Below, in pieces: positions 1 through 64,000 of a stretch of 64,000 nt of DNA. The DNA lies in the NCBI GenBank assembly GCA_020849795.1, contig JADZFR010000051.1:83821-147820 (forward strand). The letters are read 5' to 3'. How positions within the stretch are numbered: position 1 is the stretch's first letter; the number at the start of each line of letters is the position of its first letter. The notes below the pieces were generated by a model that had not been told where the DNA came from, did no database searches, and saw only the letters and a program-made list of their open reading frames with translations. The stretch is from Planctomycetota bacterium. Its GTDB lineage: Bacteria > Planctomycetota > UBA8742 > UBA2392. The translations under genes were made by a program, and so were the position numbers.

Positions 1-647
1 CGCTGCCCGCGGGCGTCCGGTCCGTCACCGACCACCCGGACTTTTCGCGCGGCGGGTTTTATGTGCAGGACTTTGCGGCCCAGCAGGTGGCGCCGATGCT
101 GCAACCTGAAGCAGGAGAAACGCTGCTCGACCTGTGCGCCGCGCCGGGGGGCAAGTCGGGCCATTTGGCTGAGTTGACCGGCGACAAAGCGCGCATCCTG
201 GCCTGCGACCAGTCGGAGGCCAAAGAAGAACGCATCCGCGAAAACATCACGCGCATGGGCTATCGCGGCATTGCTACCGTCGTGGCCGATGCTGCCGATG
301 TGCGCTTCCCAGAGCCATTTGACCGCGTGCTGATTGACGCGCCCTGCAGCAACAGCGGCGTGCTTGGCCGCCGCGTCGAGGCCCGCCACCGAATCAACGA
401 CAAGGCGCTGGCAGAACTGGCGGCGCTGCAATTGAAGATTCTCGAGAACGCCGCCGCCAACCTGAAGCCCGGCGGCACCATCGTCTACTCCGTGTGCAGC
501 GTGCTGATGGAAGAAGGCGTAGATGTGGTCCACAAGTTCATCGGCCCGCGCGAGAAGGCCGGTTGGGAAGTAGAGGAAGAAAAGTTCATTCTGCCCGTGC
601 CCGCCTGGCACGACGGCGGCTACATCTGCCGCATCGTCGCCCCGTAG
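1..647 (+). CDS. rsmB: 16S rRNA (cytosine-C5) methyltransferase, RsmB/Sun (NOL1/NOP2) family. This is the C-terminal part; the 5' end lies outside the window.
   Basis: The ORF runs off the window start. SAM-binding motif 'LDLCAAPGGK' and catalytic 'DAPCSNSGV...' are typical of m5C RNA methyltransferases. The C-terminal 'GGYICRIV' tail is also typical. Confidence 0.8.
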   Translation, partial: LPAGVRSVTDHPDFSRGGFYVQDFAAQQVAPMLQPEAGETLLDLCAAPGGKSGHLAELTGDKARILACDQSEAKEERIRENITRMGYRGIATVVADAADVRFPEPFDRVLIDAPCSNSGVLGRRVEARHRINDKALAELAALQLKILENAAANLKPGGTIVYSVCSVLMEEGVDVVHKFIGPREKAGWEVEEEKFILPVPAWHDGGYICRIVAP

Positions 648-726
648 CGACCCGGTGCCGCCACAAAATCTTGATGAAGGTCAGACGAACGATATTAGCC
701 TGCCCGGTATCTCAGGGGAGGCCGCC

Positions 727-3700
727 ATGCGCACAACTCTGGTTCTTCTGATCCTGTTTGCGGCATCGCTTCAGGCACAGGACTCAAACGCCGCCTGGAG
801 CTTCAGTGGACAGGGCGACACGTTTCAAAGCACCGGCAAGTTCGGGCAGGCCCACGAGGCGTACATCCAGGGCATCAGGATCGCGCAAGCGGGCGAGAAC
901 CGCTTTGCCGAGGGCTACATCCTGCTTGCGCTGGCCGGGCTGCATGACCGGACGGACTACGCCCAGGCCTGTCGAGCGCTCGTGCCCGAACTCCTTGAGC
1001 GGGCAATCGATCTGCTGGCCAGGGCGAGCTCGTACTGGCACGCACTGCGCGGCTGCCAGATGCTTACGCACCATCTGAAATCACTGGAACGCAAGCCTGA
1101 CGCAACGCAAATGGCCGACATTGCGATGGCGGCCGTCATCGCCGACGTGAACCAGGTCTTGGCCCAGGCCACGCTGCATAACCCTGAATACGCATCAGCC
1201 CTTCCGGATGTGCATCGCGAATGGATGCTCGCCCGGCTCTCGTTGCGCTCAGGCGCGACCGTGGCTGGCGCCGATCGCGCCGTCGCGGCGATTGAGGTCA
1301 TGGACAAAGCCGCATTGAAGCACTCCGCCCTGCAGGCCCGGTTGTGGCTCGCCCATGAACTGTTGGCACCGGCCCATGAGGCCAACGGCGCCGCGCGGGT
1401 GGTCACGCTGGCAACCGCAGCCGCAGAGTCGGCAGCGGCCCTTGGTTGCCGAGACGCCGAGTACCGGGCATGGGCACTGGTCGCACGGATGCACAGCGAC
1501 GCCACCAAGGCCGTTGCGGCTGCACGCGCATCACTGATGGCCGGACGCAATCTTGATCCGGACCCTGCGATTGAGGCGCTGGCGGTGCTTGCACGTTCCG
1601 CCCCTGAGTCGGAGCGCGCTGCCTGGCAGAACGAGTACCTCGACACCACATTGCGGCAGGCCCGCGACTGTCACTATGACCTGCTTCAAGCCATTGAAAA
1701 CGGAAACTTCTCGTACGTGCCCACTGCCGTACTGGCCAAGTTGCGACGGCACAGCCGACAATTGCCTGCACTGGTACCACACCTCAAAGTAATGGAGCGC
1801 CTGGAGCGTCGCTTGTCCGAGGCGCAGCCTCAACCCACGGCTGCACAGCGGGCCGAATTCAGAAAGCGCTTCGTGAACGCAGTCAGCGAGAAAGTCGCCC
1901 TGGGCGCGGCGGCCACCATGGCCGAGTTGGGCGGACGCGACGAGGTGATGGACCTGCTGATGGATAACCTGGAATCCAGTGATCCATTGGTCGAGTGCGC
2001 GATGGCTGTGCAGTCCACGGCGCGCGCCGAGCATATGCCGCGCCTGCTGAAACTTGCAGGGTCCAAGACCACTTTTGTCGCCGTGGCGGCCACCACGGCG
2101 ATCTTTCGACTGGTGCATGAGGGCGCACGGCCGAACCTTGCTGACCTGTTGAAGTCGCAAGAGATGGCAGGCGTGCCCCGCGCGTATCTGCTTGGCGCGC
2201 TGGCGCTGTCCGGCGACGAAGCGGGCATTGCAGGCCTGCGCGCGCTGGCTGCGGCTTCGACAGATGCGGAAGTCGCCGCCACCGCGTACTTTGTGTTGGC
2301 AACGCTGGGCGATGTTGCCGCGGGCGCAGAACTGGGCCGACGGATGCCAATTGCCAAAAACCAGGAATTCTATGCGGTCAACTTGGGGCGTGGCGGCGCG
2401 ATGCATGCGCGCGGCATGTTCTACGCCCTGAAGCATGACGAGATCACCGGTGCGCGCGCCAAGTGGCTTCATCGCCAGTGGCGCGGCCAGGACCGCAACA
2501 GCCGCGGCTGGCACCTGATGTACGCCACCCCGCGCGACCGCCGCGATACAAACGCGCTGCATGGACTTGATCACCTGCAGTGGCTTCGCGACACCGAAAA
2601 GGGCGCATGGGGAGACGTGCTCGAGTGGCTGATCCAGCACCTGGTGAACGATTTTCCGGAATGGTTCGCCGACCATCCGCACCTGCCGGCCGAACAGCCG
2701 GGGCCGCTCAAGGGCCTGGGCGAATCAGAACTGGACAAACCTGAAAGCGCTATCAAGCCCAGCGCCGACGGCATCTGGCTCATGTACGCAATCGGCACCG
2801 ACAAGGGCTACCTGTCCCTGAACAAGAAGCTGCACGACACGACACTTGCCGACAACACGCTGACGGTGACACTGGCAGACAACGGCCGCCGCATTCAGTT
2901 CAAAGCCGACGAGAGCTTCATCCGCACCGTGGCGGCTGCGCTGGATAAGATGTACGACTCGGCAACCCTGCATCTGCCGGGGCGCGAACCGCTGCCGATG
3001 ACCATTCACTTCAAGGGCTACTCGTGGGCCGACGTTGAAAAGCCCAACACCATCGGCGAAGTCACGCGCGTTGCCAACCCCGAGCGCTGGCGGAACCCCG
3101 AATACGACGGCCATGTCAAACTGGTGGTCGCCCTGCCCGAACCTGACGAGGGCATGGGCAACACCATTTCGCTGGAAGAACTCGCGAAGGCCGAAGTGGT
3201 TGTAAACATCAAGCTGCTCGACCGTACCGGCACGATGCGCTTCAAGTTGTCAGCGTTGCGGGAATCGTTGGCCGAGTTGCCGGACCTGGCGGTGACATCA
3301 TTTGAGATCAACCCCGCCTCGGCCAAGCCGAACCAGATGCTGATCGTGACGGTCAACGCGACCAACCTCGGGCGCAGCGTCACCAAGGCCGGCAATTGCC
3401 TTGTGCGCTTCTACGTCAAGAACCCGCAGTACGGCGACGGCTTTCGCGTGCTCGCTGAGCAGAAGTTTGAAGCGGTAGGCTGGCGGCACGGTGAATCCAG
3501 GTATTTCACGTTGCTGCCCGTGGTCGGCGCCGAGCACTTCTTGAACCGTTACAGCCACACCTTCGTGCCCGAAGCCGGTGACACCCAGCTGATGGTGATG
3601 ATTGACCCGTTCGACCAGTGCAAGGAGTCAGACAAAGAGAACAACAAGTCAGGCAGGCTCTTGAACTGGGAAGTCCAGGGCGAAGAAGCGACCAAGTTGG

Positions 3701-4611
3701 CAGAGTCCGACCTGGCGGCTGCGCTTGAGCCGCTCCTTGCCCGCCTGCGCGCCGCGCAGGATCGTGAAGCCGCGTTGGCAGTCTGCCGCGAATTTGAGGC
3801 GCTGTTCGAGCGCTGCAAGGTCAACAGTGATGTGACCCGCGCCGCGCTGGACATGTGCAGACGAATCGGCAACGGCGTGATGTGCGACCTGGAAGTCGCC
3901 GCGACTCAGAAAGAACTCGATGACGCAATCGCACAGGGGACCTTGGACGAAAGCAAACTGCGCATGATCGGCGCCCGGCTGTCACGCGTGCAGCGGGACA
4001 TCCTGGAAAGCGGATTGCCGATCAAGCCGAGCCAGCTCGATACCGCGCGCCGGGCAACCCTGGCGCTGTCGCGCAGCGCCAAGATGACGAACGAAGCTGC
4101 AGACCTGCACAACATTTTCAACAAGCCGGACAACCCGGCATTCCCGGCCGGGGCCAAGACGTTTGCCGACAACGTCGCGCGGCTTGACAACGCGATTGTG
4201 CTGGCGCGCTGGGTCAATGACATGCGCCAGAAAGCTGCCAACAACCCTGACGCGCCCAAGCCGGAAGTGAAGGATGCGGTGGACGCCGCGGTCGGCATTA
4301 CCGGCCTCGACAAGGTGCTCGGACTGCCAAAGGCTTTTTTCGGCTCGATCCTGAGCTACAACGAGCGCAACTGGGACAAGGTGACCGACTCTCTGGGTTC
4401 GATCGGCGACCGCATCTCGGGCAAGATCAGCGACGAAGACCTGCAAAAACGGGTTGCAGGCGTTGAAAAGGGTTTCTGCCCGGCGCAACTCGGCCAGGAG
4501 CTGGTGGAGAACCTCGAGTCAGAGACGATCAAGAAGATTCCGGTGATTGGCACGATTTACAGCTTTTGCAAGTCGTGGTTCAAAGAGGACAAACGCTACC
4601 AGCGCAATTGA
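727..4611 (+). CDS. Very large secreted protein (about 1294 aa) with a cleavable signal peptide, an alpha-helical repeat region and a CARDB-like beta-sandwich domain.
   Basis: The ATG at 727 is preceded by a GGGGAGG Shine-Dalgarno sequence. The signal peptide 'MRTTLVLLILFAASLQAQ' follows. The segment 'VTSFEINPASAKPNQMLIVTVNATNLGRSVTKAGNCLVRFYV...DKENNKSG' matches the CARDB fold signature. The protein has a long helical/coiled C-terminus. The track ORF starts at an upstream GTG at 655, which I consider less likely. Confidence 0.6.
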   Translation: MRTTLVLLILFAASLQAQDSNAAWSFSGQGDTFQSTGKFGQAHEAYIQGIRIAQAGENRFAEGYILLALAGLHDRTDYAQACRALVPELLERAIDLLARASSYWHALRGCQMLTHHLKSLERKPDATQMADIAMAAVIADVNQVLAQATLHNPEYASALPDVHREWMLARLSLRSGATVAGADRAVAAIEVMDKAALKHSALQARLWLAHELLAPAHEANGAARVVTLATAAAESAAALGCRDAEYRAWALVARMHSDATKAVAAARASLMAGRNLDPDPAIEALAVLARSAPESERAAWQNEYLDTTLRQARDCHYDLLQAIENGNFSYVPTAVLAKLRRHSRQLPALVPHLKVMERLERRLSEAQPQPTAAQRAEFRKRFVNAVSEKVALGAAATMAELGGRDEVMDLLMDNLESSDPLVECAMAVQSTARAEHMPRLLKLAGSKTTFVAVAATTAIFRLVHEGARPNLADLLKSQEMAGVPRAYLLGALALSGDEAGIAGLRALAAASTDAEVAATAYFVLATLGDVAAGAELGRRMPIAKNQEFYAVNLGRGGAMHARGMFYALKHDEITGARAKWLHRQWRGQDRNSRGWHLMYATPRDRRDTNALHGLDHLQWLRDTEKGAWGDVLEWLIQHLVNDFPEWFADHPHLPAEQPGPLKGLGESELDKPESAIKPSADGIWLMYAIGTDKGYLSLNKKLHDTTLADNTLTVTLADNGRRIQFKADESFIRTVAAALDKMYDSATLHLPGREPLPMTIHFKGYSWADVEKPNTIGEVTRVANPERWRNPEYDGHVKLVVALPEPDEGMGNTISLEELAKAEVVVNIKLLDRTGTMRFKLSALRESLAELPDLAVTSFEINPASAKPNQMLIVTVNATNLGRSVTKAGNCLVRFYVKNPQYGDGFRVLAEQKFEAVGWRHGESRYFTLLPVVGAEHFLNRYSHTFVPEAGDTQLMVMIDPFDQCKESDKENNKSGRLLNWEVQGEEATKLAESDLAAALEPLLARLRAAQDREAALAVCREFEALFERCKVNSDVTRAALDMCRRIGNGVMCDLEVAATQKELDDAIAQGTLDESKLRMIGARLSRVQRDILESGLPIKPSQLDTARRATLALSRSAKMTNEAADLHNIFNKPDNPAFPAGAKTFADNVARLDNAIVLARWVNDMRQKAANNPDAPKPEVKDAVDAAVGITGLDKVLGLPKAFFGSILSYNERNWDKVTDSLGSIGDRISGKISDEDLQKRVAGVEKGFCPAQLGQELVENLESETIKKIPVIGTIYSFCKSWFKEDKRYQRN

Positions 4612-4697
4612 GGCAACGGCTCCGGAGTGCCACTGCCTTCGGGGCTTTGACGTACCCGACTCGCCGCAGGCGGGTGAGATCGTGCTTGGTATGCCGG

Positions 4698-5249
4698 CTA
4701 TTGTTCGAGGCTGAACACGCCTGACGCCACGCCGTGCCAGTTGCCGGACGTGAACTCGGTTTCGAACACTTTCTTGTTCTCGGCGTCGGCGATCAGGCGG
4801 CCCGCATCCAGCGCGAGCTTGAAGTACTTGTGTGACTCCTGGCTGTCGCCCTCCACCGCGTGCGCGCGGGCCATCGCCTCGAATGCAAACGCGCGGTCAT
4901 AGTCCGCCAGCGCGTCCTTGTTCTGCTCGGTCAGCGCAAGGCAGCGGCGCGCGTGCCGTACGGCCTCGCGGCCGTTGTTCATCGAGCTGTATACGCGGCT
5001 GATCAACCACTCTGCGCGTTGGTGATGCGCGGGCTCGCCCACCTCAAGATAGTGAAAGGCGCTGGCAAACGCGGCGTAGAGCATCTTCTCGTTCTCTTCA
5101 GGCGTGCGGTGCGGTTTCTGCAGCAGCGCCCATGTCACCGCGTTCAGGCTGGGCGCGAACGCGCGCTGCGCGGACTGCGCGGCATCGCGCCGCGAGTCGC
5201 GCTGCTCGGTGCGAGGGGCAGTCTTTGCTGTCGGCCTTGGTTCTGCCAT
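4698..5249 (-). CDS. hypothetical protein (about 183 aa)
   Basis: The ORF has genome-typical GC3 codon bias and a basic N-terminus. I did not recognise any domain. The start codon is uncertain. Confidence 0.45.
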   Translation of the reverse strand: MAEPRPTAKTAPRTEQRDSRRDAAQSAQRAFAPSLNAVTWALLQKPHRTPEENEKMLYAAFASAFHYLEVGEPAHHQRAEWLISRVYSSMNNGREAVRHARRCLALTEQNKDALADYDRAFAFEAMARAHAVEGDSQESHKYFKLALDAGRLIADAENKKVFETEFTSGNWHGVASGVFSLEQ

Positions 5250-5310
5250 GGCTTGCTTTTATGGGCCTTATCGAAAGAAAGGCAAGTGTCATCCGAAGGC
5301 TGTGCGCCGC

Positions 5311-6231
5311 TCACGCATCCAGCTTGGTTCGTTGCGGGTCGAGTTCGCGGTGCTCGACGACTTCTTGCTCAATGAACTTGATGATTTCGTCGGCAACATC
5401 GACGCCCGTGGCCGTCTCGATGCCTTCCAGGCCCGGGCTGCTGTTCACTTCCAGCACAAGCGGGCCGCGCTTGGCGCGAATCAGGTCCACACCCGCGACA
5501 TTCAGATTCATGGCCTTGGCAGCCGCCAGCGAAATCGCGGTCTCTTTGCGCGACAACGCCACCACCTTGCCGGTGCCGCCGCGATGCAGGTTGCTGCGAA
5601 AATCGCCGGGGGGCGCGGTGCGTTCCATGGCTGCGACCACGCGGTTGCCGACCACGAAGGCGCGAATGTCGTGGCCGTCGGCTTCAGCAATGAACTCCTG
5701 CAAAAGAAAATTCGCGTTCAACTGTTGAAAGGCGCTGATCACCGCCTCGGCGGCTTTGCGCGTGGGCGCCAGCACAACGCCCGCGCCCTGGCTGCCCTGC
5801 AGCAGCTTGATCACGAGCGGCGGCCCCCCCACCAGGTCGATCAACGAGTCCTTGTCCATGGTCGCGTGGGCGAAGCCTGTTTTCGGCAGATCGACGTTTT
5901 TGCGCGATAGCAACTGCATGCTGCGCAGCTTGTCGCCGCTGCGCACAACCGCCTGGCTGGCGTTGACGCAGTAAATGCCCATCATCTCGAACTGGCGCAC
6001 TATGGCTGCGCCGTATCCCGCTTCGTTACCGCTGGCAATGCGCGGGATGACGGCATCAAACTTTTCCAGCGCGCGGCCCACGTACATGACCTTGGGGCTG
6101 CGCGCCGTGATGTCAACGTAGCAGCGCAGGTAATCCACCACGGTGACGCGATGGCGCCGCTTTTCGCAGGCCTCTTTGAGGCGGCGCGTGGAGTAAAGCG
6201 TAGGGTTACGCGAAAGCAGGCAGATCTTCAT
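5311..6231 (-). CDS. rimK: ATP-grasp ribosomal protein S6 glutamate ligase RimK family
   Basis: '[18 protein letters not shown]...' shows full-length similarity to RimK. ATP-grasp motifs '[13 protein letters not shown]' and '[15 protein letters not shown]' are present, as is the C-terminal '[13 protein letters not shown]'. Confidence 0.85.
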
Positions 6232-6464
6232 GCCGAAAAGTTAGCTGCCCGGCACGATCTGTCGATGGCTGCGGCGTGAGTCGGAACACAATCAACAAAC
6301 ATCCCGATCGGCAAATTGGGTCTTCAGAGCCGATCTGACGAGTGGCATGCGCTTCCAGCGCATGAGTTGCGACGGCCTCCGGCCGTCGCCGCCGGCCAGA
6401 GGCCAGCGAAACTCATTCGCGAGACGCGAATGCCACGGCCCTGTGCAACGAAGCTGAAGAATTA

Positions 6465-8015
6465 CTAGCCCTTGTCGCGGAGGACCTTTTCGGGCTCTGG
6501 GGCGGCGCCCTTCTTGTAGCTGGCGCTGTCGGCGCGTTCGTAGGGAACTTTGGCCTCGAGCTTGGCTTGCTGGCCCTTGGCCTTCTGCTTGTCCTGCACG
6601 TGCTTGGGCGGCAGCCAGTTGCCCATTTCGTCGAAGCTGCCTTCGGCTTGCGCCTTCTCGGCCATCGTGACGCGGCGCTTTCTGCGGTCGTCGGCCATAG
6701 GCATTTCCTTGAGGTCCGCGGGTGCGCGCTGGCCGAGGTCGGTAAAATTGTCCATGCGCACGGCGCACAGGTCGCCGCACATGGTGCAGACATCGCTGTC
6801 GTAGTCTTCGCTGGTTGCGCGGAACTTGCGCGCCTCTACGGGGTCGATGGCACAGGCGAACATCGTCTCCCAGTCCAGCTTCTTGCGCGCCTCGGACATC
6901 CGATCATTCAAACGCTTGGCGTAGGGCACGCCCTTGGCCAGGTCGCCCGACTGGGCGGCAATGCGCGTGGCGATCACGCCCTGTCGCACGTCGTCGGCGT
7001 TGGGCAGACGCAGATGCTCCGCCGGTGTCACATAGCACAGCATGTCGGCGCCCGCAGCACTGCACACTGCGCCGCCGATCGCCCCCGTGATGTGGTCATA
7101 GCCCGCGCCCGTGTCGATGGTCAGCGGGCCCAGCACGTAAAACGGCGCGCCGTGGCAGATACTCTTTTGCAGCTTCACGTTGGCTGCAATCTGGTCCAGC
7201 GGCACGTGCCCGGGGCCTTCGATCATGACCTGTACGCCCTTGGCCCACGCGCGTTTGGTGAGTTCGCCCAGGATGAGCAGTTCCTGCACTTGCGCGGCGT
7301 CCGTCGCGTCGCCGGTACCGCCCGGGCGCAGGCTGTCGCCAAGACTGAAGGTCATGTCGTAGCGCGCCGCGATCTCGCATAGCTCGTCGAAGTACTCGTA
7401 CAGCGGGTTCTCGTTGCCGGTGGCGCGCATCCAGGCCGCGTGCACGCTGCCGCCCTTGCTGACGATGCCGACGATGCGCTGGCGTCCGTCCACGTACTTC
7501 AACGTCTGCCGCGTGATGCCGCAGTGGACCGTGATGTAGTCCACGCCCTGCTGGCCCTGTTTTTCGATTTCGTCGAGCAGCCGCCGTGCTGTGAAGTCTT
7601 TGAACCCCTTGCCCTGCATGATGTTGTCAGACATCGCGCCGTAGATGGGCACGGTGCCGACCATGACGTTGCTGTTCTTGATCACGCTTTCGCGGATCAG
7701 GTCGAGGTCCTGGTAGCCGCTGCTCAAGTCCATCACGCTGTCGCTGCCAAAGTCGATCGCGACCTTGAGCTTGTTCAGCTCTTCATCGAGCGAGCCGTGA
7801 TCGGACGAAATGCCGATGTTTGCGTTGACCTTGGTTTTCGTGCGACGCCCGATGGCACGCGGCGCGAAGTCGTGATTGTGGTTCTTCGGGATCACCAGGT
7901 GGCCCTGCGCGATCAACGCGCGCACTTCCTCGGGCGTGAGTTCTTCCTGTTCAGCCACGTAGGCCATCTCGTCGGTGATTTTGCCATCACGCGCGAATTG
8001 CAGCTGGGTCGCCAT
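6465..8015 (-). CDS. thiC: phosphomethylpyrimidine synthase ThiC (radical SAM, thiamine biosynthesis)
   Basis: The ThiC core is conserved throughout, for example 'NANIGISSDHGSLDEELNKL', 'ITVHCGITRQTLKY' and 'MIEGPGHVPLDQI'. The C-terminal Fe-S motif 'CTMCGDLCA' (CX2CX4C) is present. A Lys/Ala-rich C-terminal extension of roughly 90 residues follows. Confidence 0.9.
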   Translation of the reverse strand: MATQLQFARDGKITDEMAYVAEQEELTPEEVRALIAQGHLVIPKNHNHDFAPRAIGRRTKTKVNANIGISSDHGSLDEELNKLKVAIDFGSDSVMDLSSGYQDLDLIRESVIKNSNVMVGTVPIYGAMSDNIMQGKGFKDFTARRLLDEIEKQGQQGVDYITVHCGITRQTLKYVDGRQRIVGIVSKGGSVHAAWMRATGNENPLYEYFDELCEIAARYDMTFSLGDSLRPGGTGDATDAAQVQELLILGELTKRAWAKGVQVMIEGPGHVPLDQIAANVKLQKSICHGAPFYVLGPLTIDTGAGYDHITGAIGGAVCSAAGADMLCYVTPAEHLRLPNADDVRQGVIATRIAAQSGDLAKGVPYAKRLNDRMSEARKKLDWETMFACAIDPVEARKFRATSEDYDSDVCTMCGDLCAVRMDNFTDLGQRAPADLKEMPMADDRRKRRVTMAEKAQAEGSFDEMGNWLPPKHVQDKQKAKGQQAKLEAKVPYERADSASYKKGAAPEPEKVLRDKG

Positions 8016-8130
8016 TGGATGCTCTCATTTGCGCAGTCGCGGGCAGGATAGATCACGACGTGAGCATCACCAGTAGGCGACAACTCAGCACGCGGTAGTA
8101 TGACCGCGCTTCCGAACCAGGGAACCTTCG

Positions 8131-8622
8131 ATGAACTCCACCGACGTCTTGCTGCTTGCATTTGACAACGCCCTCACCCACCCGTGGGAGTCATTCACCG
8201 GTGCCACCGAAGACCTGAGTGCCGCCGAAACCGCGTGGCAGCCACCGGCATACGCGCAAGAACCACACGACCCGGGCGTCGGCAAGCCGGGCACAGTGCT
8301 GTGGTTTCTCAATCATCTTGAGCTATGCCACCGCCACTACACGACGATGCTGCAACAGAGAAGACAACGGCCCCGAGAGCAAGCGACGGGCGCCGCGCCC
8401 GAAACCCAACCGGCGGGTGAACTGCCCCTGCCTGAGATCCTGGCTGCACTGAAAGCGGCAAACGCCGCCCTGAGGGACGAAATCGCACTGCTGAAAGCCG
8501 ACGATCTCGACACACCCTTCACGCCGAACAAGACCACCGCCGAGTTTGTCCTGGGCACGATTCGCCACATCAGCTGGCACTCGGGCCAGATTGCGACGAT
8601 TCGCCGGCTGTACAGGCAATGA
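8131..8622 (+). CDS. DinB/YfiT-like (DinB_2 four-helix-bundle) family protein
   Basis: The size is about 163 aa. His-containing helices 'WFLNHLELCHRHY' and a C-terminal 'HISWHSGQIATIRR' are characteristic of the DinB_2 metal-dependent family. Confidence 0.65.
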   Translation: MNSTDVLLLAFDNALTHPWESFTGATEDLSAAETAWQPPAYAQEPHDPGVGKPGTVLWFLNHLELCHRHYTTMLQQRRQRPREQATGAAPETQPAGELPLPEILAALKAANAALRDEIALLKADDLDTPFTPNKTTAEFVLGTIRHISWHSGQIATIRRLYRQ

Positions 8623-8632
8623 ACATTGCCGC

Positions 8633-8672
8633 AAACACCGGAGCGCGAGTTTCCTCGCGCTCCGGCGTTTGC
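8633..8672. terminator. bidirectional intrinsic terminator between convergent genes
   Basis: A perfect 12-bp stem CCGGAGCGCGAG/CTCGCGCTCCGG with loop TTTC sits at 8638-8665. It is flanked by AAACA upstream and GTTTG downstream, so it is usable from both strands. Confidence 0.6.
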
Positions 8673-8689
8673 TGACACATCAGCACGGA

Positions 8690-11317
8690 TCAGTTTGTGT
8701 TGCGATCAATGTTGGCCGGCACAGGGGTTCCGTTCCCGGTGTTCGTCTGCAGCAAACTGCCCGCGTCTTCGGTGATGCCCGAGATGCCGGTCCCCGCAAG
8801 GTCAATGTCGATCAACCCAGCAGCCCCGTTGGGCGTTCCGCCGTTGGCGCGGACAATCGCCGTGCTTGCAAACCGCACCGAGAATTCGAAACCACCGCCG
8901 ATGTCGATATTGCCGCCCGCCGCCCCCACGGGGCCGGCGACGGACGTGCTGCCGCCACCGTTGGCTGAAAGCAGCGACGTGATCACCATTCGGGTTGTGC
9001 CGTCACCGGCGATGTTGATGTCGCCGGCTGGGCCCGCACTGAGACCCGTCCGGCCGTCAGCGACAATGTCACCGGTAATCTGCAGGTCGGCCGTCTGGCA
9101 GGCAATGTCGACCTGACCGGCTGCACTGCCCGCGCCCTGCGTGCTGCCGTTTCCGCCCGACACGTCGATGTCGGCGCCCATCAACAGGTGCCCGAACTGC
9201 GTAACGATGGACACGCCGCCGCCATTACCGCCGCCGGTCGTGCCGGAAGTTGCGGAACCCGCCCCGCCCGAAGCCAGTATGCTGCCGTTGGTAAATGTCA
9301 CTTGCCCGCCCACGCCCAGGTCGAAACTTGTGCCCGCCCCGTTTCCGCCGCGGCCGGAAGCGCTGTCGCCGCCGCGCAGGTCGAACACCATGGTGTCGAA
9401 GCTGAGCACGGCCCAGAAAGCGGCAAAGACTGAGGCTGTGCCGCCCGTGCCGCCGCCTCCCAGTCCGCTGTTTGTTCCACCGCGGGCCGTGACGTTGCCG
9501 GAAAGCGCGATCGTCGAAATGCCGGCGCTGTTGAGGGAAAAGTCGCCGCCGGTACCGGCGCCGTTGCCGCTGGTCGTGCCGCCGCCGGAGACGTTGATAT
9601 CGAGGTCTGCAACCAGCGAGACGCCGGTGCCCATGCCAAAGTCGGCACTGCCGCCGGTGCCGCCAAGATCAGCGCCGCCCGCACCACCAACGCCCGAGAA
9701 GCTGACGGTCATCGCGTTGCGGTCTGAGGCCGACAGGTCCACCGTCAAGTTGCCACCGCCGCCGCCCATGTTTGCGCCGCCGCCGCCATTGGCTGTGAAG
9801 TTGAACGTCGAAGCCGTGATGGCCTCGCCGAAGCGTGACCACATCCGGGCGACACACTCGCCGCCGTCCCCGCCATTTCCCGATGTGCCGGTGCCGGTGC
9901 CGCCGCTCACGTCGCCGGTCAACGTCAGGTTCAGCGTTTCACCGTAGCTTTCATAAACGGAATCGCCGCCCTGCCCGCCCTGCCCGGCAGAGTTGCCGCC
10001 CCGGGCCATGAACGTCGCCAGCACGTTCACGCACTCGGCACCGTCGGCGTACAACTGCAGGCTGCCCCCGGAGCCACCCTGGACGGAGCCTGTGCCACCG
10101 TGGGCCGTGAACTGCACAGCCACGCCGAACACGCTTTCGCCCTCAAAAACACCATTACCGCCGTCGCCGCCAAGGCCGCCGGCACCACCATTGCTGCTGC
10201 TGACAACCGCGCCTTGAGAAGTCAAACCGCGCACCGACACGTCACCGCCCTGGCCGCCATCGCCCGTGCCGGTCGCACCGCCCAGTGCCTCGGTGGCCAT
10301 GAACATATCCAGCGGGCCGTCGCAATCGACACTCACATCGCCGCCATCGCCGCCCTGGTTCGCGCCCGTTCCGGCGCCGCCATTGGCGCGTACACTCCAG
10401 GCAAAGCGCATCATGACCGCCGATGAAGCCGAGAAACCCGAGTCACCAGCCGCGCCGCCCAATGTGCCGCCGCCGCCGTTGGCCTGGATCATGCCGTCGG
10501 GCAGTATGATGTCGCCGGCATCGCTCAGCAGTGTCACGTTGCCGCCGGTTCCGCCGGCAGCTGCGCCCGGGCTGTTGCCGGTGGTGTTCACGGTGCCGGC
10601 AAGAATGACCGCGCCGTGATAAGCAATCAGTGTCAACTCGCCGCCGTCATAAGTCACCGGCGATGAATAACCGCGCAAGTCCACGTTGCCGTCGATCGAG
10701 ATTGCATTGCCGGTCGCCTGCTCGGACAACAGGCCCAAGCCGACAGAATCAAGCGTCAGCCGCACGCCGTTCACGTTGCCGTCGATTCGAATGAAGTCGC
10801 CGGCCAGGTTGGTGCGAATCACCACCTGGTCGACTGCGATTGGCGCGTCCGAAATGTCCAGCGTGGCGCCCGCAGGCAGGTGAAAGTCCTCGCCGATCAG
10901 GTCGACCCAGGCGGTGCCGCCGGCCACGGACACGCGACCCGGCTGAATCGCGATCAGTTCGGCGTAGGTGACGCTGCTGTTGGCCAGCACGGTCGGCGTC
11001 AGGAAGTTGTTGTTGATTGCGGGACGGGAACGGCCGTCATCAAGCACGATGCGCCCCGCCGACGCCCAGACCGTGATGTCGCCGCCGCTTCCGCCGGCGG
11101 CCCCTGTGCTGGTTCCGCCGCTGGTGTCGATGGCCACGGGCAAGCCGACGAGAGTCGGCAGCACGGTCGGTATCGACGGATAGACGGATGAGCCCCCGCC
11201 GCTTCGGCTCTTGCCGCCTTTGTCATCATCACCACATCCGCCAAGCAGTATCGCCAGCATGCCCACTGCAAGCAATGCTGCTGCACGCAGTGATGCGTTG
11301 TAAGCGAGCCCGTCCAT
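8690..11317 (-). CDS. Glycine-rich repetitive lipoprotein (875 aa), predicted beta-helix or beta-roll-like surface protein.
   Basis: N-terminal signal with lipobox 'LLGGCGDD'. The body is dominated by periodic approximately 20-25-aa units of the form 'NGG.G..GG.GG(D/N)(I/V/L)(T/S)(I/V/L)...'. It has about 30% Gly and almost no charged stretches. Confidence 0.6.
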   Translation of the reverse strand: MDGLAYNASLRAAALLAVGMLAILLGGCGDDDKGGKSRSGGGSSVYPSIPTVLPTLVGLPVAIDTSGGTSTGAAGGSGGDITVWASAGRIVLDDGRSRPAINNNFLTPTVLANSSVTYAELIAIQPGRVSVAGGTAWVDLIGEDFHLPAGATLDISDAPIAVDQVVIRTNLAGDFIRIDGNVNGVRLTLDSVGLGLLSEQATGNAISIDGNVDLRGYSSPVTYDGGELTLIAYHGAVILAGTVNTTGNSPGAAAGGTGGNVTLLSDAGDIILPDGMIQANGGGGTLGGAAGDSGFSASSAVMMRFAWSVRANGGAGTGANQGGDGGDVSVDCDGPLDMFMATEALGGATGTGDGGQGGDVSVRGLTSQGAVVSSSNGGAGGLGGDGGNGVFEGESVFGVAVQFTAHGGTGSVQGGSGGSLQLYADGAECVNVLATFMARGGNSAGQGGQGGDSVYESYGETLNLTLTGDVSGGTGTGTSGNGGDGGECVARMWSRFGEAITASTFNFTANGGGGANMGGGGGNLTVDLSASDRNAMTVSFSGVGGAGGADLGGTGGSADFGMGTGVSLVADLDINVSGGGTTSGNGAGTGGDFSLNSAGISTIALSGNVTARGGTNSGLGGGGTGGTASVFAAFWAVLSFDTMVFDLRGGDSASGRGGNGAGTSFDLGVGGQVTFTNGSILASGGAGSATSGTTGGGNGGGVSIVTQFGHLLMGADIDVSGGNGSTQGAGSAAGQVDIACQTADLQITGDIVADGRTGLSAGPAGDINIAGDGTTRMVITSLLSANGGGSTSVAGPVGAAGGNIDIGGGFEFSVRFASTAIVRANGGTPNGAAGLIDIDLAGTGISGITEDAGSLLQTNTGNGTPVPANIDRNTN

Positions 11318-11460
11318 GTTTAACTCCTTGAGATGTAGTGAGCACGACGAGTGTTGCCGAATTGACCCCTCGAAGCAAGCACGCTGTGCAGCCAGAATGC
11401 ACAGCTTGCATGCGTTGCGACTGCACTGCGCCGCAAGAGGTGCATCCGAGAATTCGCAGC

Positions 11461-12555
11461 CTAGACGTACACTTGTGCGCGGCGGGCACTCATCTGATGC
11501 GCGAGCTTGATTGCCTCATGCATCGCGCCGGGGTTGGCTTTGCCCTGGCCCGCGATGTCGAATGCGGTGCCGTGGTCGGGACTGGTGCGCACGATCGGCA
11601 GGCCCAGTGTCACGTTCACGCCCTCAAAGAACGCCAGCGTCTTTACCGGAATCAATCCCTGGTCGTGGTACATCGCAACCACGGCGTCGTAACGACCTTC
11701 CCGGGCGTGTGCGAACACGCTGTCGGCTGCGAGCGGACCTTCCAGCTTCCAGCCCTTCTTTCGCAGGTCGTCCACGAGCGGCTTGATCAGCTTGCGGTCT
11801 TCATCGCCGAAGCGGCCGTTTTCGCCGGCGTGCGGGTTCAAGCCGCAGACCGCAATGCGCGGGGCTTCAATCGCGAAGTCGCTGATCATCGCCGCATGCA
11901 CCGTCTCAAGCACGCCGCGCAGCAGCTTGCGTGTAATCAGCTTGGGCACCCGGCTCAGGGGTTCATGAATCGTGGCCAGCGCGACTTTCAGACCGCCGCC
12001 CACCAGCATCATTACCGCATGCTTGGCCTTGCACACGTGCGCGAACAATTCGGTCTGGCCCGGAAATGGAAACTCGTCCTCGTCCATCACTTCCTTGCAG
12101 ATCGGCGCGGTGACGACGGCATCGCTGATGTCGCCGGCCAGCATTTCTGTGGCCGCCGCCAGGTAGCTGCCCGCGCGCTCGCCCGTGGCGCCCGTCGGCT
12201 TGCCGGGCTTGACCGCGCGCTCGTCTTTGAAGCCGCAATCCAGAAAGATCGGCCGCCACGGTTTGTCGCCCGCTGGCTCAATGTGCTCAAGCATGTAGCC
12301 CGGGTCACTGATGAAATCGTCCACCGGAATGATGTGGTAAGCGTGCATCGACGAAGGCTTGGACAGGTGGCGCGCGTACAGGAAGGCGTCGCCAATCACG
12401 GCAAGCGGCCGCTGGTGCAGAACCTCGTGTCGCTTCTGCAATCGGCGCACGGCGCGGTGCGTCACTTCTGCGCCGACGCCCGCGGGGTCACCCATGGTGA
12501 TCAGCAGCGGCATGGGAAAGTCCCATGCCTCAAACTCTCCGCTGTCATCGTTCAA
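11461..12555 (-). CDS. pdxA: 4-hydroxythreonine-4-phosphate dehydrogenase PdxA
   Basis: 'ITMGDPAGVGAEV', 'VCGLNPHAGENG', 'YHDQGLIPVK' and 'PDHGTAFDIAG' are PdxA hallmarks. The start codon overlaps the upstream stop in an ATGA arrangement. Confidence 0.85.
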   Translation of the reverse strand: MNDDSGEFEAWDFPMPLLITMGDPAGVGAEVTHRAVRRLQKRHEVLHQRPLAVIGDAFLYARHLSKPSSMHAYHIIPVDDFISDPGYMLEHIEPAGDKPWRPIFLDCGFKDERAVKPGKPTGATGERAGSYLAAATEMLAGDISDAVVTAPICKEVMDEDEFPFPGQTELFAHVCKAKHAVMMLVGGGLKVALATIHEPLSRVPKLITRKLLRGVLETVHAAMISDFAIEAPRIAVCGLNPHAGENGRFGDEDRKLIKPLVDDLRKKGWKLEGPLAADSVFAHAREGRYDAVVAMYHDQGLIPVKTLAFFEGVNVTLGLPIVRTSPDHGTAFDIAGQGKANPGAMHEAIKLAHQMSARRAQVYV

Positions 12556-15088
12556 CTGCGTCTCCGCACCAGGCGCTCAAGCGGCATCAGGATAAGGAAC
12601 AGCGCGCACAGGTACACAGCCCCCATCGGCCAATCTCGCCGCGTGAGACGTGTCTCTGGCAGCTTCGAGGAAAGCTCTGCCTGCTTCGGGTTGTCGTCCA
12701 CTGGTTTCGTGAATCCTCCGCCCGAGCCCTTGATGGCCACATAGACGTCGCCCATGCGGCGCTGCTCATCTTCGACTTGCTCGATCAACTCTGCGGCACC
12801 AGTCGGGAGCCCGCCCGCATGCGTCAGCAGACCGTCAGTCAGCTCAAGCGCAAGGTCGCCCGACGCGGTTCGCAGAAAGTAGGTGGCACCCGGCAGCGGG
12901 TCCAGCAGCCGAATCCCCTCTGGTGTTGCTTCGCCTACCAGCCGCACATCCGGCACTTCGCGCGGCAGCAGCCAGCGCAGACTTGCGGCAAACACGCCGG
13001 GAAAGTCGCCCCAAGCCGTGATCTCGCCCAATGATTCTGGCTCGCCCCCTACCGACCAGAAGGCCGTGCGCCCGAGCCCGTACGCTTGAAACGCCAGCGC
13101 CGGCGGGTCGTGCGCCGCATTCAGGCCCAGCGGGACGGCGGCTTCCGGCTTGGCAATGCTGCGCGCATACCAGGCTGCGCGAGGCGCGGGCTTAGGCAGC
13201 GCATCCGGCCCGAAGAGCTGTTTGCCGGGCGCCAGCAGCGTAAGTGGAAACTCGCCGGCGAGGACATCGACCTTGGGTGGCTCCAGCTCGGCGGCCTTCT
13301 GTTCGTCGAGCTTGCGTTTGCGTTCTTCTTCTTCGGCTTTCTTCTGGTCGTCGTAGGCCTTGAACGCCGTTTCCACGGCGGTCACGAAGATCACGTGGGC
13401 CTTTTCCGCCGCTTCGCCTTCGCCGGGAATGAACGAAAAGCCCTGCTTGGTGGCCAGGTCCTCTATGGTCTTGCGGGCCGCAAGTACTTCGGGTGTGGCG
13501 CCCACGAAAGCATCGCCGATGCCGACGGTCATGATGTTCACGGTTTCGCGGCGCGCCTCTTCGGCGATGTTCGACAGCAGCTTGCCTTCGCGCGCGTTGG
13601 CGGGGCGGTCGGCGCCATCGGTCATCAGCACGATCACCTTCACGGCGCTCTTTTCTTTCTTGATCACGTCCAGCGCTTCGCGCATCGCGGCGTACACGTC
13701 GGTGTTGTAGTACATCTCGTCGTAGTCGGCGTCGCCCTCGGTCGCGGCCAGGCGTTGCGCCAGGTTCTTCACGTCGAAGTCAATGAACACCCGCGGCTTG
13801 TCAATCCACGTCTGCTTCAGTGTAAATGACAGCACGCCGACGCGCGTGTTGGTCTGCTCTTTGGCTTCCTTGATCTTCTTCAGCGCCTCCGTCACGCCTT
13901 TGCACGCGACGCGCCAGCGTGTCAGGTCGGCGCGGCGATTGACCGTGGCGTTCATGCTGCCTGAGCGGTCCAGCACGTAAACTATGCTGGCCTTGGCGAC
14001 TTCGGCCTTGCCCTTGATCTCTTCGACCGGTGGGTCTTCGGGTTCGGGCGGCTTGCCTTCCTTGAGCAGCGTGACGGGCAAGAGCATCCTGGCCTCGGGC
14101 GCAAGATACTCCGGCGCCACGAATTTTGCGCCGTCGCCCGTAACATACAGTCCACCGCCGCGCGCGACCCAGAATGACAGGCCATAAATCACTGACGGAT
14201 TCGACAGCGACAACTGGTACAGGGCATCGACACTGGTCAACACTACGCCGACCGGGCTTTCCGCGTTGTCGAACCGGCTTGCGTCGAAACCTGTGAGTTC
14301 GCCCCGTTCGGTCTTCCAGCCGGGCGCCAGAGCACTCACGCGCTTCTCTTGATCGTTACTCAGGCCCAGCATCAACAACAACGGCAGTTCGCCCACACGC
14401 ACAATGGCGCCGTCGCGCTGCAGCACGTTGCCTTGCGCGTCGTGCAACACGGCTTCCAGCAGGTGCACGCCCGGTTTTTCCAGCCGGATTTCCGCCTTGC
14501 CGGACTTGTGCGGCAACTCCGCGCCATCCAGCAGCACCTTCAGGGTTGCGCCCGCGAGAAACGCCGAAACGCTGACCTGTCCGGCTTCTGCCGGTTGCAA
14601 GGTTGTGGGCGCGTCGATGTGAAGAATCATCGGCGCCGGCAGCACGTTTGCTTCGGGCCAGTGCGCCGTGCATGGCAGACCCAACGCGAGTACCGCGTCG
14701 CGGGCGCGGGTGGCTTGCTCGTGCGTGCCCCATATCTCGGCACGCGTTGGCGGTTGCTCGCCGGCAAGCGCCTGGCGCACGCGGTTTGTGAAGGCAAGGG
14801 GCGTCTCGCGAAAGTCGCTGGCGTCGGCGGCGGGGGCGCGATCATCCAGCAGCAGGCGCCACACACCTTGCGGTTCAAAGCGGATCGTTTCGGGTTGCGT
14901 TTCAACAAATCCGGCGAGTGCTAACACCAGCACCGCGACGGCGACCACACGAATCAAGCCCGCAAGAGCCACCGCGCCTTTGGCATGGCGCCAGGGCAGC
15001 AGCAACACCAGCAAGCCAACAACTGCGCTGATGCCAACCCACGGCAGTGTGGCGGGATGTGCAATCTGCAGACTCGATAGATCGGGCA
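12552..15088 (-). CDS. BatA-like membrane protein with an N-terminal double-transmembrane segment, a central vWA (MIDAS) domain and a C-terminal TM helix.
   Basis: The start at the Met in 'MPDLSSLQ' (15088) avoids the antisense overlap with asnS. Two N-terminal hydrophobic helices are 'VGISAVVGLLVLLL' and 'VVAVAVLVLALAG'. The MIDAS motif is 'YVLDRSGSMN' with 'LMTDGAD' downstream. The C-terminus 'AVYLCALFLILMPL' is hydrophobic. The track ORF to 15995 is an overextension. Confidence 0.65.
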
Positions 15089-15152
15089 TCCAGCGCTTCC
15101 CGTTGTGCGCGCCAAACCTTGCATGCATAGTGCCCCCGCAGAGGGCGGACAC

Positions 15153-16502
15153 ATGACCGTTACGGTACGAACACTGAAGGACTCCGTCGACCACGAGGTC
15201 GAGCTCAAGGGCTGGATGTACAACCGGCGCGGCAGCGGAAAGCTGCTGTTCCTGCAGGTGCGTGACGGCACCGGCATTGTGCAGGTAGTCGTCAACAAGA
15301 AGGACGTGCCTGAGCCGGTGTTTGAAACCGCCAAGCGCATCGGCATTGAAAGCAGCATTGTCGTCCGCGGGCGAGTCACGAAAGATGATCGCTCGGCCCT
15401 GGGCGTAGAACTGCAATGCAGCGACCTGTCGGTGATCCAGGAAGTTCACGACTACCCGATCCAGATCACCGAAGACGTGCCAAACATCGACAAGCTGCTC
15501 GACAAGCGCCACCTCTGGATTCGTTCGCGGGTGCCCAACGCAATTCTGCGCGTGCGCAGCGAAGTGGTGCAGGCGATTCGCGACTTTTACTACCAGCGCG
15601 GCTACGTGCTGTTCGATGCGCCGATGTTCACGCCTGCGAGCTGCGAAGGTTCCAGCACTCTGTTTGAAGTGCCGTACTTTGACGCCACCGCTTACCTGTC
15701 GCAAAGCGGCCAACTGTACGGCGAAGCGGGCGCGCTGGCGTTTGGCAAAGTCGTCGTTTTCGGCCCGACGTTTCGTGCTGAGAAATCCAAGACCCGGCGC
15801 CACCTGACCGAGTTCTGGATGGTCGAGCCCGAAGTTGCGTTTCTTGAACTGGACGGCGTCATGGACCTGGCAGAGCAGCAGATCCAGTACGTTGTTGGAC
15901 GTGCCCTGGAACGCTGCGCTGAAGAACTGAAGGTGCTTGAGCGCGACACCGCCATCCTGCAGCAGGTCAGCAAGCCGTTCCCGCGCATCAGCCACGCCGA
16001 GGCGCAGGGTGTCCTGACCAGGTTGAAAGCCGAGTTCGCTGCCAGCGGCAACGAAGAACTTCAGAAGTTAAGCAATGACATTCTCAAGAGCGGCCCCGAC
16101 GCCGACCTGGGCGCCGCGGACGAAACCGCCATCGGCATGCACTTCAAGCAGTGCGTGATGATCCATCGCTACCCGCGCCACGTGAAAGCCTTCTACATGA
16201 AGGGCGACCCGGCGGACCCCACCAAGGCCCTGTGCGTGGACGTCATTGCGCCCGAGGGCGTGGGCGAGATTGTGGGCGGCAGCCAGCGCGAAGACAGCCT
16301 GGAAGAGTTGCTGAAGCAGATTGAGCACCACAAGGTCCCCATGGAAAGTGTCGAGTGGTTTGTAGACCTGCGGCGTTATGGCAGCGTCCCCCACGGCGGC
16401 TTCGGCATGGGCGTTGAGCGCTGCGTGCAGTGGATCACCGGTTGCCAGCACGTGCGCGAAACCATCCCGTTCCCGCGCACCATCTATCGCCTGAACCCTT
16501 AG
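15153..16502 (+). CDS. asnS: asparaginyl-tRNA synthetase (class IIb)
   Basis: Class II motif 2/3 'FGPTFRAEKSKTRRHLTEFWMVEPEVAF'. The C-terminus 'GEIVGGSQREDSLEEL...WFVDLRRYGSVPHGGFGMGVERCVQWITG...IPFPRT' is closer to AsnRS than to archaeal-type AspRS. Confidence 0.8.
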   Translation: MTVTVRTLKDSVDHEVELKGWMYNRRGSGKLLFLQVRDGTGIVQVVVNKKDVPEPVFETAKRIGIESSIVVRGRVTKDDRSALGVELQCSDLSVIQEVHDYPIQITEDVPNIDKLLDKRHLWIRSRVPNAILRVRSEVVQAIRDFYYQRGYVLFDAPMFTPASCEGSSTLFEVPYFDATAYLSQSGQLYGEAGALAFGKVVVFGPTFRAEKSKTRRHLTEFWMVEPEVAFLELDGVMDLAEQQIQYVVGRALERCAEELKVLERDTAILQQVSKPFPRISHAEAQGVLTRLKAEFAASGNEELQKLSNDILKSGPDADLGAADETAIGMHFKQCVMIHRYPRHVKAFYMKGDPADPTKALCVDVIAPEGVGEIVGGSQREDSLEELLKQIEHHKVPMESVEWFVDLRRYGSVPHGGFGMGVERCVQWITGCQHVRETIPFPRTIYRLNP

Positions 16503-16522
16503 CACAAAACAAAGGCAAGCCC

Positions 16523-17200
16523 TTGGCCGAAGCCATCATCATCGACCTGTACGACACCTTGACCGACGAGGCGGACAACGACCGCAATGCTTTGGCGCTG
16601 GTGCGCCAGGTCGTAGCAACGGCTGGGCAGCGAGTCTCAGAGCAGGCACTCACGCAAGCCGAAGAATTTGCCATCCAGAGCTTTGCGCCCAACATGTACG
16701 ACGCCATGATTTTCAAGCTCGTGAATCGTGACACGACGCTGGCGCTGCGCTGCATCAGCGCCTTCAAGAAGAACAACCCGCGCAGCGTGAAGATCCGCCC
16801 CGAGGCCAAAGAGATCCTGAAGATCTGCAAAGAACGAAAGTGGAAAGTCGCGCTCGCCCACGCGCCGGACAAAGACGAAACCGAGGCGCTGCGAAAGGCC
16901 GGCCTGCTGGACCTGTTTGACGTCAAGGGGCCACCCGCGGCCCTCAAGATCGGTTTGCCGGACGTCCGGTTGCTGGAACTTCTGCTGGGGCAACTGGCCG
17001 TGCGCCCGGGGGATTGCGTGATGCTGGGCAACCGCATCGACAACGACATTCGTCCGGCCAACATGCTGCGCATGACCACCGTGCAGCTGCAGGTCGGACT
17101 TCATGGCAAGCGGCAGCTGCCGCGCGACCTGAAGGACGTGCCGGCCTATGAGGCCCCGACGCTTGCCGCGCTGATGAATGTGCTGCCGACGGTTGTCTAG
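16523..17200 (+). CDS. HAD-superfamily hydrolase (probable TTG start)
   Basis: If the TTG is read as Met, the N-terminus 'AEAIIIDLYDTLTDE' gives HAD motif I (hhhDxxDTL). 'KVALAHAPDKDE' and 'GDCVMLGNRIDNDI' resemble motifs III and IV. There is no in-frame ATG between the asnS stop and the motif. Confidence 0.55.
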   Translation: MAEAIIIDLYDTLTDEADNDRNALALVRQVVATAGQRVSEQALTQAEEFAIQSFAPNMYDAMIFKLVNRDTTLALRCISAFKKNNPRSVKIRPEAKEILKICKERKWKVALAHAPDKDETEALRKAGLLDLFDVKGPPAALKIGLPDVRLLELLLGQLAVRPGDCVMLGNRIDNDIRPANMLRMTTVQLQVGLHGKRQLPRDLKDVPAYEAPTLAALMNVLPTVV

Positions 17201-17264
17201 CCGGCACTCAACCCCAAGCGGCTACTGGAAACGCCGGCGCTTGGCCTCTAGCCTCTGGCCCCAG

Positions 17265-18725
17265 ATGACCAACGCGACCACAACTGATTTCGAGCCAGTG
17301 ATCGGCCTTGAGGTGCATTGCCAGCTCAAGACCCGCAGCAAGATGTTCTGCGCGTGCGAAGTGCGCTTTGGCGCCCCCGCCAACTCCCTGACCTGCCCGG
17401 TGTGCCTGGGTTTGCCCGGCGCGCTGCCGATGGTTAATCACCTGGCCGTTGAGTTCGGGATCCGGATTGGTTTGGCGCTGAACTGCCAGATTGCGCACCG
17501 CGTCAAGTTTGACCGCAAGAACTACTTTTACCCCGACCTTCCCAAGGGCTACCAGGTCAGCCAATACGACGAGCCGCTGTGCTTTGATGGCGAGCTGCAA
17601 ATGCCGATCAACGATGCGTCCGGCAACCCGAAGATCTGCCGCATTACGCGGGCACACCTTGAGGAAGACGCGGGCAAGTCCATCCACATGGGCCACAGCA
17701 CGCTGGTGGACTTGAACCGCGCCGGCACGCCGCTGGTCGAGATCGTGGGCGGCCCGGACCTGCGCAGCCCCGAAGAAGCCTACGTCTACCTGAACACACT
17801 CAAGCGCAACCTCAGCTATCTGGGCATCAGCGACCTGAGCATGGAAAAAGGCAGCTTGCGGTGCGACGCCAACGTGAGCATCAGGCCCAGAGGCCAGGAA
17901 AAGTTCGGCGTGCGCAGCGAAGTCAAGAACCTGAACAGCTTTCGCGCTGTGCGCGCAGCCCTGGAATTCGAAATCAGGCGCCACACGCAAGTCCTCGAAA
18001 GCGGCGGCAAGCTGACGCAGGAGACGCGCCTGTGGGACGAGGAGAAACTCGAAACCCGCAGCATGCGCAGTAAAGAAGAAGCCACCGACTACCGCTTCTT
18101 CCCCGAGCCTGACCTCGCCACCTTCGACGTGCCCCGCGAGTGGGTCGAGAAAGTCCGCGCCACGCTGCCCGAAATGCCTGAAAAGCGCCTGCTGCGCTTC
18201 CTGCACGACTTCAAGCTGAACCAGCCGGACGCCGAGTTTCTGGTCGGCGAGAAGGCTTTGGCCGATTGGTACGAAGCCGTGCTGAAACTCTACGACGAAC
18301 CGCGCAAGGTGGCGGCCTGGGTAGTCGGCGAGGTCAACCGCGAGTTGCAGGAGCGCCACGTGGACATTGGCGTGTTCAAGGTCAAGCCGGCGCAGTTGGT
18401 TGAACTCGTCCGGCTGCTTGATGCGGGCAAGCTGAACAACATCACCGCCAAAGAGGTTTTCAAAGCCATGGCGGAAACCGGTGAGGACGCAATGCCGACG
18501 GCCAAACGCCTTGGCAGATTGATCGAGCAGGACGAGGGCGAAGTAGACGCCGCCATCGCCGAGGTCATCACTGAGTTCAAAGACAAAGCCGTCGCCGATT
18601 ACCTGAAGGGCGAAACCAAAGTGCTCGGCTTTCTGGTAGGCCAAGCCATGCGCAAGCTGAAAGGCAAAGCCAACCCCAAAGACATAGGCGCGCGATTTGA
18701 GGCTCGACTGCGAGAACACGGTTAG
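17265..18725 (+). CDS. gatB: Asp-tRNA(Asn)/Glu-tRNA(Gln) amidotransferase subunit B
   Basis: 'FEPVIGLEVHCQLKTRSKMFC', 'NRAGTPLVEIV', 'CDANVSIRP' and the C-terminal YqeY-like tail 'GFLVGQAMRKLKGKANP' are conserved. Confidence 0.9.
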   Translation: MTNATTTDFEPVIGLEVHCQLKTRSKMFCACEVRFGAPANSLTCPVCLGLPGALPMVNHLAVEFGIRIGLALNCQIAHRVKFDRKNYFYPDLPKGYQVSQYDEPLCFDGELQMPINDASGNPKICRITRAHLEEDAGKSIHMGHSTLVDLNRAGTPLVEIVGGPDLRSPEEAYVYLNTLKRNLSYLGISDLSMEKGSLRCDANVSIRPRGQEKFGVRSEVKNLNSFRAVRAALEFEIRRHTQVLESGGKLTQETRLWDEEKLETRSMRSKEEATDYRFFPEPDLATFDVPREWVEKVRATLPEMPEKRLLRFLHDFKLNQPDAEFLVGEKALADWYEAVLKLYDEPRKVAAWVVGEVNRELQERHVDIGVFKVKPAQLVELVRLLDAGKLNNITAKEVFKAMAETGEDAMPTAKRLGRLIEQDEGEVDAAIAEVITEFKDKAVADYLKGETKVLGFLVGQAMRKLKGKANPKDIGARFEARLREHG

Positions 18726-18845
18726 CGCGCAGTGCCAGCGACGGGTTCGTTGTCTGGGTTCTTTGAGTGAGCCGCTGTGAAGTAGCCTGCGCGGGCGGCG
18801 CTGATGGACTCGCGGCACACTTGCCAGGGAATGGCGGAGCGCAAC

Positions 18846-19508
18846 ATGATTGAGTCCCGACCCGAACCCAAGCTGAAAGTGCTTGTGCTGGCGGCCTCAT
18901 TGCGCGAGGACTCGGTGAACCGCAGGCTCGCCGGCCTGGCGGGGCGCGTCGCCTCGCAAAATGGCGCGACCGTGGACTTTGCGTCGATGCGCGACTTCGA
19001 CGTTCCCTCCTACGACGGCGATCTTGAAGAGGCGCAGGACATTCCCAAAGGCGCGCAGGAGCTGCGGCGGCGGCTGACCGAAAACGACGCCTTCATCATC
19101 GCTTCGCCCGAATACAACGGCTCGATGCCCGGCATGTTCAAGAATCTGATCGACTGGGCCTCGCGCTTCCGGCCTCAGCCGTTTGACGGCCGGCACGGCC
19201 TGCTGATCAGCGCGTCGCCCTCGATGGGCGGCGGCAACGGCGGGCTTTGGGCGCTGCGCGTGCCGCTGGAGCACCTTGGCGCGCGGATTTACCCGGACAT
19301 GTTCTCGCTTGCCCAGTCGCATAAGACGCTGGTTGAGGGCGAAATCGCCAATGACGCGCTGCGGGCGCGCTTTGAACAGAACGTGCAGTCCTTCCTGTCG
19401 CTGGCCGAAGCGGCCAAGCACTACCCCTGCATGAAGCGCGCTTGGGTCGAGTTTCTCGGCCAGACCCCCGACCTTGGGGCTGATCGCGTGGACCCGGTGG
19501 CGTCATGA
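18846..19508 (+). CDS. NADPH-dependent FMN reductase family flavoprotein
   Basis: 'KLKVLVLAASLREDSVNRRLA' and 'IASPEYNGSMPGMFKNLIDW' form the flavodoxin-like FMN reductase fold. The start is chosen at 'MIESRPEP'; upstream ATGs at 18804 and 18831 are possible alternatives. Confidence 0.7.
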   Translation: MIESRPEPKLKVLVLAASLREDSVNRRLAGLAGRVASQNGATVDFASMRDFDVPSYDGDLEEAQDIPKGAQELRRRLTENDAFIIASPEYNGSMPGMFKNLIDWASRFRPQPFDGRHGLLISASPSMGGGNGGLWALRVPLEHLGARIYPDMFSLAQSHKTLVEGEIANDALRARFEQNVQSFLSLAEAAKHYPCMKRAWVEFLGQTPDLGADRVDPVAS

Positions 19509-20434
19509 GCGTGCGGCCCGTCAACGAGCCCGCATGCCCCGAGCCGTCGGCAGCAGGCGACGGCAAGACGGCAATCGAAACCGTGATCGACGCCCGCGCG
19601 CGGGACCTGGGCGGCGTCGCTATCCGGCGGGTGTTGCCATCAAGTGCGCGCCGCATGGTCGGCCCGTTCACGTTCCTTGACCAGATGGGCCCGCTGATCG
19701 TCGGCGAGAGCCCCGCGCTTGACGTAAGGCCGCACCCGCACATCGGCCTTGCCACAGTCACTTACCTGTTCGAAGGCGAGATTCTTCATCGCGACAGCCT
19801 TGGCTTTGAGCAGCCGATCCGCCCAGGCGACATCAACTGGATGACAGCCGGTCGCGGTATTGTGCATTCCGAGCGCACGCCGCCTGGTCAACGCAGGAAC
19901 GGTTCGCGCCTGTATGGCTTGCAGCTGTGGGTTGCGCTGCCACTGGCCCACGAAGAAACGGACCCATCATTTCATCACTATCCAGGCAGTACTCTGCCCG
20001 CGCGTGAGCAGGCCGGTGTGCGCCTGCGTGTGCTGGCGGGTTCGGCCTATGACATGACTTCTCCGGTACAGGTTCTGTCGCCGCTGTTTTACGTCGATGC
20101 GGCAATGTCGCCCGGCAGCGAGCTGGCGCTTCCGACCGGGCATGATGAGCGCGCGGCCTATGTAATCGAAGGCGCTTTGCGCTGCGGAGGCGAACGCGCC
20201 GAAGCCGGGCGCATGCTGGTTTTCTCGAAAGAGGCCCAAGTTGTCCTGACGGCCGAAGCGGCGACGCGGGTCGTGCTGCTGGGCGGCGCGCCCCTGGACG
20301 GCAAGCGGTACATCGACTGGAACTTTGTGTCGAGTTCGAAAGACAGGCTCGATCAGGCCAAACGGGACTGGAGGCAAGGGCGCTTCCCGAAAGTGCCCGG
20401 CGACGAACACGAGTTCATACCGCTTCCAGAGTAA
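19505..20434 (+). CDS. pirin family bicupin protein
   Basis: '[47 protein letters not shown]' is the pirin N-terminal cupin signature. The ATG overlaps the upstream stop (ATGA). Confidence 0.85.
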
Positions 20435-20537
20435 CGTGAACGCGGAGTTGACGCCTGCGGGCTCCGGCGAAGGAATACAGGCTGGGCCAATCGTGTTGAC
20501 TGATGATGACTCTCAACAAGTTGCTCGGGGGACAACC

Positions 20538-21296
20538 ATGAACGCATCATTCGTCGGCAGAGTCGCAATTGTCAGCGGCGCGGGCTCGGGGCTTGGTGAA
20601 GCTATCGCAAAGGCCATGGCAGCCAAAGGCGCCAAGGTGGTGCTGACAGACATCAACCTCGCGGCCGCCCAGCGGGTCACGGGCGAGATCACAAAGGCGG
20701 GTGGCGTTGCCAGCGCCATCCAGCAGGACACCGCCAAGGCGGCGGAGTCCGAGAAAGTCGTGAAGCACGCCGTGGCTACTTACGGCGCTCTGCACTACGC
20801 CGTCAACAACGCCGGTATCGGCGGCGCAAACGCGCCGGCCGGAGAGACCGACCTGGCCGACTGGGAGCGCGTGATCGCCATCAATCTGAATGGTGTTCTG
20901 TACGGAATGCGTTACCAGATTCCCGCGATGCTGGAGGCGGGGCCGCAGCAGTGCGCGATCGTGAACATGGCTTCCATCCACGGGACGGTGGCGGCGCTGG
21001 GCAACGGTGCCTATACGGCGGCCAAGCATGGGGTGGTCGGGTTGACCAAAAACGCGGCGGCAGAGTACGGCGCGCGGGGCCTGCGTATCAACTGCGTCGG
21101 GCCGGGCTACATCGATACCCCGTTGCTGGCGACGATACCTGAGGCCGCGCGCGCTGGGCTTATCGCCAAGCACCCGCTGGGACGGCTTGGCCGCCCTGAT
21201 GAAGTGGCGTCGCTGGTGTGCTTTCTGCTCTCGAACGATGCGTCGTTCATGACCGGCGGCTACTATCTGGTGGATGGCGGCTACACGACAGTTTAG
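20538..21296 (+). CDS. SDR-family short-chain dehydrogenase/reductase
   Basis: Rossmann motif '[12 protein letters not shown]', 'NNAGI' and catalytic '[13 protein letters not shown]' (YxxxK) are present. The track ORF starts upstream at 20325, in a region that is not protein-like. Confidence 0.85.
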
Positions 21297-21330
21297 GGCC
21301 GCTGGCGCGAGCCGGGGCAGCTACTGGAGC

Positions 21331-21756
21331 ATGCTGACTGTGTTCAACGATCTCAGGCCGGTCCGCCATGCCATTGTCGCGCTGATCCATGACGGCGACG
21401 ACATGTTGCTCATTGAACGCGCTGCCGCCGACACCTACCCGGGCTACTGGTCCGCTGTCACGGGCGCCATGGACGCCGGCGAAACCCAGCAAGCCGCGTG
21501 CATTCGCGAGGCGCGCGAAGAAATCGGATTGCAGGTCAAGCCCGTGCGCAAGGTCTGGGAAAGCGTGACGCGCCGCGCCTCGTTTGTGCTGCACTGGTGG
21601 CAGTGCGAACTGGCGGGCCCCCGCGCGGTCGTCGCCGACCCCGCAGAAGTGGGCGATTATCGCTGGGTGCGCGAAGCCGACATTGCCAGGATTCCGCTGA
21701 TGTTCAGCGACGCCCGCTGGTTCTACCGCGACATCTACCCCCGCGTGCGACGCTAG
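21331..21756 (+). CDS. NUDIX hydrolase
   Basis: The Nudix box is 'GAMDAGETQQAACIREAREEIGL' (Gx5Ex7REUxEExGU). Confidence 0.75.
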   Translation: MLTVFNDLRPVRHAIVALIHDGDDMLLIERAAADTYPGYWSAVTGAMDAGETQQAACIREAREEIGLQVKPVRKVWESVTRRASFVLHWWQCELAGPRAVVADPAEVGDYRWVREADIARIPLMFSDARWFYRDIYPRVRR

Positions 21757-21788
21757 CGCCGCAGCCGAGACTGCACTAACCTGCCGGC

Positions 21789-22526
21789 ATGCACGCAATG
21801 CTGGCCCTGACTCTTGCCCATGCCCGCGATGTTGTCCGTCGGCCGTCCACGTTGATTCTGGCGGGCGTTGGCGCGGTGCTTGTGCTTTCGCTGCGCTGGT
21901 TTTCTGCGTTTGGACTAGGCTACGAAGTCGTGCAGCTTGTTGAACTCGGCGTCTACACCATCGGCATGCTGGGCGCAGTGGCCGTAGTGCTGTTCTGGCT
22001 GCCGCGTGAAGACGAAACCGACGACCCTGAACTGCTGCTGTTGACGCGCCCGGTCTCGCCGTGGCTGCTCGCCGGCGGCGCCTTTGCCGGGCGACTGGCC
22101 GTGGTTGCGTTGCTGTTCACGGCCTGGCTGCTCTGCATTGCGGCTGCGCTGCTGTGGTTCAAGCTGGAAGACGCGCAGCTCTTTGGTTATCGCGGCGCCG
22201 ACTCGGTTGCCACCGAGACACTCAAGGCGCTTGGCCCTCTGTTCGGTCAGTTCATGGCCACGGGTGTCTTGCTTGCGCTTGCCCAGCCGCTTGCGCGCGC
22301 GCGCAAACCCGCGTTGCTTGCGGCGTGCGTGCTGGCGCTGTATGTGCTCGGATACGCGGTTGCCTTGCCGATCTTGCCTGACCTGGCCCGGCAGGACGTT
22401 ACAGGCTCGCTGTGGGGCATGCCTGACGCCGGTATTTCGCCTTGGCAGATTGTTCATGCTTGTGCATGGTGTGCGGTCGGGATAGCCTTTGACAGCGGCG
22501 TGCTGAAGCTTCGGTCAGTGTCATAA
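21789..22526 (+). CDS. integral membrane protein (about 6 predicted TM helices), function unknown
   Basis: Repeated 18-22-residue hydrophobic stretches such as 'LILAGVGAVLVLSL', 'VYTIGMLGAVAVVLFWL', 'LAVVALLFTAWLLCIAAALLWF' and 'ALLAACVLALYVLGYAV'. Confidence 0.5.
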   Translation: MHAMLALTLAHARDVVRRPSTLILAGVGAVLVLSLRWFSAFGLGYEVVQLVELGVYTIGMLGAVAVVLFWLPREDETDDPELLLLTRPVSPWLLAGGAFAGRLAVVALLFTAWLLCIAAALLWFKLEDAQLFGYRGADSVATETLKALGPLFGQFMATGVLLALAQPLARARKPALLAACVLALYVLGYAVALPILPDLARQDVTGSLWGMPDAGISPWQIVHACAWCAVGIAFDSGVLKLRSVS

Positions 22527-22621
22527 ACCACAATCCCAACGCGGTTTGTATGTTGCTTGTGGGGCTGTGCTCGGCTGTATAGACTGCAATGCGGACTATT
22601 CTGGTCTATATCGCTTAGTCT

Positions 22622-23383
22622 TTGAACTTTCACGTCCGGGTTGCCCGGGGGTTTGTCTTGCGTTACGCGATTTTTGGCGACATCCACGGCAACCTCGAGG
22701 CTCTCGAGAAGGTGCTCAGTCTCTGCAAAGACCAGGGAGTTGATCGCTACTTGTGCCTGGGCGACATCGTCGGATACGGCGCAAACCCGGACGAGTGCTG
22801 TGACCGCGTGCGTGAGATGGGCTGTCCAACCGTCGCCGGCAACCATGACTGGGCCGTGTGCGGCAAACTCAGCATCGAGTTCTTCAACACCTACGCCAAG
22901 CAGGCTGTGTACTGGACCCGCGACAACCTCAAAGAAGCGAACATGCAGTTCCTGCGCGAGCTGCCGCTGGTGCAGGAGATTGACGAGAACATCACGCTTG
23001 TCCACGGCAGCCTGAACTTCCCTGACCTGTTCGACTACATCCAGACCAGCCAGGACGCGCGCCTGAGCCTTGAGAAGCTGCGCACGCGTGTATGCTTCCT
23101 CGGCCACAGCCATGTACCCGTTACGTTCTTTTCGGGGCCCATGGTCAGCTACTCGATGAGCTACGAGATTAACCTCAAGGGCTTCGAAAAGGCGCTGGTA
23201 AATGTCGGCAGCGTGGGACAACCGCGCGACGAAAACCCCAAGAGCTGCTTTGCGATTTACGACAGCGACAAAGAACTCGTGAAGATCACGCGCATCGAGT
23301 ACGACATCGAGACCGCCGGCCGCAAGATCCTCGATGCCGGCCTGCCCGAAATCCTGGCCGAACGCCTGAAGTTCGGGCGCTAG
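22622..23383 (+). CDS. calcineurin-like metallophosphoesterase
   Basis: 'YAIFGDIHGN', 'CLGDIVGYG' and 'AGNHDWA' are phosphoesterase motifs I-III. The true start may be the TTG near 22659. Confidence 0.7.
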   Translation: MNFHVRVARGFVLRYAIFGDIHGNLEALEKVLSLCKDQGVDRYLCLGDIVGYGANPDECCDRVREMGCPTVAGNHDWAVCGKLSIEFFNTYAKQAVYWTRDNLKEANMQFLRELPLVQEIDENITLVHGSLNFPDLFDYIQTSQDARLSLEKLRTRVCFLGHSHVPVTFFSGPMVSYSMSYEINLKGFEKALVNVGSVGQPRDENPKSCFAIYDSDKELVKITRIEYDIETAGRKILDAGLPEILAERLKFGR

Positions 23384-23442
23384 CTGACGCGCGAGTCTCG
23401 CCCGGGCAAGCTGTTTCGGCTCTTTTCCGCTGACCGGCGTCT

Positions 23443-23874
23443 TTATTCAAAGTGCCGGTCGTAGGTCTCCAGAAGCTCTCTGACACTCGCCAGCGCCTTT
23501 TCCGCGGCGGCAACGTCGGCAGCCTTGGCCAGGCTGTCCACCGCCGGCATCAAGCGACCCAGGAAGACGTGCAGCTGGTCATGGGCTGCGCCGGTCATGG
23601 TGCAGCCGCGGATCAGTTCGTCGAGTTCCTTCTGCAGTCGTGAGCCCAGCGCTCTTGCCGCCTCAACTGTACTGGCGTCAGCGGACGAGATAGCATCGCG
23701 CATCCGGGCCGCGCTCGCGCGCGTGTGATCGTCGGCCTGCCACTTGCGACCATCGTCCAGCCGCAGGCCGCCTTGCGCCGCGTTCGCAGGGCCGTGGTCA
23801 TGGTTACCTGGACAACCCGCCAGCATGACGCCGAGGGAGAGCAAGAGGGCGATCAGCCCGGTTCGAACGTACAT
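23443..23874 (-). CDS. small lipoprotein (143 aa), function unknown
   Basis: The signal and lipobox 'MLAGCPGN' are followed by a His-rich start 'HDHG'. The mature part is helical and Ala-rich. It lies downstream of and on the same strand as the MoxR gene. Confidence 0.5.
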   Translation of the reverse strand: MYVRTGLIALLLSLGVMLAGCPGNHDHGPANAAQGGLRLDDGRKWQADDHTRASAARMRDAISSADASTVEAARALGSRLQKELDELIRGCTMTGAAHDQLHVFLGRLMPAVDSLAKAADVAAAEKALASVRELLETYDRHFE

Positions 23875-23983
23875 GGCCTGCTCCTTATTCAGATCAGTCT
23901 ATCCGAATAAGAACACACGAGGCTGGCAAATTAGTCCAAGTTGTACGAGGGTTCGTTCGCGACCCGCGACGCTGACACAGGCC

Positions 23984-25087
23984 TTACTCGGCAAACGCTT
24001 TCCTGGCCCTTTCGCCGAGCAGCCACTTCCGTATGCCGCCCAGCCAGTTCTTGCGCTGGCGCACTTCTTCGTGCTGGGTGTCCCATGCCGGCCTTGGCAC
24101 CTGTTTGATCAGGTCGCGCACGAGGTCGCGACTGGTCACGCTGTCGGCTTCAGCGTGGAAGTTGGTCAGTACCCGGTGATGCAGCGCCGGCAGCGCGATT
24201 GCACGAATGTCTTCGGGGTACGCCTCGTCGCGGCCATCGAGGGCGGCCCGCGCCTTGGCGCCCAGGATCAGCGACTGCGTGGCGCGCGGGCTGCCGCCGC
24301 AGTCAACCATGTCCTTGACCAGTGCGCTGAACGTGCTTGCCGGGCGCGTGGAGCGCACGACGTCAATCGCGTACTTGATGCACTCGTCGCGCATGTTGAT
24401 GCGCCGCACCACGTCAAGCATGCGCACTACTTTCTGTGCGCTCAACACCGTGTTCACGGCCTGCTCGGGTCGCGACGTGGTCTGCAAAAGCATCTCCATC
24501 TCGTCGTACTGGGTCGGGTAATCTACCAGCACCGTGAACATGAAGCGGTCCAGCGCCGCCGCAGGCAGAAGGTACGTGCCTTCCTGTTCAATCGGGTTCT
24601 GCGTAGCCATCACGAAGTACGGCTGCGGCAGGTCGTAGCGGTGGCCGGCGACCGTGACGGCATACTCTTCCATGGCTTCCAGCAGCGCGGCCTGCGTCTT
24701 GGGCGGCGTGCGGTTGATTTCGTCGGCGAGCACAAAGTTGGCAAAGATCGGCCCGCCAAGAAACTGAAAGGCGCGTTCGTCGCCATCGCCGACCAGCACG
24801 TCGCTGCCGGTGATGTCGCTGGGCATCAGGTCCGGCGTGAACTGAATGCGGTTGAACTTCATGCCCATGATCTGGGCCAGCGTGCGTATCAGCAGCGTCT
24901 TGGCCAAGCCGGGCACGCCCAGCAGCAGTACGTGTCCGCCGGCGAAGAATGCCGTAAGCACCTGCTCAACGACTTCGTCCTGGCCGACAATGCGTTTGGC
25001 CAGTTCATGGCGAATCGCCGCATGGGCATCGCCCAGCTCTTTGAGTACACGATAGTCGTCGCCCGATAGGGCCGGTTGTTCCTGCAT
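23984..25087 (-). CDS. MoxR-family AAA+ ATPase
   Basis: Walker A 'GVPGLAKT', Walker B 'VLADEINR', the sensor region and the 'VGQDEVVEQV' N-terminus are typical of MoxR/RavA-like ATPases. The start is at 'MQEQPALSGDDYR'. The 1019-aa track ORF is an antisense overextension. Confidence 0.85.
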   Translation of the reverse strand: MQEQPALSGDDYRVLKELGDAHAAIRHELAKRIVGQDEVVEQVLTAFFAGGHVLLLGVPGLAKTLLIRTLAQIMGMKFNRIQFTPDLMPSDITGSDVLVGDGDERAFQFLGGPIFANFVLADEINRTPPKTQAALLEAMEEYAVTVAGHRYDLPQPYFVMATQNPIEQEGTYLLPAAALDRFMFTVLVDYPTQYDEMEMLLQTTSRPEQAVNTVLSAQKVVRMLDVVRRINMRDECIKYAIDVVRSTRPASTFSALVKDMVDCGGSPRATQSLILGAKARAALDGRDEAYPEDIRAIALPALHHRVLTNFHAEADSVTSRDLVRDLIKQVPRPAWDTQHEEVRQRKNWLGGIRKWLLGERARKAFAE

Positions 25088-25402
25088 GCGGGCCTCATTA
25101 TGGAAACGAAGTGCGCCACGTAAAGCGGAACCAATTCGGGCCACAGCGCATGCCCGAGTGAACCAACAGCCGCCCCGTCCGTTTTCACGTGGTGAACCAG
25201 TCTGTCCTTGCAGCATTCGCCCCGTTCGGCACGGGACTTGGTGCATTCCCCGTGGGCCGGTTGGAAGACGCTGAAACTGTGTTTCGGATACCCGGAATGC
25301 ACGCTTCTGGCAGTTTTCTGTTACCGCCCGGTAGCGCTGGCGATTGCAGGATGTCGGAATAGACTGGTCAATCCCTGCTTTGTCGGTGCCCGGAGGAGTC
25401 AT

Positions 25403-27100
25403 ATGCGCACACACACTGCCCGGCTTCGCGCGCTTTCGATCACGCTGCCCCTGCTCCTGCTCACGGTGTTCGCGCTGCTGCTGGCAAGCCCAGCCGCGCC
25501 CGTGCACGCCCAGGAAGAGTTCAAGACGCTCAAGAAAGACTATGAAACGGCGCGCAAAGACGGCTCGCGTACGCAAATGGGCCGCATCGCAGCCAAGATG
25601 GGCGACACCAACGACCCCGACGCCGCCAAATTCCTGCTGAAGGAGTTGGACGAAGACCAGAAGGCCCGCGCCAGAAAGAAGGCCGGCCTGCCGGGCGAAG
25701 TTCGCGACGAAATCATCAAGGCGCTGGCCAAGTTCACCGACGAGAAGAGCGTTGAGATGATCGGCAATGCCTGCCTGGCCCTGAAGTCGGACAAAGACGC
25801 GTCGCTGGCCCTGGACCAATTCGACTTTTTCATGGCGCTGGCAAGCATGAAGAACAGCCCGCCCGCTGAAAAGGCAGTACGCGCGGCAATCGCCGACGCA
25901 AAGAATGCGTTCATCAAAGTGGCTGCGATTGAAGCTGTGCGCCAGGCCAAGGCCAAGCAGTACACCCAGGACGTGGCAAACGTGCTGGCCGAAGAAAACG
26001 AAGCCTGGCACAAAACCTGGCTGATCGTGCCGATCAACGTGTTCGCCTGCCTGCAGGAACTGGTTGAGCCCGAAGAAAAGGAAATGGCGATCAAGGTAGT
26101 TGAGGCCACGATCGCCTGGCAGGAACGCACCACCTGTGCCGACGAGCGCGTGCGCTTCTTCGGCGGCAACATGCTCTGGAAGCTGACGGGCGAAGAAGCC
26201 GACATGTCCAGCACCTTCTATTGGAAGTGGTGGGTGCAGCAGATGAAGACCGTGGGCAACGTCGACGCCAAAAACAAGCCTGAGGCCAAGCGCAGCAAGA
26301 CCGTGGCCAGCCCGCCGGTGTTTGATACCCAGCCTGTCGGAAAGCGTTTTGTGTTCGTGATCGACGTGTCGGACAGCATGAAGCTGCCGCTGAAGATCAC
26401 GCTTGAGGAAATCGAGAAGCGCAAGAAGGACCGCGGACCGATCTCGGGCCGACGCAAGAAAGACAAAGAAGCCGAGGAAGGCAAAGAGCCCGAAGACAAC
26501 AACCCGCTGCGCAAGCTGCCCTGGGAAGACATCGGCACCAAGATGGACCTTGCCCGCGAAGAGCTTTCGCGCTCGATCAAGGACTTCGCCGGCGACCGTT
26601 ACTTCGCCGTGATCATCTACAGCACCGGTCACACGCTTTACACCGAGGGCTGGATCAAGGCCACGCAAGAGAACTGCAACAAGTGGTCGCGCAACGTTCA
26701 GGAATTGACCACCGACGCCATGACCAACATCCACGGCTCGTTGATGCGCGCCTTCCGCATGGGCGCAAAGGGCGACACCGAGACGGAACACCCGGCTGTG
26801 GAAGCCGACTGCATCCTCAACGGCGCCGACTGCATCGTCTTCCTGACCGACGGCTGGGCAAGCTGGGATGACCAGAGCCAGGGCCGCACAAAAGACAAGC
26901 GTAACAACGTGGACAACAGCGTCGGCGACGGGCCGTTCATCTACGGCGAAGACATCTGGCCCGACGTTCTTCGCCACAACATTTTCCGCAAAGTCATCAT
27001 CAACACCGTCGGCATTGGCAATCACGACAAAGACCTGCTTCAAAATCTGGCCAAGCGTACCGGCGGCGTGTACGTCGACTGGGGCTTCCCCGAAAGTTAG
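25403..27100 (+). CDS. Secreted HEAT/ARM-like repeat protein with a C-terminal vWA (MIDAS) domain; paralog 1.
   Basis: GGAGGAG Shine-Dalgarno sequence, then signal peptide 'MRTHTARLRALSITLPLLLLTVFALLLASPAAPVHA'. The N-terminal half is helical repeats. The MIDAS motif is '[12 protein letters not shown]', with 'FLTDGW' downstream. A conserved family tail is '[14 protein letters not shown]...GGVYVDW'. Confidence 0.7.
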   Translation: MRTHTARLRALSITLPLLLLTVFALLLASPAAPVHAQEEFKTLKKDYETARKDGSRTQMGRIAAKMGDTNDPDAAKFLLKELDEDQKARARKKAGLPGEVRDEIIKALAKFTDEKSVEMIGNACLALKSDKDASLALDQFDFFMALASMKNSPPAEKAVRAAIADAKNAFIKVAAIEAVRQAKAKQYTQDVANVLAEENEAWHKTWLIVPINVFACLQELVEPEEKEMAIKVVEATIAWQERTTCADERVRFFGGNMLWKLTGEEADMSSTFYWKWWVQQMKTVGNVDAKNKPEAKRSKTVASPPVFDTQPVGKRFVFVIDVSDSMKLPLKITLEEIEKRKKDRGPISGRRKKDKEAEEGKEPEDNNPLRKLPWEDIGTKMDLAREELSRSIKDFAGDRYFAVIIYSTGHTLYTEGWIKATQENCNKWSRNVQELTTDAMTNIHGSLMRAFRMGAKGDTETEHPAVEADCILNGADCIVFLTDGWASWDDQSQGRTKDKRNNVDNSVGDGPFIYGEDIWPDVLRHNIFRKVIINTVGIGNHDKDLLQNLAKRTGGVYVDWGFPES

Positions 27101-27135
27101 GCCGCGTCCCCTCGTGGCATAGACAGGACAACTCC

Positions 27136-28548
27136 ATGCCTCGAATCATCAGCCTGCTGTCGGCGGTTGCAGCCTTGCTGTGCACCGTTGCCGTCGTCAG
27201 TTTCAGCGCGCAGGCGCCGCGCGGCGCCAACCCCCACGCGATCAACGACGTAGACCGCGGGCGCGCCTTCGACCACTTTGACCGCCTGCTGCCGCTGGCC
27301 CTGGACAGTGCCAGCGAAGCCGCTGCCAAACAGGTCCGCGACGCACTGACCGAGGGCAAGTCGCCGTGGCTCACGATCGCCGCGGTCGAGGCTGTCCGGC
27401 AGGCCGAAGTGGACAAACCCGGCACCGGCAAGGTCTTTCTGCCCGAAGTGCTGGCGCTGATGGGCGAAAAGCACGCCAAGCTGCACGAAGAAGAGATCGT
27501 ACTTGTCAACGTGATGGCGTGCCTGGGCACACTGGTGAAGGCCGACGACAAGGACAATGTCACCGCCGTCGTACAGGCGCTCGTAGACTGGCAGAAGCGC
27601 ACCAAGAACGAAATTGTGCGCCTGCGCCACATGGCCGAGCGCGTGCTGTTCGCGCTGACCGCCGAAGACTGCACGCTGCGCGAAGACACCGTCGCGTTCT
27701 GGGAATGGTGGCTGAAAAACCAGGCCGCCAAGGTCGAAGAAAAGGACCCGAAGGCACCTGAGAAAAAGAGCAAGACGGCCCCGGTGGTCTTTCGTGAACC
27801 GATTGTGGGAACGCGCATTGTGTTCGTGATTGACGTGTCAGACAGCATGAAATGGAAGATCGACCCTGAGGACGTACCCAAGCTCAAGGCCAAAGCCCCC
27901 CACCTGCCTTGGGACAAAGAGCGTGAGCCGACGGCGCTGTGGCTTGCCACCCAGGAACTTGCGCACTCGATCACGCAACTCAAGCCGGAAGACCCCAAGA
28001 AAGGCGGAGGCAAAGGCACGAAGCGCCCCAAGAACGACCCCGAGCTGCGTTACTTCGCGATCGTCACCTATTCCAAGGACGTCAAACTGGTTACTGACGG
28101 CTGGGTCGAAGCCAGCGAGAAGAACTGCCGTGTCTGGTCCGATCATGCCCGCGACCTGGAAACGGAAACCTTGACCAACATCCACGGTGGCTTGATGCAG
28201 GCATTCGGGCTGTCTGCGGCGCGAACCAACACCAGCAGCCCCGAGCTTGACCGCGACTGCGTGTTGACCGGCGCGCACACCATCGTGTTCCTGACCGACG
28301 GCTACCCGACCTGGAGCGAGGACAGCACCGACATGTCCGGCACCAACGAGTTCAAGCACGCCGTCGGCAACGGCGAGTTCGTAAAGCGCGACAAGCTGAT
28401 CGAGTTGGCGGTGCGGACCAACCGCTTTCGAAAGGTGATGATCAACACCGTCGGCATCGGCAATCACGACAAGGCGCTGATGAAGGCCTTTGCCAAGAAC
28501 GCCGGCGGCGCCTACACCGACTGGTTCTGCAACATCCTGTGGAAGTAG
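27136..28548 (+). CDS. Secreted HEAT-like repeat plus vWA protein; paralog 2, in tandem with paralog 1.
   Basis: Signal peptide '[27 protein letters not shown]'. The shared blocks with paralog 1 are '[10 protein letters not shown]', 'WEWWLKNQ', '[13 protein letters not shown]', '[11 protein letters not shown]', '[10 protein letters not shown]' and '[15 protein letters not shown]...GGAYTDW'. Confidence 0.7.
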
Positions 28549-28561
28549 CCTGGGCTTGCAC

Positions 28562-28598
28562 GCGTCGGCACCCCCGGGGGTGCCGACGCTTGTTTGCC
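28562..28598 (+). terminator. intrinsic terminator
   Basis: Perfect palindrome CGTCGGCACCCCC/GGGGGTGCCGACG at 28563-28588, followed by CTTGTTTG. Confidence 0.55.
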
Positions 28599-28624
28599 AG
28601 CCGGCTTGGCGCTATCCATTTGCC

Positions 28625-29296
28625 ATGAAACCTGCCGTGGTACTCGTTTCGGGGGGCCTGGATTCCGCGACTGTGCTCGCGATCGCGCAGCAGTCCTTTG
28701 ACTGCCAACCGTTGACGTTTGACTACGGCCAGCGCCATGCCATTGAGCTGCAAGCTGCCCAGCGTGTTTGCGCCCAATTGGGTGCGCGCGCGCCGCGCCT
28801 GGTTAAGCTTGACTTGCGAGACATCGGCGGCAGCGCGCTCACGGCCGACATTGACGTCCCCAAGGGCGGCCCCGGTGACGGCATACCCGTCACTTACGTG
28901 CCCGCCCGGAATACACTGTTCCTGAGCTATGCCCTGGCGCTGGCGGAAACCCTGGGCGCGACCGACATGTTCATCGGCGTCAATGCCGTGGATTACTCAG
29001 GCTACCCGGACTGCCGCCCCGAGTTCATTCACGCGTTTGAGTCACTTGCCAACCTCGCCACCAAGCTCGGCGTTGAGGGTGCCCGGTTTCGCGTTCATGC
29101 GCCGCTGCTGGCGCTGACGAAGGCCGATATCATTCGGCGGGGCGTGGCGCTGGGTGTAGATTATAGCCTTACCCACTCATGCTACGACCCTGTGGACGAC
29201 CGCGCCTGCGGACACTGCGACTCATGCGTGATTCGGCGCCAGGGCTTCTTGATGGCGGCAATTCCCGACCCGACCCGGTACGTTCATCGGCCCTAG
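28625..29296 (+). CDS. queC: 7-cyano-7-deazaguanine synthase QueC
   Basis: PP-loop '[12 protein letters not shown]', '[10 protein letters not shown]' and the C-terminal Zn site '[19 protein letters not shown]'. The track ORF starts earlier at 28490, in non-protein-like sequence. Confidence 0.9.
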
Positions 29297-29391
29297 TTGT
29301 CGCGGGTGGCAACGAAATCGCGTCCGTAAGCCCGAATCAGCTTGATTCCGCCGATGGCGTAACTACCTTTCGTCCGCGAACGGAGGACCGA

Positions 29392-29997
29392 ATGCCCACC
29401 CAAACTGTCACGATCAACCTGGACCGCCTGGTAGATGCGATGCTGGACACGCGCATGCCCCACTATTGGGACCCCAAACGCAGCAAGCTGATGCGCGGCG
29501 CCAGCGAACTGGACGACGACAAGGGCCGTCGCGTGCTGGTTGATACCATCGGCAACCGCAAGTATCGCAAGCTGACGGACGGGTTTGCCAAAACCCTCGA
29601 CCCCAAAGACGGCAAGCTGGTCATGGAAGCTGTGAAGGGCAGCTTCGACAAGTTCAACCGCCTGCTGCAGAAGCGCACCGACCTGAAGAAAGAATGGATC
29701 GCCTATGCCGGCAGCGAGCTGATGGAAGCCGCAATCGACTGGCTGGCCATGCAGGGCGTGGACGAGTTCATCGCAACCGGCGAGATTTCGAAGTTTGCCG
29801 TCGAAGGCGAAGAGGAAGAGCTTGAAGAAGAGGTGTCGGACGACGACGACGAGGACGAGGACGAAGAAGACGGCGAAGGCGAAGACGGCGATGAAGATGC
29901 CGTGGCCGAAGGCGAGGAAGCCGAAGAAGAAGAAGAGGAAGAGGAAGAAGAAAGCGCCGACACCGGCAGTGAATCCGCTGACGCCGACGACGAGTAA
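29392..29997 (+). CDS. hypothetical protein with an extreme poly-acidic C-terminal tail
   Basis: ATG at 29392 with a GGAGGA Shine-Dalgarno sequence. The N-terminal 130 aa are globular ('MPTQTVTINLDRLVDAML...'). The last roughly 70 aa are more than 70% Glu/Asp ('EEEELEEEVSDDDDEDEDEEDGEGEDGDED...EEEEEEEEEE'). Confidence 0.55.
   Translation: MPTQTVTINLDRLVDAMLDTRMPHYWDPKRSKLMRGASELDDDKGRRVLVDTIGNRKYRKLTDGFAKTLDPKDGKLVMEAVKGSFDKFNRLLQKRTDLKKEWIAYAGSELMEAAIDWLAMQGVDEFIATGEISKFAVEGEEEELEEEVSDDDDEDEDEEDGEGEDGDEDAVAEGEEAEEEEEEEEEESADTGSESADADDE
29922..29952 (+). repeat. GAA/GAG trinucleotide microsatellite inside the acidic-tail coding sequence
   Basis: 'gaagaagaagaagaggaagaggaagaagaaag' encodes poly-Glu and could undergo slipped-strand length variation. 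Confidence 0.5.
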
Positions 29998-30017
29998 CCC
30001 CAACCTGGATGCATCCC

Positions 30018-30050
30018 AAGCCCAGGCCTCGCGCCTGGGCTTTCTTTTCG
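30018..30050 (+). terminator. intrinsic terminator
   Basis: Stem AAGCCCAGGC/GCCTGGGCTT with loop CTCGC, followed by TCTTTTCG. Confidence 0.65.
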
Positions 30051-30153
30051 GCAGATTCACGTTGTACTGCCATTTGAGGCTGCACTGACTGAGCCGCTTG
30101 ACCAACTTTACACGGCACTGAGAAGCCGGCTGGACAACGCCGAAACCGGCGGA

Positions 30154-33100
30154 TTGTCCGGGGTGGCGTTCAGCCTGTGCGTCGCGGCAGCCGCGCAGGC
30201 CACTTCGCGCCTTTTGGTCGTCACACCCGGGCCGGAGACCGCCGAGCTGATCCAGCTTGATTTGGAGGCACTGGCGCCCGCGCAGACGGCCCTGGTCGCG
30301 CCGCTGATTGATGACAACAGCCCTGACAAGCCTGCGGCATGGGTCACGCTTCTGGCGCGGCTGCATGGCGGCGCCCGTGTCCTGCTGGCGCCCTCCGCAA
30401 GCCTGCTGGATGCGCTTCCGGCCCCCGACGAAATTCGCGAGAGCAACCTTGTGCTGGCGCCGGGCACGAAGCTGAAGCCCGAAAGTCTGTTCAACCGCCT
30501 CGTCGAATCGGGCATGCAACGGGAGGAGCAGATCGACGGGCCCGGGCAGTTCGCCCGGCGCGGCGGCATCGTCGATATCTACCCGGCGACCCGCAGCAAC
30601 CCGGTGCGGCTGGAGCTGTTGGGGCCTGAGATCGAAAGTGTGCGCGCCTTTGACGTCGAAACGCAACGCAGCTTCGAGAGCCTGCCCGATGGTGTGGCGT
30701 TCCCGCTGGTTGCCCTAAGCGGCGAGAAGACCACCGGCCTGCTGGACCACATGGGCGTGCACGCAACGCTGGTCATTGAGCCTGACCAGGTGCACGAGCG
30801 GATTGCCACGCTGCTCAGCTTCAGCGAAGACAAGGCCCGGCATGAACGCGCCCGCCGCGTTGAATCGCTGCTGGCAACTCGCGACGTAAGGCGGCTTCGC
30901 TCAGCGACCACAGTCAACTCGATCAAGTGCGTCAACCCGATCAACCTGGGCGAGGGCTACGCCGGGGTTGCCCAGTTGATCGGCGCACTCAGGCAGGGCG
31001 GCAACCGCACACTGCTGTTCTGCGGCGCAGAATCAGAGTTGCGCCCCGCCCGCGAGGGTCTTGCCGGCCAGGGAGTTACCGAGGACGACTCGCTGGTGCT
31101 GCTGCGCGGCGACGTCGGCGCCGGGCGCGTACTGCCGGAGCAGCATACGGCGGTCATGAGCATCCATGAGCTGCTGGGCCGCGGCCTGCGGCGCATGCAC
31201 GTCGAGACTCCCGCGCGCCATATAGGCGACGTGTTCGATGACTTTGTCGATCTTGAGCCCGGCGACTATGTTGTCCACCTGCAGCACGGGATTGCGCGTT
31301 TCAAGGCCATCGAAACGCTCAAGCGCGAAGGCAAACCCGGCGAGTTCCTGGCGCTGGAGTTTGCCGAAGGCACCACGCTGCATGTGCCGGCCACCAATGC
31401 CGACGTCGTCCAGAAATACATCGGCATGCGCGGCGAAGTTCCGCCCCTCAGCAAGCTCAACACCGCGGCGTGGTCGGAGCGCAAGCTCAAGGCCTCTCAA
31501 AGCGTGCTCAAGCTGGCGGCCGAGATGCTTGAGCTCAATGCCTTGCGCGCCCACGAAGCCGGCTATGCCTGCCGTCCGGACGGGCCCGACATGGCCGAGT
31601 ACGAAGCCGCCTGCCCGTTTCGCGACACACCGGACCAGGCAACTTCAAGTATCGCCATCAAGCGCGACATGGAGAGCCTGAAGCCCATGGATCGGCTGTT
31701 ATGCGGCGACGTGGGCTACGGCAAGACAGAACTGGCCATGCGCGCGGCATTCAAGATGGTGCTTGAGGGCAAGCAGGTTGCCATGCTGGTGCCGACGACG
31801 GTGCTGGCGCAGCAGCACTGGCTGAGCTTTCGTGAGAGACTGCGCAGCTTTCCGGTCAGTGTCGATCTGTTGTCGCGCTTCCGCACACCGCTGGAGGCCC
31901 GCGAAGTCATCGAAAAGCTGGCTGAAGGAAAGGTCGACATCGTCATCGGCACGCACCGCCTGCTCAGCAACGACGTGCAGTTCAAGAACCTCGGCCTCGT
32001 GATCATCGACGAAGAGCAGCGCTTCGGCGTCGAGCACAAGGAAAAGCTCAAGCAGATGCGGCGCACGGTGGACCTGCTGACTCTTTCCGCCACCCCGATC
32101 CCGCGCACGCTGCACCAGGCGCTGCTGGGCCTGCGCGACATCAGCAACCTCACCACGCCGCCCCAGAACCGCATGCCGATCCTGACCCGCCTGTGTCACT
32201 GGAGCGACCGGGAGCTGCAGGACGCCATGCGCTCGGAGCTTGCGCGCGACGGTCAAGTCTTCTTCGTGCACAACCGCGTGTTCGACATTGACGTGATTGC
32301 CGAGCGCGTGAGGCGCCTGGTGCCCGAAGCACGCATCGAAATCGGTCACGGCCAGATGCCGGAGCGTCAGCTGGAAGAAGTGATGGTCCGGTTCATGGCC
32401 CGTGAAATTGACGTGCTGGTCTGCACCACGATCATCGAGAGCGGCATCGATGTTCGCAACGCCAACACGATGATCATCAACAACGCCCAGAATTTCGGGC
32501 TGTCCGAACTGCACCAGCTTCGCGGCCGCGTCGGGCGCTACCATCACCAGGCGCACTGCTACTTGATGGTGCCCGACGACATCAGCCTCTCGGAGATTGC
32601 GACCAAACGCCTCAAAGCCATTCTTCAATACCAAGCATTGGGCAGCGGCTTCAAGATTGCCATGCGCGACCTTGAGTTGCGCGGCGCGGGCAGCCTGCTG
32701 GGCGCCGAACAAAGCGGCCACATCGCCACGATCGGCTATGACCTCTACTGTCGCCTGCTGGACCGCGCCGTGAAAAAACTGCGCAATCAGCCGGTACCGC
32801 CGGAAGTGGATACCCAGCTGGATTTCGGCCTGTCGCTGGAGCTGCCGCGCGAATACATACCGGGCCAGAAGCAGCGCCTCGAGATCTACCGCAGGCTTGC
32901 GCGCATCCAGGAGGCCGACGGCGCCGAGGCCCTGCTGCGCGAGATTGCCGACCGCTTCGGCAAGCCGCCGCGCGAAATCGAGCGCATGGTGACCGCGGCG
33001 CTGGTGCGTTCACGACTGGCACGCCTGGGCGTCATCAGCATCAGCCGCGGTGAAGGCCACCTGAAACTGCGCGCGCTAAGCGCAACCCAGACCCACAAGA

Positions 33101-33246
33101 AACTGAAAGAAGCGACCGCTTCATTTCGGGTGCTTGACGAAACCTGGCTGGCGCTGCCGTTGCGCAAGGGCCTTGAGGCGCCGGAAGACCAGTTGCGCTA
33201 CCTGCATAACCTGTTGCAGACCATGGCGACCCGTAAGCTGCTCTAG
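30154..33246 (+). CDS. mfd: transcription-repair coupling factor Mfd
   Basis: UvrB-homology N-terminus. RecG-like helicase motifs 'DVGYGKTELAMRAAF', 'DEEQRFGV', 'LSATPIPRTL', 'QLRGRVGR'. C-terminal TRCF domain. Confidence 0.9.
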   Translation: MSGVAFSLCVAAAAQATSRLLVVTPGPETAELIQLDLEALAPAQTALVAPLIDDNSPDKPAAWVTLLARLHGGARVLLAPSASLLDALPAPDEIRESNLVLAPGTKLKPESLFNRLVESGMQREEQIDGPGQFARRGGIVDIYPATRSNPVRLELLGPEIESVRAFDVETQRSFESLPDGVAFPLVALSGEKTTGLLDHMGVHATLVIEPDQVHERIATLLSFSEDKARHERARRVESLLATRDVRRLRSATTVNSIKCVNPINLGEGYAGVAQLIGALRQGGNRTLLFCGAESELRPAREGLAGQGVTEDDSLVLLRGDVGAGRVLPEQHTAVMSIHELLGRGLRRMHVETPARHIGDVFDDFVDLEPGDYVVHLQHGIARFKAIETLKREGKPGEFLALEFAEGTTLHVPATNADVVQKYIGMRGEVPPLSKLNTAAWSERKLKASQSVLKLAAEMLELNALRAHEAGYACRPDGPDMAEYEAACPFRDTPDQATSSIAIKRDMESLKPMDRLLCGDVGYGKTELAMRAAFKMVLEGKQVAMLVPTTVLAQQHWLSFRERLRSFPVSVDLLSRFRTPLEAREVIEKLAEGKVDIVIGTHRLLSNDVQFKNLGLVIIDEEQRFGVEHKEKLKQMRRTVDLLTLSATPIPRTLHQALLGLRDISNLTTPPQNRMPILTRLCHWSDRELQDAMRSELARDGQVFFVHNRVFDIDVIAERVRRLVPEARIEIGHGQMPERQLEEVMVRFMAREIDVLVCTTIIESGIDVRNANTMIINNAQNFGLSELHQLRGRVGRYHHQAHCYLMVPDDISLSEIATKRLKAILQYQALGSGFKIAMRDLELRGAGSLLGAEQSGHIATIGYDLYCRLLDRAVKKLRNQPVPPEVDTQLDFGLSLELPREYIPGQKQRLEIYRRLARIQEADGAEALLREIADRFGKPPREIERMVTAALVRSRLARLGVISISRGEGHLKLRALSATQTHKKLKEATASFRVLDETWLALPLRKGLEAPEDQLRYLHNLLQTMATRKLL

Positions 33247-33299
33247 ACGCAGCTATCCACGCCCTTGCCCAAGTTGCCGGGGCAATTCATCCTGCACGC

Positions 33300-34430
33300 A
33301 TGAGACGAATCCTGTTCGCGATCTGCGCGCTGCTTGCTTGCGCGGGCTCACACTCTGCCGAAGACCCGGTACTTCCTGACGGCACCAACGAGGTGCTGGC
33401 GGTCGTGAACGGGGCGGCGATTACATACCAGGAAATCGTCGGCGACACCGACATGCAGGCCGAGATCAATGCATGGCGCGCCATGCGCCAGATCGAAGCA
33501 TCGATCACCGATGGCCAAATCGAGAAGGCATTGGTCTACCAGCGCCTGCAGACGTTTGTCCTGCAGAAGCTGCTGGATGCCGAAGCCAAGAAGATTCAAC
33601 TGAGTGTCAGCGACACCCAGATGCGCATGATTCTGTCCCGCGAGCGCAAAGGCCTGAACATCGCGGACGAGGACACGCGCGGCTGGGCCCGCTACCTCAA
33701 AGAGCGCTACAACCTGTCGCCCGGCGAGTATCGCGAGCGCCGACGCCAGGAGATCATGCGCAATGAGGTGCTGCGCTGGATGTGCGGCGTGTACGGCCCG
33801 CTGCCACCGCAGTACCCGATCGAGATCTATTTCTCGCTGGCCGTGACGCCGCGCGAAGTACGCAAAGAGTTCGACAAGGAACGCGACCAGTACCGCATTG
33901 CGCTGGAGATTGATTTCCGCGAGTTCCGTCTTCTCTACCCGCAGGACGCTGCCTTTGAAGTGCGCCGCAAACTGTATGAAGCCGTCGCAGACGGCGAAAC
34001 CAGCGTGCACGCCCGTGTCACCCGCGGCGAATCGATGGAAGCCGCCAGCGAGGGTCTTCGCAAGCTGATCGAAGACCTGGGTGTGCCCGGCGTCAAGCTG
34101 CAACTGCCGGCACGCCGTGTTGCCAAGGATGACAGCGAACTTGACCCCACCGCCTACGCCATGGTGATCAGCCTGCCGGCCAGCGGCGGCGTCAGCGAGA
34201 TCGGCTCGATTCGCGAAACCGGTGACGACGGCACCGAGTATGACGGCTTCATGTTTGTCGAGTTGTTCCGGCGGCGCGATGGAACACTCAAGGCCTTCGA
34301 AGACCCGAAAGTGCAAGCCGGCATCCGCGACCGCCTGTTCGGCGCGCGATTTCAGCAAAACCAGCAGAAAGTCGAGCAGGAACTCATGCGCCGCGCGGCC
34401 ATCGTTCCTGAGCGGCTGTTCAAGCGGTGA
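33300..34430 (+). CDS. periplasmic SurA-N-like chaperone domain protein
   Basis: Signal peptide 'MRRILFAICALLACAGSHSA'. 'EVLAVVNGAAITYQEI' begins a SurA/PpiD-type N-terminal chaperone domain. I could not identify a clear parvulin motif. Its position downstream of mfd echoes the mfd-surA-like arrangement seen in other bacteria. Confidence 0.5.
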   Translation: MRRILFAICALLACAGSHSAEDPVLPDGTNEVLAVVNGAAITYQEIVGDTDMQAEINAWRAMRQIEASITDGQIEKALVYQRLQTFVLQKLLDAEAKKIQLSVSDTQMRMILSRERKGLNIADEDTRGWARYLKERYNLSPGEYRERRRQEIMRNEVLRWMCGVYGPLPPQYPIEIYFSLAVTPREVRKEFDKERDQYRIALEIDFREFRLLYPQDAAFEVRRKLYEAVADGETSVHARVTRGESMEAASEGLRKLIEDLGVPGVKLQLPARRVAKDDSELDPTAYAMVISLPASGGVSEIGSIRETGDDGTEYDGFMFVELFRRRDGTLKAFEDPKVQAGIRDRLFGARFQQNQQKVEQELMRRAAIVPERLFKR

Positions 34431-34482
34431 TTGCACTCACGTCTGGGAAAAGTTAAGCAGCAGAGAATCCACCGGAGCCGTC

Positions 34483-34734
34483 ATGGCCGCCCCACCGAAA
34501 CGCTACAAAGTAGGCGAGATCATGCGCCACACGCAGCTTTCGCGGCAGACCATCCACAATTACACGATGCTGGGCCTGATTACCCCCGTGGAACGAACTG
34601 AGTCGGGCCATCGCCTGTACGACGAAGCGGTTTTCGACCGCATCCGCAAGATCGAAATGATGAAGGTTCACCGCACGCTCCAGGAAATCAAGGAGTACCT
34701 GGACGCCGAAGACGCAAAGGCCCCTCACGCCTGA
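34483..34734 (+). CDS. MerR-family HTH transcriptional regulator (short, 83 aa)
   Basis: 'YKVGEIMRHTQLSRQTIHNYTMLGLITPVERTESGHRLYDEAVFDRIRKI' is the MerR winged-HTH. The track ORF start at 34222 lies in non-protein-like sequence. Confidence 0.7.
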   Translation: MAAPPKRYKVGEIMRHTQLSRQTIHNYTMLGLITPVERTESGHRLYDEAVFDRIRKIEMMKVHRTLQEIKEYLDAEDAKAPHA

Positions 34735-35789
34735 AGAATTACCCGGCAAGCCGCCGACACACGCTCGACACTGATGGACTGCATGCAGCGGTGGTCGATC
34801 GGGCACTCTTTCAACTGGCAGGGCCAGGTGTACGGCGTGCAGTCCACGGCCTCGCGAATCACTTCGCCGCGTTCCACACCCGGCAGCGCCGAATAGCGCG
34901 GGTCGTTCGGTCCCATGATGCAGACGACCGGCACACCCAGCGCCACCGCCATGTGTCGCGGGCCCGTGTCGTTGGTCAGCACCAGCGAGGCCTTTTCATA
35001 CACGGCTTTCAGCGTGCCCAGGTCCAGCCCCTGGTTGGTACCGAATGGCCTGCCAGCCGCCTGCTGCACACGATTCGCCGTCTCTTCTTCGCCGGGCCCG
35101 ACACTGAGCAGCACGCGCGTTTCGGGCAACGTCTTGATTACCTGCGCAAAGCGCTCGGCGGGCCAGAGTTTGCTGGGGCCGAATGCGGCGCCGGGCGCGA
35201 CAATCACCAGCGGCCCATCGCCCGGTACCCGTTGCGCCAGTGCGCTGGCTGCGTTGGCGCGGTCTACTTCGGTCACCGGCAATGTTGGCACTAACGGGCC
35301 TGGTGGCAAGCCGATCACATCGAGCAGATCCATGAAGTATTGACCGGTGTACTTGGGGACGAACTTGCCGGCGGCATCATGTTCGCGCTCAAGGCCGGCT
35401 TGCAGAAGAAAGCTGCGGCCCTCCTTGAAGTAGCCGACCCGGCGCTTTACTCCGCCCTGCAAGAACTGCCAGGCGCTGCCAAAGCTGTTCGGCAGCAGGA
35501 TCCCGAGGTCAAAGCGTCGCTGCTTCAGCAGGCGCGCGAACCGCATGCCACCCAGCAGCCCCCGGTGCTCGCCCTTGCGGTCGTAGGGAAGAATTTCACG
35601 GAACCACGCGTTGCCATTCAAAAGTGGCCTGCCCATGGGCAGGCAGACCAATGTCAGGCGCTCGCGCCCGTAGTGGGCAGCCAGGCGGGCAAACGCGGGC
35701 GTTGCCATCACAAGGTCGCCCAGCGCGTTCGGCGCACGAACCACCACGTTGTCAGCCTTCAACAGGTCGTCTAGCATCGCGTAGATCAT
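34725..35789 (-). CDS. ADP-heptose:LPS heptosyltransferase (GT9 family)
   Basis: 'VVRAPNALGDLVMATPAF', 'LLPNSFGSA', 'VIVAPGAAFGPSKLWPAERFAQV' and 'TNDTGPRHMAVALGVPVVCIMGP' are the WaaC/WaaF/WaaQ-type signatures. The start is chosen at 'MIYAMLDDLL'. The track ORF to 36143 has an Arg/Ala-rich N-terminus that is not protein-like. Confidence 0.8.
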   Translation of the reverse strand: MIYAMLDDLLKADNVVVRAPNALGDLVMATPAFARLAAHYGRERLTLVCLPMGRPLLNGNAWFREILPYDRKGEHRGLLGGMRFARLLKQRRFDLGILLPNSFGSAWQFLQGGVKRRVGYFKEGRSFLLQAGLEREHDAAGKFVPKYTGQYFMDLLDVIGLPPGPLVPTLPVTEVDRANAASALAQRVPGDGPLVIVAPGAAFGPSKLWPAERFAQVIKTLPETRVLLSVGPGEEETANRVQQAAGRPFGTNQGLDLGTLKAVYEKASLVLTNDTGPRHMAVALGVPVVCIMGPNDPRYSALPGVERGEVIREAVDCTPYTWPCQLKECPIDHRCMQSISVERVSAACRVILQA

Positions 35790-35804
35790 AACCACGAGGC
35801 CGCA

Positions 35805-38423
35805 GTGCGCATCATCGAGAGAGATTTCGACAGCACCGTAGAACGCTTCGGCGCATCGCGCCGTCTGGCCACGCGGCTGACGGCGCTTGCGCGCAGGGGC
35901 CTGCTGGTCAGCGAGACAGTCCTGGAGATGGCGGTCGATGATGACGGCAAGCCGCTGCGCGACCTGCTGCTGGGCAAGCCCTTGCTCGCCGCCGCCGACG
36001 CACTGGACACCAAGGCGCTGCGCAAACTGGCCAAGGGTGCCTACTTCAAAGACAACGTGCTTGTTGTAGCCAGCCCCGGCGCACAGCGCGTGCTTTGTCT
36101 CGATGAAGAAGAAGAGACTGACGACCAGCCACCGCCGGCTCAAGTCCAGGCCAGCGGGCGCGAGCTGACCGTTGGCGGCGTCGGCATGGCCCCGGTGATC
36201 GGGCGCGAGGAAGCACGCCGCATGCTCGACCCCGAAGAGGTCTCGCGCCTGAAGCTTGACCTGGTCACCAGCAGCGATGCCGGGCGGCGGCTTGAAGCCG
36301 TGCGCAAACTGTACCTCAGCGAACTGCCCCCCGATGAGAAGCTACGCCTGTACCTGACAGCGCTGCGCGACCGCGACGCCGAGGTGCGGGCCGAGACAGC
36401 CCGCGCCTTGGGCGGCTTGGGCATGGACGGGGCGCTGACCGAAAACCTGGCCAAGGCGGCGCGCGGCGCGACCGCCGAGCGTGTTGTCTCGATCACCAAC
36501 CTGACACGCGTGCTGCCGCGGCTGGATGCCCAACAGCAGCGCCTTGGGCTCGCGCTGCTGGTTGAGTTCATCGCCACAGACGAAGAGACCGAGGTTGTAC
36601 ATGCCGCCATGGGCGTGCTGGCGGTGCGTATCCCCGACCTGCCGAACGCCCAGGGCATGGGTGCGGGTCTGCACAAGAAACTGGTTGAGCTGCTGCAGGT
36701 GAAGCTGGCGCATCATGAAGACGCGGCACGCAAACTCTATGGCACGCTGTTCCAGCACGAGCGCGAGCACATCTCCAGCCTGCTGGCCCTGAGCATTGAA
36801 GAGGCCAGCCAGCCGGCGCTGCGTTACTTCTTGCTGTCGCTGATCACCGAACACAACCTGAGTGCCGCCGCGGCACCCGCGGTTGTGGGGCAGCTGATCG
36901 CCGGCCTGGCCGGCGGGTCAGAGCTCGACCGCAATTACCAGGCCTGCACAGCCGCATTGTCCAGGCTTGGCGAAAAGGCGGTGGATGGCTTGATCGCGGC
37001 ACTTCGCGACACTCCCGACGCCGGCAAAGGCCGCATCATCGACCTGCTGGGTCACCTGCTGCGCGCCGGCGACCAGTCGGATTACCCGGTGAGCGCGGAC
37101 TCGGCCGCACGCATTTCGCGTGCGTGCCTTGACCTGTACGTCGAGTCAGGCCCGGAGGTCTGCACGGCGCTTCTCGAAAGCCGCTTCTTTGAACATCCGT
37201 CGCTGGATGACACCGCCCGCCAAGAGGCGGTTCACGCGTTCATTGACAGCCTTCACGAGTTCCGGTTCGAGCGCCAGCTTGAGCTGGTGCAGGCTGCGCT
37301 GGTGCGCTGCGGCCACGTGGCGGTTGCTCCGCTGGCCAAGGCCATGACCGACTCGGCCCACGACGTGACCCGGCTGAGCGCGGCAAAGCTGCTGCCGGAG
37401 ATTGTTGCCCACGACCAACAGATCGCCCCGGTTGAGCTGCCGGCGCTGATGCAAGGTATTCGCGCGCTGGTCGATGCCGAAGAAAGCGATTTTCCGGATC
37501 GCGGCGCACTCTACGTCGCGCTGGCCCGCATTGGCGCGCATCCGCTGACAGCGCCCGAGGCAGCAGACGAACTTGCCGCAACGCTGCGCGAGCGCGTCGG
37601 CTTGAGCAGCAACGTGTACGACATTCTGGAGGCCATGGGGTGGCTTGCCGCAGGCGACAACCTGGACCGCAATGAGCGCCTGGAAATCGGCTACCTGCTG
37701 CTGACCGTATTGAAAAAAGGCCTGCCCGGCATGTCCGGCAAGATGCGTCGCAACGCTGAAGGCGAGCAGGTACTGCACTTCGGGCGCGAGACTACGGCCT
37801 ACACCGACATGATCCCGCGGATTCTGGAAGGCCTGGGCCGCATGATCGCGGCCCCGAAGACGCCGGACATCCTGTTCGAGGCGATCGTCGGCGACCTGAC
37901 GCGGCTGTGGGCCGAGATTGTGGATTACAAGCGAATCTGGGCCCCGGCGGCGACGATCACGCTTGCGCGTCTGCTGGGCGACATTGCGTTGGGCCCGCGC
38001 CGCAGCGACGGTGTTGCCGACGAGATCGCCGAGCTGTTGTCGCGCAAGCTGATTCTTCTGCCGGTGATGCAGGTTCTCAGCCGCTTGGCCATGGTTCAGC
38101 GCGCCAGCGAGCGCATGGACATCATTGCGCAGCGCGCGTTCAACGAGCTGGCAAACCGGCTGAACCAGGAGCCTCAGCCCGAAGTTACCGAGCGGCGGCA
38201 GATTCTGGAGACGATGGCCGCGATTTCCAAGCGTGCCCGAATCGGCGAACGCGACAAAGACATTGAGCACGCCCGCAACGTCGTGATTGAAGCGGCCTTT
38301 GACGCGTTGCGCGAGAAGATGTTCCACGCGCGGCTGATACTGGAAGACCTGTCCCGTGCCGAGGCCTTCTCGGCGCAGATGCGCGGCGAGATCTCGCGGC
38401 GCCTGAAGCCGGCGCAGCGCTGA
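35805..38423 (+). CDS. large HEAT/PBS-lyase-like repeat protein (872 aa)
   Basis: Repeated 'A(E)VRAETARALGGLG'-type HEAT units. Entirely alpha-helical composition, with no signal peptide. The start is only 15 bp from the divergent heptosyltransferase start, so either start may be wrong. Confidence 0.6.
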   Translation: MRIIERDFDSTVERFGASRRLATRLTALARRGLLVSETVLEMAVDDDGKPLRDLLLGKPLLAAADALDTKALRKLAKGAYFKDNVLVVASPGAQRVLCLDEEEETDDQPPPAQVQASGRELTVGGVGMAPVIGREEARRMLDPEEVSRLKLDLVTSSDAGRRLEAVRKLYLSELPPDEKLRLYLTALRDRDAEVRAETARALGGLGMDGALTENLAKAARGATAERVVSITNLTRVLPRLDAQQQRLGLALLVEFIATDEETEVVHAAMGVLAVRIPDLPNAQGMGAGLHKKLVELLQVKLAHHEDAARKLYGTLFQHEREHISSLLALSIEEASQPALRYFLLSLITEHNLSAAAAPAVVGQLIAGLAGGSELDRNYQACTAALSRLGEKAVDGLIAALRDTPDAGKGRIIDLLGHLLRAGDQSDYPVSADSAARISRACLDLYVESGPEVCTALLESRFFEHPSLDDTARQEAVHAFIDSLHEFRFERQLELVQAALVRCGHVAVAPLAKAMTDSAHDVTRLSAAKLLPEIVAHDQQIAPVELPALMQGIRALVDAEESDFPDRGALYVALARIGAHPLTAPEAADELAATLRERVGLSSNVYDILEAMGWLAAGDNLDRNERLEIGYLLLTVLKKGLPGMSGKMRRNAEGEQVLHFGRETTAYTDMIPRILEGLGRMIAAPKTPDILFEAIVGDLTRLWAEIVDYKRIWAPAATITLARLLGDIALGPRRSDGVADEIAELLSRKLILLPVMQVLSRLAMVQRASERMDIIAQRAFNELANRLNQEPQPEVTERRQILETMAAISKRARIGERDKDIEHARNVVIEAAFDALREKMFHARLILEDLSRAEAFSAQMRGEISRRLKPAQR

Positions 38424-38483
38424 GGCTTTTCCACATACCAACACGCACGAATGTCAGTGAACTTTTGAGAGCTGCGCTTCGCT

Positions 38484-39269
38484 TTGTCGCGTTGGCCGCT
38501 ACCCTCTGCGCCGGAGGGATTCATGCGCGCATTTCATTACAAACTTCTTGTCAGCGGACAGCCCAGCTTCCGCACCATTCGAGACACGCTGCCCCAGATC
38601 AGCTACGAGCCGGGCAATGAGCGCGGCTTTCTGCTGGCCAAGGAGAGCAACCAGAATCGCGTGAAGGGCCGATACATCTACACGCGCGTCGGCAAGACAG
38701 TCACGATTGACCGCGAATCCCTTGAGCCCAAGGAAGAGCCCGTGGAGAGCCTGGCGGAGTGCCGCTTCGAGCTTGATCAGCAGAAGGGCTTGGCCTCAGT
38801 CGAGCAGCGGCGCGGCGAGTTGAACGCGCTGTATGAGGCACTGGATTCCATCCCTGACGTGCACGTCGCCTTCGAAGACTTGAACCTCAACCTGGCAGAA
38901 CTTCTGGCCGAGGTGCAGGGCGCATACAAGAAAAACACGATCAAGTCGTTGCGCATCAAGGACTACCTTGCCCGCGAACACATGCTGACCAGTGCGACGT
39001 TCAAGGTCATCGAGGCTGCCGACGGCGAGAAGATTGCCGAGCGCTTCAGTGACCAGTTGGACGCGTTTACGCTGACCCTGAAGCTGCCGGACGGTGCTTG
39101 CGCCCTGACCGTGACTCGCAACGGCAGCGTGCGCGCCAGCGACGACGCACCCGACGAACTGCTGCTGTTTGTGAAGGACCTGCTGCCCCGGTTTCACGAA
39201 GCCGAAGTCGAAACTGCCGAAATCGTGGACCCGGTGGCGGCCCAGCGCAAGCCGCGCCGCAAGGGCTAA
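38484..39269 (+). CDS. hypothetical protein
   Basis: The ORF has coding-like composition. The true start is possibly 'MRAFHYKLL' at 38523. I recognised no domain. Confidence 0.45.
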   Translation: MSRWPLPSAPEGFMRAFHYKLLVSGQPSFRTIRDTLPQISYEPGNERGFLLAKESNQNRVKGRYIYTRVGKTVTIDRESLEPKEEPVESLAECRFELDQQKGLASVEQRRGELNALYEALDSIPDVHVAFEDLNLNLAELLAEVQGAYKKNTIKSLRIKDYLAREHMLTSATFKVIEAADGEKIAERFSDQLDAFTLTLKLPDGACALTVTRNGSVRASDDAPDELLLFVKDLLPRFHEAEVETAEIVDPVAAQRKPRRKG

Positions 39270-39275
39270 GCGGGA

Positions 39276-39962
39276 CTACGCAGGCGCCCCGTCAAGAATG
39301 CGCGAACAATGCGGGCAGCGCACGAACTCGGTGCGGGCCTTGGCGCGCATGATCAGTTGCATGTTGAGCTCACCGCTGCAGGCCGCGCAGAAGTCGGTGC
39401 TGGTGCGAACCAGCGCCGTGCCCGGGTGGCGTTGCGCGCTGTTGTCGTACACACGCAGAACTTCTTCAGGAATGTTGGCTGCAATCGCCTCGCGCTGCCG
39501 GTGCAGGTCGTCGATCACTTCCTGTTTTTCGCGGGCTGTGGCCTTTGCGCCCTCGCGCTCGATGGCTGCAATCTTGCGCTGGGCCTCAATTTCGGTATCG
39601 AGTTGCTTGACCTTGGCGCGCTGGGTATCGATGTCGCCCAGCAGGTTCAAGCCGTCCATTTCCAGCGTCTCAATGGCTTCGCGGTGCTTGGCGACTGCCG
39701 CCTCTGAGTCGGGCACTCCCTCGATCTGCTTGATTCGCGCATCCAGGCGCTTCAGTTCAGCTTCAAGCTCGCGATGCCTTACTTCCATGAGCTTGTAGGC
39801 GGCGTCGGCGTCGCCGCGCTGCTTCATCAGCCTGTCCACGCCGCGCTCGGTGCCTGACGCGCGCATATCTTCGCGAGCGATGAATTCGCGGGCTTGCAGG
39901 CTTGCGGCATCCAGCGCCTGAATCTGCCAAAGCAGGTCAAGGTATTCTGCGAAAGTCCTCAT
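39276..39962 (-). CDS. COG1579-type coiled-coil protein with C-terminal C4 zinc ribbon
   Basis: Long heptad-rich N-terminus. C-terminal 'CAACSGELN...CPHCSRIL' CxxC...CxxC ribbon. Confidence 0.7.
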   Translation of the reverse strand: MRTFAEYLDLLWQIQALDAASLQAREFIAREDMRASGTERGVDRLMKQRGDADAAYKLMEVRHRELEAELKRLDARIKQIEGVPDSEAAVAKHREAIETLEMDGLNLLGDIDTQRAKVKQLDTEIEAQRKIAAIEREGAKATAREKQEVIDDLHRQREAIAANIPEEVLRVYDNSAQRHPGTALVRTSTDFCAACSGELNMQLIMRAKARTEFVRCPHCSRILDGAPA

Positions 39963-39994
39963 GGCACCTTTCTAGCGGTTGCTTGCCGCCGATG

Positions 39995-40032
39995 ACAATG
40001 AAAAGGACCGGCGCTTGCCGGTCCTTCTTGTG
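39995..40032 (-). terminator. intrinsic terminator of rpoD
   Basis: On the minus strand GGACCGGC-aagc-GCCGGTCC is followed by TTTTCATTG. It lies 15-20 nt after the rpoD stop. Confidence 0.6.
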
Positions 40033-40043
40033 CATTTGCTTCG

Positions 40044-41999
40044 TTACTCGATGTCGTCATCGCCCGCTTCGAGCCCGCCAGCCGCTTCCAGCGCGTTCAG
40101 CAGGGCCGTTGCGCTTACGCCATCAAGGAAGCCCTCAAGCTTGCGCGACCGCACGGGGTGCTGCAACTTGCGGATCGCCTTGGCTTCAATCTGGCGTACG
40201 CGTTCACGGGTGACCTTGAAAATCTTGCCGACTTCTTCAAGCGTGTAGGTGTGGCCGTCGCCGATACCGTAGCGCAGGCGGATGATTTCGCGCTCGCGGT
40301 AGGTCAGGGTGTTCAGCACGCGGTCGATTTTGTCCTTGAGCATCTCCTGGCTTGCCACGCCCACCGGGTTGTCGGCGTTCTCGTCCTTGATGAAGTCGCC
40401 AAAGAAGCTGTCGTCGGAATCGCCGATCGGCCGGTCCAGGCTGATCGGGTGCTTGCTGATTTTCAGCACCCGCTTGGCTTCTTCGTAGCTGATCTCTGCC
40501 GCCGTGGCCAGTTCGCGCACACTGGGCTCGCGCCCCGTCTCCTGCATCAGGCGCTTGGCGACATTGCGCAGCTTGCTCATGGTTTCAATCATGTGCACCG
40601 GGATGCGAATGGTACGGGCCTGGTCGGCGATGCTGCGCGTGATCGCCTGGCGAATCCACCATGTCGCGTACGTGCTGAACTTGTAGCCACGACGGTACTC
40701 GTACTTCTCCACCGCTTTCATCAAGCCGGTGTTGCCCTCCTGGATCACGTCCAGGAAGCTCAGCCCGCGGTTGCGGTACTTCTTGGCGATGCTGACCACG
40801 AGACGCAGGTTGCCGCTGAACAGGCGCCGTTTGGCTTCTTCGTAGGCCTGGTAGCGGTTTTTCATTTCCTCGCAACGTTCGTGCAGTTCTTCGCGCGGCT
40901 CCATGGCCCGGCGCAGCAGCGTTTCGAGCTCTTCTTTCAACTGCTCGACGCGCTTGCGCGCCTCGGGCACTGCTGCCAGGCGCTCGATCTCGCGGTGCAG
41001 CCAGTTGGCTTTGCGGCTCACGCGCTCGATCTCGTCCATCATTGGCTTGATCTTCTTGGTCTGGATGTTCAGTTCTTCGAGCAGGATGACAGCCTTCTTC
41101 TGGCGCGAACGCACGCGCTGGAACGCCTTGTCGCGGTCTTTCTTGGCGGCTTTGCCGCACCAGAACAGCCAGTCTTCCTGGTTGTGGTGTACGAGGTGCT
41201 TGAGCGTGGTCAGGTTGTCGTTCAGACGCGCCGACATCTCTGACTTCGCCATTTCGAATTCACTGTTGAACTTCATGGTGCGGTCGAACGCCAGCTCACC
41301 GCGTTCGACTTCGCCAAGAATGCGGATGGCTTCGACTTGCGCGATATGGCTTTCGAGTACCCGCTTCTGGAAGCGCTTGCGGGTGACCTCAATCTTCTTG
41401 GCCAGCGCGATTTCTTCGTCGCGCGTAAGCAACGGAATCTCGCCCATCTGCTGCAAGTACGTGCGCACCGGGTCATCGATGCGGCCGTCTTCATCCACGG
41501 GCGGCTTGGGCTCGCTGTGGCGGCGATCCTTCTTGTCCTTGACGCGATACTCAGGGCTGTCCTCGACCACCTCGATCTTGAGCTCGTCCAGGCGCATCAA
41601 AATCTGGTCAAGACGCTCAGGGCTCACGACGTCGCCGGGCAGTGCCTCGTTCATTTCGTCGTAGGTGATGTAGCCGCGGTCTCGGCCCATCTTGATCAGC
41701 TTGCGAATCTGGTCGTCCACCTCGGGCTGCGACAGCACGTGCGTGGTCGGCAGCAGGTTCGCGGTTTCGGTGGGAACGATCGTGGTGGTGCCGGCAGCGG
41801 TCTTCTGGAAGCCCGCCACGGGCTTGATCATCTTCTTCTCAACCTCTTCTTTACTTGGCAGGTTGGGCAGCACGCGCGTCAGCGTCGCCGTGTCGCGGCG
41901 CTTCAGCGGCTGGGCCGGCGCCTTGGGTTTGGGTCCCTTGCGGGCCGCCGTCTGGCTTGGAAGCTTGATGGTACTTTCGCCGTTGTTCTTGTTGCTCAT
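40044..41999 (-). CDS. rpoD: RNA polymerase primary sigma factor (sigma-70)
   Basis: Regions 1.2 to 4.2 are conserved, for example '[56 protein letters not shown]' and '[27 protein letters not shown]'. Confidence 0.95.
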
Positions 42000-42106
42000 T
42001 TCCGTCCTTGTGCCCGCTGGTCGGCCAGTTACGGCCGCTGGTGAATCATGTCCGTCCCATGTGCTTAACGAACGGGGTTTCCAAACCCTGTCCGTTTAAT
42101 GCCTCT

Positions 42107-43864
42107 TCAGGCCGTTCTGGGGCCTTTTCTGCCTTTTCTTTGACGCAAATCGGCCAAACTCTGTCCGCCGCCGGTCTGTATTTCCGCGTGTTCGGCAAGG
42201 GTTTGCAGCTCCTTAACCAGTCGCGCCTCTTGTTCCGTGTCCGTGCCGGGGCTCGCACTCTGATTTTCGGGCAAACTTACATGCTCCAGCACCCTCTCAA
42301 GCTCAGGTCGTGCCTCTGCCGGCAACTGCGCCAGCAGCGCACCGGGGATCAGCTCGCCGTGTTCTTCCCACGCGTTGAGCATTTCCCGGTACAGCGCCTG
42401 CAAACCCGGTGTGGAAAACGCGTCCGGATACACAATTTCGCCCGCCCTGGAAAGGGCGTTGGGGTGCTCAAATAACTTTCTTAGCACTTCGCGCTCATAC
42501 GCCTGCCGTGCGTCGCCAAGCGCAACCCTGGCCGCCGGCGCCTTGTCGGCCCGCTGCGCCTGCTGCGCATGCCGGGCATGGGCCGCGCCCACCGCCTGAA
42601 ACACCGCTCCCTCGCGCAGCCCCAGCGCCACGGCAACCTTGCGGCTGTACAACTCGCGCAGGCTGTCGCTTTCGGCCCGCCCGATGGTTTCAGCCAGCTC
42701 TCGCAACGCCGACTCGGCTTCCACGGGGCGGGAAAGGTCGTAACGGCGCCTCACCACATCAAGTTTAAACTCAAAGGCGTCACGGCTCTTGTCGAGAATC
42801 ACCTGCAGCCCTGCCGGGCCCTGCGACCGCAACAAGTCAAATGGGTCCTTGGCGCCTTCAACCACCGCAACTTTCGCGTCGATCCCGGCTTCCAGGCACA
42901 CATTCACCCCGCGCTCGGCGGCGGTCAAGCCGGCTTCGTCGCCGTCCAGCACCAGCGTCACGCCGGCGCCATAACGACGCACAAGGGCAAGCTGCTCAAG
43001 CGTCAGCGCCGTGCCCAGCGGCGCCAGCGCGTTGTCGAACCCGGCTTCGTGGGCGGCGATCACGTCGGTATAACCTTCCATGATCAGCACGCGGCCCGAG
43101 TGCTTCAGCATCTGCGACTGCGCCAGGCGGTCCATGCCGTACAGCAGTTTGGACTTGTGAAACAGCAGGCCCTCCGCGCTGTTCACGTACTTCTGGGCTT
43201 TGGCGTCCGGGTCAAGCAGGCGCGCGCCGAACCCGACAATGCGCGATTGCGCATCGCGAATCGGAAACGTCACCCGGCCCCGAAAGAAGTCGTACCAGCC
43301 GCGTTCGTTGCGTTTGCACAGGCCCGTAGCTTCGACGGTCTCGGCGTCGAACTTTTTCAGGGCCGCGTCGGACTGTCGATGATACTCGTCGGGGGCGTAG
43401 CCGATGCCCCAGCGCTCGGCCACATCGCCGCCCAGGCCCCGCGATTCAAGGTATTGGCGCGCAGGCTCATGACGCTCAAGATTGGAAACAAAGCCACGTT
43501 GGGCCCACAGCATCATGTCAAGCGCCCTGGCGCGCAGGCTGCGATCTGCCTGGGTGGGCCCGCCGGCGTCGAAGCGCAGGGTTATGTTGGCGCGGTCGGC
43601 GAGCTTCTCGATGGTCTCGACAAAATCCAGCTTCTCGTGCTTCATCACAAAGTCGATCACGCTGCCAAACTCGCCGCAGCCGAAGCACTTGTAAGTCTGG
43701 CGCACCTGGTGCACGGTAAACGAAGGTGTCTTCTCGTCATGGAAGGGACAGCAAGCCCAGAACGACGCGCCCCGTTTCTGGAGCGGAAGGTAGCTTGCAA
43801 TCACTTCGACGATGTCGTTGGTCCTGCGGACCTCTTCGATACTGTCGCGCGAAATGCGTCCCAA
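42107..43864 (-). CDS. dnaG: DNA primase
   Basis: Zinc-ribbon 'CCPFHDEKTPSFTV...CFGCG'. TOPRIM 'LIMEGYTDVIAAHEAG...LDGDEAG'. The classic dnaG-rpoD arrangement is present. Confidence 0.9.
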   Translation of the reverse strand: MGRISRDSIEEVRRTNDIVEVIASYLPLQKRGASFWACCPFHDEKTPSFTVHQVRQTYKCFGCGEFGSVIDFVMKHEKLDFVETIEKLADRANITLRFDAGGPTQADRSLRARALDMMLWAQRGFVSNLERHEPARQYLESRGLGGDVAERWGIGYAPDEYHRQSDAALKKFDAETVEATGLCKRNERGWYDFFRGRVTFPIRDAQSRIVGFGARLLDPDAKAQKYVNSAEGLLFHKSKLLYGMDRLAQSQMLKHSGRVLIMEGYTDVIAAHEAGFDNALAPLGTALTLEQLALVRRYGAGVTLVLDGDEAGLTAAERGVNVCLEAGIDAKVAVVEGAKDPFDLLRSQGPAGLQVILDKSRDAFEFKLDVVRRRYDLSRPVEAESALRELAETIGRAESDSLRELYSRKVAVALGLREGAVFQAVGAAHARHAQQAQRADKAPAARVALGDARQAYEREVLRKLFEHPNALSRAGEIVYPDAFSTPGLQALYREMLNAWEEHGELIPGALLAQLPAEARPELERVLEHVSLPENQSASPGTDTEQEARLVKELQTLAEHAEIQTGGGQSLADLRQRKGRKGPRTA

Positions 43865-44095
43865 CGCGGCGTTCTCCGGCTCAAGAGGGCCAAACCCGGG
43901 GGGCTTGCGAAAGCAAACGCAAGCCGGACCCTTGACTGCCGAATTGGCAGTTACTGAAAACTATGTTGGAACCGTACCACGCGGATGGGTGATCGTCAAA
44001 CGGCACTTGACAAGAGTTTGCGGTCACCAATGTTTGTAAATGTAGGATTGACAGATATTTAGCGACGATTCCAAAGACGACTGGCAGCCTATGCT

Positions 44096-44123
44096 TGAAT
44101 CGGAAACATTCATCCCTACACTG
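44096..44123 (+). promoter_or_regulatory. putative sigma-70 promoter for tRNA-Glu
   Basis: TTGAAT-N16-TACACT about 40 nt upstream of the tRNA, in an AT-rich intergenic stretch. Confidence 0.35.
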
Positions 44124-44162
44124 TGCCGCTCAAAACTCGACGGAGTGAAGCCATTCCGCCGC

Positions 44163-44239
44163 GCCCCTATCGTCTAGCTGGCCTAGGACGAGGCCCTCTC
44201 AAGGCCTAGACACGGGTTCGAATCCCGTTAGGGGTACCA
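44163..44239 (+). tRNA. tRNA-Glu (anticodon CUC)
   Basis: The cloverleaf was read by eye: acceptor GCCCCTA/TAGGGGT with a G1-U72 wobble, D-arm GTC-TAGCTGGCCT-AGGAC, anticodon stem GGCCC/GGGCC around loop CTCTCAA, T-arm ACGGG-TTCGAAT-CCCGT, encoded CCA. It is nearly collinear with E. coli tRNA-Glu. Confidence 0.85.
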
Positions 44240-44344
44240 CCTGAATTGCGCGGGCTGCTTAGCGGCAGCCCGCGCTTGTGTTTCGCCCCATCGAGGGCGC
44301 GGCGGGCATCTGTTTTGTAGAACCGCGGCCTGTAGATTGCAGGT

Positions 44345-45295
44345 ATGACCACACTCGAAGACATTCGTGCTGCCGCGAGGCGTATAGCGGGCGTGGCGCA
44401 TGTTACGCCTGTGCACACCTCGCGCAGTGTGAACGAGCATGTGGGCGCTGAGGTCTTCTTCAAGTGCGAGAACTTTCAGCGCGTGGGCGCCTTCAAGTTT
44501 CGCGGCGCTTACAACGCCCTTTCGCAACTTTCACCTGAGCAGCGCAAGGGCGGCGTACTGACCTACAGCTCGGGGAACCACGCCCAGGCCGTTGCGCTGG
44601 CCGGCAAGCTGCTTGGCATTGCCACCCTGATCGTGATGCCCGACGACTCGCCTGAAATCAAGCAACGCGCCACGCGCGGCTATGGCGCCGAGATCGTTCT
44701 GTACAACAAGCGCGAGCGCACACGCGAAGAACTGGGCGGCAAACTCGCGCGCGAACGCGGCATGACCATCATCCCGCCCTACGACCACGCCGACATCATC
44801 GCGGGGCAGGGTACGTGCGCGCTTGAACTGCATGAGCAGGCCCCGGGCCTGGATGTGCTGCTGGCCCCCTGCGGCGGCGGCGGGTTGCTCAGCGGCTGCG
44901 CCGTGGCGACCAAGGCACTCAACCCGGCATGCGAGGTGATTGGCGTAGAACCAGCGACCGCGGACGACGCCACACGCAGCTTCAAGAAAGGCGAGTTGCA
45001 GACCGTACTGAACCCGCCGACCATCGCTGACGGCGCGCGCACGCCGTCGCTGGGCGAACTGACATTCCCGCTGCTGCTTGAGTATGTAGACGAGATGGTC
45101 ACCGTGCCCGACACCAGCATCGTCGCGGCCATGCGTTTTCTATGGGAGCGCATGAAGCTGGTCGTGGAACCGACGGGTGCGCTGGCCTATGCCGCCATCC
45201 ACAGCAGCAAGCTCAAACGCAAGGGCAAGCGCATCGGGGTCATCATCAGCGGCGGAAACGTCGATATCGCCGGGGTAGCCAAGCTGTTCACCTGA
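44345..45295 (+). CDS. PLP-dependent threonine/serine dehydratase family enzyme (threonine ammonia-lyase or serine racemase-like)
   Basis: PLP-lysine motif 'FFKCENFQRVGAFKFRGA', 'SSGNHAQAVA' and a glycine loop 'CGGGGLLSG'. The length of about 316 aa matches the short catabolic or racemase-like class. Confidence 0.8.
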   Translation: MTTLEDIRAAARRIAGVAHVTPVHTSRSVNEHVGAEVFFKCENFQRVGAFKFRGAYNALSQLSPEQRKGGVLTYSSGNHAQAVALAGKLLGIATLIVMPDDSPEIKQRATRGYGAEIVLYNKRERTREELGGKLARERGMTIIPPYDHADIIAGQGTCALELHEQAPGLDVLLAPCGGGGLLSGCAVATKALNPACEVIGVEPATADDATRSFKKGELQTVLNPPTIADGARTPSLGELTFPLLLEYVDEMVTVPDTSIVAAMRFLWERMKLVVEPTGALAYAAIHSSKLKRKGKRIGVIISGGNVDIAGVAKLFT

Positions 45296-45302
45296 TCGGC
45301 GA

Positions 45303-47726
45303 TCAACCGCCGCGGCGCTGCACCTCGAACTCCATGTCTTTGCGCTCGGCTTCATCGATGCCGCTGGTTGCCCACTGTTCAAGCCAGAATCGCGCCAGGC
45401 CCAGCCGGTTACGGTCAAGGGCAATGCGCGCCAGCGCCCGGCAGGCATGGGCCTTCAAGGCCTTGGCTTCTTTGCTGTTGACGTCGATGGCCAGGACAGC
45501 CTGTGCGCGGCCGAATGCTTCGCCCAGCAACCGCTCAGCATACAGCGTGTCGTTCGCGGCTTTCTCGACCAGGCCATTGCCTTCTTCGAGCAGGCCTGCA
45601 ATCAGCGCTGCGCGCGATTCTTCCTTCAGCGTGGCAAGGCGCATTTCACGGATCTTCTCGGCGAAAGCTGCCACGTTCTCGATGCCCTTGTTGGCACGCT
45701 CGTCTGACTCATCGACGGCCAGCACCTTCTGGAACAGCTGCTTCGCTTCGTCGAGCTTGGCCTCAGCCTCGGAGAACTCGTTGGCCTTGGCGTGTGCCTC
45801 CCACTTGGCAAGTTCGACCTCGGCGGTGTCGTTCAAGCCAAGCACCCGCTGCTCGTCCAGCTTCTTCATGTACCAGAGCGTTCCGAGAATGCCGCCCACT
45901 ACCAGCGCAATCGTCAGCAGCACGCCCGCAACTTCCTTCTTGTTGCGGCCGATCCACTTCATCATCAGGCGCAGCGGCGAGTAATCCACCGAGCCCATGG
46001 CCCGGCCCTCGGTGAAGTTGCGCACGTTTTCGGCCAGTTCTTTGACCGACTTCGGCCGCGCTTCCAGCTCTTTCTCAAGGCACAGCAGCGCGAGTCGTTC
46101 AAGCTCGGCCGGGATCTCCAGTTCGGGGTTGCGCTGGCTGGGCTTGACAGGCGTCATCTCGCGCACCTGTTCAAGCACCTCGTCGCTGGATTTACCGGTC
46201 CACGGCGAGCGCAGGCACAGCATTTCGTACAGAATCACGCCCATGCTGAAGATGTCAGTCGGCGGGCCGATCGCATCCAGATCGCCCCTGGCCTGCTCGG
46301 GCGACATGTAGCTCGGTGTGCCGATAACGCTGCCCATCATGGTGTGCACAGCGCCGTGGTCCAGCCGGTCTGTCATCACGATGCCGCTGTCCGTGTCGCT
46401 GACAAACTCGCGGCCGACGACCTTGGCGACACCCCAGTCCATGACCTGCACTTCACCGAACTTTCCCACCATGACGTTGGCCGGCTTTAAGTCACGGTGG
46501 ATGACGCCGCGGTTGTGCGCAAAGCTCATGCCTTCGCAGATCTTGATGAAGATGTCGAGCAGCTTCAGCAGCGGGTACTCGCGGCGCACGTCGCGGTTGC
46601 CTTCGCGCAATTTCAGCAGGATTTCGGCAAGGCTGAGGCCTTCCACGTACTTCATGGTGAAGTACAGGTTGCCGGCGCCATCGACGCCCATTTCGTGCAC
46701 CGGCACGATGTTCGGATGTTCAAGCTGGCCCGTGATCTGGGCTTCTTCCAGGAAGCGTTCCACCACGTCGCGCCGGCCCAGCAGCTCTTTTCGCAGCACC
46801 TTCAAGGCCACACTGCGGCGCAACTCTGTGTCTTCAACCTCAAGCACCTTGCCCATGCCGCCGCGCGCGATTTCGCGCACGACCACATAGCGCTTGCGGT
46901 CAGCCGTCGCGTCGGGCTGAAACTGGGCCAGCGACGATTGCATCTTGTCGCTGATCAGCTTCACGCCATCGCCAAGCTCCATCTGTTCGCGCACTTGCGC
47001 GATGGTCATGTTGCTGCCCGCGATAATCGTGCCGGCAGGGACCTCTTTGCCCACGTCGCCGACCGCGTCGCTGTCATCGTGCAGCGACCAGCCGGCGCCC
47101 TTGCTGCCCGTGGCGCTGCGATTGGTGGTCTTGCGATTGGTGGTGCTGCGGCTGTCCTCGACGTTGCTGGTGTGCTTGTCTGTCGCCCGCTTGGTGCCGC
47201 CGTCATTGAGCTGGCGTGTCGTGGGCTCTTTGGGCCCGGCGGGCGGCGCATCGGGCACCTGCCGCGTAGGCTTTTGCTCGGCGCGCTGTTCTACTTGCTG
47301 GCTTGTGTGCTGACTGGTTTTGCGATCCGTGACCTGGGGCTTGGGCGCCTTGACCGTTGGTGCCTCGTCGGTCCAGTCTGAGTCGGGCGCCAGCGTGTTC
47401 ATGCCGATGTCGTCGCTATCGTCGCTGATGGCGATCACGCCTGAGCGTGGCACCTGCTGGCGCCAGTTGGGCGCTTCGACGGCAGTCATGTCCGGCGCCG
47501 GGCCTGAGCTGCCATTGCTGCTGAAAATCTCGAACAGTTGCTCACCCTGCTCGCGCGTGAAGTGGCCCTTGCGGATCACAAACGCCGACATGGTGAGATT
47601 CTTCTCGAGTGATTTCTTGCGTTTGAACTCGGTACGCAGGCTCTCGGCCTCGAGGGCCGACAGGTAGTTCCTGTTCTCGAGGTACGTCAGGAACTCGTCG
47701 TCAGTGTTCTTTACAGGACTGGCCAT
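45303..47726 (-). CDS. Membrane-anchored Hanks-type Ser/Thr protein kinase with a long N-terminal region and an extracytoplasmic TPR-like C-terminal domain.
   Basis: Kinase subdomains 'IARGGMGKV', 'VALKVL', 'HRDLKPANVMV', 'DWGVAK' and 'GTPSYMSPEQ'. A TM helix 'VAGVLLTIALVVGGILGTLWY' follows, then a helical repeat C-terminus. Confidence 0.85.
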   Translation of the reverse strand: MASPVKNTDDEFLTYLENRNYLSALEAESLRTEFKRKKSLEKNLTMSAFVIRKGHFTREQGEQLFEIFSSNGSSGPAPDMTAVEAPNWRQQVPRSGVIAISDDSDDIGMNTLAPDSDWTDEAPTVKAPKPQVTDRKTSQHTSQQVEQRAEQKPTRQVPDAPPAGPKEPTTRQLNDGGTKRATDKHTSNVEDSRSTTNRKTTNRSATGSKGAGWSLHDDSDAVGDVGKEVPAGTIIAGSNMTIAQVREQMELGDGVKLISDKMQSSLAQFQPDATADRKRYVVVREIARGGMGKVLEVEDTELRRSVALKVLRKELLGRRDVVERFLEEAQITGQLEHPNIVPVHEMGVDGAGNLYFTMKYVEGLSLAEILLKLREGNRDVRREYPLLKLLDIFIKICEGMSFAHNRGVIHRDLKPANVMVGKFGEVQVMDWGVAKVVGREFVSDTDSGIVMTDRLDHGAVHTMMGSVIGTPSYMSPEQARGDLDAIGPPTDIFSMGVILYEMLCLRSPWTGKSSDEVLEQVREMTPVKPSQRNPELEIPAELERLALLCLEKELEARPKSVKELAENVRNFTEGRAMGSVDYSPLRLMMKWIGRNKKEVAGVLLTIALVVGGILGTLWYMKKLDEQRVLGLNDTAEVELAKWEAHAKANEFSEAEAKLDEAKQLFQKVLAVDESDERANKGIENVAAFAEKIREMRLATLKEESRAALIAGLLEEGNGLVEKAANDTLYAERLLGEAFGRAQAVLAIDVNSKEAKALKAHACRALARIALDRNRLGLARFWLEQWATSGIDEAERKDMEFEVQRRGG

Positions 47727-47828
47727 TCGTGTCTGCCCGTTACCACCTGTAGTTGCGCGAAATCATACACACCGGTGCATTGCACAGAGTAGACAAAAGT
47801 TCCACATCTGACCAACTGCCTGCCCGTG

Positions 47829-50687
47829 CTACTTGCTTGCAGAGAGAAGTTCAGCAATCACCACTGCCATTCTGGCGCTGCTGAGTGCAAATGTACGCGT
47901 GCGGTCGGCCCGCGCAATGTTGAACCCCACAACTTTGCCGGAAAGGTCGAAAATCGGGCTGCCTTGCTGGTTCGGCAGCACAACGCCATCGTGCTGGATC
48001 ACCGGCCCCATGTGCGTGCAGCGGTCGTTGATCGGCCCCTTTACGTTCGGGCGACCACCGCCCGGCGGCGGCGGCGGCGCATCTTCCTCTGCCAGCTGGA
48101 TGTCAACGTTCACTTCTTTGCCGTCGCGCTGAAGCACCACGACAATCGTGTCGCCAATCTTGCGGGCCTTGACCGCCTCGTCCACGTCGCGCTGCTGGCG
48201 AATGTCTTTGCCGTCCACCTTCAGCAACAGCTCGCCGCTGGTGATGCCCGCCAATTCAGCCGGAGAGCCCGGCTTGACACCGCCGACTTCAACGCCCTTG
48301 TCCTTGGGCCGGCAGGCGAAGATGCCCAGTTCCGGCTTTCCGGTGCCCTTGCTGGGCGCGGCTTGGCCCATGGCCTGGGCCCGCGGCACGAGCGTGACTT
48401 GCAGACTCAGGCTTTCTTCGCCGCGCTTGACGGTCAGCGTGATTGTCTCGTCGGGCTTGCGGCCGCGAATCATCGCCACAAGGCTGGTCCAGTCCGGCAC
48501 GGGTTGTTCGTTCATGGCGGTCACTATGTCGCCTACTTTCAAGCCGCCTTTGGCAGCCGGCGAATCCGGCGTCACTGTCGTAACCTCAGCCCCGCCGGCA
48601 ACGTCGCGCGCGTTGATGCCGAGGAACGGGCTGTTGGGGTCAGGCGCGCCGCCAATCTTGTCGCTGTCGTAGGGCGGCAATGCCACAAACCCGTGCGCCA
48701 GCGCCTTGCCTCTGGCATCCAGAGTCACCAGCATGGTACCGATCTCGGGGTACTCGGTGCCCGTCTCGCTTGCCTTGAACTCGATGAAGCGCGCAAACTT
48801 GCGCGCTGCTTTCAGCAGGGCGACATCAAACCTGTCGTTGCGGGCCACCAACTTGGCTTCAAAGGGCGTGGTGCCTTCCAACAGTTCGATCTTCTGCGCT
48901 GCGTCAAGCTGGCTGGCCTTGGTGACCATGAACCCGTCGGCCGAAATCGCCGTCGCAAACGCCGCCTGCTTGCCGTTCTGGCGAATCGGGAACACGACGC
49001 CAGCCATGCTTTGAAGCCGGCTGTCCCATAGTTTCAGAAGGTTGTTGCCCTGCTTCCAGTCGGGCCCCGGCAGTACGCCGCCGCCTGAGCCCCCACCGCC
49101 AAGGTCGCCCGTGCCATAGCTGAACTTGATCAGCTCTTTGCTGTACCCGCGGCGCACCATCAGCGATGCTTCTTCGGTGCTGGGCACGTTCAGCATGGCA
49201 TTGGCGAAATCGAGCGTGCTGCCAATCTTGGCGTCGCCGACCTCTTCAATGATGTCGCCGATGCGCAGGCCCGCGTTGAATGCCAGGCCGCCCTCCACCA
49301 GCTCAATGATCTTGGCGCCGCCCTGCCCGAAGACCTTGGCGCCAAACGGCGGAATCATCAGGCTGGCCGTGACGCGCTTGCCTTTGCGACTGATGCGCAA
49401 CTCATCGTCTTTGGTCAGCCCGCGTTCAATGGCCCACTCCACCCAATCGGACGCGTTCTCGAGCTTCTGCATTCCGACCCGTTCAATTACGTCGTCCACC
49501 TGCAGTCCGGCTGCCTCGGCGGGCGAGTTGGGCGACACGTCGTCGATGCGTATTCCGCTGCGGCTTCGCACGCGCAGGCCGATCAGCGGCTTGGCGTTGG
49601 CGCGACGCGCCCAGGTCAGCCACTCGATGTAGTCTTTGCGCTGGCGCAAAGGGTCAAGGTCCGAGTCTTTCTCGGCGTGGTCGAGGTCGGCCCAACCCGC
49701 TTCCACACTGCGCTTGAGCGTTGCGACGGCCTTGGCTGCCATGGCGTCGGCCTCTTTGTCCTTGAGTTCAGCCGCGTACAGAGAGTACGCGCAGGCCGCG
49801 TTGTACAGCACTTCGGGCGGGCGCTTGGCGGGTGCCAACAGTTTGTCAAACAGCTCGCACGAGCGCTTGAGTTTGCGGTCCTGCAACGCTTCCACGGCCT
49901 GCTGGTATTCGCGCGGTTCGTTCCCGGTCAGCGAGCCCTCGGGTGCCTCGCGCATGCCGCTGCCCCACTGGGGCCCGCGCGCGTTGCCGAAGCCCTCTTT
50001 GTTCTTGAACTTGGGCAGCAGCTCTTTGTACAGGTCCACGGGCGTGACGTTGTTGACGCTGACGTTGTTTGTCTGGATGCTCTGGTTGATCGCAATGATC
50101 TTGCCGCCCAGGTCAAACACCGGGCCACCGCTGTCGCCGCTGATCACCGGCGCGTCGGTCACGATCATGCTGCGTGCATTTTCAGGCACCAGGCAGCGCC
50201 CGGCGCGCACCACCGCATCGCGGCCAGGCTCGGGGCCCAGCGGGTGGCCCATCGGGATCAGCCATTGGCCGGCCTTGACCTTGCCGCTCTCGCCCAGTTC
50301 ACAGAACGGCACCTTCTTGCCGCCAGTGTCAGCCTTGATCAGGCCGTAGTCCATTTTCTCGTGCCAGCCGAAAACCTCGGCAGGCAGGCTTTGGCCGCCG
50401 TAGGTGATGATCGTGCACTTGGTGCCGACCGCCGTGCCGCTGACGTGGCCCGCGGTGGCCACCCAACCGTCGTCACTGATGAAACACCCGCTGCCGCTGC
50501 TGCCCGCCATGCGCACCGCCACGACCGCCGGGCGCACCTTGCGCACGACTTCTTGTATGCGATTCTGCAAAGCCGCAAGGTCTTCGAACTTGCCAACGGG
50601 CGCGTCAGGCGCAGACTGTGCCTGCGGCTGCAACGAAAGCAGCAGCGGCGCCAGCAATAAGGCGATCAACGGACGGAAGCGAGCCAT
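47829..50687 (-). CDS. Secreted multi-domain serine protease with three trypsin/HtrA-like domains interleaved with PDZ domains and a TPR-like segment (951 aa).
   Basis: Signal peptide 'MARFRPLIALLLAPLLLSLQPQAQS'. Catalytic-type blocks 'GSGCFISDDGWVATAGHV' and 'TDAPVISGDSGGPVFD' are present. A second protease-like module contains 'AFATAISADGFMVTKASQL'. A third contains 'GSPIFDLSGKVVGFNI'. Several PDZ-like 'G..V..V...SPA..AGL..GD.I' units are present. Confidence 0.8.
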   Translation of the reverse strand: MARFRPLIALLLAPLLLSLQPQAQSAPDAPVGKFEDLAALQNRIQEVVRKVRPAVVAVRMAGSSGSGCFISDDGWVATAGHVSGTAVGTKCTIITYGGQSLPAEVFGWHEKMDYGLIKADTGGKKVPFCELGESGKVKAGQWLIPMGHPLGPEPGRDAVVRAGRCLVPENARSMIVTDAPVISGDSGGPVFDLGGKIIAINQSIQTNNVSVNNVTPVDLYKELLPKFKNKEGFGNARGPQWGSGMREAPEGSLTGNEPREYQQAVEALQDRKLKRSCELFDKLLAPAKRPPEVLYNAACAYSLYAAELKDKEADAMAAKAVATLKRSVEAGWADLDHAEKDSDLDPLRQRKDYIEWLTWARRANAKPLIGLRVRSRSGIRIDDVSPNSPAEAAGLQVDDVIERVGMQKLENASDWVEWAIERGLTKDDELRISRKGKRVTASLMIPPFGAKVFGQGGAKIIELVEGGLAFNAGLRIGDIIEEVGDAKIGSTLDFANAMLNVPSTEEASLMVRRGYSKELIKFSYGTGDLGGGGSGGGVLPGPDWKQGNNLLKLWDSRLQSMAGVVFPIRQNGKQAAFATAISADGFMVTKASQLDAAQKIELLEGTTPFEAKLVARNDRFDVALLKAARKFARFIEFKASETGTEYPEIGTMLVTLDARGKALAHGFVALPPYDSDKIGGAPDPNSPFLGINARDVAGGAEVTTVTPDSPAAKGGLKVGDIVTAMNEQPVPDWTSLVAMIRGRKPDETITLTVKRGEESLSLQVTLVPRAQAMGQAAPSKGTGKPELGIFACRPKDKGVEVGGVKPGSPAELAGITSGELLLKVDGKDIRQQRDVDEAVKARKIGDTIVVVLQRDGKEVNVDIQLAEEDAPPPPPGGGRPNVKGPINDRCTHMGPVIQHDGVVLPNQQGSPIFDLSGKVVGFNIARADRTRTFALSSARMAVVIAELLSASK

Positions 50688-50762
50688 CAGAAGCTCCGGT
50701 CGTGTGATGAAGGGGCAAGTGGCACTTTATAGCAGAGCACGGGGCGCCTCACAGGCAAAACG

Positions 50763-51200
50763 GTGGCAAGCATCTATCTCATACGTCACGCAGAGCCCGT
50801 TTCTCCTTACACATGGAGTGGCAGCGATGCCGCGCGGCCTCTGTCGGCCACGGGCCGCAGGCAAGCCGAAAGCATGGGGCGCCTGCTGAAGTCCAGCGGC
50901 GCCACGGTGCTGCGCTCGGCCCCCCACCGGCGCTGTGTCGAAACCGCGGAGCTGATCGGAAAGATTCTGGGCCTGACGCCGGTAGTCGACGAGTCGCTGC
51001 ACATTGCCCGGCGCTTTGAGCTGCCGAGGCTGGCCGGGGTGGCGATCTGGGTTGCCCACAGCAACAACATCCCGGGCGCACTGGAACGGGCCGGCATTGA
51101 CTGCCACGCCTGCGACCACGCGTCAGCGTGGCACATTGAACTCGACGACGACAGCCAGGTCATGCAGGCCAGATACTTTGAGCCCGACTTGGACGCCTGA
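50763..51200 (+). CDS. sixA: histidine phosphatase superfamily protein (SixA-like phosphohistidine phosphatase)
   Basis: Catalytic 'IYLIRHAEP' (RHG-type), 'RPLSATGRRQAESMGRLL' and 'VAHSNNIPGAL'. About 145 aa, as in SixA. Confidence 0.65.
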   Translation: MASIYLIRHAEPVSPYTWSGSDAARPLSATGRRQAESMGRLLKSSGATVLRSAPHRRCVETAELIGKILGLTPVVDESLHIARRFELPRLAGVAIWVAHSNNIPGALERAGIDCHACDHASAWHIELDDDSQVMQARYFEPDLDA

Positions 51201-51245
51201 CGTGACAGCGAATAGGATGCGCGCACCACCCGAAGGAGCCCCCAA

Positions 51246-52013
51246 GTGCCCGGTTTTGATGTGACAGTTCGCGACCGCATTGCCACGGTGCAACTGAATT
51301 CTCCGCCGCGGAACATCCTTACGTCTGAACTGCAAACCGCTCTTGCGCAAGCATTTCGGACACTGCGCGCTTCTCGTGACCACAACGCCGTGATGCTTAC
51401 GGCTGCGTTGGCCGATTTCTCGGCCGGCGCCGATGTGGCCGAGCACGTTGGTCGCGACAACGTAGAGCGCATGCTCAAAGCCGCCCACGCCCTGATTGCC
51501 GAGATTCTGCGGCACCCCGTGCCAGTCGTTGCGTGCATACGCGGCAACGCGCTGGGCGGCGGCTTTGAACTGGCGCTGGCTTGCGACCAGATTGTCGCCC
51601 ACGAAGACGCCAGGCTTGGCACACCGGAAATCACGCTGGGCTGCTACCCGCCCGCAGCCACAGTGCTTGCGCCGGCAAAGTTGCCCGCCTTGCTGGCGCA
51701 CGAGCTTGTACTGACCGGCCGCGTCTATGCGGCAAGCGAGTTGGCAAGCCGGGGCGCCGGACTGCAAGTCGTGGCAAACCTGGACGCCGCTGTCGCGGAC
51801 ATGGCCAAGACCTGTGCGTCGCTGCCCCGCGGCCCGCTGGAAGAGGCCACGCGGCTTATGCGCTGCGGCGCGGCAGAACGTTTCGAGTCAGCAATTGGCG
51901 GTATTGAGCGGGCTTATCTCGACCGATTGCTGCGAATGCACGATGCAATCGAAGGCCCGCAGGCGTTTCTGGCGAAACGAAAACCAACCTGGGACCACTC
52001 AAATCTGGAATGA
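51246..52013 (+). CDS. enoyl-CoA hydratase/isomerase (crotonase) family protein
   Basis: The oxyanion-hole and crotonase-fold signature motifs are 'FSAGADV' and 'IRGNALGGGFELALACD'. The C-terminal 'GPQAFLAKRKPTW' is present. Confidence 0.8.
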   Translation: MPGFDVTVRDRIATVQLNSPPRNILTSELQTALAQAFRTLRASRDHNAVMLTAALADFSAGADVAEHVGRDNVERMLKAAHALIAEILRHPVPVVACIRGNALGGGFELALACDQIVAHEDARLGTPEITLGCYPPAATVLAPAKLPALLAHELVLTGRVYAASELASRGAGLQVVANLDAAVADMAKTCASLPRGPLEEATRLMRCGAAERFESAIGGIERAYLDRLLRMHDAIEGPQAFLAKRKPTWDHSNLE

Positions 52014-52089
52014 CACTTGGCTTCAAAGGCAGATTATCCGGGGCAGCCGGGCCACCTTTGCGTTAGAATACTGGGCAAGGAGAAGGACT

Positions 52090-53736
52090 ATGCGAACCAG
52101 CCTGTCATTGGCTGTCCTGTCTGCGCTGGCATTGGCATGGGTGACGAGCCCGAGCCTGGCCCAGGACAAAGAAAAGGTCGACAAAAGGGCCCTGTCCGAA
52201 GCCTACGGGCCGGTCAAGGTAATGATCGCCGACAAGAAGCTCGTGGACGAAACCGTTGCCCAGATCAAGAAGTGCGACGGGCTGCTCGACTACAAAGCCG
52301 CCATTGAACTGCTGGGCTTCTTTGAAGAGACCGACCGGGCCTGGGACTCGGCCGAAGGCGACAAAAATGCGCCGAAAGAATCCAAGGGCCGCCCGGTAAA
52401 CGCGTACAAGATCGCGACCGCAATTCTTGATTGCGTGCGCAAAATGACCTACGCCACCGAGGTCATCAAGTTCGCCGAAGAAGGCGACCTGAACAACACC
52501 GAAAAGTACAGCCTGCGCCCGCGCATGGCGATGCTGGATGCTATCGCGCGCAACGCCGCAGACGACGAAGCGTGCATGAAGTTCCTGCTCGAGTACTGCC
52601 GCGACGCTGAAAACAAGGCCGATACCGATCTGCGCATTCTGGCGATCCAGCACGTCGCGGATTACCCAAGCAACAGCGAGGTCCCGGTTATCCTGATGGT
52701 GGCTTTGAAGGACCGCAGTTGGCGCATTCGCGACGTGGCCATCGACGCGCTGGCCAAGGTCGCCGCCAAGACCAGCGAAGACCAGATCATCCTTGCGCTG
52801 ATCAACCAGCTTGCCGTCGAGTCCGGCAAGCTGCGCGAAAACCTGCGCAACGCGCTTCGCAAAATCACCGGCGAGCGCCTTGGCACCGACAGCGATGAGT
52901 GGAGCGAGTGGTTCAAGAACAAAAAACGCAGCGAGCAAGGCCTGCCCGAAAAGAAGGGCGGCGACAAAGGCACGCGCGTCAAGGTGTTCAAGACCGAGAG
53001 CTTCAGCGACCGCTACGTCTTCGTGCTGGACACGTCCGTGTCGATGCTCAAGAAGATCACCGACGAAGAAAAGGAAAAGCTGAAGAAGTCCATCACCGGC
53101 GACGGTGACGACAAGGACCCGCGCCGGCCCCTCGACTGGAGCCTGATCAACTGCAAGCTTGATCTGGCCCGCGAAGAAATGATCCGCAGCCTGGAAGTCA
53201 TGGATCCTGAGAAGACCCGCTTCACCCTGATCACATTCGCCGAAAAGGTCACGGTGTGGAAAGAAGAACTCGTGCCCACGGACCCCAAGACCGTCAATGA
53301 AGTCGCCGACTATCTGCGGGCGATCAAGGGCGGCAAGACCACCAACATCTGGGGCGCGCTGGACAGAGCCTATGACCTGAGCGAGCAGATCGCCGGTGTG
53401 GACACCGACAAACGCAAACCCAAGAAGCGCGACAAGGTCGTGACCGGCCCCCACCGCGATGAGGCGCTGCCGGACACCATCTACCTGTACACAGACGGCT
53501 GGGCGACCTACGGCAAGTACGCCGGCGACGACAAGAACTGGCAGAAGTTCAGCCAGGAAGAAAAGTCCAAGATGTACCACGCGATCATGAAGGAAATGAA
53601 AGAAGAGCTGAAAGACCGCAACCGGGTCTCGCGCATGACCATCCATTGCATCGGCGTGGGCGACCCGCAGGACAACTACACGCTGAAAGACATCGCCAGC
53701 ATGACCCGCGGCGAGTACATCGCCATCGGCAAGTAG
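52090..53736 (+). CDS. Secreted HEAT-like repeat plus vWA protein; paralog 3 of the family at 25403 and 27136.
   Basis: Signal peptide 'MRTSLSLAVLSALALAWVTSPSLAQ'. HEAT-like 'IRDVAIDALAKVA'. 'SDEWSEWFKNKK' corresponds to the WxWW block. MIDAS 'YVFVLDTSVSML', 'LYTDGWATYG' and tail 'IHCIGVGDPQDNYTLKDIASMTRGEYIAIGK'. Confidence 0.7.
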   Translation: MRTSLSLAVLSALALAWVTSPSLAQDKEKVDKRALSEAYGPVKVMIADKKLVDETVAQIKKCDGLLDYKAAIELLGFFEETDRAWDSAEGDKNAPKESKGRPVNAYKIATAILDCVRKMTYATEVIKFAEEGDLNNTEKYSLRPRMAMLDAIARNAADDEACMKFLLEYCRDAENKADTDLRILAIQHVADYPSNSEVPVILMVALKDRSWRIRDVAIDALAKVAAKTSEDQIILALINQLAVESGKLRENLRNALRKITGERLGTDSDEWSEWFKNKKRSEQGLPEKKGGDKGTRVKVFKTESFSDRYVFVLDTSVSMLKKITDEEKEKLKKSITGDGDDKDPRRPLDWSLINCKLDLAREEMIRSLEVMDPEKTRFTLITFAEKVTVWKEELVPTDPKTVNEVADYLRAIKGGKTTNIWGALDRAYDLSEQIAGVDTDKRKPKKRDKVVTGPHRDEALPDTIYLYTDGWATYGKYAGDDKNWQKFSQEEKSKMYHAIMKEMKEELKDRNRVSRMTIHCIGVGDPQDNYTLKDIASMTRGEYIAIGK

Positions 53737-53754
53737 CACGCACAAGACCCGCCA

Positions 53755-53790
53755 CGGCCCGGCTGATCAGCCGGGCCGCTGCTTTTCCGG
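53755..53790 (+). terminator. intrinsic terminator
   Basis: Perfect 12-bp palindrome CGGCCCGGCTGA/TCAGCCGGGCCG followed by CTGCTTTTCC. Confidence 0.6.
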
Positions 53791-53823
53791 ACGCCTTGCG
53801 CAGGCATCAGGTAGACTCAGGCC

Positions 53824-54318
53824 ATGGACCGAAAGCAGCAACTGTTGATCCGCAACATCGTGGCCGGGGCTGTGCTGTTGGCGCTGATCGTCGTGGTCGC
53901 CGTTTGGGCGGGGTTGTTCGAAGGCGCCGAGTCGGATGACGCGCAGATCCGCGCATTGATTGAGCGCGCCCGCGACGAAATCAACGACCACGACTACGAC
54001 GACTTTCTGAAGTTATGCAACCTTACACCCGCCGAGCGCGAAGCATGGAAAAGCGCCATTGACGGCCAGCCGCTCTCGAACTTCGTGGTCGTGGACACAC
54101 TTGAGCCACGCGGGTTTATCAGCGTGCCCGCCGGCGCATCCGAGTACCAGATTGAGGTGAACGCAATCAGCCACCTGGAAGTGCCCTTCAAAGGCAGCAT
54201 CCAGGCTGACTCGATCAACGGCACGTTTTACTTCGTGAAAGTTGAGGGCCGCTGGCGTATTGACCTGGACAAGTCGGCCGCGACCCTGCCGTACATTCCC
54301 AAGCCTAAACGACCTTAG
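53824..54318 (+). CDS. hypothetical N-terminally membrane-anchored periplasmic protein
   Basis: Single TM 'IVAGAVLLALIVVVAVWAGL', then a roughly 130-aa globular domain. Its stop codon overlaps the mraY stop on the opposite strand. Confidence 0.5.
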   Translation: MDRKQQLLIRNIVAGAVLLALIVVVAVWAGLFEGAESDDAQIRALIERARDEINDHDYDDFLKLCNLTPAEREAWKSAIDGQPLSNFVVVDTLEPRGFISVPAGASEYQIEVNAISHLEVPFKGSIQADSINGTFYFVKVEGRWRIDLDKSAATLPYIPKPKRP

Positions 54319-55481
54319 CGCTCAACCACGGCTGCACCGGCACGCTGGGGCGTCTCGACCGCGACAGGCGCGGGCGGCGTTTGGGCGGCCGGGCGAATCG
54401 TGATCGGCAACAGCGCAAGGGCAACCAGCGCGCAGGCCATGGCTGCCTTCCAGAAGTTACGCGTCACGCGCGTCTCGTGCCATCCGCCGAACTGGAAGTG
54501 ATGGTGCAGCGGCGAACACCGGAAAATTCGCTTGCCCTTGCTGGCCTTGAAGTACGCGACCTGCAGAATCACCGAGCCTGCCTCGGCCACGAACACACCA
54601 CCGGCCACAGCCAGCAGCAGTTCCATCCGGCCAAGTACCGCCATCAGTCCCAGCAGTGCGCCCAGGCTAAGGCTGCCCGTGTCACCCATGAACACCCTGG
54701 CCGGGTGGCGGTTCCATACCAGAAAGCCCAGCAACCCGCCGGCTGCTGCCATGCCCAGCACCGCCACGGCCCACGAAAGCGCGGGGTCAGTCTCGCCGAA
54801 AATGGCAAACAGGGCGGCTGCGCCGCCAAGCGCGTAAAAGGCAATTGCACCGGTGCCACCGGCAAGACCATCCAGCCCATCGGTCAGGTTGTAGGCGTTG
54901 CCCGCCCCCACCATCACCAGCATGCCCAGCGGCACGATCAGCCAGCCGATCTCCAGCCGCAAGAACGGCAGCAACAGCACGCGCCCCTCAGGACCAAGCA
55001 AGAGCGCTGCCGCCGTGCAGGCCACAGCCGCGATCACGCCCTGAGCAAGCAGCTTGTCGCGCGAAGCAATGCCGTCTTTGCCACGCTTCGTCAGCTTGCA
55101 ATAGTCGTCGTACAGGCCAAGCAGCGCGCTTGCTGCAACCACGCCGGCCGAGATGCCCAGCACGCCCCAGATTCTGGCGGGTGCGCCAAGCGCGGTCAGC
55201 ACAATGCCGCCAACCAGAGTCGCCGCCAGAACAGCCGGCACCAGAAACGCACCGCCCATGGTGGGCGTGTTCTTCTTGTCGGCGTGCAGCAGGTTCAGGT
55301 AGTCGCTGGCTTTGCGCTGCTCGCCGTCATTGAGCTTGCGCTTTACCAGCCACGGAATCACCAGTCGCCCGCCCGCCGCGCTGAATGCAACACCGGCGGC
55401 GAACACGCCAAGCAGCATGCCCAGGGCAGCCACAAGGCCCGAGCCTGCAAACGCGAGTGTCATGGCATTCAGCATGGCCAA
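54315..55481 (-). CDS. mraY: phospho-N-acetylmuramoyl-pentapeptide transferase
   Basis: 'NAYNLTDGLDGLAGG', 'MGDTGSLSLGALLG' and the terminal 'HHHFQFGGWHETRVTRNFW'. Confidence 0.9.
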   Translation of the reverse strand: MAMLNAMTLAFAGSGLVAALGMLLGVFAAGVAFSAAGGRLVIPWLVKRKLNDGEQRKASDYLNLLHADKKNTPTMGGAFLVPAVLAATLVGGIVLTALGAPARIWGVLGISAGVVAASALLGLYDDYCKLTKRGKDGIASRDKLLAQGVIAAVACTAAALLLGPEGRVLLLPFLRLEIGWLIVPLGMLVMVGAGNAYNLTDGLDGLAGGTGAIAFYALGGAAALFAIFGETDPALSWAVAVLGMAAAGGLLGFLVWNRHPARVFMGDTGSLSLGALLGLMAVLGRMELLLAVAGGVFVAEAGSVILQVAYFKASKGKRIFRCSPLHHHFQFGGWHETRVTRNFWKAAMACALVALALLPITIRPAAQTPPAPVAVETPQRAGAAVVER

Positions 55482-55483
55482 TC

Positions 55484-56998
55484 CTAGGCAGCGGGTTTGC
55501 TCAACACTTCCGGCAGCGGGTCGCCAACCGGCCTCTCGCGGCGCGTGGGACGCAGGCTCTCCGGCGCGGCGGCGCCATGCTGCTTGCGCAGCGCGGCAAC
55601 GAGCCGGTTCATCTTCATGCCATTGCTGCCCTTGACCAGCAGCACATCACCGGCGCGCAGTTCCGCGATCACGTGCTCTGCCGCTTCTTCCGATGTGTCA
55701 AAGCGCCAAACGGCGCCCTTGCCGGTTTCCAGAAAGTGCTCTTCATAGATTTCAGCAAGCGCGCGCATGCGCCTGCCTACGGCAACGACCAGGTCCACGG
55801 GGTGGGCCGTGCCCGCCCAGGCCACTTCACGGTGCAGGCGTTCACTGGCCGGGCCAAGTTCCAGCATGTCGCCCAGCACGGCAATGCGCTGGCCGCTGCA
55901 CGGGAACTTCGCGAGCGTTCGCAACGCGGCGCAGGTGCTGGCGGGATTGGCGTTGTAGCTGTCATCCAGCAGGCTTACGCCCCCGATCTCGTGGAACTCA
56001 AGACGTCGCCCGACCGGCAGCGCGCGCCGCAGTGCAGTCTGCATATCAAACATGTTGACGCCGCTGACCCACCCCGCGGCAATGGCAGCCAGCGCGTTCA
56101 TCACGTTGTGTTCGCCGTGCAGCCCAAGCCGGAACTCGTGCTTGCCGTTCAGTAGAAAGTGCGTGCCGTGCCGGTTGCAGCGAATGTCGTCGGCACGCAA
56201 TTCACAGCGCGAGTCGGTGCCGAAACTGACGACGCGGCAATCGGCGCGCTCAGCGGCTGTCACGCAGCGCGGGTCGTCAAAATTCACAATCGCGATTCCA
56301 TCGCGGGGCAGGCACGCCAGCAGCTCGCCTTCTTCGCGCACGACGCCGTCGAGGTCGCCCAAACCCTCCAGGTGCTCCTCGCTGATATTGGTCAGCACAG
56401 CACACTGGGGTGCGGCCACTTTGGCCAGCGCGGCAATTTCCCCGGGCTCGCTGGTGCCCATCTCAATCACCGCGAAGTCGTGATGCTCGTTCAGGCGCAG
56501 CAGCGTGTGCGGCACGCCTACGCGGTTGTTTTCGTTGGCTTCGTTGCTCAGCACGGAAAAGCCGGAACGCAGAACACCGCTGACCAGTTCGCGCGTAGTG
56601 GTCTTGCCGTTGCTTCCGCCAATGCCGATCACGCAGGCCTTGTGCTGATCCCGGTGCCAGCGCGCCAGGCGCCCCAGCACCGTCAGCGCGTCTTCAACAA
56701 TGATGGTCGGCACGCGCGGCACAAACCCGTCGGGAATGCGCGAGGTGACCAGCGCGCAGGCGCCCTTGGCCTGGGCGTCGGCCAGATACTCGGCGCCATC
56801 AAAGTTCGGGCCGCGCAAAGCGACAAACAGGTCGCCGGGAACAATGGTGCGCGTGTCGGTACAGACCGAGCATACGCGCACCGGGGCGGTGCGATTGCTT
56901 TCCTCGGCTTCGTGGCCATCCACGCCATCGGGCCGGCGCAGCCAGATGCCGCCGACGGCGAGCTTGACGTCACGAACCAGAAGTCCCGGCATGTGCAT
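55484..56998 (-). CDS. murF: UDP-N-acetylmuramoyl-tripeptide--D-alanyl-D-alanine ligase
   Basis: Mur ligase P-loop 'GIGGSNGKTTTRELV', 'AVIEMGTSEPGEIA' and C-terminal domain 'DDSYNANP'. Second Mur ligase in dcw order. The start is chosen at 'MHMPGLL', 2 nt after the murE stop. Confidence 0.85.
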   Translation of the reverse strand: MHMPGLLVRDVKLAVGGIWLRRPDGVDGHEAEESNRTAPVRVCSVCTDTRTIVPGDLFVALRGPNFDGAEYLADAQAKGACALVTSRIPDGFVPRVPTIIVEDALTVLGRLARWHRDQHKACVIGIGGSNGKTTTRELVSGVLRSGFSVLSNEANENNRVGVPHTLLRLNEHHDFAVIEMGTSEPGEIAALAKVAAPQCAVLTNISEEHLEGLGDLDGVVREEGELLACLPRDGIAIVNFDDPRCVTAAERADCRVVSFGTDSRCELRADDIRCNRHGTHFLLNGKHEFRLGLHGEHNVMNALAAIAAGWVSGVNMFDMQTALRRALPVGRRLEFHEIGGVSLLDDSYNANPASTCAALRTLAKFPCSGQRIAVLGDMLELGPASERLHREVAWAGTAHPVDLVVAVGRRMRALAEIYEEHFLETGKGAVWRFDTSEEAAEHVIAELRAGDVLLVKGSNGMKMNRLVAALRKQHGAAAPESLRPTRRERPVGDPLPEVLSKPAA

Positions 56999-57000
56999 CC

Positions 57001-58515
57001 TCAGACAGAAACGGCGCGACGGCCGCTGCCCGCGACACCCCAATAAAACTCGAGTGCGCTGCGGGCTTCTTCTCTGTCGTCAAAATGCACCGTCCGGTCT
57101 GAGAAAATCTGGTAGTCCTCGTGGCCCTTGCCGACGATCACGATGACGTCGTCGGGCGACGCTTCTGCCACGGCGCGGCGTATTGCTTCGCGGCGATCGA
57201 CGTACGTCTCCACGGGACGACGCTGCGGCGAGATGCCCGCGAGAATCTCTTCAATGATCGCCTGCGGGTCCTCACTGCGCGGGTTGTCGCTGGTCACGAT
57301 CGGCCGATCAGCCAGTTCTGCGCCAATGGCTCCCATTTTGGGCCGCTTGGTGCGGTCGCGGTCGCCGCCGCACCCAAAGACGCAGACCAGGCGGCGCCCT
57401 GCGCAGACCTGGCGCAAGGTGCCGAGCACATTCTCCATCGCGTCGGGCGTGTGCGCATAATCGACAAACACGCTCGGCGCCGGCTGCTCAAACGCCACGC
57501 GCTCCAGGCGGCCGGGGGCGCCCCTGAATGCCAGTACCGCGCCGCGGATCTTGCGCAACGGCAAATCCAGCGCCAGCGCCATGGAAACGGCGCCGGCTAC
57601 GTTCTCAACGTTGTAGCGGCCGGTCAGGGGGCTCACGAACAGCGCGGCACGGTCAAGCCAGCGCATGCCGAAGCTCATGCCTTCAAGTCCAAGCCGCACC
57701 TGCTCAATCTGGATATCCGACCCCGGCGCTTGCCCGACGCTGAACGCCAGCCCTCGCGCTCGCTCAAGCATGCGGGGCCCGTACTCGGCGTCGACGTTGA
57801 TCACGCCGGCGCCTGAGCCGGGGTCAAGCATATCGAACAGGCGCGCCTTGGCGTTGAAGTAGTTCTCAAAGTCGCCGTGATAGTCCAGGTGATCACGCGT
57901 CAGGTTCGTGAAGATGCCGCCCGCCAGGCGCACGCCGGCAATGCGGTCCTGGTCCAGCGCGTGGCTGGAAACTTCCATGACACAGGCTTCCTGGCCCCGC
58001 GCGCGCATTTCGGCCAACGTTCGGTGCACTTCCAGCGCGCCGGGCGTGGTCAACTTTGCCGTGCGCTTCTCGTTGCCGACGATGTTCCAGACCGTGCCCA
58101 TCAATCCGCAACGAATGCCGCAGCGTTCAAAGATCTCGCGCAGAAGGAACGCGCTGGTGGTCTTGCCGTTGGTGCCGGTGATCCCGATGACCTTCATGTG
58201 GCGAGAGGGTTCGCCGTGAAGCAGGCTTGCCAGGTGGCCCAGCGTGCGGCGCGGATTGTCGCTGACAATCTGCGGCACGAGCTTGAACTCTTTCAACGGG
58301 CGACCGACGAGCAAGGCGCCGGCGCCTGCATTCAGGGCATCGCGCACGTACTGCGTGCCGTCAGCCTTGCTGCCGGGCAGCGCCGCGAACAGGTTGCCGG
58401 GCATGACATGGCGCGAATCGTCAACCGCGCCGGTGATGCGCAGACGCTGCATGTTCAGGACCCAGATGCTCGGGTCCAATGCCTTCAGGGCCTGCGCAAG
58501 CAGATGAAACCGCAT
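57001..58515 (-). CDS. murE: UDP-N-acetylmuramoyl-L-alanyl-D-glutamate--2,6-diaminopimelate ligase
   Basis: 'GITGTNGKTTSAFLL' and 'DYAHTPDAMENVL'. The MurE-specific DNPR motif is 'VTSDNPRSEDP'. The start is at 'MRFHLLAQAL'. Confidence 0.85.
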   Translation of the reverse strand: MRFHLLAQALKALDPSIWVLNMQRLRITGAVDDSRHVMPGNLFAALPGSKADGTQYVRDALNAGAGALLVGRPLKEFKLVPQIVSDNPRRTLGHLASLLHGEPSRHMKVIGITGTNGKTTSAFLLREIFERCGIRCGLMGTVWNIVGNEKRTAKLTTPGALEVHRTLAEMRARGQEACVMEVSSHALDQDRIAGVRLAGGIFTNLTRDHLDYHGDFENYFNAKARLFDMLDPGSGAGVINVDAEYGPRMLERARGLAFSVGQAPGSDIQIEQVRLGLEGMSFGMRWLDRAALFVSPLTGRYNVENVAGAVSMALALDLPLRKIRGAVLAFRGAPGRLERVAFEQPAPSVFVDYAHTPDAMENVLGTLRQVCAGRRLVCVFGCGGDRDRTKRPKMGAIGAELADRPIVTSDNPRSEDPQAIIEEILAGISPQRRPVETYVDRREAIRRAVAEASPDDVIVIVGKGHEDYQIFSDRTVHFDDREEARSALEFYWGVAGSGRRAVSV

Positions 58516-58517
58516 GG

Positions 58518-60383
58518 CTACTCCTCTGTCTCTGTCACGGTTGCGCGCTCCGGCACGCCCAGGTGCTTGAGTGTCCGCAACACGACGCGGGCAACAGTGG
58601 GCGCCGCAACCGTGCCGCCGTAGTGCCTGATACGCCACCCGTACTTGTTGACGTTGCGGCCGCGCGCCTCGTTCACAACGACGATGATGCTGATGACGGG
58701 GTCTTCGGCCGGGGCGAACCCGACGAAACTGCAGATCTTGTCGGCTGAATACTGGCCGTCCTTGACCTTGTGGGCCGTGCCGGTTTTTCCGGCGATCTGG
58801 TACTGCGGCAGCAAGGCGTTGCGTGCGGTGCCCTCGCTCACGACATCAGCCAGCAACGGGCGTAGCGCCAGTGCCGTCTGCTCGCTCATCCAGCAATCCA
58901 GCAGCTCCCGCGGCTGGCCCTGGTGCAGCACCTTCTTGTCAGCCCCGGTCACGCTGCGAATCACGTAAGGTTTGTAAACATGCCCGCCGTTGGCCAGCGT
59001 GTTGAAACAATTCAGCATCTGTAGTGGCGTTACCTGGATCTCGTAGCCCATGCACACCGAGACGAGCGAATTGGGCACCGTCCAGTCGCTCTTTTTGCGG
59101 ATAATGCCCGGGCTTTCGCCAAAGCGCGTGCCGCCCATGTCAAAGCCGGTACGCTGCGCAAACCCGACGCCGGTCACTGCATCGTGAACCTCATTGATGC
59201 CCAGCATCATGCCGACACGGGCGACGCAGGTATTGCTCGAGTGCACGATGGCCTGGCGCACGGTGACGTATTCGCGGCCGTTTCGCTGGATTCGCGCCTC
59301 AGGCAGAATCTCGTGGCCCTTGTCGCTGACCAGCTTGCGCCGCCCCTGCACCTTCAGTTCCACGTCGTACTCAATCAGGCTGTCCGGCGTCAGAAGGCCC
59401 TTTTCAAATGCCCGCGCGTAAATGATCGGCTTGATCATGCTGCCCGGTTCAAAGGCGTCGGTGATGGCGGTGTTCTTGCGGCTTGCGGGGTCACCGTTGC
59501 GGTCGTTGGGGTCAAAGCTGGGATAGTTGGCGATGCCAAGAATGGCACCACTGTGCGTTTCCATGACCACGATCGTCGCCGAGACGGGGTCCCAGCGCTC
59601 AATGGCGGTGCGCAATTCGTCCTCAACGATGGCCTGCACGCCGCTGTTCAGTGTCAGGTCAACGCGGGCGCCGTCCATCGGCTGCTGCACCGCATCGTCC
59701 ATGCCCTCGATCGGGCGGCCAAGCGCGTCCACCATGGTAACGCGGGTGCCCGGCCGCGCCGCAAGCCAGCTTTCCAGGGCGCGTTCCACGCCTTCGAGGC
59801 CTTCCATGTCGCGGCCTACAAAACCGACAATCTGCGACGCGAAGTTGCCCAGCGGGTAGCGGCGCGTTTCGATGTTGCGAATCTCTACGCCCGGCAGTTC
59901 GCCCAGCCTCAGCGAAGCCTGAATGCGCTCAATGTTTTCCAATGGGGTCTCGTATTGCACGCAGTAGTAGGCTTTGTCGCGGCGCTGGTACAACTGCTCT
60001 TCCAGTTTGCGCGCGTAGTCGCCGTCGTGCCCGAGCAAGCCGGCAAGGCGCGTGGCAAGTTCAGCCCGTTCACCGCCGGGCACAGCCCGCGGGTTCACCA
60101 CGATGCTGGCGCCACTGAATGTCGTCTGCGCAAGGCTGACGTTGTCAGCCGTGTAAATGCCGCCGCGCGTGCCGGGCAGGCTTACGCTGCGGGTGCTGTT
60201 GGCGTTGCGCTGCACCAGGTAATCATCGTGGTGCATCACCTGCAGGCTGTAGAGGCGCCCGGTCAGCCCGAACATCAGGATGACAATCACGCCAAGCCCC
60301 CAGGCCGCGGCGCGGCGCGGGGAGCGGATTAATCCCCGATCCGAAAGCATCCAAAGCAGAGCCCTGGCCACGTTAGTCCTCAC
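58518..60383 (-). CDS. ftsI: peptidoglycan D,D-transpeptidase (class B PBP, FtsI/PBP3-like)
   Basis: N-terminal TM anchor, then a dimerisation domain. Transpeptidase motifs S-x-x-K 'GSMIKP', 'SSN' and 'KTGTA'. Confidence 0.85.
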   Translation of the reverse strand: MRTNVARALLWMLSDRGLIRSPRRAAAWGLGVIVILMFGLTGRLYSLQVMHHDDYLVQRNANSTRSVSLPGTRGGIYTADNVSLAQTTFSGASIVVNPRAVPGGERAELATRLAGLLGHDGDYARKLEEQLYQRRDKAYYCVQYETPLENIERIQASLRLGELPGVEIRNIETRRYPLGNFASQIVGFVGRDMEGLEGVERALESWLAARPGTRVTMVDALGRPIEGMDDAVQQPMDGARVDLTLNSGVQAIVEDELRTAIERWDPVSATIVVMETHSGAILGIANYPSFDPNDRNGDPASRKNTAITDAFEPGSMIKPIIYARAFEKGLLTPDSLIEYDVELKVQGRRKLVSDKGHEILPEARIQRNGREYVTVRQAIVHSSNTCVARVGMMLGINEVHDAVTGVGFAQRTGFDMGGTRFGESPGIIRKKSDWTVPNSLVSVCMGYEIQVTPLQMLNCFNTLANGGHVYKPYVIRSVTGADKKVLHQGQPRELLDCWMSEQTALALRPLLADVVSEGTARNALLPQYQIAGKTGTAHKVKDGQYSADKICSFVGFAPAEDPVISIIVVVNEARGRNVNKYGWRIRHYGGTVAAPTVARVVLRTLKHLGVPERATVTETEE

Positions 60384-60681
60384 CTTGCTTGGTGCCTTCG
60401 GGTGCCTTCTCTTCGCGCTTGCCGGGTATGGCAGGCAGGCCGTCTTCCGGCGGCAGCAGGGCGATGCCCTCTGCGCGGACGCGCCGGATCATTTCCGCCG
60501 GGTTGCTGGCAGCGGCATGCTTGTCTTTCAGAACGCGGTTGGCTTCCTGCAATTCGCGAAGTTCGCGATTGAGCTGCGCGGCTTCAAACCCCACGCTGCG
60601 AATCTGCACCCGCTGGCCCACGACCACGGCGCCCAGTGATACAAGGAAGACAATCAGGATGATGCCGACTTTCAAGTTCAT
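60373..60681 (-). CDS. ftsL: FtsL-like cell division protein
   Basis: Small bitopic protein. TM 'VGIILIVFLVSLGAVVV' followed by a leucine-zipper-like 'LNRELRELQEANRVLKD'. Positioned between rsmH and ftsI. The start is taken at 'MNLKV'. Confidence 0.5.
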   Translation of the reverse strand: MNLKVGIILIVFLVSLGAVVVGQRVQIRSVGFEAAQLNRELRELQEANRVLKDKHAAASNPAEMIRRVRAEGIALLPPEDGLPAIPGKREEKAPEGTKQGED

Positions 60682-60704
60682 GCGTTGCGTGCCCCGCTGC
60701 TGAC

Positions 60705-61640
60705 TCAGCGATGTTTCTTGCTGCGATACCTGTCTGCGCCTTCCACCTTGTCGGCGGCTTCTCCCCACGCGAACACGCGCAACTTCGCGCTTCTTGACCG
60801 CGGGTTGCTTGCGCGCTCTGCTTCATCGGCGGTTATCGGTGCCGGCTTGAGGATTCTCCCGCGTTCATTGGACTGCCAGTCGCGGTAGGTCTGCTTGACG
60901 ATTCGGTCCTCCAGCGAATGAAACGAGATCACGGCGACCACGCCGCGCGCGTCCATGCCTTCCGGCACAGCCGACAGGGCTCGCTCCAGCTCGCCCAGCT
61001 CATCGTTGACGTGAATGCGCAACGCCTGAAAGGTGCGCGTGGCGGGGTCAATGCGGTGCTGGCCTTTCCCGTAGGCGCGACGGCAAATGAGCGCCAGGTC
61101 TTCGGTTGTGCTCAACCGGCCTTGCGTCAACGCGGACTTGATACCCCTGGCGATGCGGCGGGAGTGCCGCTCTTCGCCAAGCCGCCAGATCACGTCCGCG
61201 ATCTCGTCTTCCGCCGCGCCCTCGAGAAACGCAAGAGCACTGCCTCCGCTACCGGGGTCCATCCGCATGTCGATGGGCCCGTTTTTCTGAAAACTGAATC
61301 CCCGCTCTGGCCGGTCCAGCTGCCAGCTTGAGACGCCCAGGTCTAAGAGAAGACCCTGCGCACGCCCCAAGCCCAAAGCAGAGAGCTGTTCATGCCACCG
61401 GCTGAACCGGCTGTGTGAGACAACGGCACGCTCTCCGAATTGTCGAAGATGCTGAGCCGCGCTCTCCAGCGCTGCGCTGTCGCGGTCGAGTCCAAGGACT
61501 CGCAGCCCGGGATACCCCGCGAGCAAGGCGGCACTGTGTCCACCAAAGCCGCAGGTACCGTCCACGACAAGCGCGCCAGGTGGCAAGGCCCCGAAGGCCC
61601 GCACAACCGCTGCGACAAGGACGGGAAGGTGTTCGGCCAC
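60705..61640 (-). CDS. rsmH: 16S rRNA m4C1402 methyltransferase RsmH (MraW)
   Basis: 'HLPVLVAAVV', 'VVDGTCGFGGHS', 'DLGVSSWQLD' and 'GPIDMRMD' are present. There is no in-frame ATG, so I propose the GTG start at about 61640. The upstream part of the track ORF (Ser/Ala/Cys-rich) is not protein-like. Confidence 0.8.
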   Translation of the reverse strand: MAEHLPVLVAAVVRAFGALPPGALVVDGTCGFGGHSAALLAGYPGLRVLGLDRDSAALESAAQHLRQFGERAVVSHSRFSRWHEQLSALGLGRAQGLLLDLGVSSWQLDRPERGFSFQKNGPIDMRMDPGSGGSALAFLEGAAEDEIADVIWRLGEERHSRRIARGIKSALTQGRLSTTEDLALICRRAYGKGQHRIDPATRTFQALRIHVNDELGELERALSAVPEGMDARGVVAVISFHSLEDRIVKQTYRDWQSNERGRILKPAPITADEAERASNPRSRSAKLRVFAWGEAADKVEGADRYRSKKHR

Positions 61641-61647
61641 GGCGGGT

Positions 61648-61902
61648 TCAAACAACCCCCGCCAGTCGCGAACTTTCGTGCTTGTCCGCGGTCTTGATGA
61701 CGCGCATGACGTAGGGGCTGAACTCAACGCCGGGGCTGAGTTCCTGCACGCGCTTGAGCAGGTCTTTGCAGCGGCGGATTTCGGGCAGGCGGTCACTCAC
61801 CTGCTGCTCAAAATCATCTTCCGTGCCTTTCTGCAGCAGCTCAGCAACTGCGGCAAGGCCGTGCGGGTCATCTTCCTGGCGTGTGTTCCGGGCATCGTGC
61901 AT
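61648..61902 (-). CDS. small acidic hypothetical protein (about 84 aa) inserted between mraZ and rsmH
   Basis: ATG at 61902 preceded by GGGGGGAACC. Strong GC3 codon bias. The composition is protein-like ('MHDARNTRQEDDPHGLAAVAELLQKGTEDDFEQQVSDRLPEIRRCKDLLKRVQELSPGVEFSPYVMRVIKTADKHE'). Confidence 0.45.
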   Translation of the reverse strand: MHDARNTRQEDDPHGLAAVAELLQKGTEDDFEQQVSDRLPEIRRCKDLLKRVQELSPGVEFSPYVMRVIKTADKHESSRLAGVV

Positions 61903-62092
61903 GGTTCCCCCCAACTAGGCACAGCGCGGCCGCCGGCGCAAAAACGGCGCCACCTGTGCCAGAAAACGGTTATGCCGCCGAGGCGGCGATACGAGAGTGT
62001 GGTGCGCAAGCGCCGTGCACCGGGCGGCTGGCTTTGTCGCGGCCAGCAGGCGCTGTGGAGGCCTGTCCCACAGGGCGCTTTCGCGCCACACG

Positions 62093-62578
62093 CTATCCCT
62101 GCTCAGGTAGCGTGCTGTTGTAGATTCTTGCCACGGCCTGCGGGTCCAGCTTCTCCACACTGACCGGGGCCTGCACGGCGCGTGCTTCTTCGGGATCGTA
62201 AGCCTGCATGTGATCCCCCGCGCCGGATATGACGATTTCAGATTTCAACCTGGCGTATGAGACATGGTCCTTCGGAAGAAGGATTCTGCCGGCTTTGTCC
62301 ACTTCGACCTGCTCGACCAAAGCCAGCAACCTCTGGCGCTTGCGTTGTTCTTCCCCGGGCAGCCCTGCATTGCCCGTGAGTTCCTCGATCCTGCGTTCGC
62401 CACTCTGCTGATCGAAAATGGCGAGGTGCGGAAAGTCCGGTCCGATCATCACGTACAGCAGCACTTTTCCATCGCTCGACACCGGCAGCCTGCTGCGGAA
62501 CTTTGCCGGGATCGTGATGCGGTTCTTGGAATCGACAGTGGTAGTGGCGAGACCAAAATATCTGGGCGTACCCGCCAT
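62093..62578 (-). CDS. mraZ: transcriptional regulator MraZ
   Basis: Duplicated SpoVT/AbrB-like halves with 'DSKNRITIPAKFR' and 'DKAGRILLPKDHV'. Confidence 0.85.
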   Translation of the reverse strand: MAGTPRYFGLATTTVDSKNRITIPAKFRSRLPVSSDGKVLLYVMIGPDFPHLAIFDQQSGERRIEELTGNAGLPGEEQRKRQRLLALVEQVEVDKAGRILLPKDHVSYARLKSEIVISGAGDHMQAYDPEEARAVQAPVSVEKLDPQAVARIYNSTLPEQG

Positions 62579-62599
62579 TTACCCCTCCCGACGTGGGAA

Positions 62600-62625
62600 G
62601 ATACCCCACTTCCACCCACTTGTCC
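62600..62625 (-). promoter_or_regulatory. candidate MraZ operator (two GTGGG direct repeats with a 10-bp period)
   Basis: On the minus strand GTGGG occurs twice, exactly 10 bp apart, 27-41 nt upstream of the mraZ ATG. These are plus-strand CCCAC at 62605-62609 and 62615-62619. This resembles the (T)GGGN x3 MraZ boxes of other bacteria. Confidence 0.3.
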
Positions 62626-62912
62626 AATGCCAAGCATGATTTTCTGGAAATTCTTTGCTGACATACCTTTATGAGGTCACACCCATATATAGAGAGTCAT
62701 GTCCGCACTTTACACCCAACATATAGTATGTTTCTAGTAAGAATTCACCTGATTCTGACACACTATCCACAAGTTATCGGACACAAAAGGCGCTTCCTTG
62801 GCACCTCTTCACCCACTTTCAGACACCGGAACCCGGAAATTTTGCGCCGGTTGCACCCGCCTGCGCCCCAAACCCCCTTCCACCACCCGCCAAAACTCGC
62901 ACAATCCGGAAC

Positions 62913-63851
62913 ATGACCCACTTCGCAGACCGCCTGCAGCAAGCCATCCAGGCCAAGGGCGCAGCCACCTGCGCCGGCATCGACCCACGCGCCGACTGGA
63001 TACCCCCCGAGTGCTATGACCGCGCATTCAGCCAGCATGGCCGAACGCCAGCCGGCGTCATTGCCGCCGTGCGTGACTTTTGCATTGAGGTGCTCGAGAT
63101 CGTCGCGCCCTTTGTGCCCGCGGTGAAGCCACAGGCGGCCTTCTTCGAGGCGTTGGGCGTCGGCGGCTGGGACGCGTTTGCCGCGATCTGCGGCAAAGCA
63201 CGCGAACTGGGCTTGCTGGTGATCGCCGATGTGAAGCGCGGCGATATCGGCAGCACCGCCGAAGCCTATGCCCAGAGCCTGTTCGGGACGAGCGAAATCC
63301 AGGGCGTGAAGCTGGCCTCCTGTGGCGCCGATGCTGCCACCGTCAACCCCTACCTGGGCGCCGATGGCGTGGTGCCGTTCATTGAGCGCGCGCGGCGGAA
63401 CGACGCGGGCATCTACGTGCTGGCGCGCACCAGCAACCCCGGCAGCGCCGAGTTTCAGCAACTCGCGCTGCATCAGGGCGGAGCGCTGGTTGACGAAGTC
63501 GCGCGCAAGATTGATGCCTGGGGCAGCGAAAGCGTGGGTGATTGTGGGTACAGCGACGTCGGTGCAGTTGTCGGCGCGACGCACGTTGATGCCGCACGCC
63601 ACCTGCGCAGACTCATGCCGCGCACGCCGTTTCTGGTCCCAGGCTGGGGTGCGCAAGGCGGCGCAGCCGAGGCGGTACGCGCCTGTTTTGATGACAAGGG
63701 CGCAGGCGCGTTGGTGAATTCAAGCCGCGGCGTGATGCACGCCTATGCCACCGGCCCGCTGAAAGACCACGGGCACACGCACTGGCGCGAAGCCGTGGAA
63801 AAGGCGGCCCGCCAGTTCCATGAGGAAATTCGCCTGCTGGCAGGTCGCTAA
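62913..63851 (+). CDS. pyrF: orotidine-5'-phosphate decarboxylase (long type 2 form)
   Basis: 'CAGIDPR' N-terminus. Catalytic 'VIADVKRGDIGSTAEAYA' (DxKxxD) and 'VLARTSNPGS'. The length of about 312 aa matches the type-2 PyrF. Confidence 0.85.
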   Translation: MTHFADRLQQAIQAKGAATCAGIDPRADWIPPECYDRAFSQHGRTPAGVIAAVRDFCIEVLEIVAPFVPAVKPQAAFFEALGVGGWDAFAAICGKARELGLLVIADVKRGDIGSTAEAYAQSLFGTSEIQGVKLASCGADAATVNPYLGADGVVPFIERARRNDAGIYVLARTSNPGSAEFQQLALHQGGALVDEVARKIDAWGSESVGDCGYSDVGAVVGATHVDAARHLRRLMPRTPFLVPGWGAQGGAAEAVRACFDDKGAGALVNSSRGVMHAYATGPLKDHGHTHWREAVEKAARQFHEEIRLLAGR

Positions 63852-63964
63852 GTCAACCGAACCACCGGTGCGCCGCGCCGTTTAGAAGGCTAGAACCGGG
63901 GTTGTCATCTTTGCGCGAATCGGGCACACTTGCGCTCCCGACCGCAAAAACATCGGAGGTACCA

Positions 63965-64000
63965 GTGATTCGCAACGCTGTCGCATTGACGCTGTTAATC
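63965..64000 (+). CDS. possible 5' end of a downstream gene (GTG start, signal-peptide-like)
   Basis: GGAGGTACCA precedes GTG at 63965. It encodes 'VIRNAVALTLLI' and runs off the window. This is weak. Confidence 0.25.
   Translation, partial: MIRNAVALTLLI

Follow-up and report, generated by a model that had tools for sequence, protein, structure and literature searches.

The locus analysed here raises the question of whether a MoxR ATPase acts together with the two exported proteins encoded next to it, or lies beside them because gene order has been inherited. In the window, that is the whole stretch of 64,000 nucleotides of a Planctomycetota bacterium, the MoxR gene (23984–25087, minus strand, 367 aa) is separated by a divergent intergenic region of 315 bp (25088–25402) from gene A (25403–27100, plus strand, 565 aa), which is followed after a gap of 35 bp by gene B (27136–28548, plus strand, 470 aa). 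This layout agrees in all its coordinates with the initial annotation, which also took A and B for tandem paralogs; they are indeed paralogous, with 36% identity over ~460 aa (E 1e-84). Orthologs of A are 45–98% identical.

Export and domain architecture of A and B

The A product is composed of a signal peptide (approximately residues 1–36, VHA/Q), a helical domain (residues 33–283), a Trp block (WKWWV) and a vWA domain (residues 315–560). The corresponding parts of B are a signal peptide (approximately residues 1–26), a helical domain (38–197), the Trp block WEWWL and a vWA domain (227–463). The cleavable signal peptides proposed initially are predicted here by inspection, as signal-peptide-like hydrophobic N-termini with a basic n-region and A-x-A type ends occur in both proteins and in 38/38 relatives inspected. 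No twin-arginine motif was found in the signal peptides of A, B and their orthologs (RLRAL, FRWTL, YRWSL), which makes Sec the most likely export route, with the proteins crossing unfolded. This bears on a model in which MoxR would be a cytoplasmic pre-export chaperone of the A and B precursors. Although the genes are close together and a passage in PMC4810496 reports M. tuberculosis MoxR1 with RipA, a Tat-exported protein, the Sec-type signal peptides and the export of family members that have no MoxR neighbour make this model very improbable.

The HEAT/ARM-like nature of the N-terminal region is supported by a match of the family profile to alphaRep/HEAT structures (E 1e-11), by the detection of the Pfam domain HEAT_2 in 35/55 distant relatives, and by AF2 models that are all-alpha over residues 33–283 of A and 38–197 of B. 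These two-domain models are of high confidence (for A, pLDDT 87.6 and pTM 0.85). On the A and B proteins of the window themselves the Pfam matches are sub-threshold, both for HEAT (19.3 bits vs 27.7) and for vWA (20.8 and 18.3 bits vs 27). The N-terminal domain thus resembles PBS-lyase-type HEAT-like proteins (Pfam HEAT_2/HEAT_PBS; alphaRep designs) in matching alphaRep/HEAT profiles, but its repeats are degenerate and end in the family-specific Trp block. That block (W189, W191 and W192 in B numbering) and the near-identical VGIGNHDK...GG.Y.DW tail of the two proteins, both pointed out in the initial annotation, are conserved in the family.

The MIDAS of A is formed by the DVSDS motif (D321, S323, S325; 26363–26377, plus strand) together with T441 and D483, and that of B by D233, S235, S237, T347 and D388. 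The DxSxS...T...D signature is fully or almost fully conserved in sets of 30, 55 and 19 sequences: in the 55 distant relatives D321, S325 and T441 (A numbering) are invariant while S323 and D483 are nearly so (at least 90%), and all five residues are invariant in two other comparisons. The vWA fold and this conservation bear out an intact MIDAS in both proteins. A Lys/Glu-rich insertion after the MIDAS serines had been described for both proteins, but it is long and disordered in A only (residues 343–364; 26429–26494, plus strand), where it links the MIDAS loop to helix alpha1, has a pLDDT <50 and varies in length among orthologs; at this position B carries a shorter, ordered insertion, and in B another basic insertion follows helix alpha1. 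Compared with extracellular integrin-like vWA domains (ITIH1/ITIH4 heavy chains, the LapA and Mfa5 adhesins, pilus-tip adhesins), to which identity is 16–23%, A and B lack a VIT domain and a sortase, pilin or RTX context, and the partner of their vWA domain is a HEAT-like solenoid.

A profile search yielded 2,559 cluster representatives at E<=1e-10 and 5,906 at E<=1e-3, with HEAT_2 and VWA_3 Pfam domains in most of the family. All named relatives are hypothetical proteins of Planctomycetota MAGs, under the source names 'hypothetical', 'VWA domain-containing' or 'HEAT repeat domain-containing'. Pfam and NCBIfam give sub-threshold domain matches only and hold no curated family for the whole HEAT-vWA architecture, as expected from the earlier proposal that it falls outside named families. 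A and B are not orphans but the paralogs, in one lineage, of a large HEAT plus vWA family that occurs in uncultured Planctomycetota and is uncharacterised.

Upstream elements and the probable A-B transcription unit

Alignments of 10 and 16 orthologous intergenic regions reveal that MoxR and A each have conserved blocks of their own. On the MoxR side, the block ATTATGGAAACG (25097–25108, minus strand) lies just upstream of the start codon, contains a -10-like CATAAT and is part of a promoter-like site (25124–25097); its columns are invariant or nearly invariant in 10 loci, and it is absent upstream of A in locus L017, in which MoxR is not a neighbour. On the A side, a sigma-54-like -24/-12 element (CGGCACG-N4-TTGGT, 25227–25242, plus strand) faces A; its -12 'GC' is non-canonical, it occurs once in the window, and its GGC...TTG.T positions are invariant in 16 loci, L017 included. 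A palindrome, GTTACC-N4-GGTAGC (25320–25335, plus strand), is located ~70 nt 5' of the A start codon and is a candidate operator: it has 1 match in the window vs 0.01 expected, 20 A-ortholog loci, again including L017, each have a single copy of it at the equivalent position, and the third-paralog loci have none. Finally, a Shine-Dalgarno-like GGAGGA (25392–25397, plus strand) precedes the ATG of A by 5 nt, and GAGGAG is conserved in the alignments. Overall, the cis-elements upstream of A are conserved in 16–20 loci and are retained where MoxR has been lost from the neighbourhood. At the other end, a strong intrinsic-terminator-like hairpin (28562–28589, plus strand; 12-bp stem, 10 G-C pairs) directly 3' of B would close a two-gene A-B transcription unit before queC, the gene downstream.

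The MoxR protein and its adjacency to gene A

The assignment of MoxR to the MRP-type AAA+ ATPases is firm: it has Walker A (GVPGLAKT) and Walker B (VLADE) motifs, matches Pfam AAA_3 (E 6.5e-59) and AAA_lid_2 (E 1.3e-17), and its nearest solved structure is C. hutchinsonii MoxR, 2r44 (E 1e-70 over residues 27–330). Beyond the 2r44 match, a C-terminal tail (approximately residues 331–367; 23984–24097, minus strand) contains the basic amphipathic segment NWLGGIRKWLLGERARK. Comparison of tails and linkers shows that in sister lineages the position of this tail runs on into an RDD transmembrane domain, and at least 11 MoxR ortholog clusters of 529–567 aa carry PF06271 RDD. These features point to a genuine AAA+ chaperone that is probably membrane-associated. 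The small lipoprotein noticed near MoxR is present as an ORF (23443–23874, lipobox LAGC); it is found in this genome only, being absent from all related loci, even those with a MoxR 97–98% identical, and it is hence not part of a conserved module.

An extracytoplasmic vWA protein encoded beside MoxR had been presented as unusual, but this arrangement is known. Bat/MRP operons are marked by a MoxR gene with a tandem pair of MIDAS vWA genes beside it, whose vWA domains are likewise extracytoplasmic; in Bat-like MoxR operons, BB0172 resides in the outer membrane and BB0173 exposes its vWA domain to the periplasm (PMC5700661). Such operons include Bacteroides batI-A-B-C-D-E, Borrelia bb0170-bb0176 and their Rhizobium and Leptospira equivalents. 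A MIDAS-bearing vWA protein is also encoded beside a MoxR-class AAA+ gene, as here, in the case of the cytoplasmic MoxR partners NorD, CbbO, ViaA and CoxE. The locus could accordingly be viewed as a reduced Bat-like system, an envelope-maintenance or stress module in which the amphipathic tail of MoxR (in sister lineages, its RDD domain) would keep it at the inner membrane face and the HEAT solenoids, fused to the two periplasmic vWA paralogs, would stand in for the Bat TPR proteins. The conservation of the MoxR tail and the MoxR-RDD fusions of the clade are in its favour. However, no DUF58 gene, BatA N-terminal domain, TM anchors or TPR genes are found within ~10 kb; separate SH3 proteins are missing too, and A and B differ from Bat proteins by their N-terminally fused HEAT-like solenoid and cleavable-looking signal peptide. 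In addition, MoxR is divergent from A and B and not co-transcribed with them.

Synteny also bears on this Bat-like model. MoxR and A are adjacent in 22/24 orthologous loci, where the MoxR orthologs are 72–98% identical, and the adjacency lasts at 45–47% A identity despite broken downstream synteny (L015, L029, L031), an observation that speaks for a link between the two genes. Nevertheless, unrelated neighbour pairs are kept as often (MPE-MoxR 19/19, QueC-acidic 19/19, A-QueC 20/23), and coupling is therefore unsupported beyond block synteny. In L016 and L017 MoxR and A are no longer adjacent, yet the cis-elements of A are retained, and toxin-antitoxin genes sit between MoxR and A in some genomes. 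The association is confined to one clade. MoxR is present at 0/11 third-paralog genome loci and at 1 of ~66 distant-relative metagenome loci, and the nearest MoxR relatives outside the clade (53–60% identity) have no vWA or DUF58 neighbours. The conservation of the adjacency, on which the initial annotation made its proposal depend, gives a mixed picture: it holds within one clade, but no better than for unrelated housekeeping neighbours. A coupling of A and B to MoxR, in expression as that annotation had proposed or in function, is unsupported. We consider the Bat-like model unlikely, but serious enough to be kept in mind. MoxR is a conserved neighbour of A, and that the three genes form a functional module is a candidate reading; the link looks like inherited gene order, which does not require a direct partnership.

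Possible roles of A and B outside the cytoplasm

Further information on the location of the B-type domain comes from four independent cluster representatives (P0026, P0027, P0077, P0079) in which it is fused to an ECF sigma factor through one TM helix and a Pro-rich linker, P0026 and P0027 being 52–55% identical to B. Because the domain is joined to the sigma factor via a membrane helix, it lies outside the cytoplasm. These proteins belong with the ECF sigma factors that have a membrane-spanning C-terminal extension; the neighbouring gene also encodes an ECF sigma factor, here joined to a periplasmic binding-protein domain, and the ECF-fused genes have no MoxR alongside, which also argues against the Bat-like model. 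For anti-sigma factors, a vWA domain located in the extracytoplasmic portion has a precedent in ECF289 (PMC7826278).

These Rosetta-stone fusions place the B-type domain next to a signalling role, and raise the idea that an ECF-sigma pathway uses A, B or both as its extracytoplasmic sensor. The window would then carry a 'split' version of the fused protein, and a ligand or metal bound at the MIDAS would regulate a sigma or anti-sigma partner that is membrane-bound and encoded at another site. The fusions are, however, of B type only, and the B protein of the window has 4 residues before its hydrophobic segment. Neither A nor B has a sigma or anti-sigma domain, and no ECF sigma gene was found next to them among the ORFs read or scanned. 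Moreover, cleavage of the signal peptide would free the protein from the membrane. We regard such a split pathway as rather improbable.

In conclusion, we favour, with moderate confidence, a reading in which A and B form a two-gene operon, transcribed from A's own sigma-54-like -24/-12 box and GTTACC-N4-GGTAGC palindrome, and in which the position of MoxR beside A would follow from synteny of the entire chromosomal block in the clade. MoxR-RDD fusions, which are common in the clade and could bridge to periplasmic partners, count against this reading. Both products would be exported by Sec, each with an N-terminal HEAT-like alpha-solenoid joined to a MIDAS-competent vWA domain, and would most likely serve as metal-ion-dependent binding modules in the extracytoplasmic space. 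The cation of the MIDAS may capture an acidic residue on its ligand, a protein or a surface, while the solenoid offers a second binding surface, and the resulting role might be that of a sensor or scaffold, possibly as an A-B hetero-pair. A and B would thus represent an uncharacterised exported MIDAS family.

Tandem paralogs with a HEAT-like and a vWA domain

Genes A (25403-27100, + strand, 565 amino acids) and B (27136-28548, + strand, 470 amino acids) are separated by 35 bp and encode paralogs that are 36% identical over about 460 residues (E 1e-84). A is separated by a 315-bp intergenic region (25088-25402) from the divergent MoxR gene (23984-25087, - strand, 367 amino acids), and this geometry, described in the initial annotation, is borne out by the ORF listing and the translations. 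A G+C-rich, terminator-like hairpin of 12 bp (28562-28589, + strand) lies directly 3' of B, so that A and B look like a two-gene operon, with a transcription unit that ends before queC. In two genomes a third tandem paralog, about 40% identical to B, follows B (L007 11642-12922; L008 11624-12898), an observation which indicates that the A-B array can expand locally.

Pfam and NCBIfam scans of the window proteins returned only sub-threshold vWA and HEAT matches and no family name (VWA_3 at 20.8 bits for A and VWA_2 at 18.3 bits for B, cut-off 27; HEAT_2 at 19.3 bits for A vs a threshold of 27.7). The domains assigned in the initial annotation therefore needed independent support, which was supplied by profile, AlphaFold and conservation evidence. 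In relatives the vWA threshold is passed (e.g. VWA_3 at 45.5 bits). The N-terminal half of a 30-member family profile matches alphaRep/HEAT structures (E 1e-11), and its C-terminal half matches the vWA domains of ITIH4 (E 6.5e-9) and ITIH1 (8.2e-9). The AlphaFold models of A (pLDDT 87.6, pTM 0.85) and B (pLDDT 88.0, pTM 0.86) both have an all-alpha N-terminal domain (residues 33-283 of A and 38-197 of B), followed by an alpha/beta domain with the Rossmann-like vWA fold. In the family alignment the MIDAS residues D233, S235 and S237 (B numbering) are invariant and T347 and D388 nearly so (at least 90%), and full or nearly full conservation extends to the Trp block, which is specific to the family, and to the VGIGNHDK...DW tail. 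Two Cys, in NC.KW and DC[VI]L, form a further conserved pair. Among 55 distant relatives, which are only 21-30% identical, the MIDAS D, second S and T still show no variation, and the first S and last D vary little. The proposed two-domain organization, a probable HEAT-like domain plus vWA with an intact MIDAS, is supported by these three lines of evidence. A Lys/Glu-rich insertion had been described for both proteins; it is long and disordered only in A (residues 343-364), while the corresponding segment of B is shorter and ordered, and B has a second basic loop after helix alpha1.

A word-indexed search found 72 close relatives, whose sources are without exception 'Planctomycetes/Planctomycetota bacterium' MAGs or metagenomes; they fall into a B-type (~460 amino acids), an A-type (~560 amino acids) and a third type (~29% identity). 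An exhaustive profile search retrieved far more cluster representatives (5,906 at E<=1e-3, 2,559 at E<=1e-10 and 234 at E<=1e-30), many of which align over their full length; VWA_3 is recognized in 47 and HEAT_2 in 35 of the 55 distant members. These proteins, from Planctomycetota, currently carry names such as 'hypothetical protein', 'VWA domain-containing' or 'HEAT repeat domain-containing protein', and a full-text literature search for the combination of HEAT and vWA in Planctomycetota found no paper describing it. The HEAT-vWA architecture is common but unnamed and unstudied, and the part of the initial annotation that proposed an undescribed exported MIDAS family stands.

Predicted export of A and B, and the probable membrane association of MoxR

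A, B and all of the relatives inspected (38/38) open with a basic n-region, a hydrophobic core of 15-20 residues and an A-x-A type end. This is the only segment of its kind in each of A and B, and no such start is present in MoxR. A Tat-type signal was rejected, as none of A, B or the relatives has a twin arginine. On the basis of these sequences and of natural fusions, A and B are predicted to be exported by the Sec pathway. The fusions are four separate cluster representatives from metagenome contigs (P0026, P0027, P0077 and P0079), in each of which a single polypeptide runs from an ECF sigma factor through one transmembrane helix and a Pro-rich linker to a B-type HEAT-vWA moiety. P0026 and P0027 share 52-55% identity with B. 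As the sigma domain is cytoplasmic and a single helix follows it, the HEAT-vWA domain of the fusions should lie outside the cytoplasm. These proteins provide a topological anchor and hint at a sensing role. The neighbour of one of them is an ECF sigma factor fused to a periplasmic binding-protein domain (PBP_like_2), which suggests that in that lineage this position is used for sensor domains, and an anti-sigma factor containing a vWA domain has been described for group ECF289 (PMC7826278). Sigma-70 r2/r4 or anti-sigma domains are present in the four fusion proteins and in neither A nor B of the window, where no ECF sigma gene was identified beside the pair. Our preferred reading, which we hold with slightly better than even confidence, starts from what is shown, an A-B operon, a two-domain fold and a conserved MIDAS, and holds that the two proteins, predicted to be exported by Sec, would act as MIDAS-dependent binding or sensing proteins.

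The divergent gene is unambiguously a MoxR AAA+ ATPase of the MRP subfamily. Its start codon was set by the N-terminus conserved in orthologs (M..QPALSGDDYR); the curated Pfam thresholds are passed for AAA_3 (198 bits, cut-off 27, E 6.5e-59) and AAA_lid_2 (63.8 bits), Walker A (GVPGLAKT) and Walker B (FVLADEINR), as read in the translation, are intact, and the nearest solved structure is 2r44, the MoxR of Cytophaga hutchinsonii (E 1e-70). All MoxR orthologs of the clade share a tail past the AAA lid (23984-24097, - strand, in the window copy), part of which is basic and amphipathic (NWLGGIRKWLLGERARK). In at least 11 ortholog clusters (including P0277, P0281, P0290, P0310 and P0313) this tail continues into a multi-pass RDD-family transmembrane domain (PF06271), and two more distant MoxR relatives carry other multi-pass C-terminal domains. 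The basic amphipathic tail is all that the window MoxR keeps at the position of the RDD fusion, and tblastn detected no RDD remnant downstream of it. The conserved tail and the multi-pass extensions suggest that this MoxR subgroup is probably membrane-associated, a property that keeps alive, without establishing it, the idea of contact with envelope proteins.

Conservation and putative regulatory elements of the MoxR-A neighbourhood

The main rival reading is that MoxR, A and B make up a Bat-like functional module, and the conservation of the MoxR-A adjacency bears directly on it. We collected 28 loci from a genome scan and more from look-ups and a metagenome scan; the contexts of distant relatives came from the metagenome scan (19-sequence alignment). 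The loci of A orthologs (45-98% identity) nearly all keep one gene order, as would suit such a module: nudix, membrane protein, metallophosphoesterase, MoxR (- strand), A, B, queC, UPF0158-like acidic protein and mfd. Adjacency kept across a clade can nevertheless be mere block synteny, which is tested by scoring unrelated pairs in the same loci. The window neighbours of MoxR-A-B are ordinary housekeeping genes; those beyond the ORFs scanned with Pfam, judged by their translations and by Pfam-annotated genes at equivalent positions in related loci, resemble a Nudix hydrolase, an SDR, a pirin, QueC and Mfd. When every neighbour pair was scored in the same 27 loci, the MoxR-A pair was kept in 22/24, the phosphoesterase-MoxR pair in 19/19, the membrane protein-phosphoesterase pair in 17/17, the queC-acidic protein pair in 19/19 and the A-queC pair (within 4 kb) in 20/23. 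By this count MoxR and A have stayed together through rearrangements no better than pairs of genes that are evidently unrelated.

The block is also interrupted in several ways. The MoxR-A link is broken in loci L016 and L017, B is missing from L033 and L017, and a GNAT gene lies between A and a B-like gene in L029-L032 (a PF13302 acetyltransferase, L029 9802-10347 and L031 9816-10364, among the most divergent genomes, one of which bears the record name g_UBA2392). In four genomes a ParE-family toxin ORF (PF05016, E 2.2e-10) or a 70-amino-acid antitoxin-like ORF is inserted between MoxR and A (L008 7332-7640, L006 7752-7964, L013 8284-8496 and L035 9394-9606, all on the - strand), which lengthens the intergenic region to about 0.8-0.9 kb. 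The third paralogs (loci L018-L028, e.g. L027 2900-12713) belong to a separate conserved cluster composed of BshC, a glycosyltransferase, a methyltransferase, a CAP-domain secreted protein (399 amino acids), one or two HEAT-vWA genes and a 515-amino-acid secreted protein with no family, and none of these 11 loci has a MoxR gene within 10 kb. Among about 66 metagenome loci of distant relatives, MoxR is found near the HEAT-vWA gene in one, L096, in convergent orientation; there a vWA gene 22% identical to A (115-873, + strand) faces a MoxR gene 52% identical to that of the window (1023-2018, - strand), on a 2.2-kb contig too short to judge the arrangement. Conversely, no vWA or DUF58 gene adjoins the nearest out-of-clade MoxR relatives (53-60% identity), which are flanked by Lon, FHA/PilM or binding-protein genes. 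These pair scores, broken links and MoxR-less relatives give the proposed coupling of A-B expression to a MoxR chaperone no support beyond block synteny at the level of the clade, and make a functional module of the three proteins rather unlikely in our estimate. About 9 kb upstream, a large protein (12552-15995, - strand) has a canonical vWA domain (PF00092, E 6.5e-10, and PF13519); its gene adjoins an Asp/Asn-tRNA synthetase gene, a placement that is conserved, also in L029 and L031.

Alignment of the upstream regions of 10 and 16 orthologous loci delineated four separate conserved blocks. Block (i), ATTATGGAAACG, is found beside the MoxR start codon (within 25088-25108, - strand) and contains a -10-like CATAAT identified by promoter scan; it ends 9 nt before the start codon, which suggests that the MoxR 5' leader is very short or absent. 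Block (ii), directed towards A (25227-25242, + strand), is a sigma-54-like CGGCACG-N4-TTG(G/A/C)T (TTGGT in the window), of which GGC...TTG.T is invariant in 16 orthologous upstream regions. Its -24 half and spacing fit a sigma-54 promoter, but at -12 most genomes have GG or GA in place of the canonical 'GC', which only L033 shows (TTGCT), so we do not claim a canonical sigma-54 promoter upstream of A; a search of the window for rpoN or the gene of an enhancer-binding protein found neither. Block (iii) is a palindrome, GTTACC-N4-GGTAGC (25320-25335, + strand), which precedes the start codon of A by about 70 nt. Like block (ii) it is unique in the window, against 0.01 occurrences expected, and it recurs once, at the same position, in the loci of 20 A orthologs, L017 among them; it may be an operator for some regulator. 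Block (iv) is the A ribosome-binding site, GGAGGA. In L017, where MoxR is not a neighbour, the region upstream of A has blocks (ii) and (iii) and lacks block (i), which suggests that A carries its own cis-elements. Nothing in this arrangement points to the shared divergent promoter envisaged earlier. An Rfam search of 23300-28800 matched neither the intergenic region nor the 5' leader to a known RNA family.

Between the metallophosphoesterase gene and MoxR lies an ORF of 143 amino acids (23443-23874, - strand) with a canonical lipobox (LAGC) and several His. The small His-containing lipoprotein of the initial annotation thus exists as an ORF, and is not part of a module: it is absent from all related loci, including L001 and L002, with 97-98% identity in MoxR and about 70 bp between the phosphoesterase gene and MoxR, and it has no relatives in Pfam, NCBIfam or PDB, nor was its exact sequence found in the protein collection. 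It is an insertion seen only in this genome.

Relation to known MoxR systems and significance

Among named systems the Bat-like/MRP MoxR operon comes closest; it comprises MoxR, DUF58, two tandem vWA proteins and TPR proteins. The likeness, which favours the functional-module reading, lies in the two tandem vWA paralogs with a complete MIDAS. In contrast with that operon, no DUF58 gene was found beside MoxR by Pfam scan of the neighbouring ORFs, A and B lack the BatA N-terminal domain and transmembrane anchors, TPR genes are absent, and, instead of a co-directional operon, MoxR is divergent, in an association that does not recur beyond local synteny. For these reasons we do not class the locus as a Bat operon. 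An extracytoplasmic vWA pair beside MoxR, regarded as unusual at the outset, is not new in itself, as among the Bat-type vWA proteins of Borrelia the BB0173 domain was located experimentally in the periplasm and BB0172 on the outer membrane (PMC5700661).

Two other types of MoxR or AAA+ partnership were also rejected. The vWA proteins of the NorD/CbbO/ViaA type, proposed to plug the AAA+ pore by a beta-finger (PMC9976466), are cytoplasmic and can reach the AAA+ ring, whereas A and B, given the signal peptides throughout the family and the sigma-transmembrane fusions of B-type homologs, are predicted to be exported, and their vWA fold is closer to ITIH than to NorD. Membership of a MoxR-vWA-beta-propeller (bpMoxR) ternary conflict system is opposed by the MoxR scores (PF20030 at 47 bits vs AAA_3 at 198 bits), by the lack of a propeller or effector neighbour, and by a PADLOC search of A and B that gave no matches and hence no defence-system membership.

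A bolder proposal is that of a trans-envelope module, in which a MoxR tethered to the membrane (here by the amphipathic tail and in sister lineages by RDD) would act mechanically across the inner membrane to remodel a periplasmic sensor pair made up of the HEAT-vWA proteins A and B, a sensor that other lineages wire directly to an ECF sigma factor. We regard it as very improbable. If true, AAA+ remodelling would be coupled to the perception of signals outside the cytoplasm by way of a MIDAS, under a sigma-54-like promoter. Were MoxR simply to act with A and B, the locus would be related to the poorly understood Bat/MRP systems as a minimal form without DUF58, and would offer a simpler model of them.

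The finding as a whole is a variation on familiar parts, and its interest is modest. The MoxR-A/B case serves as a caution on 'guilt by association'. Planctomycetota genomes are full of exported proteins without known role, and this work delimits one large family among them, a HEAT-like solenoid joined to a MIDAS vWA domain, with thousands of cluster representatives, confident models and invariant residues.
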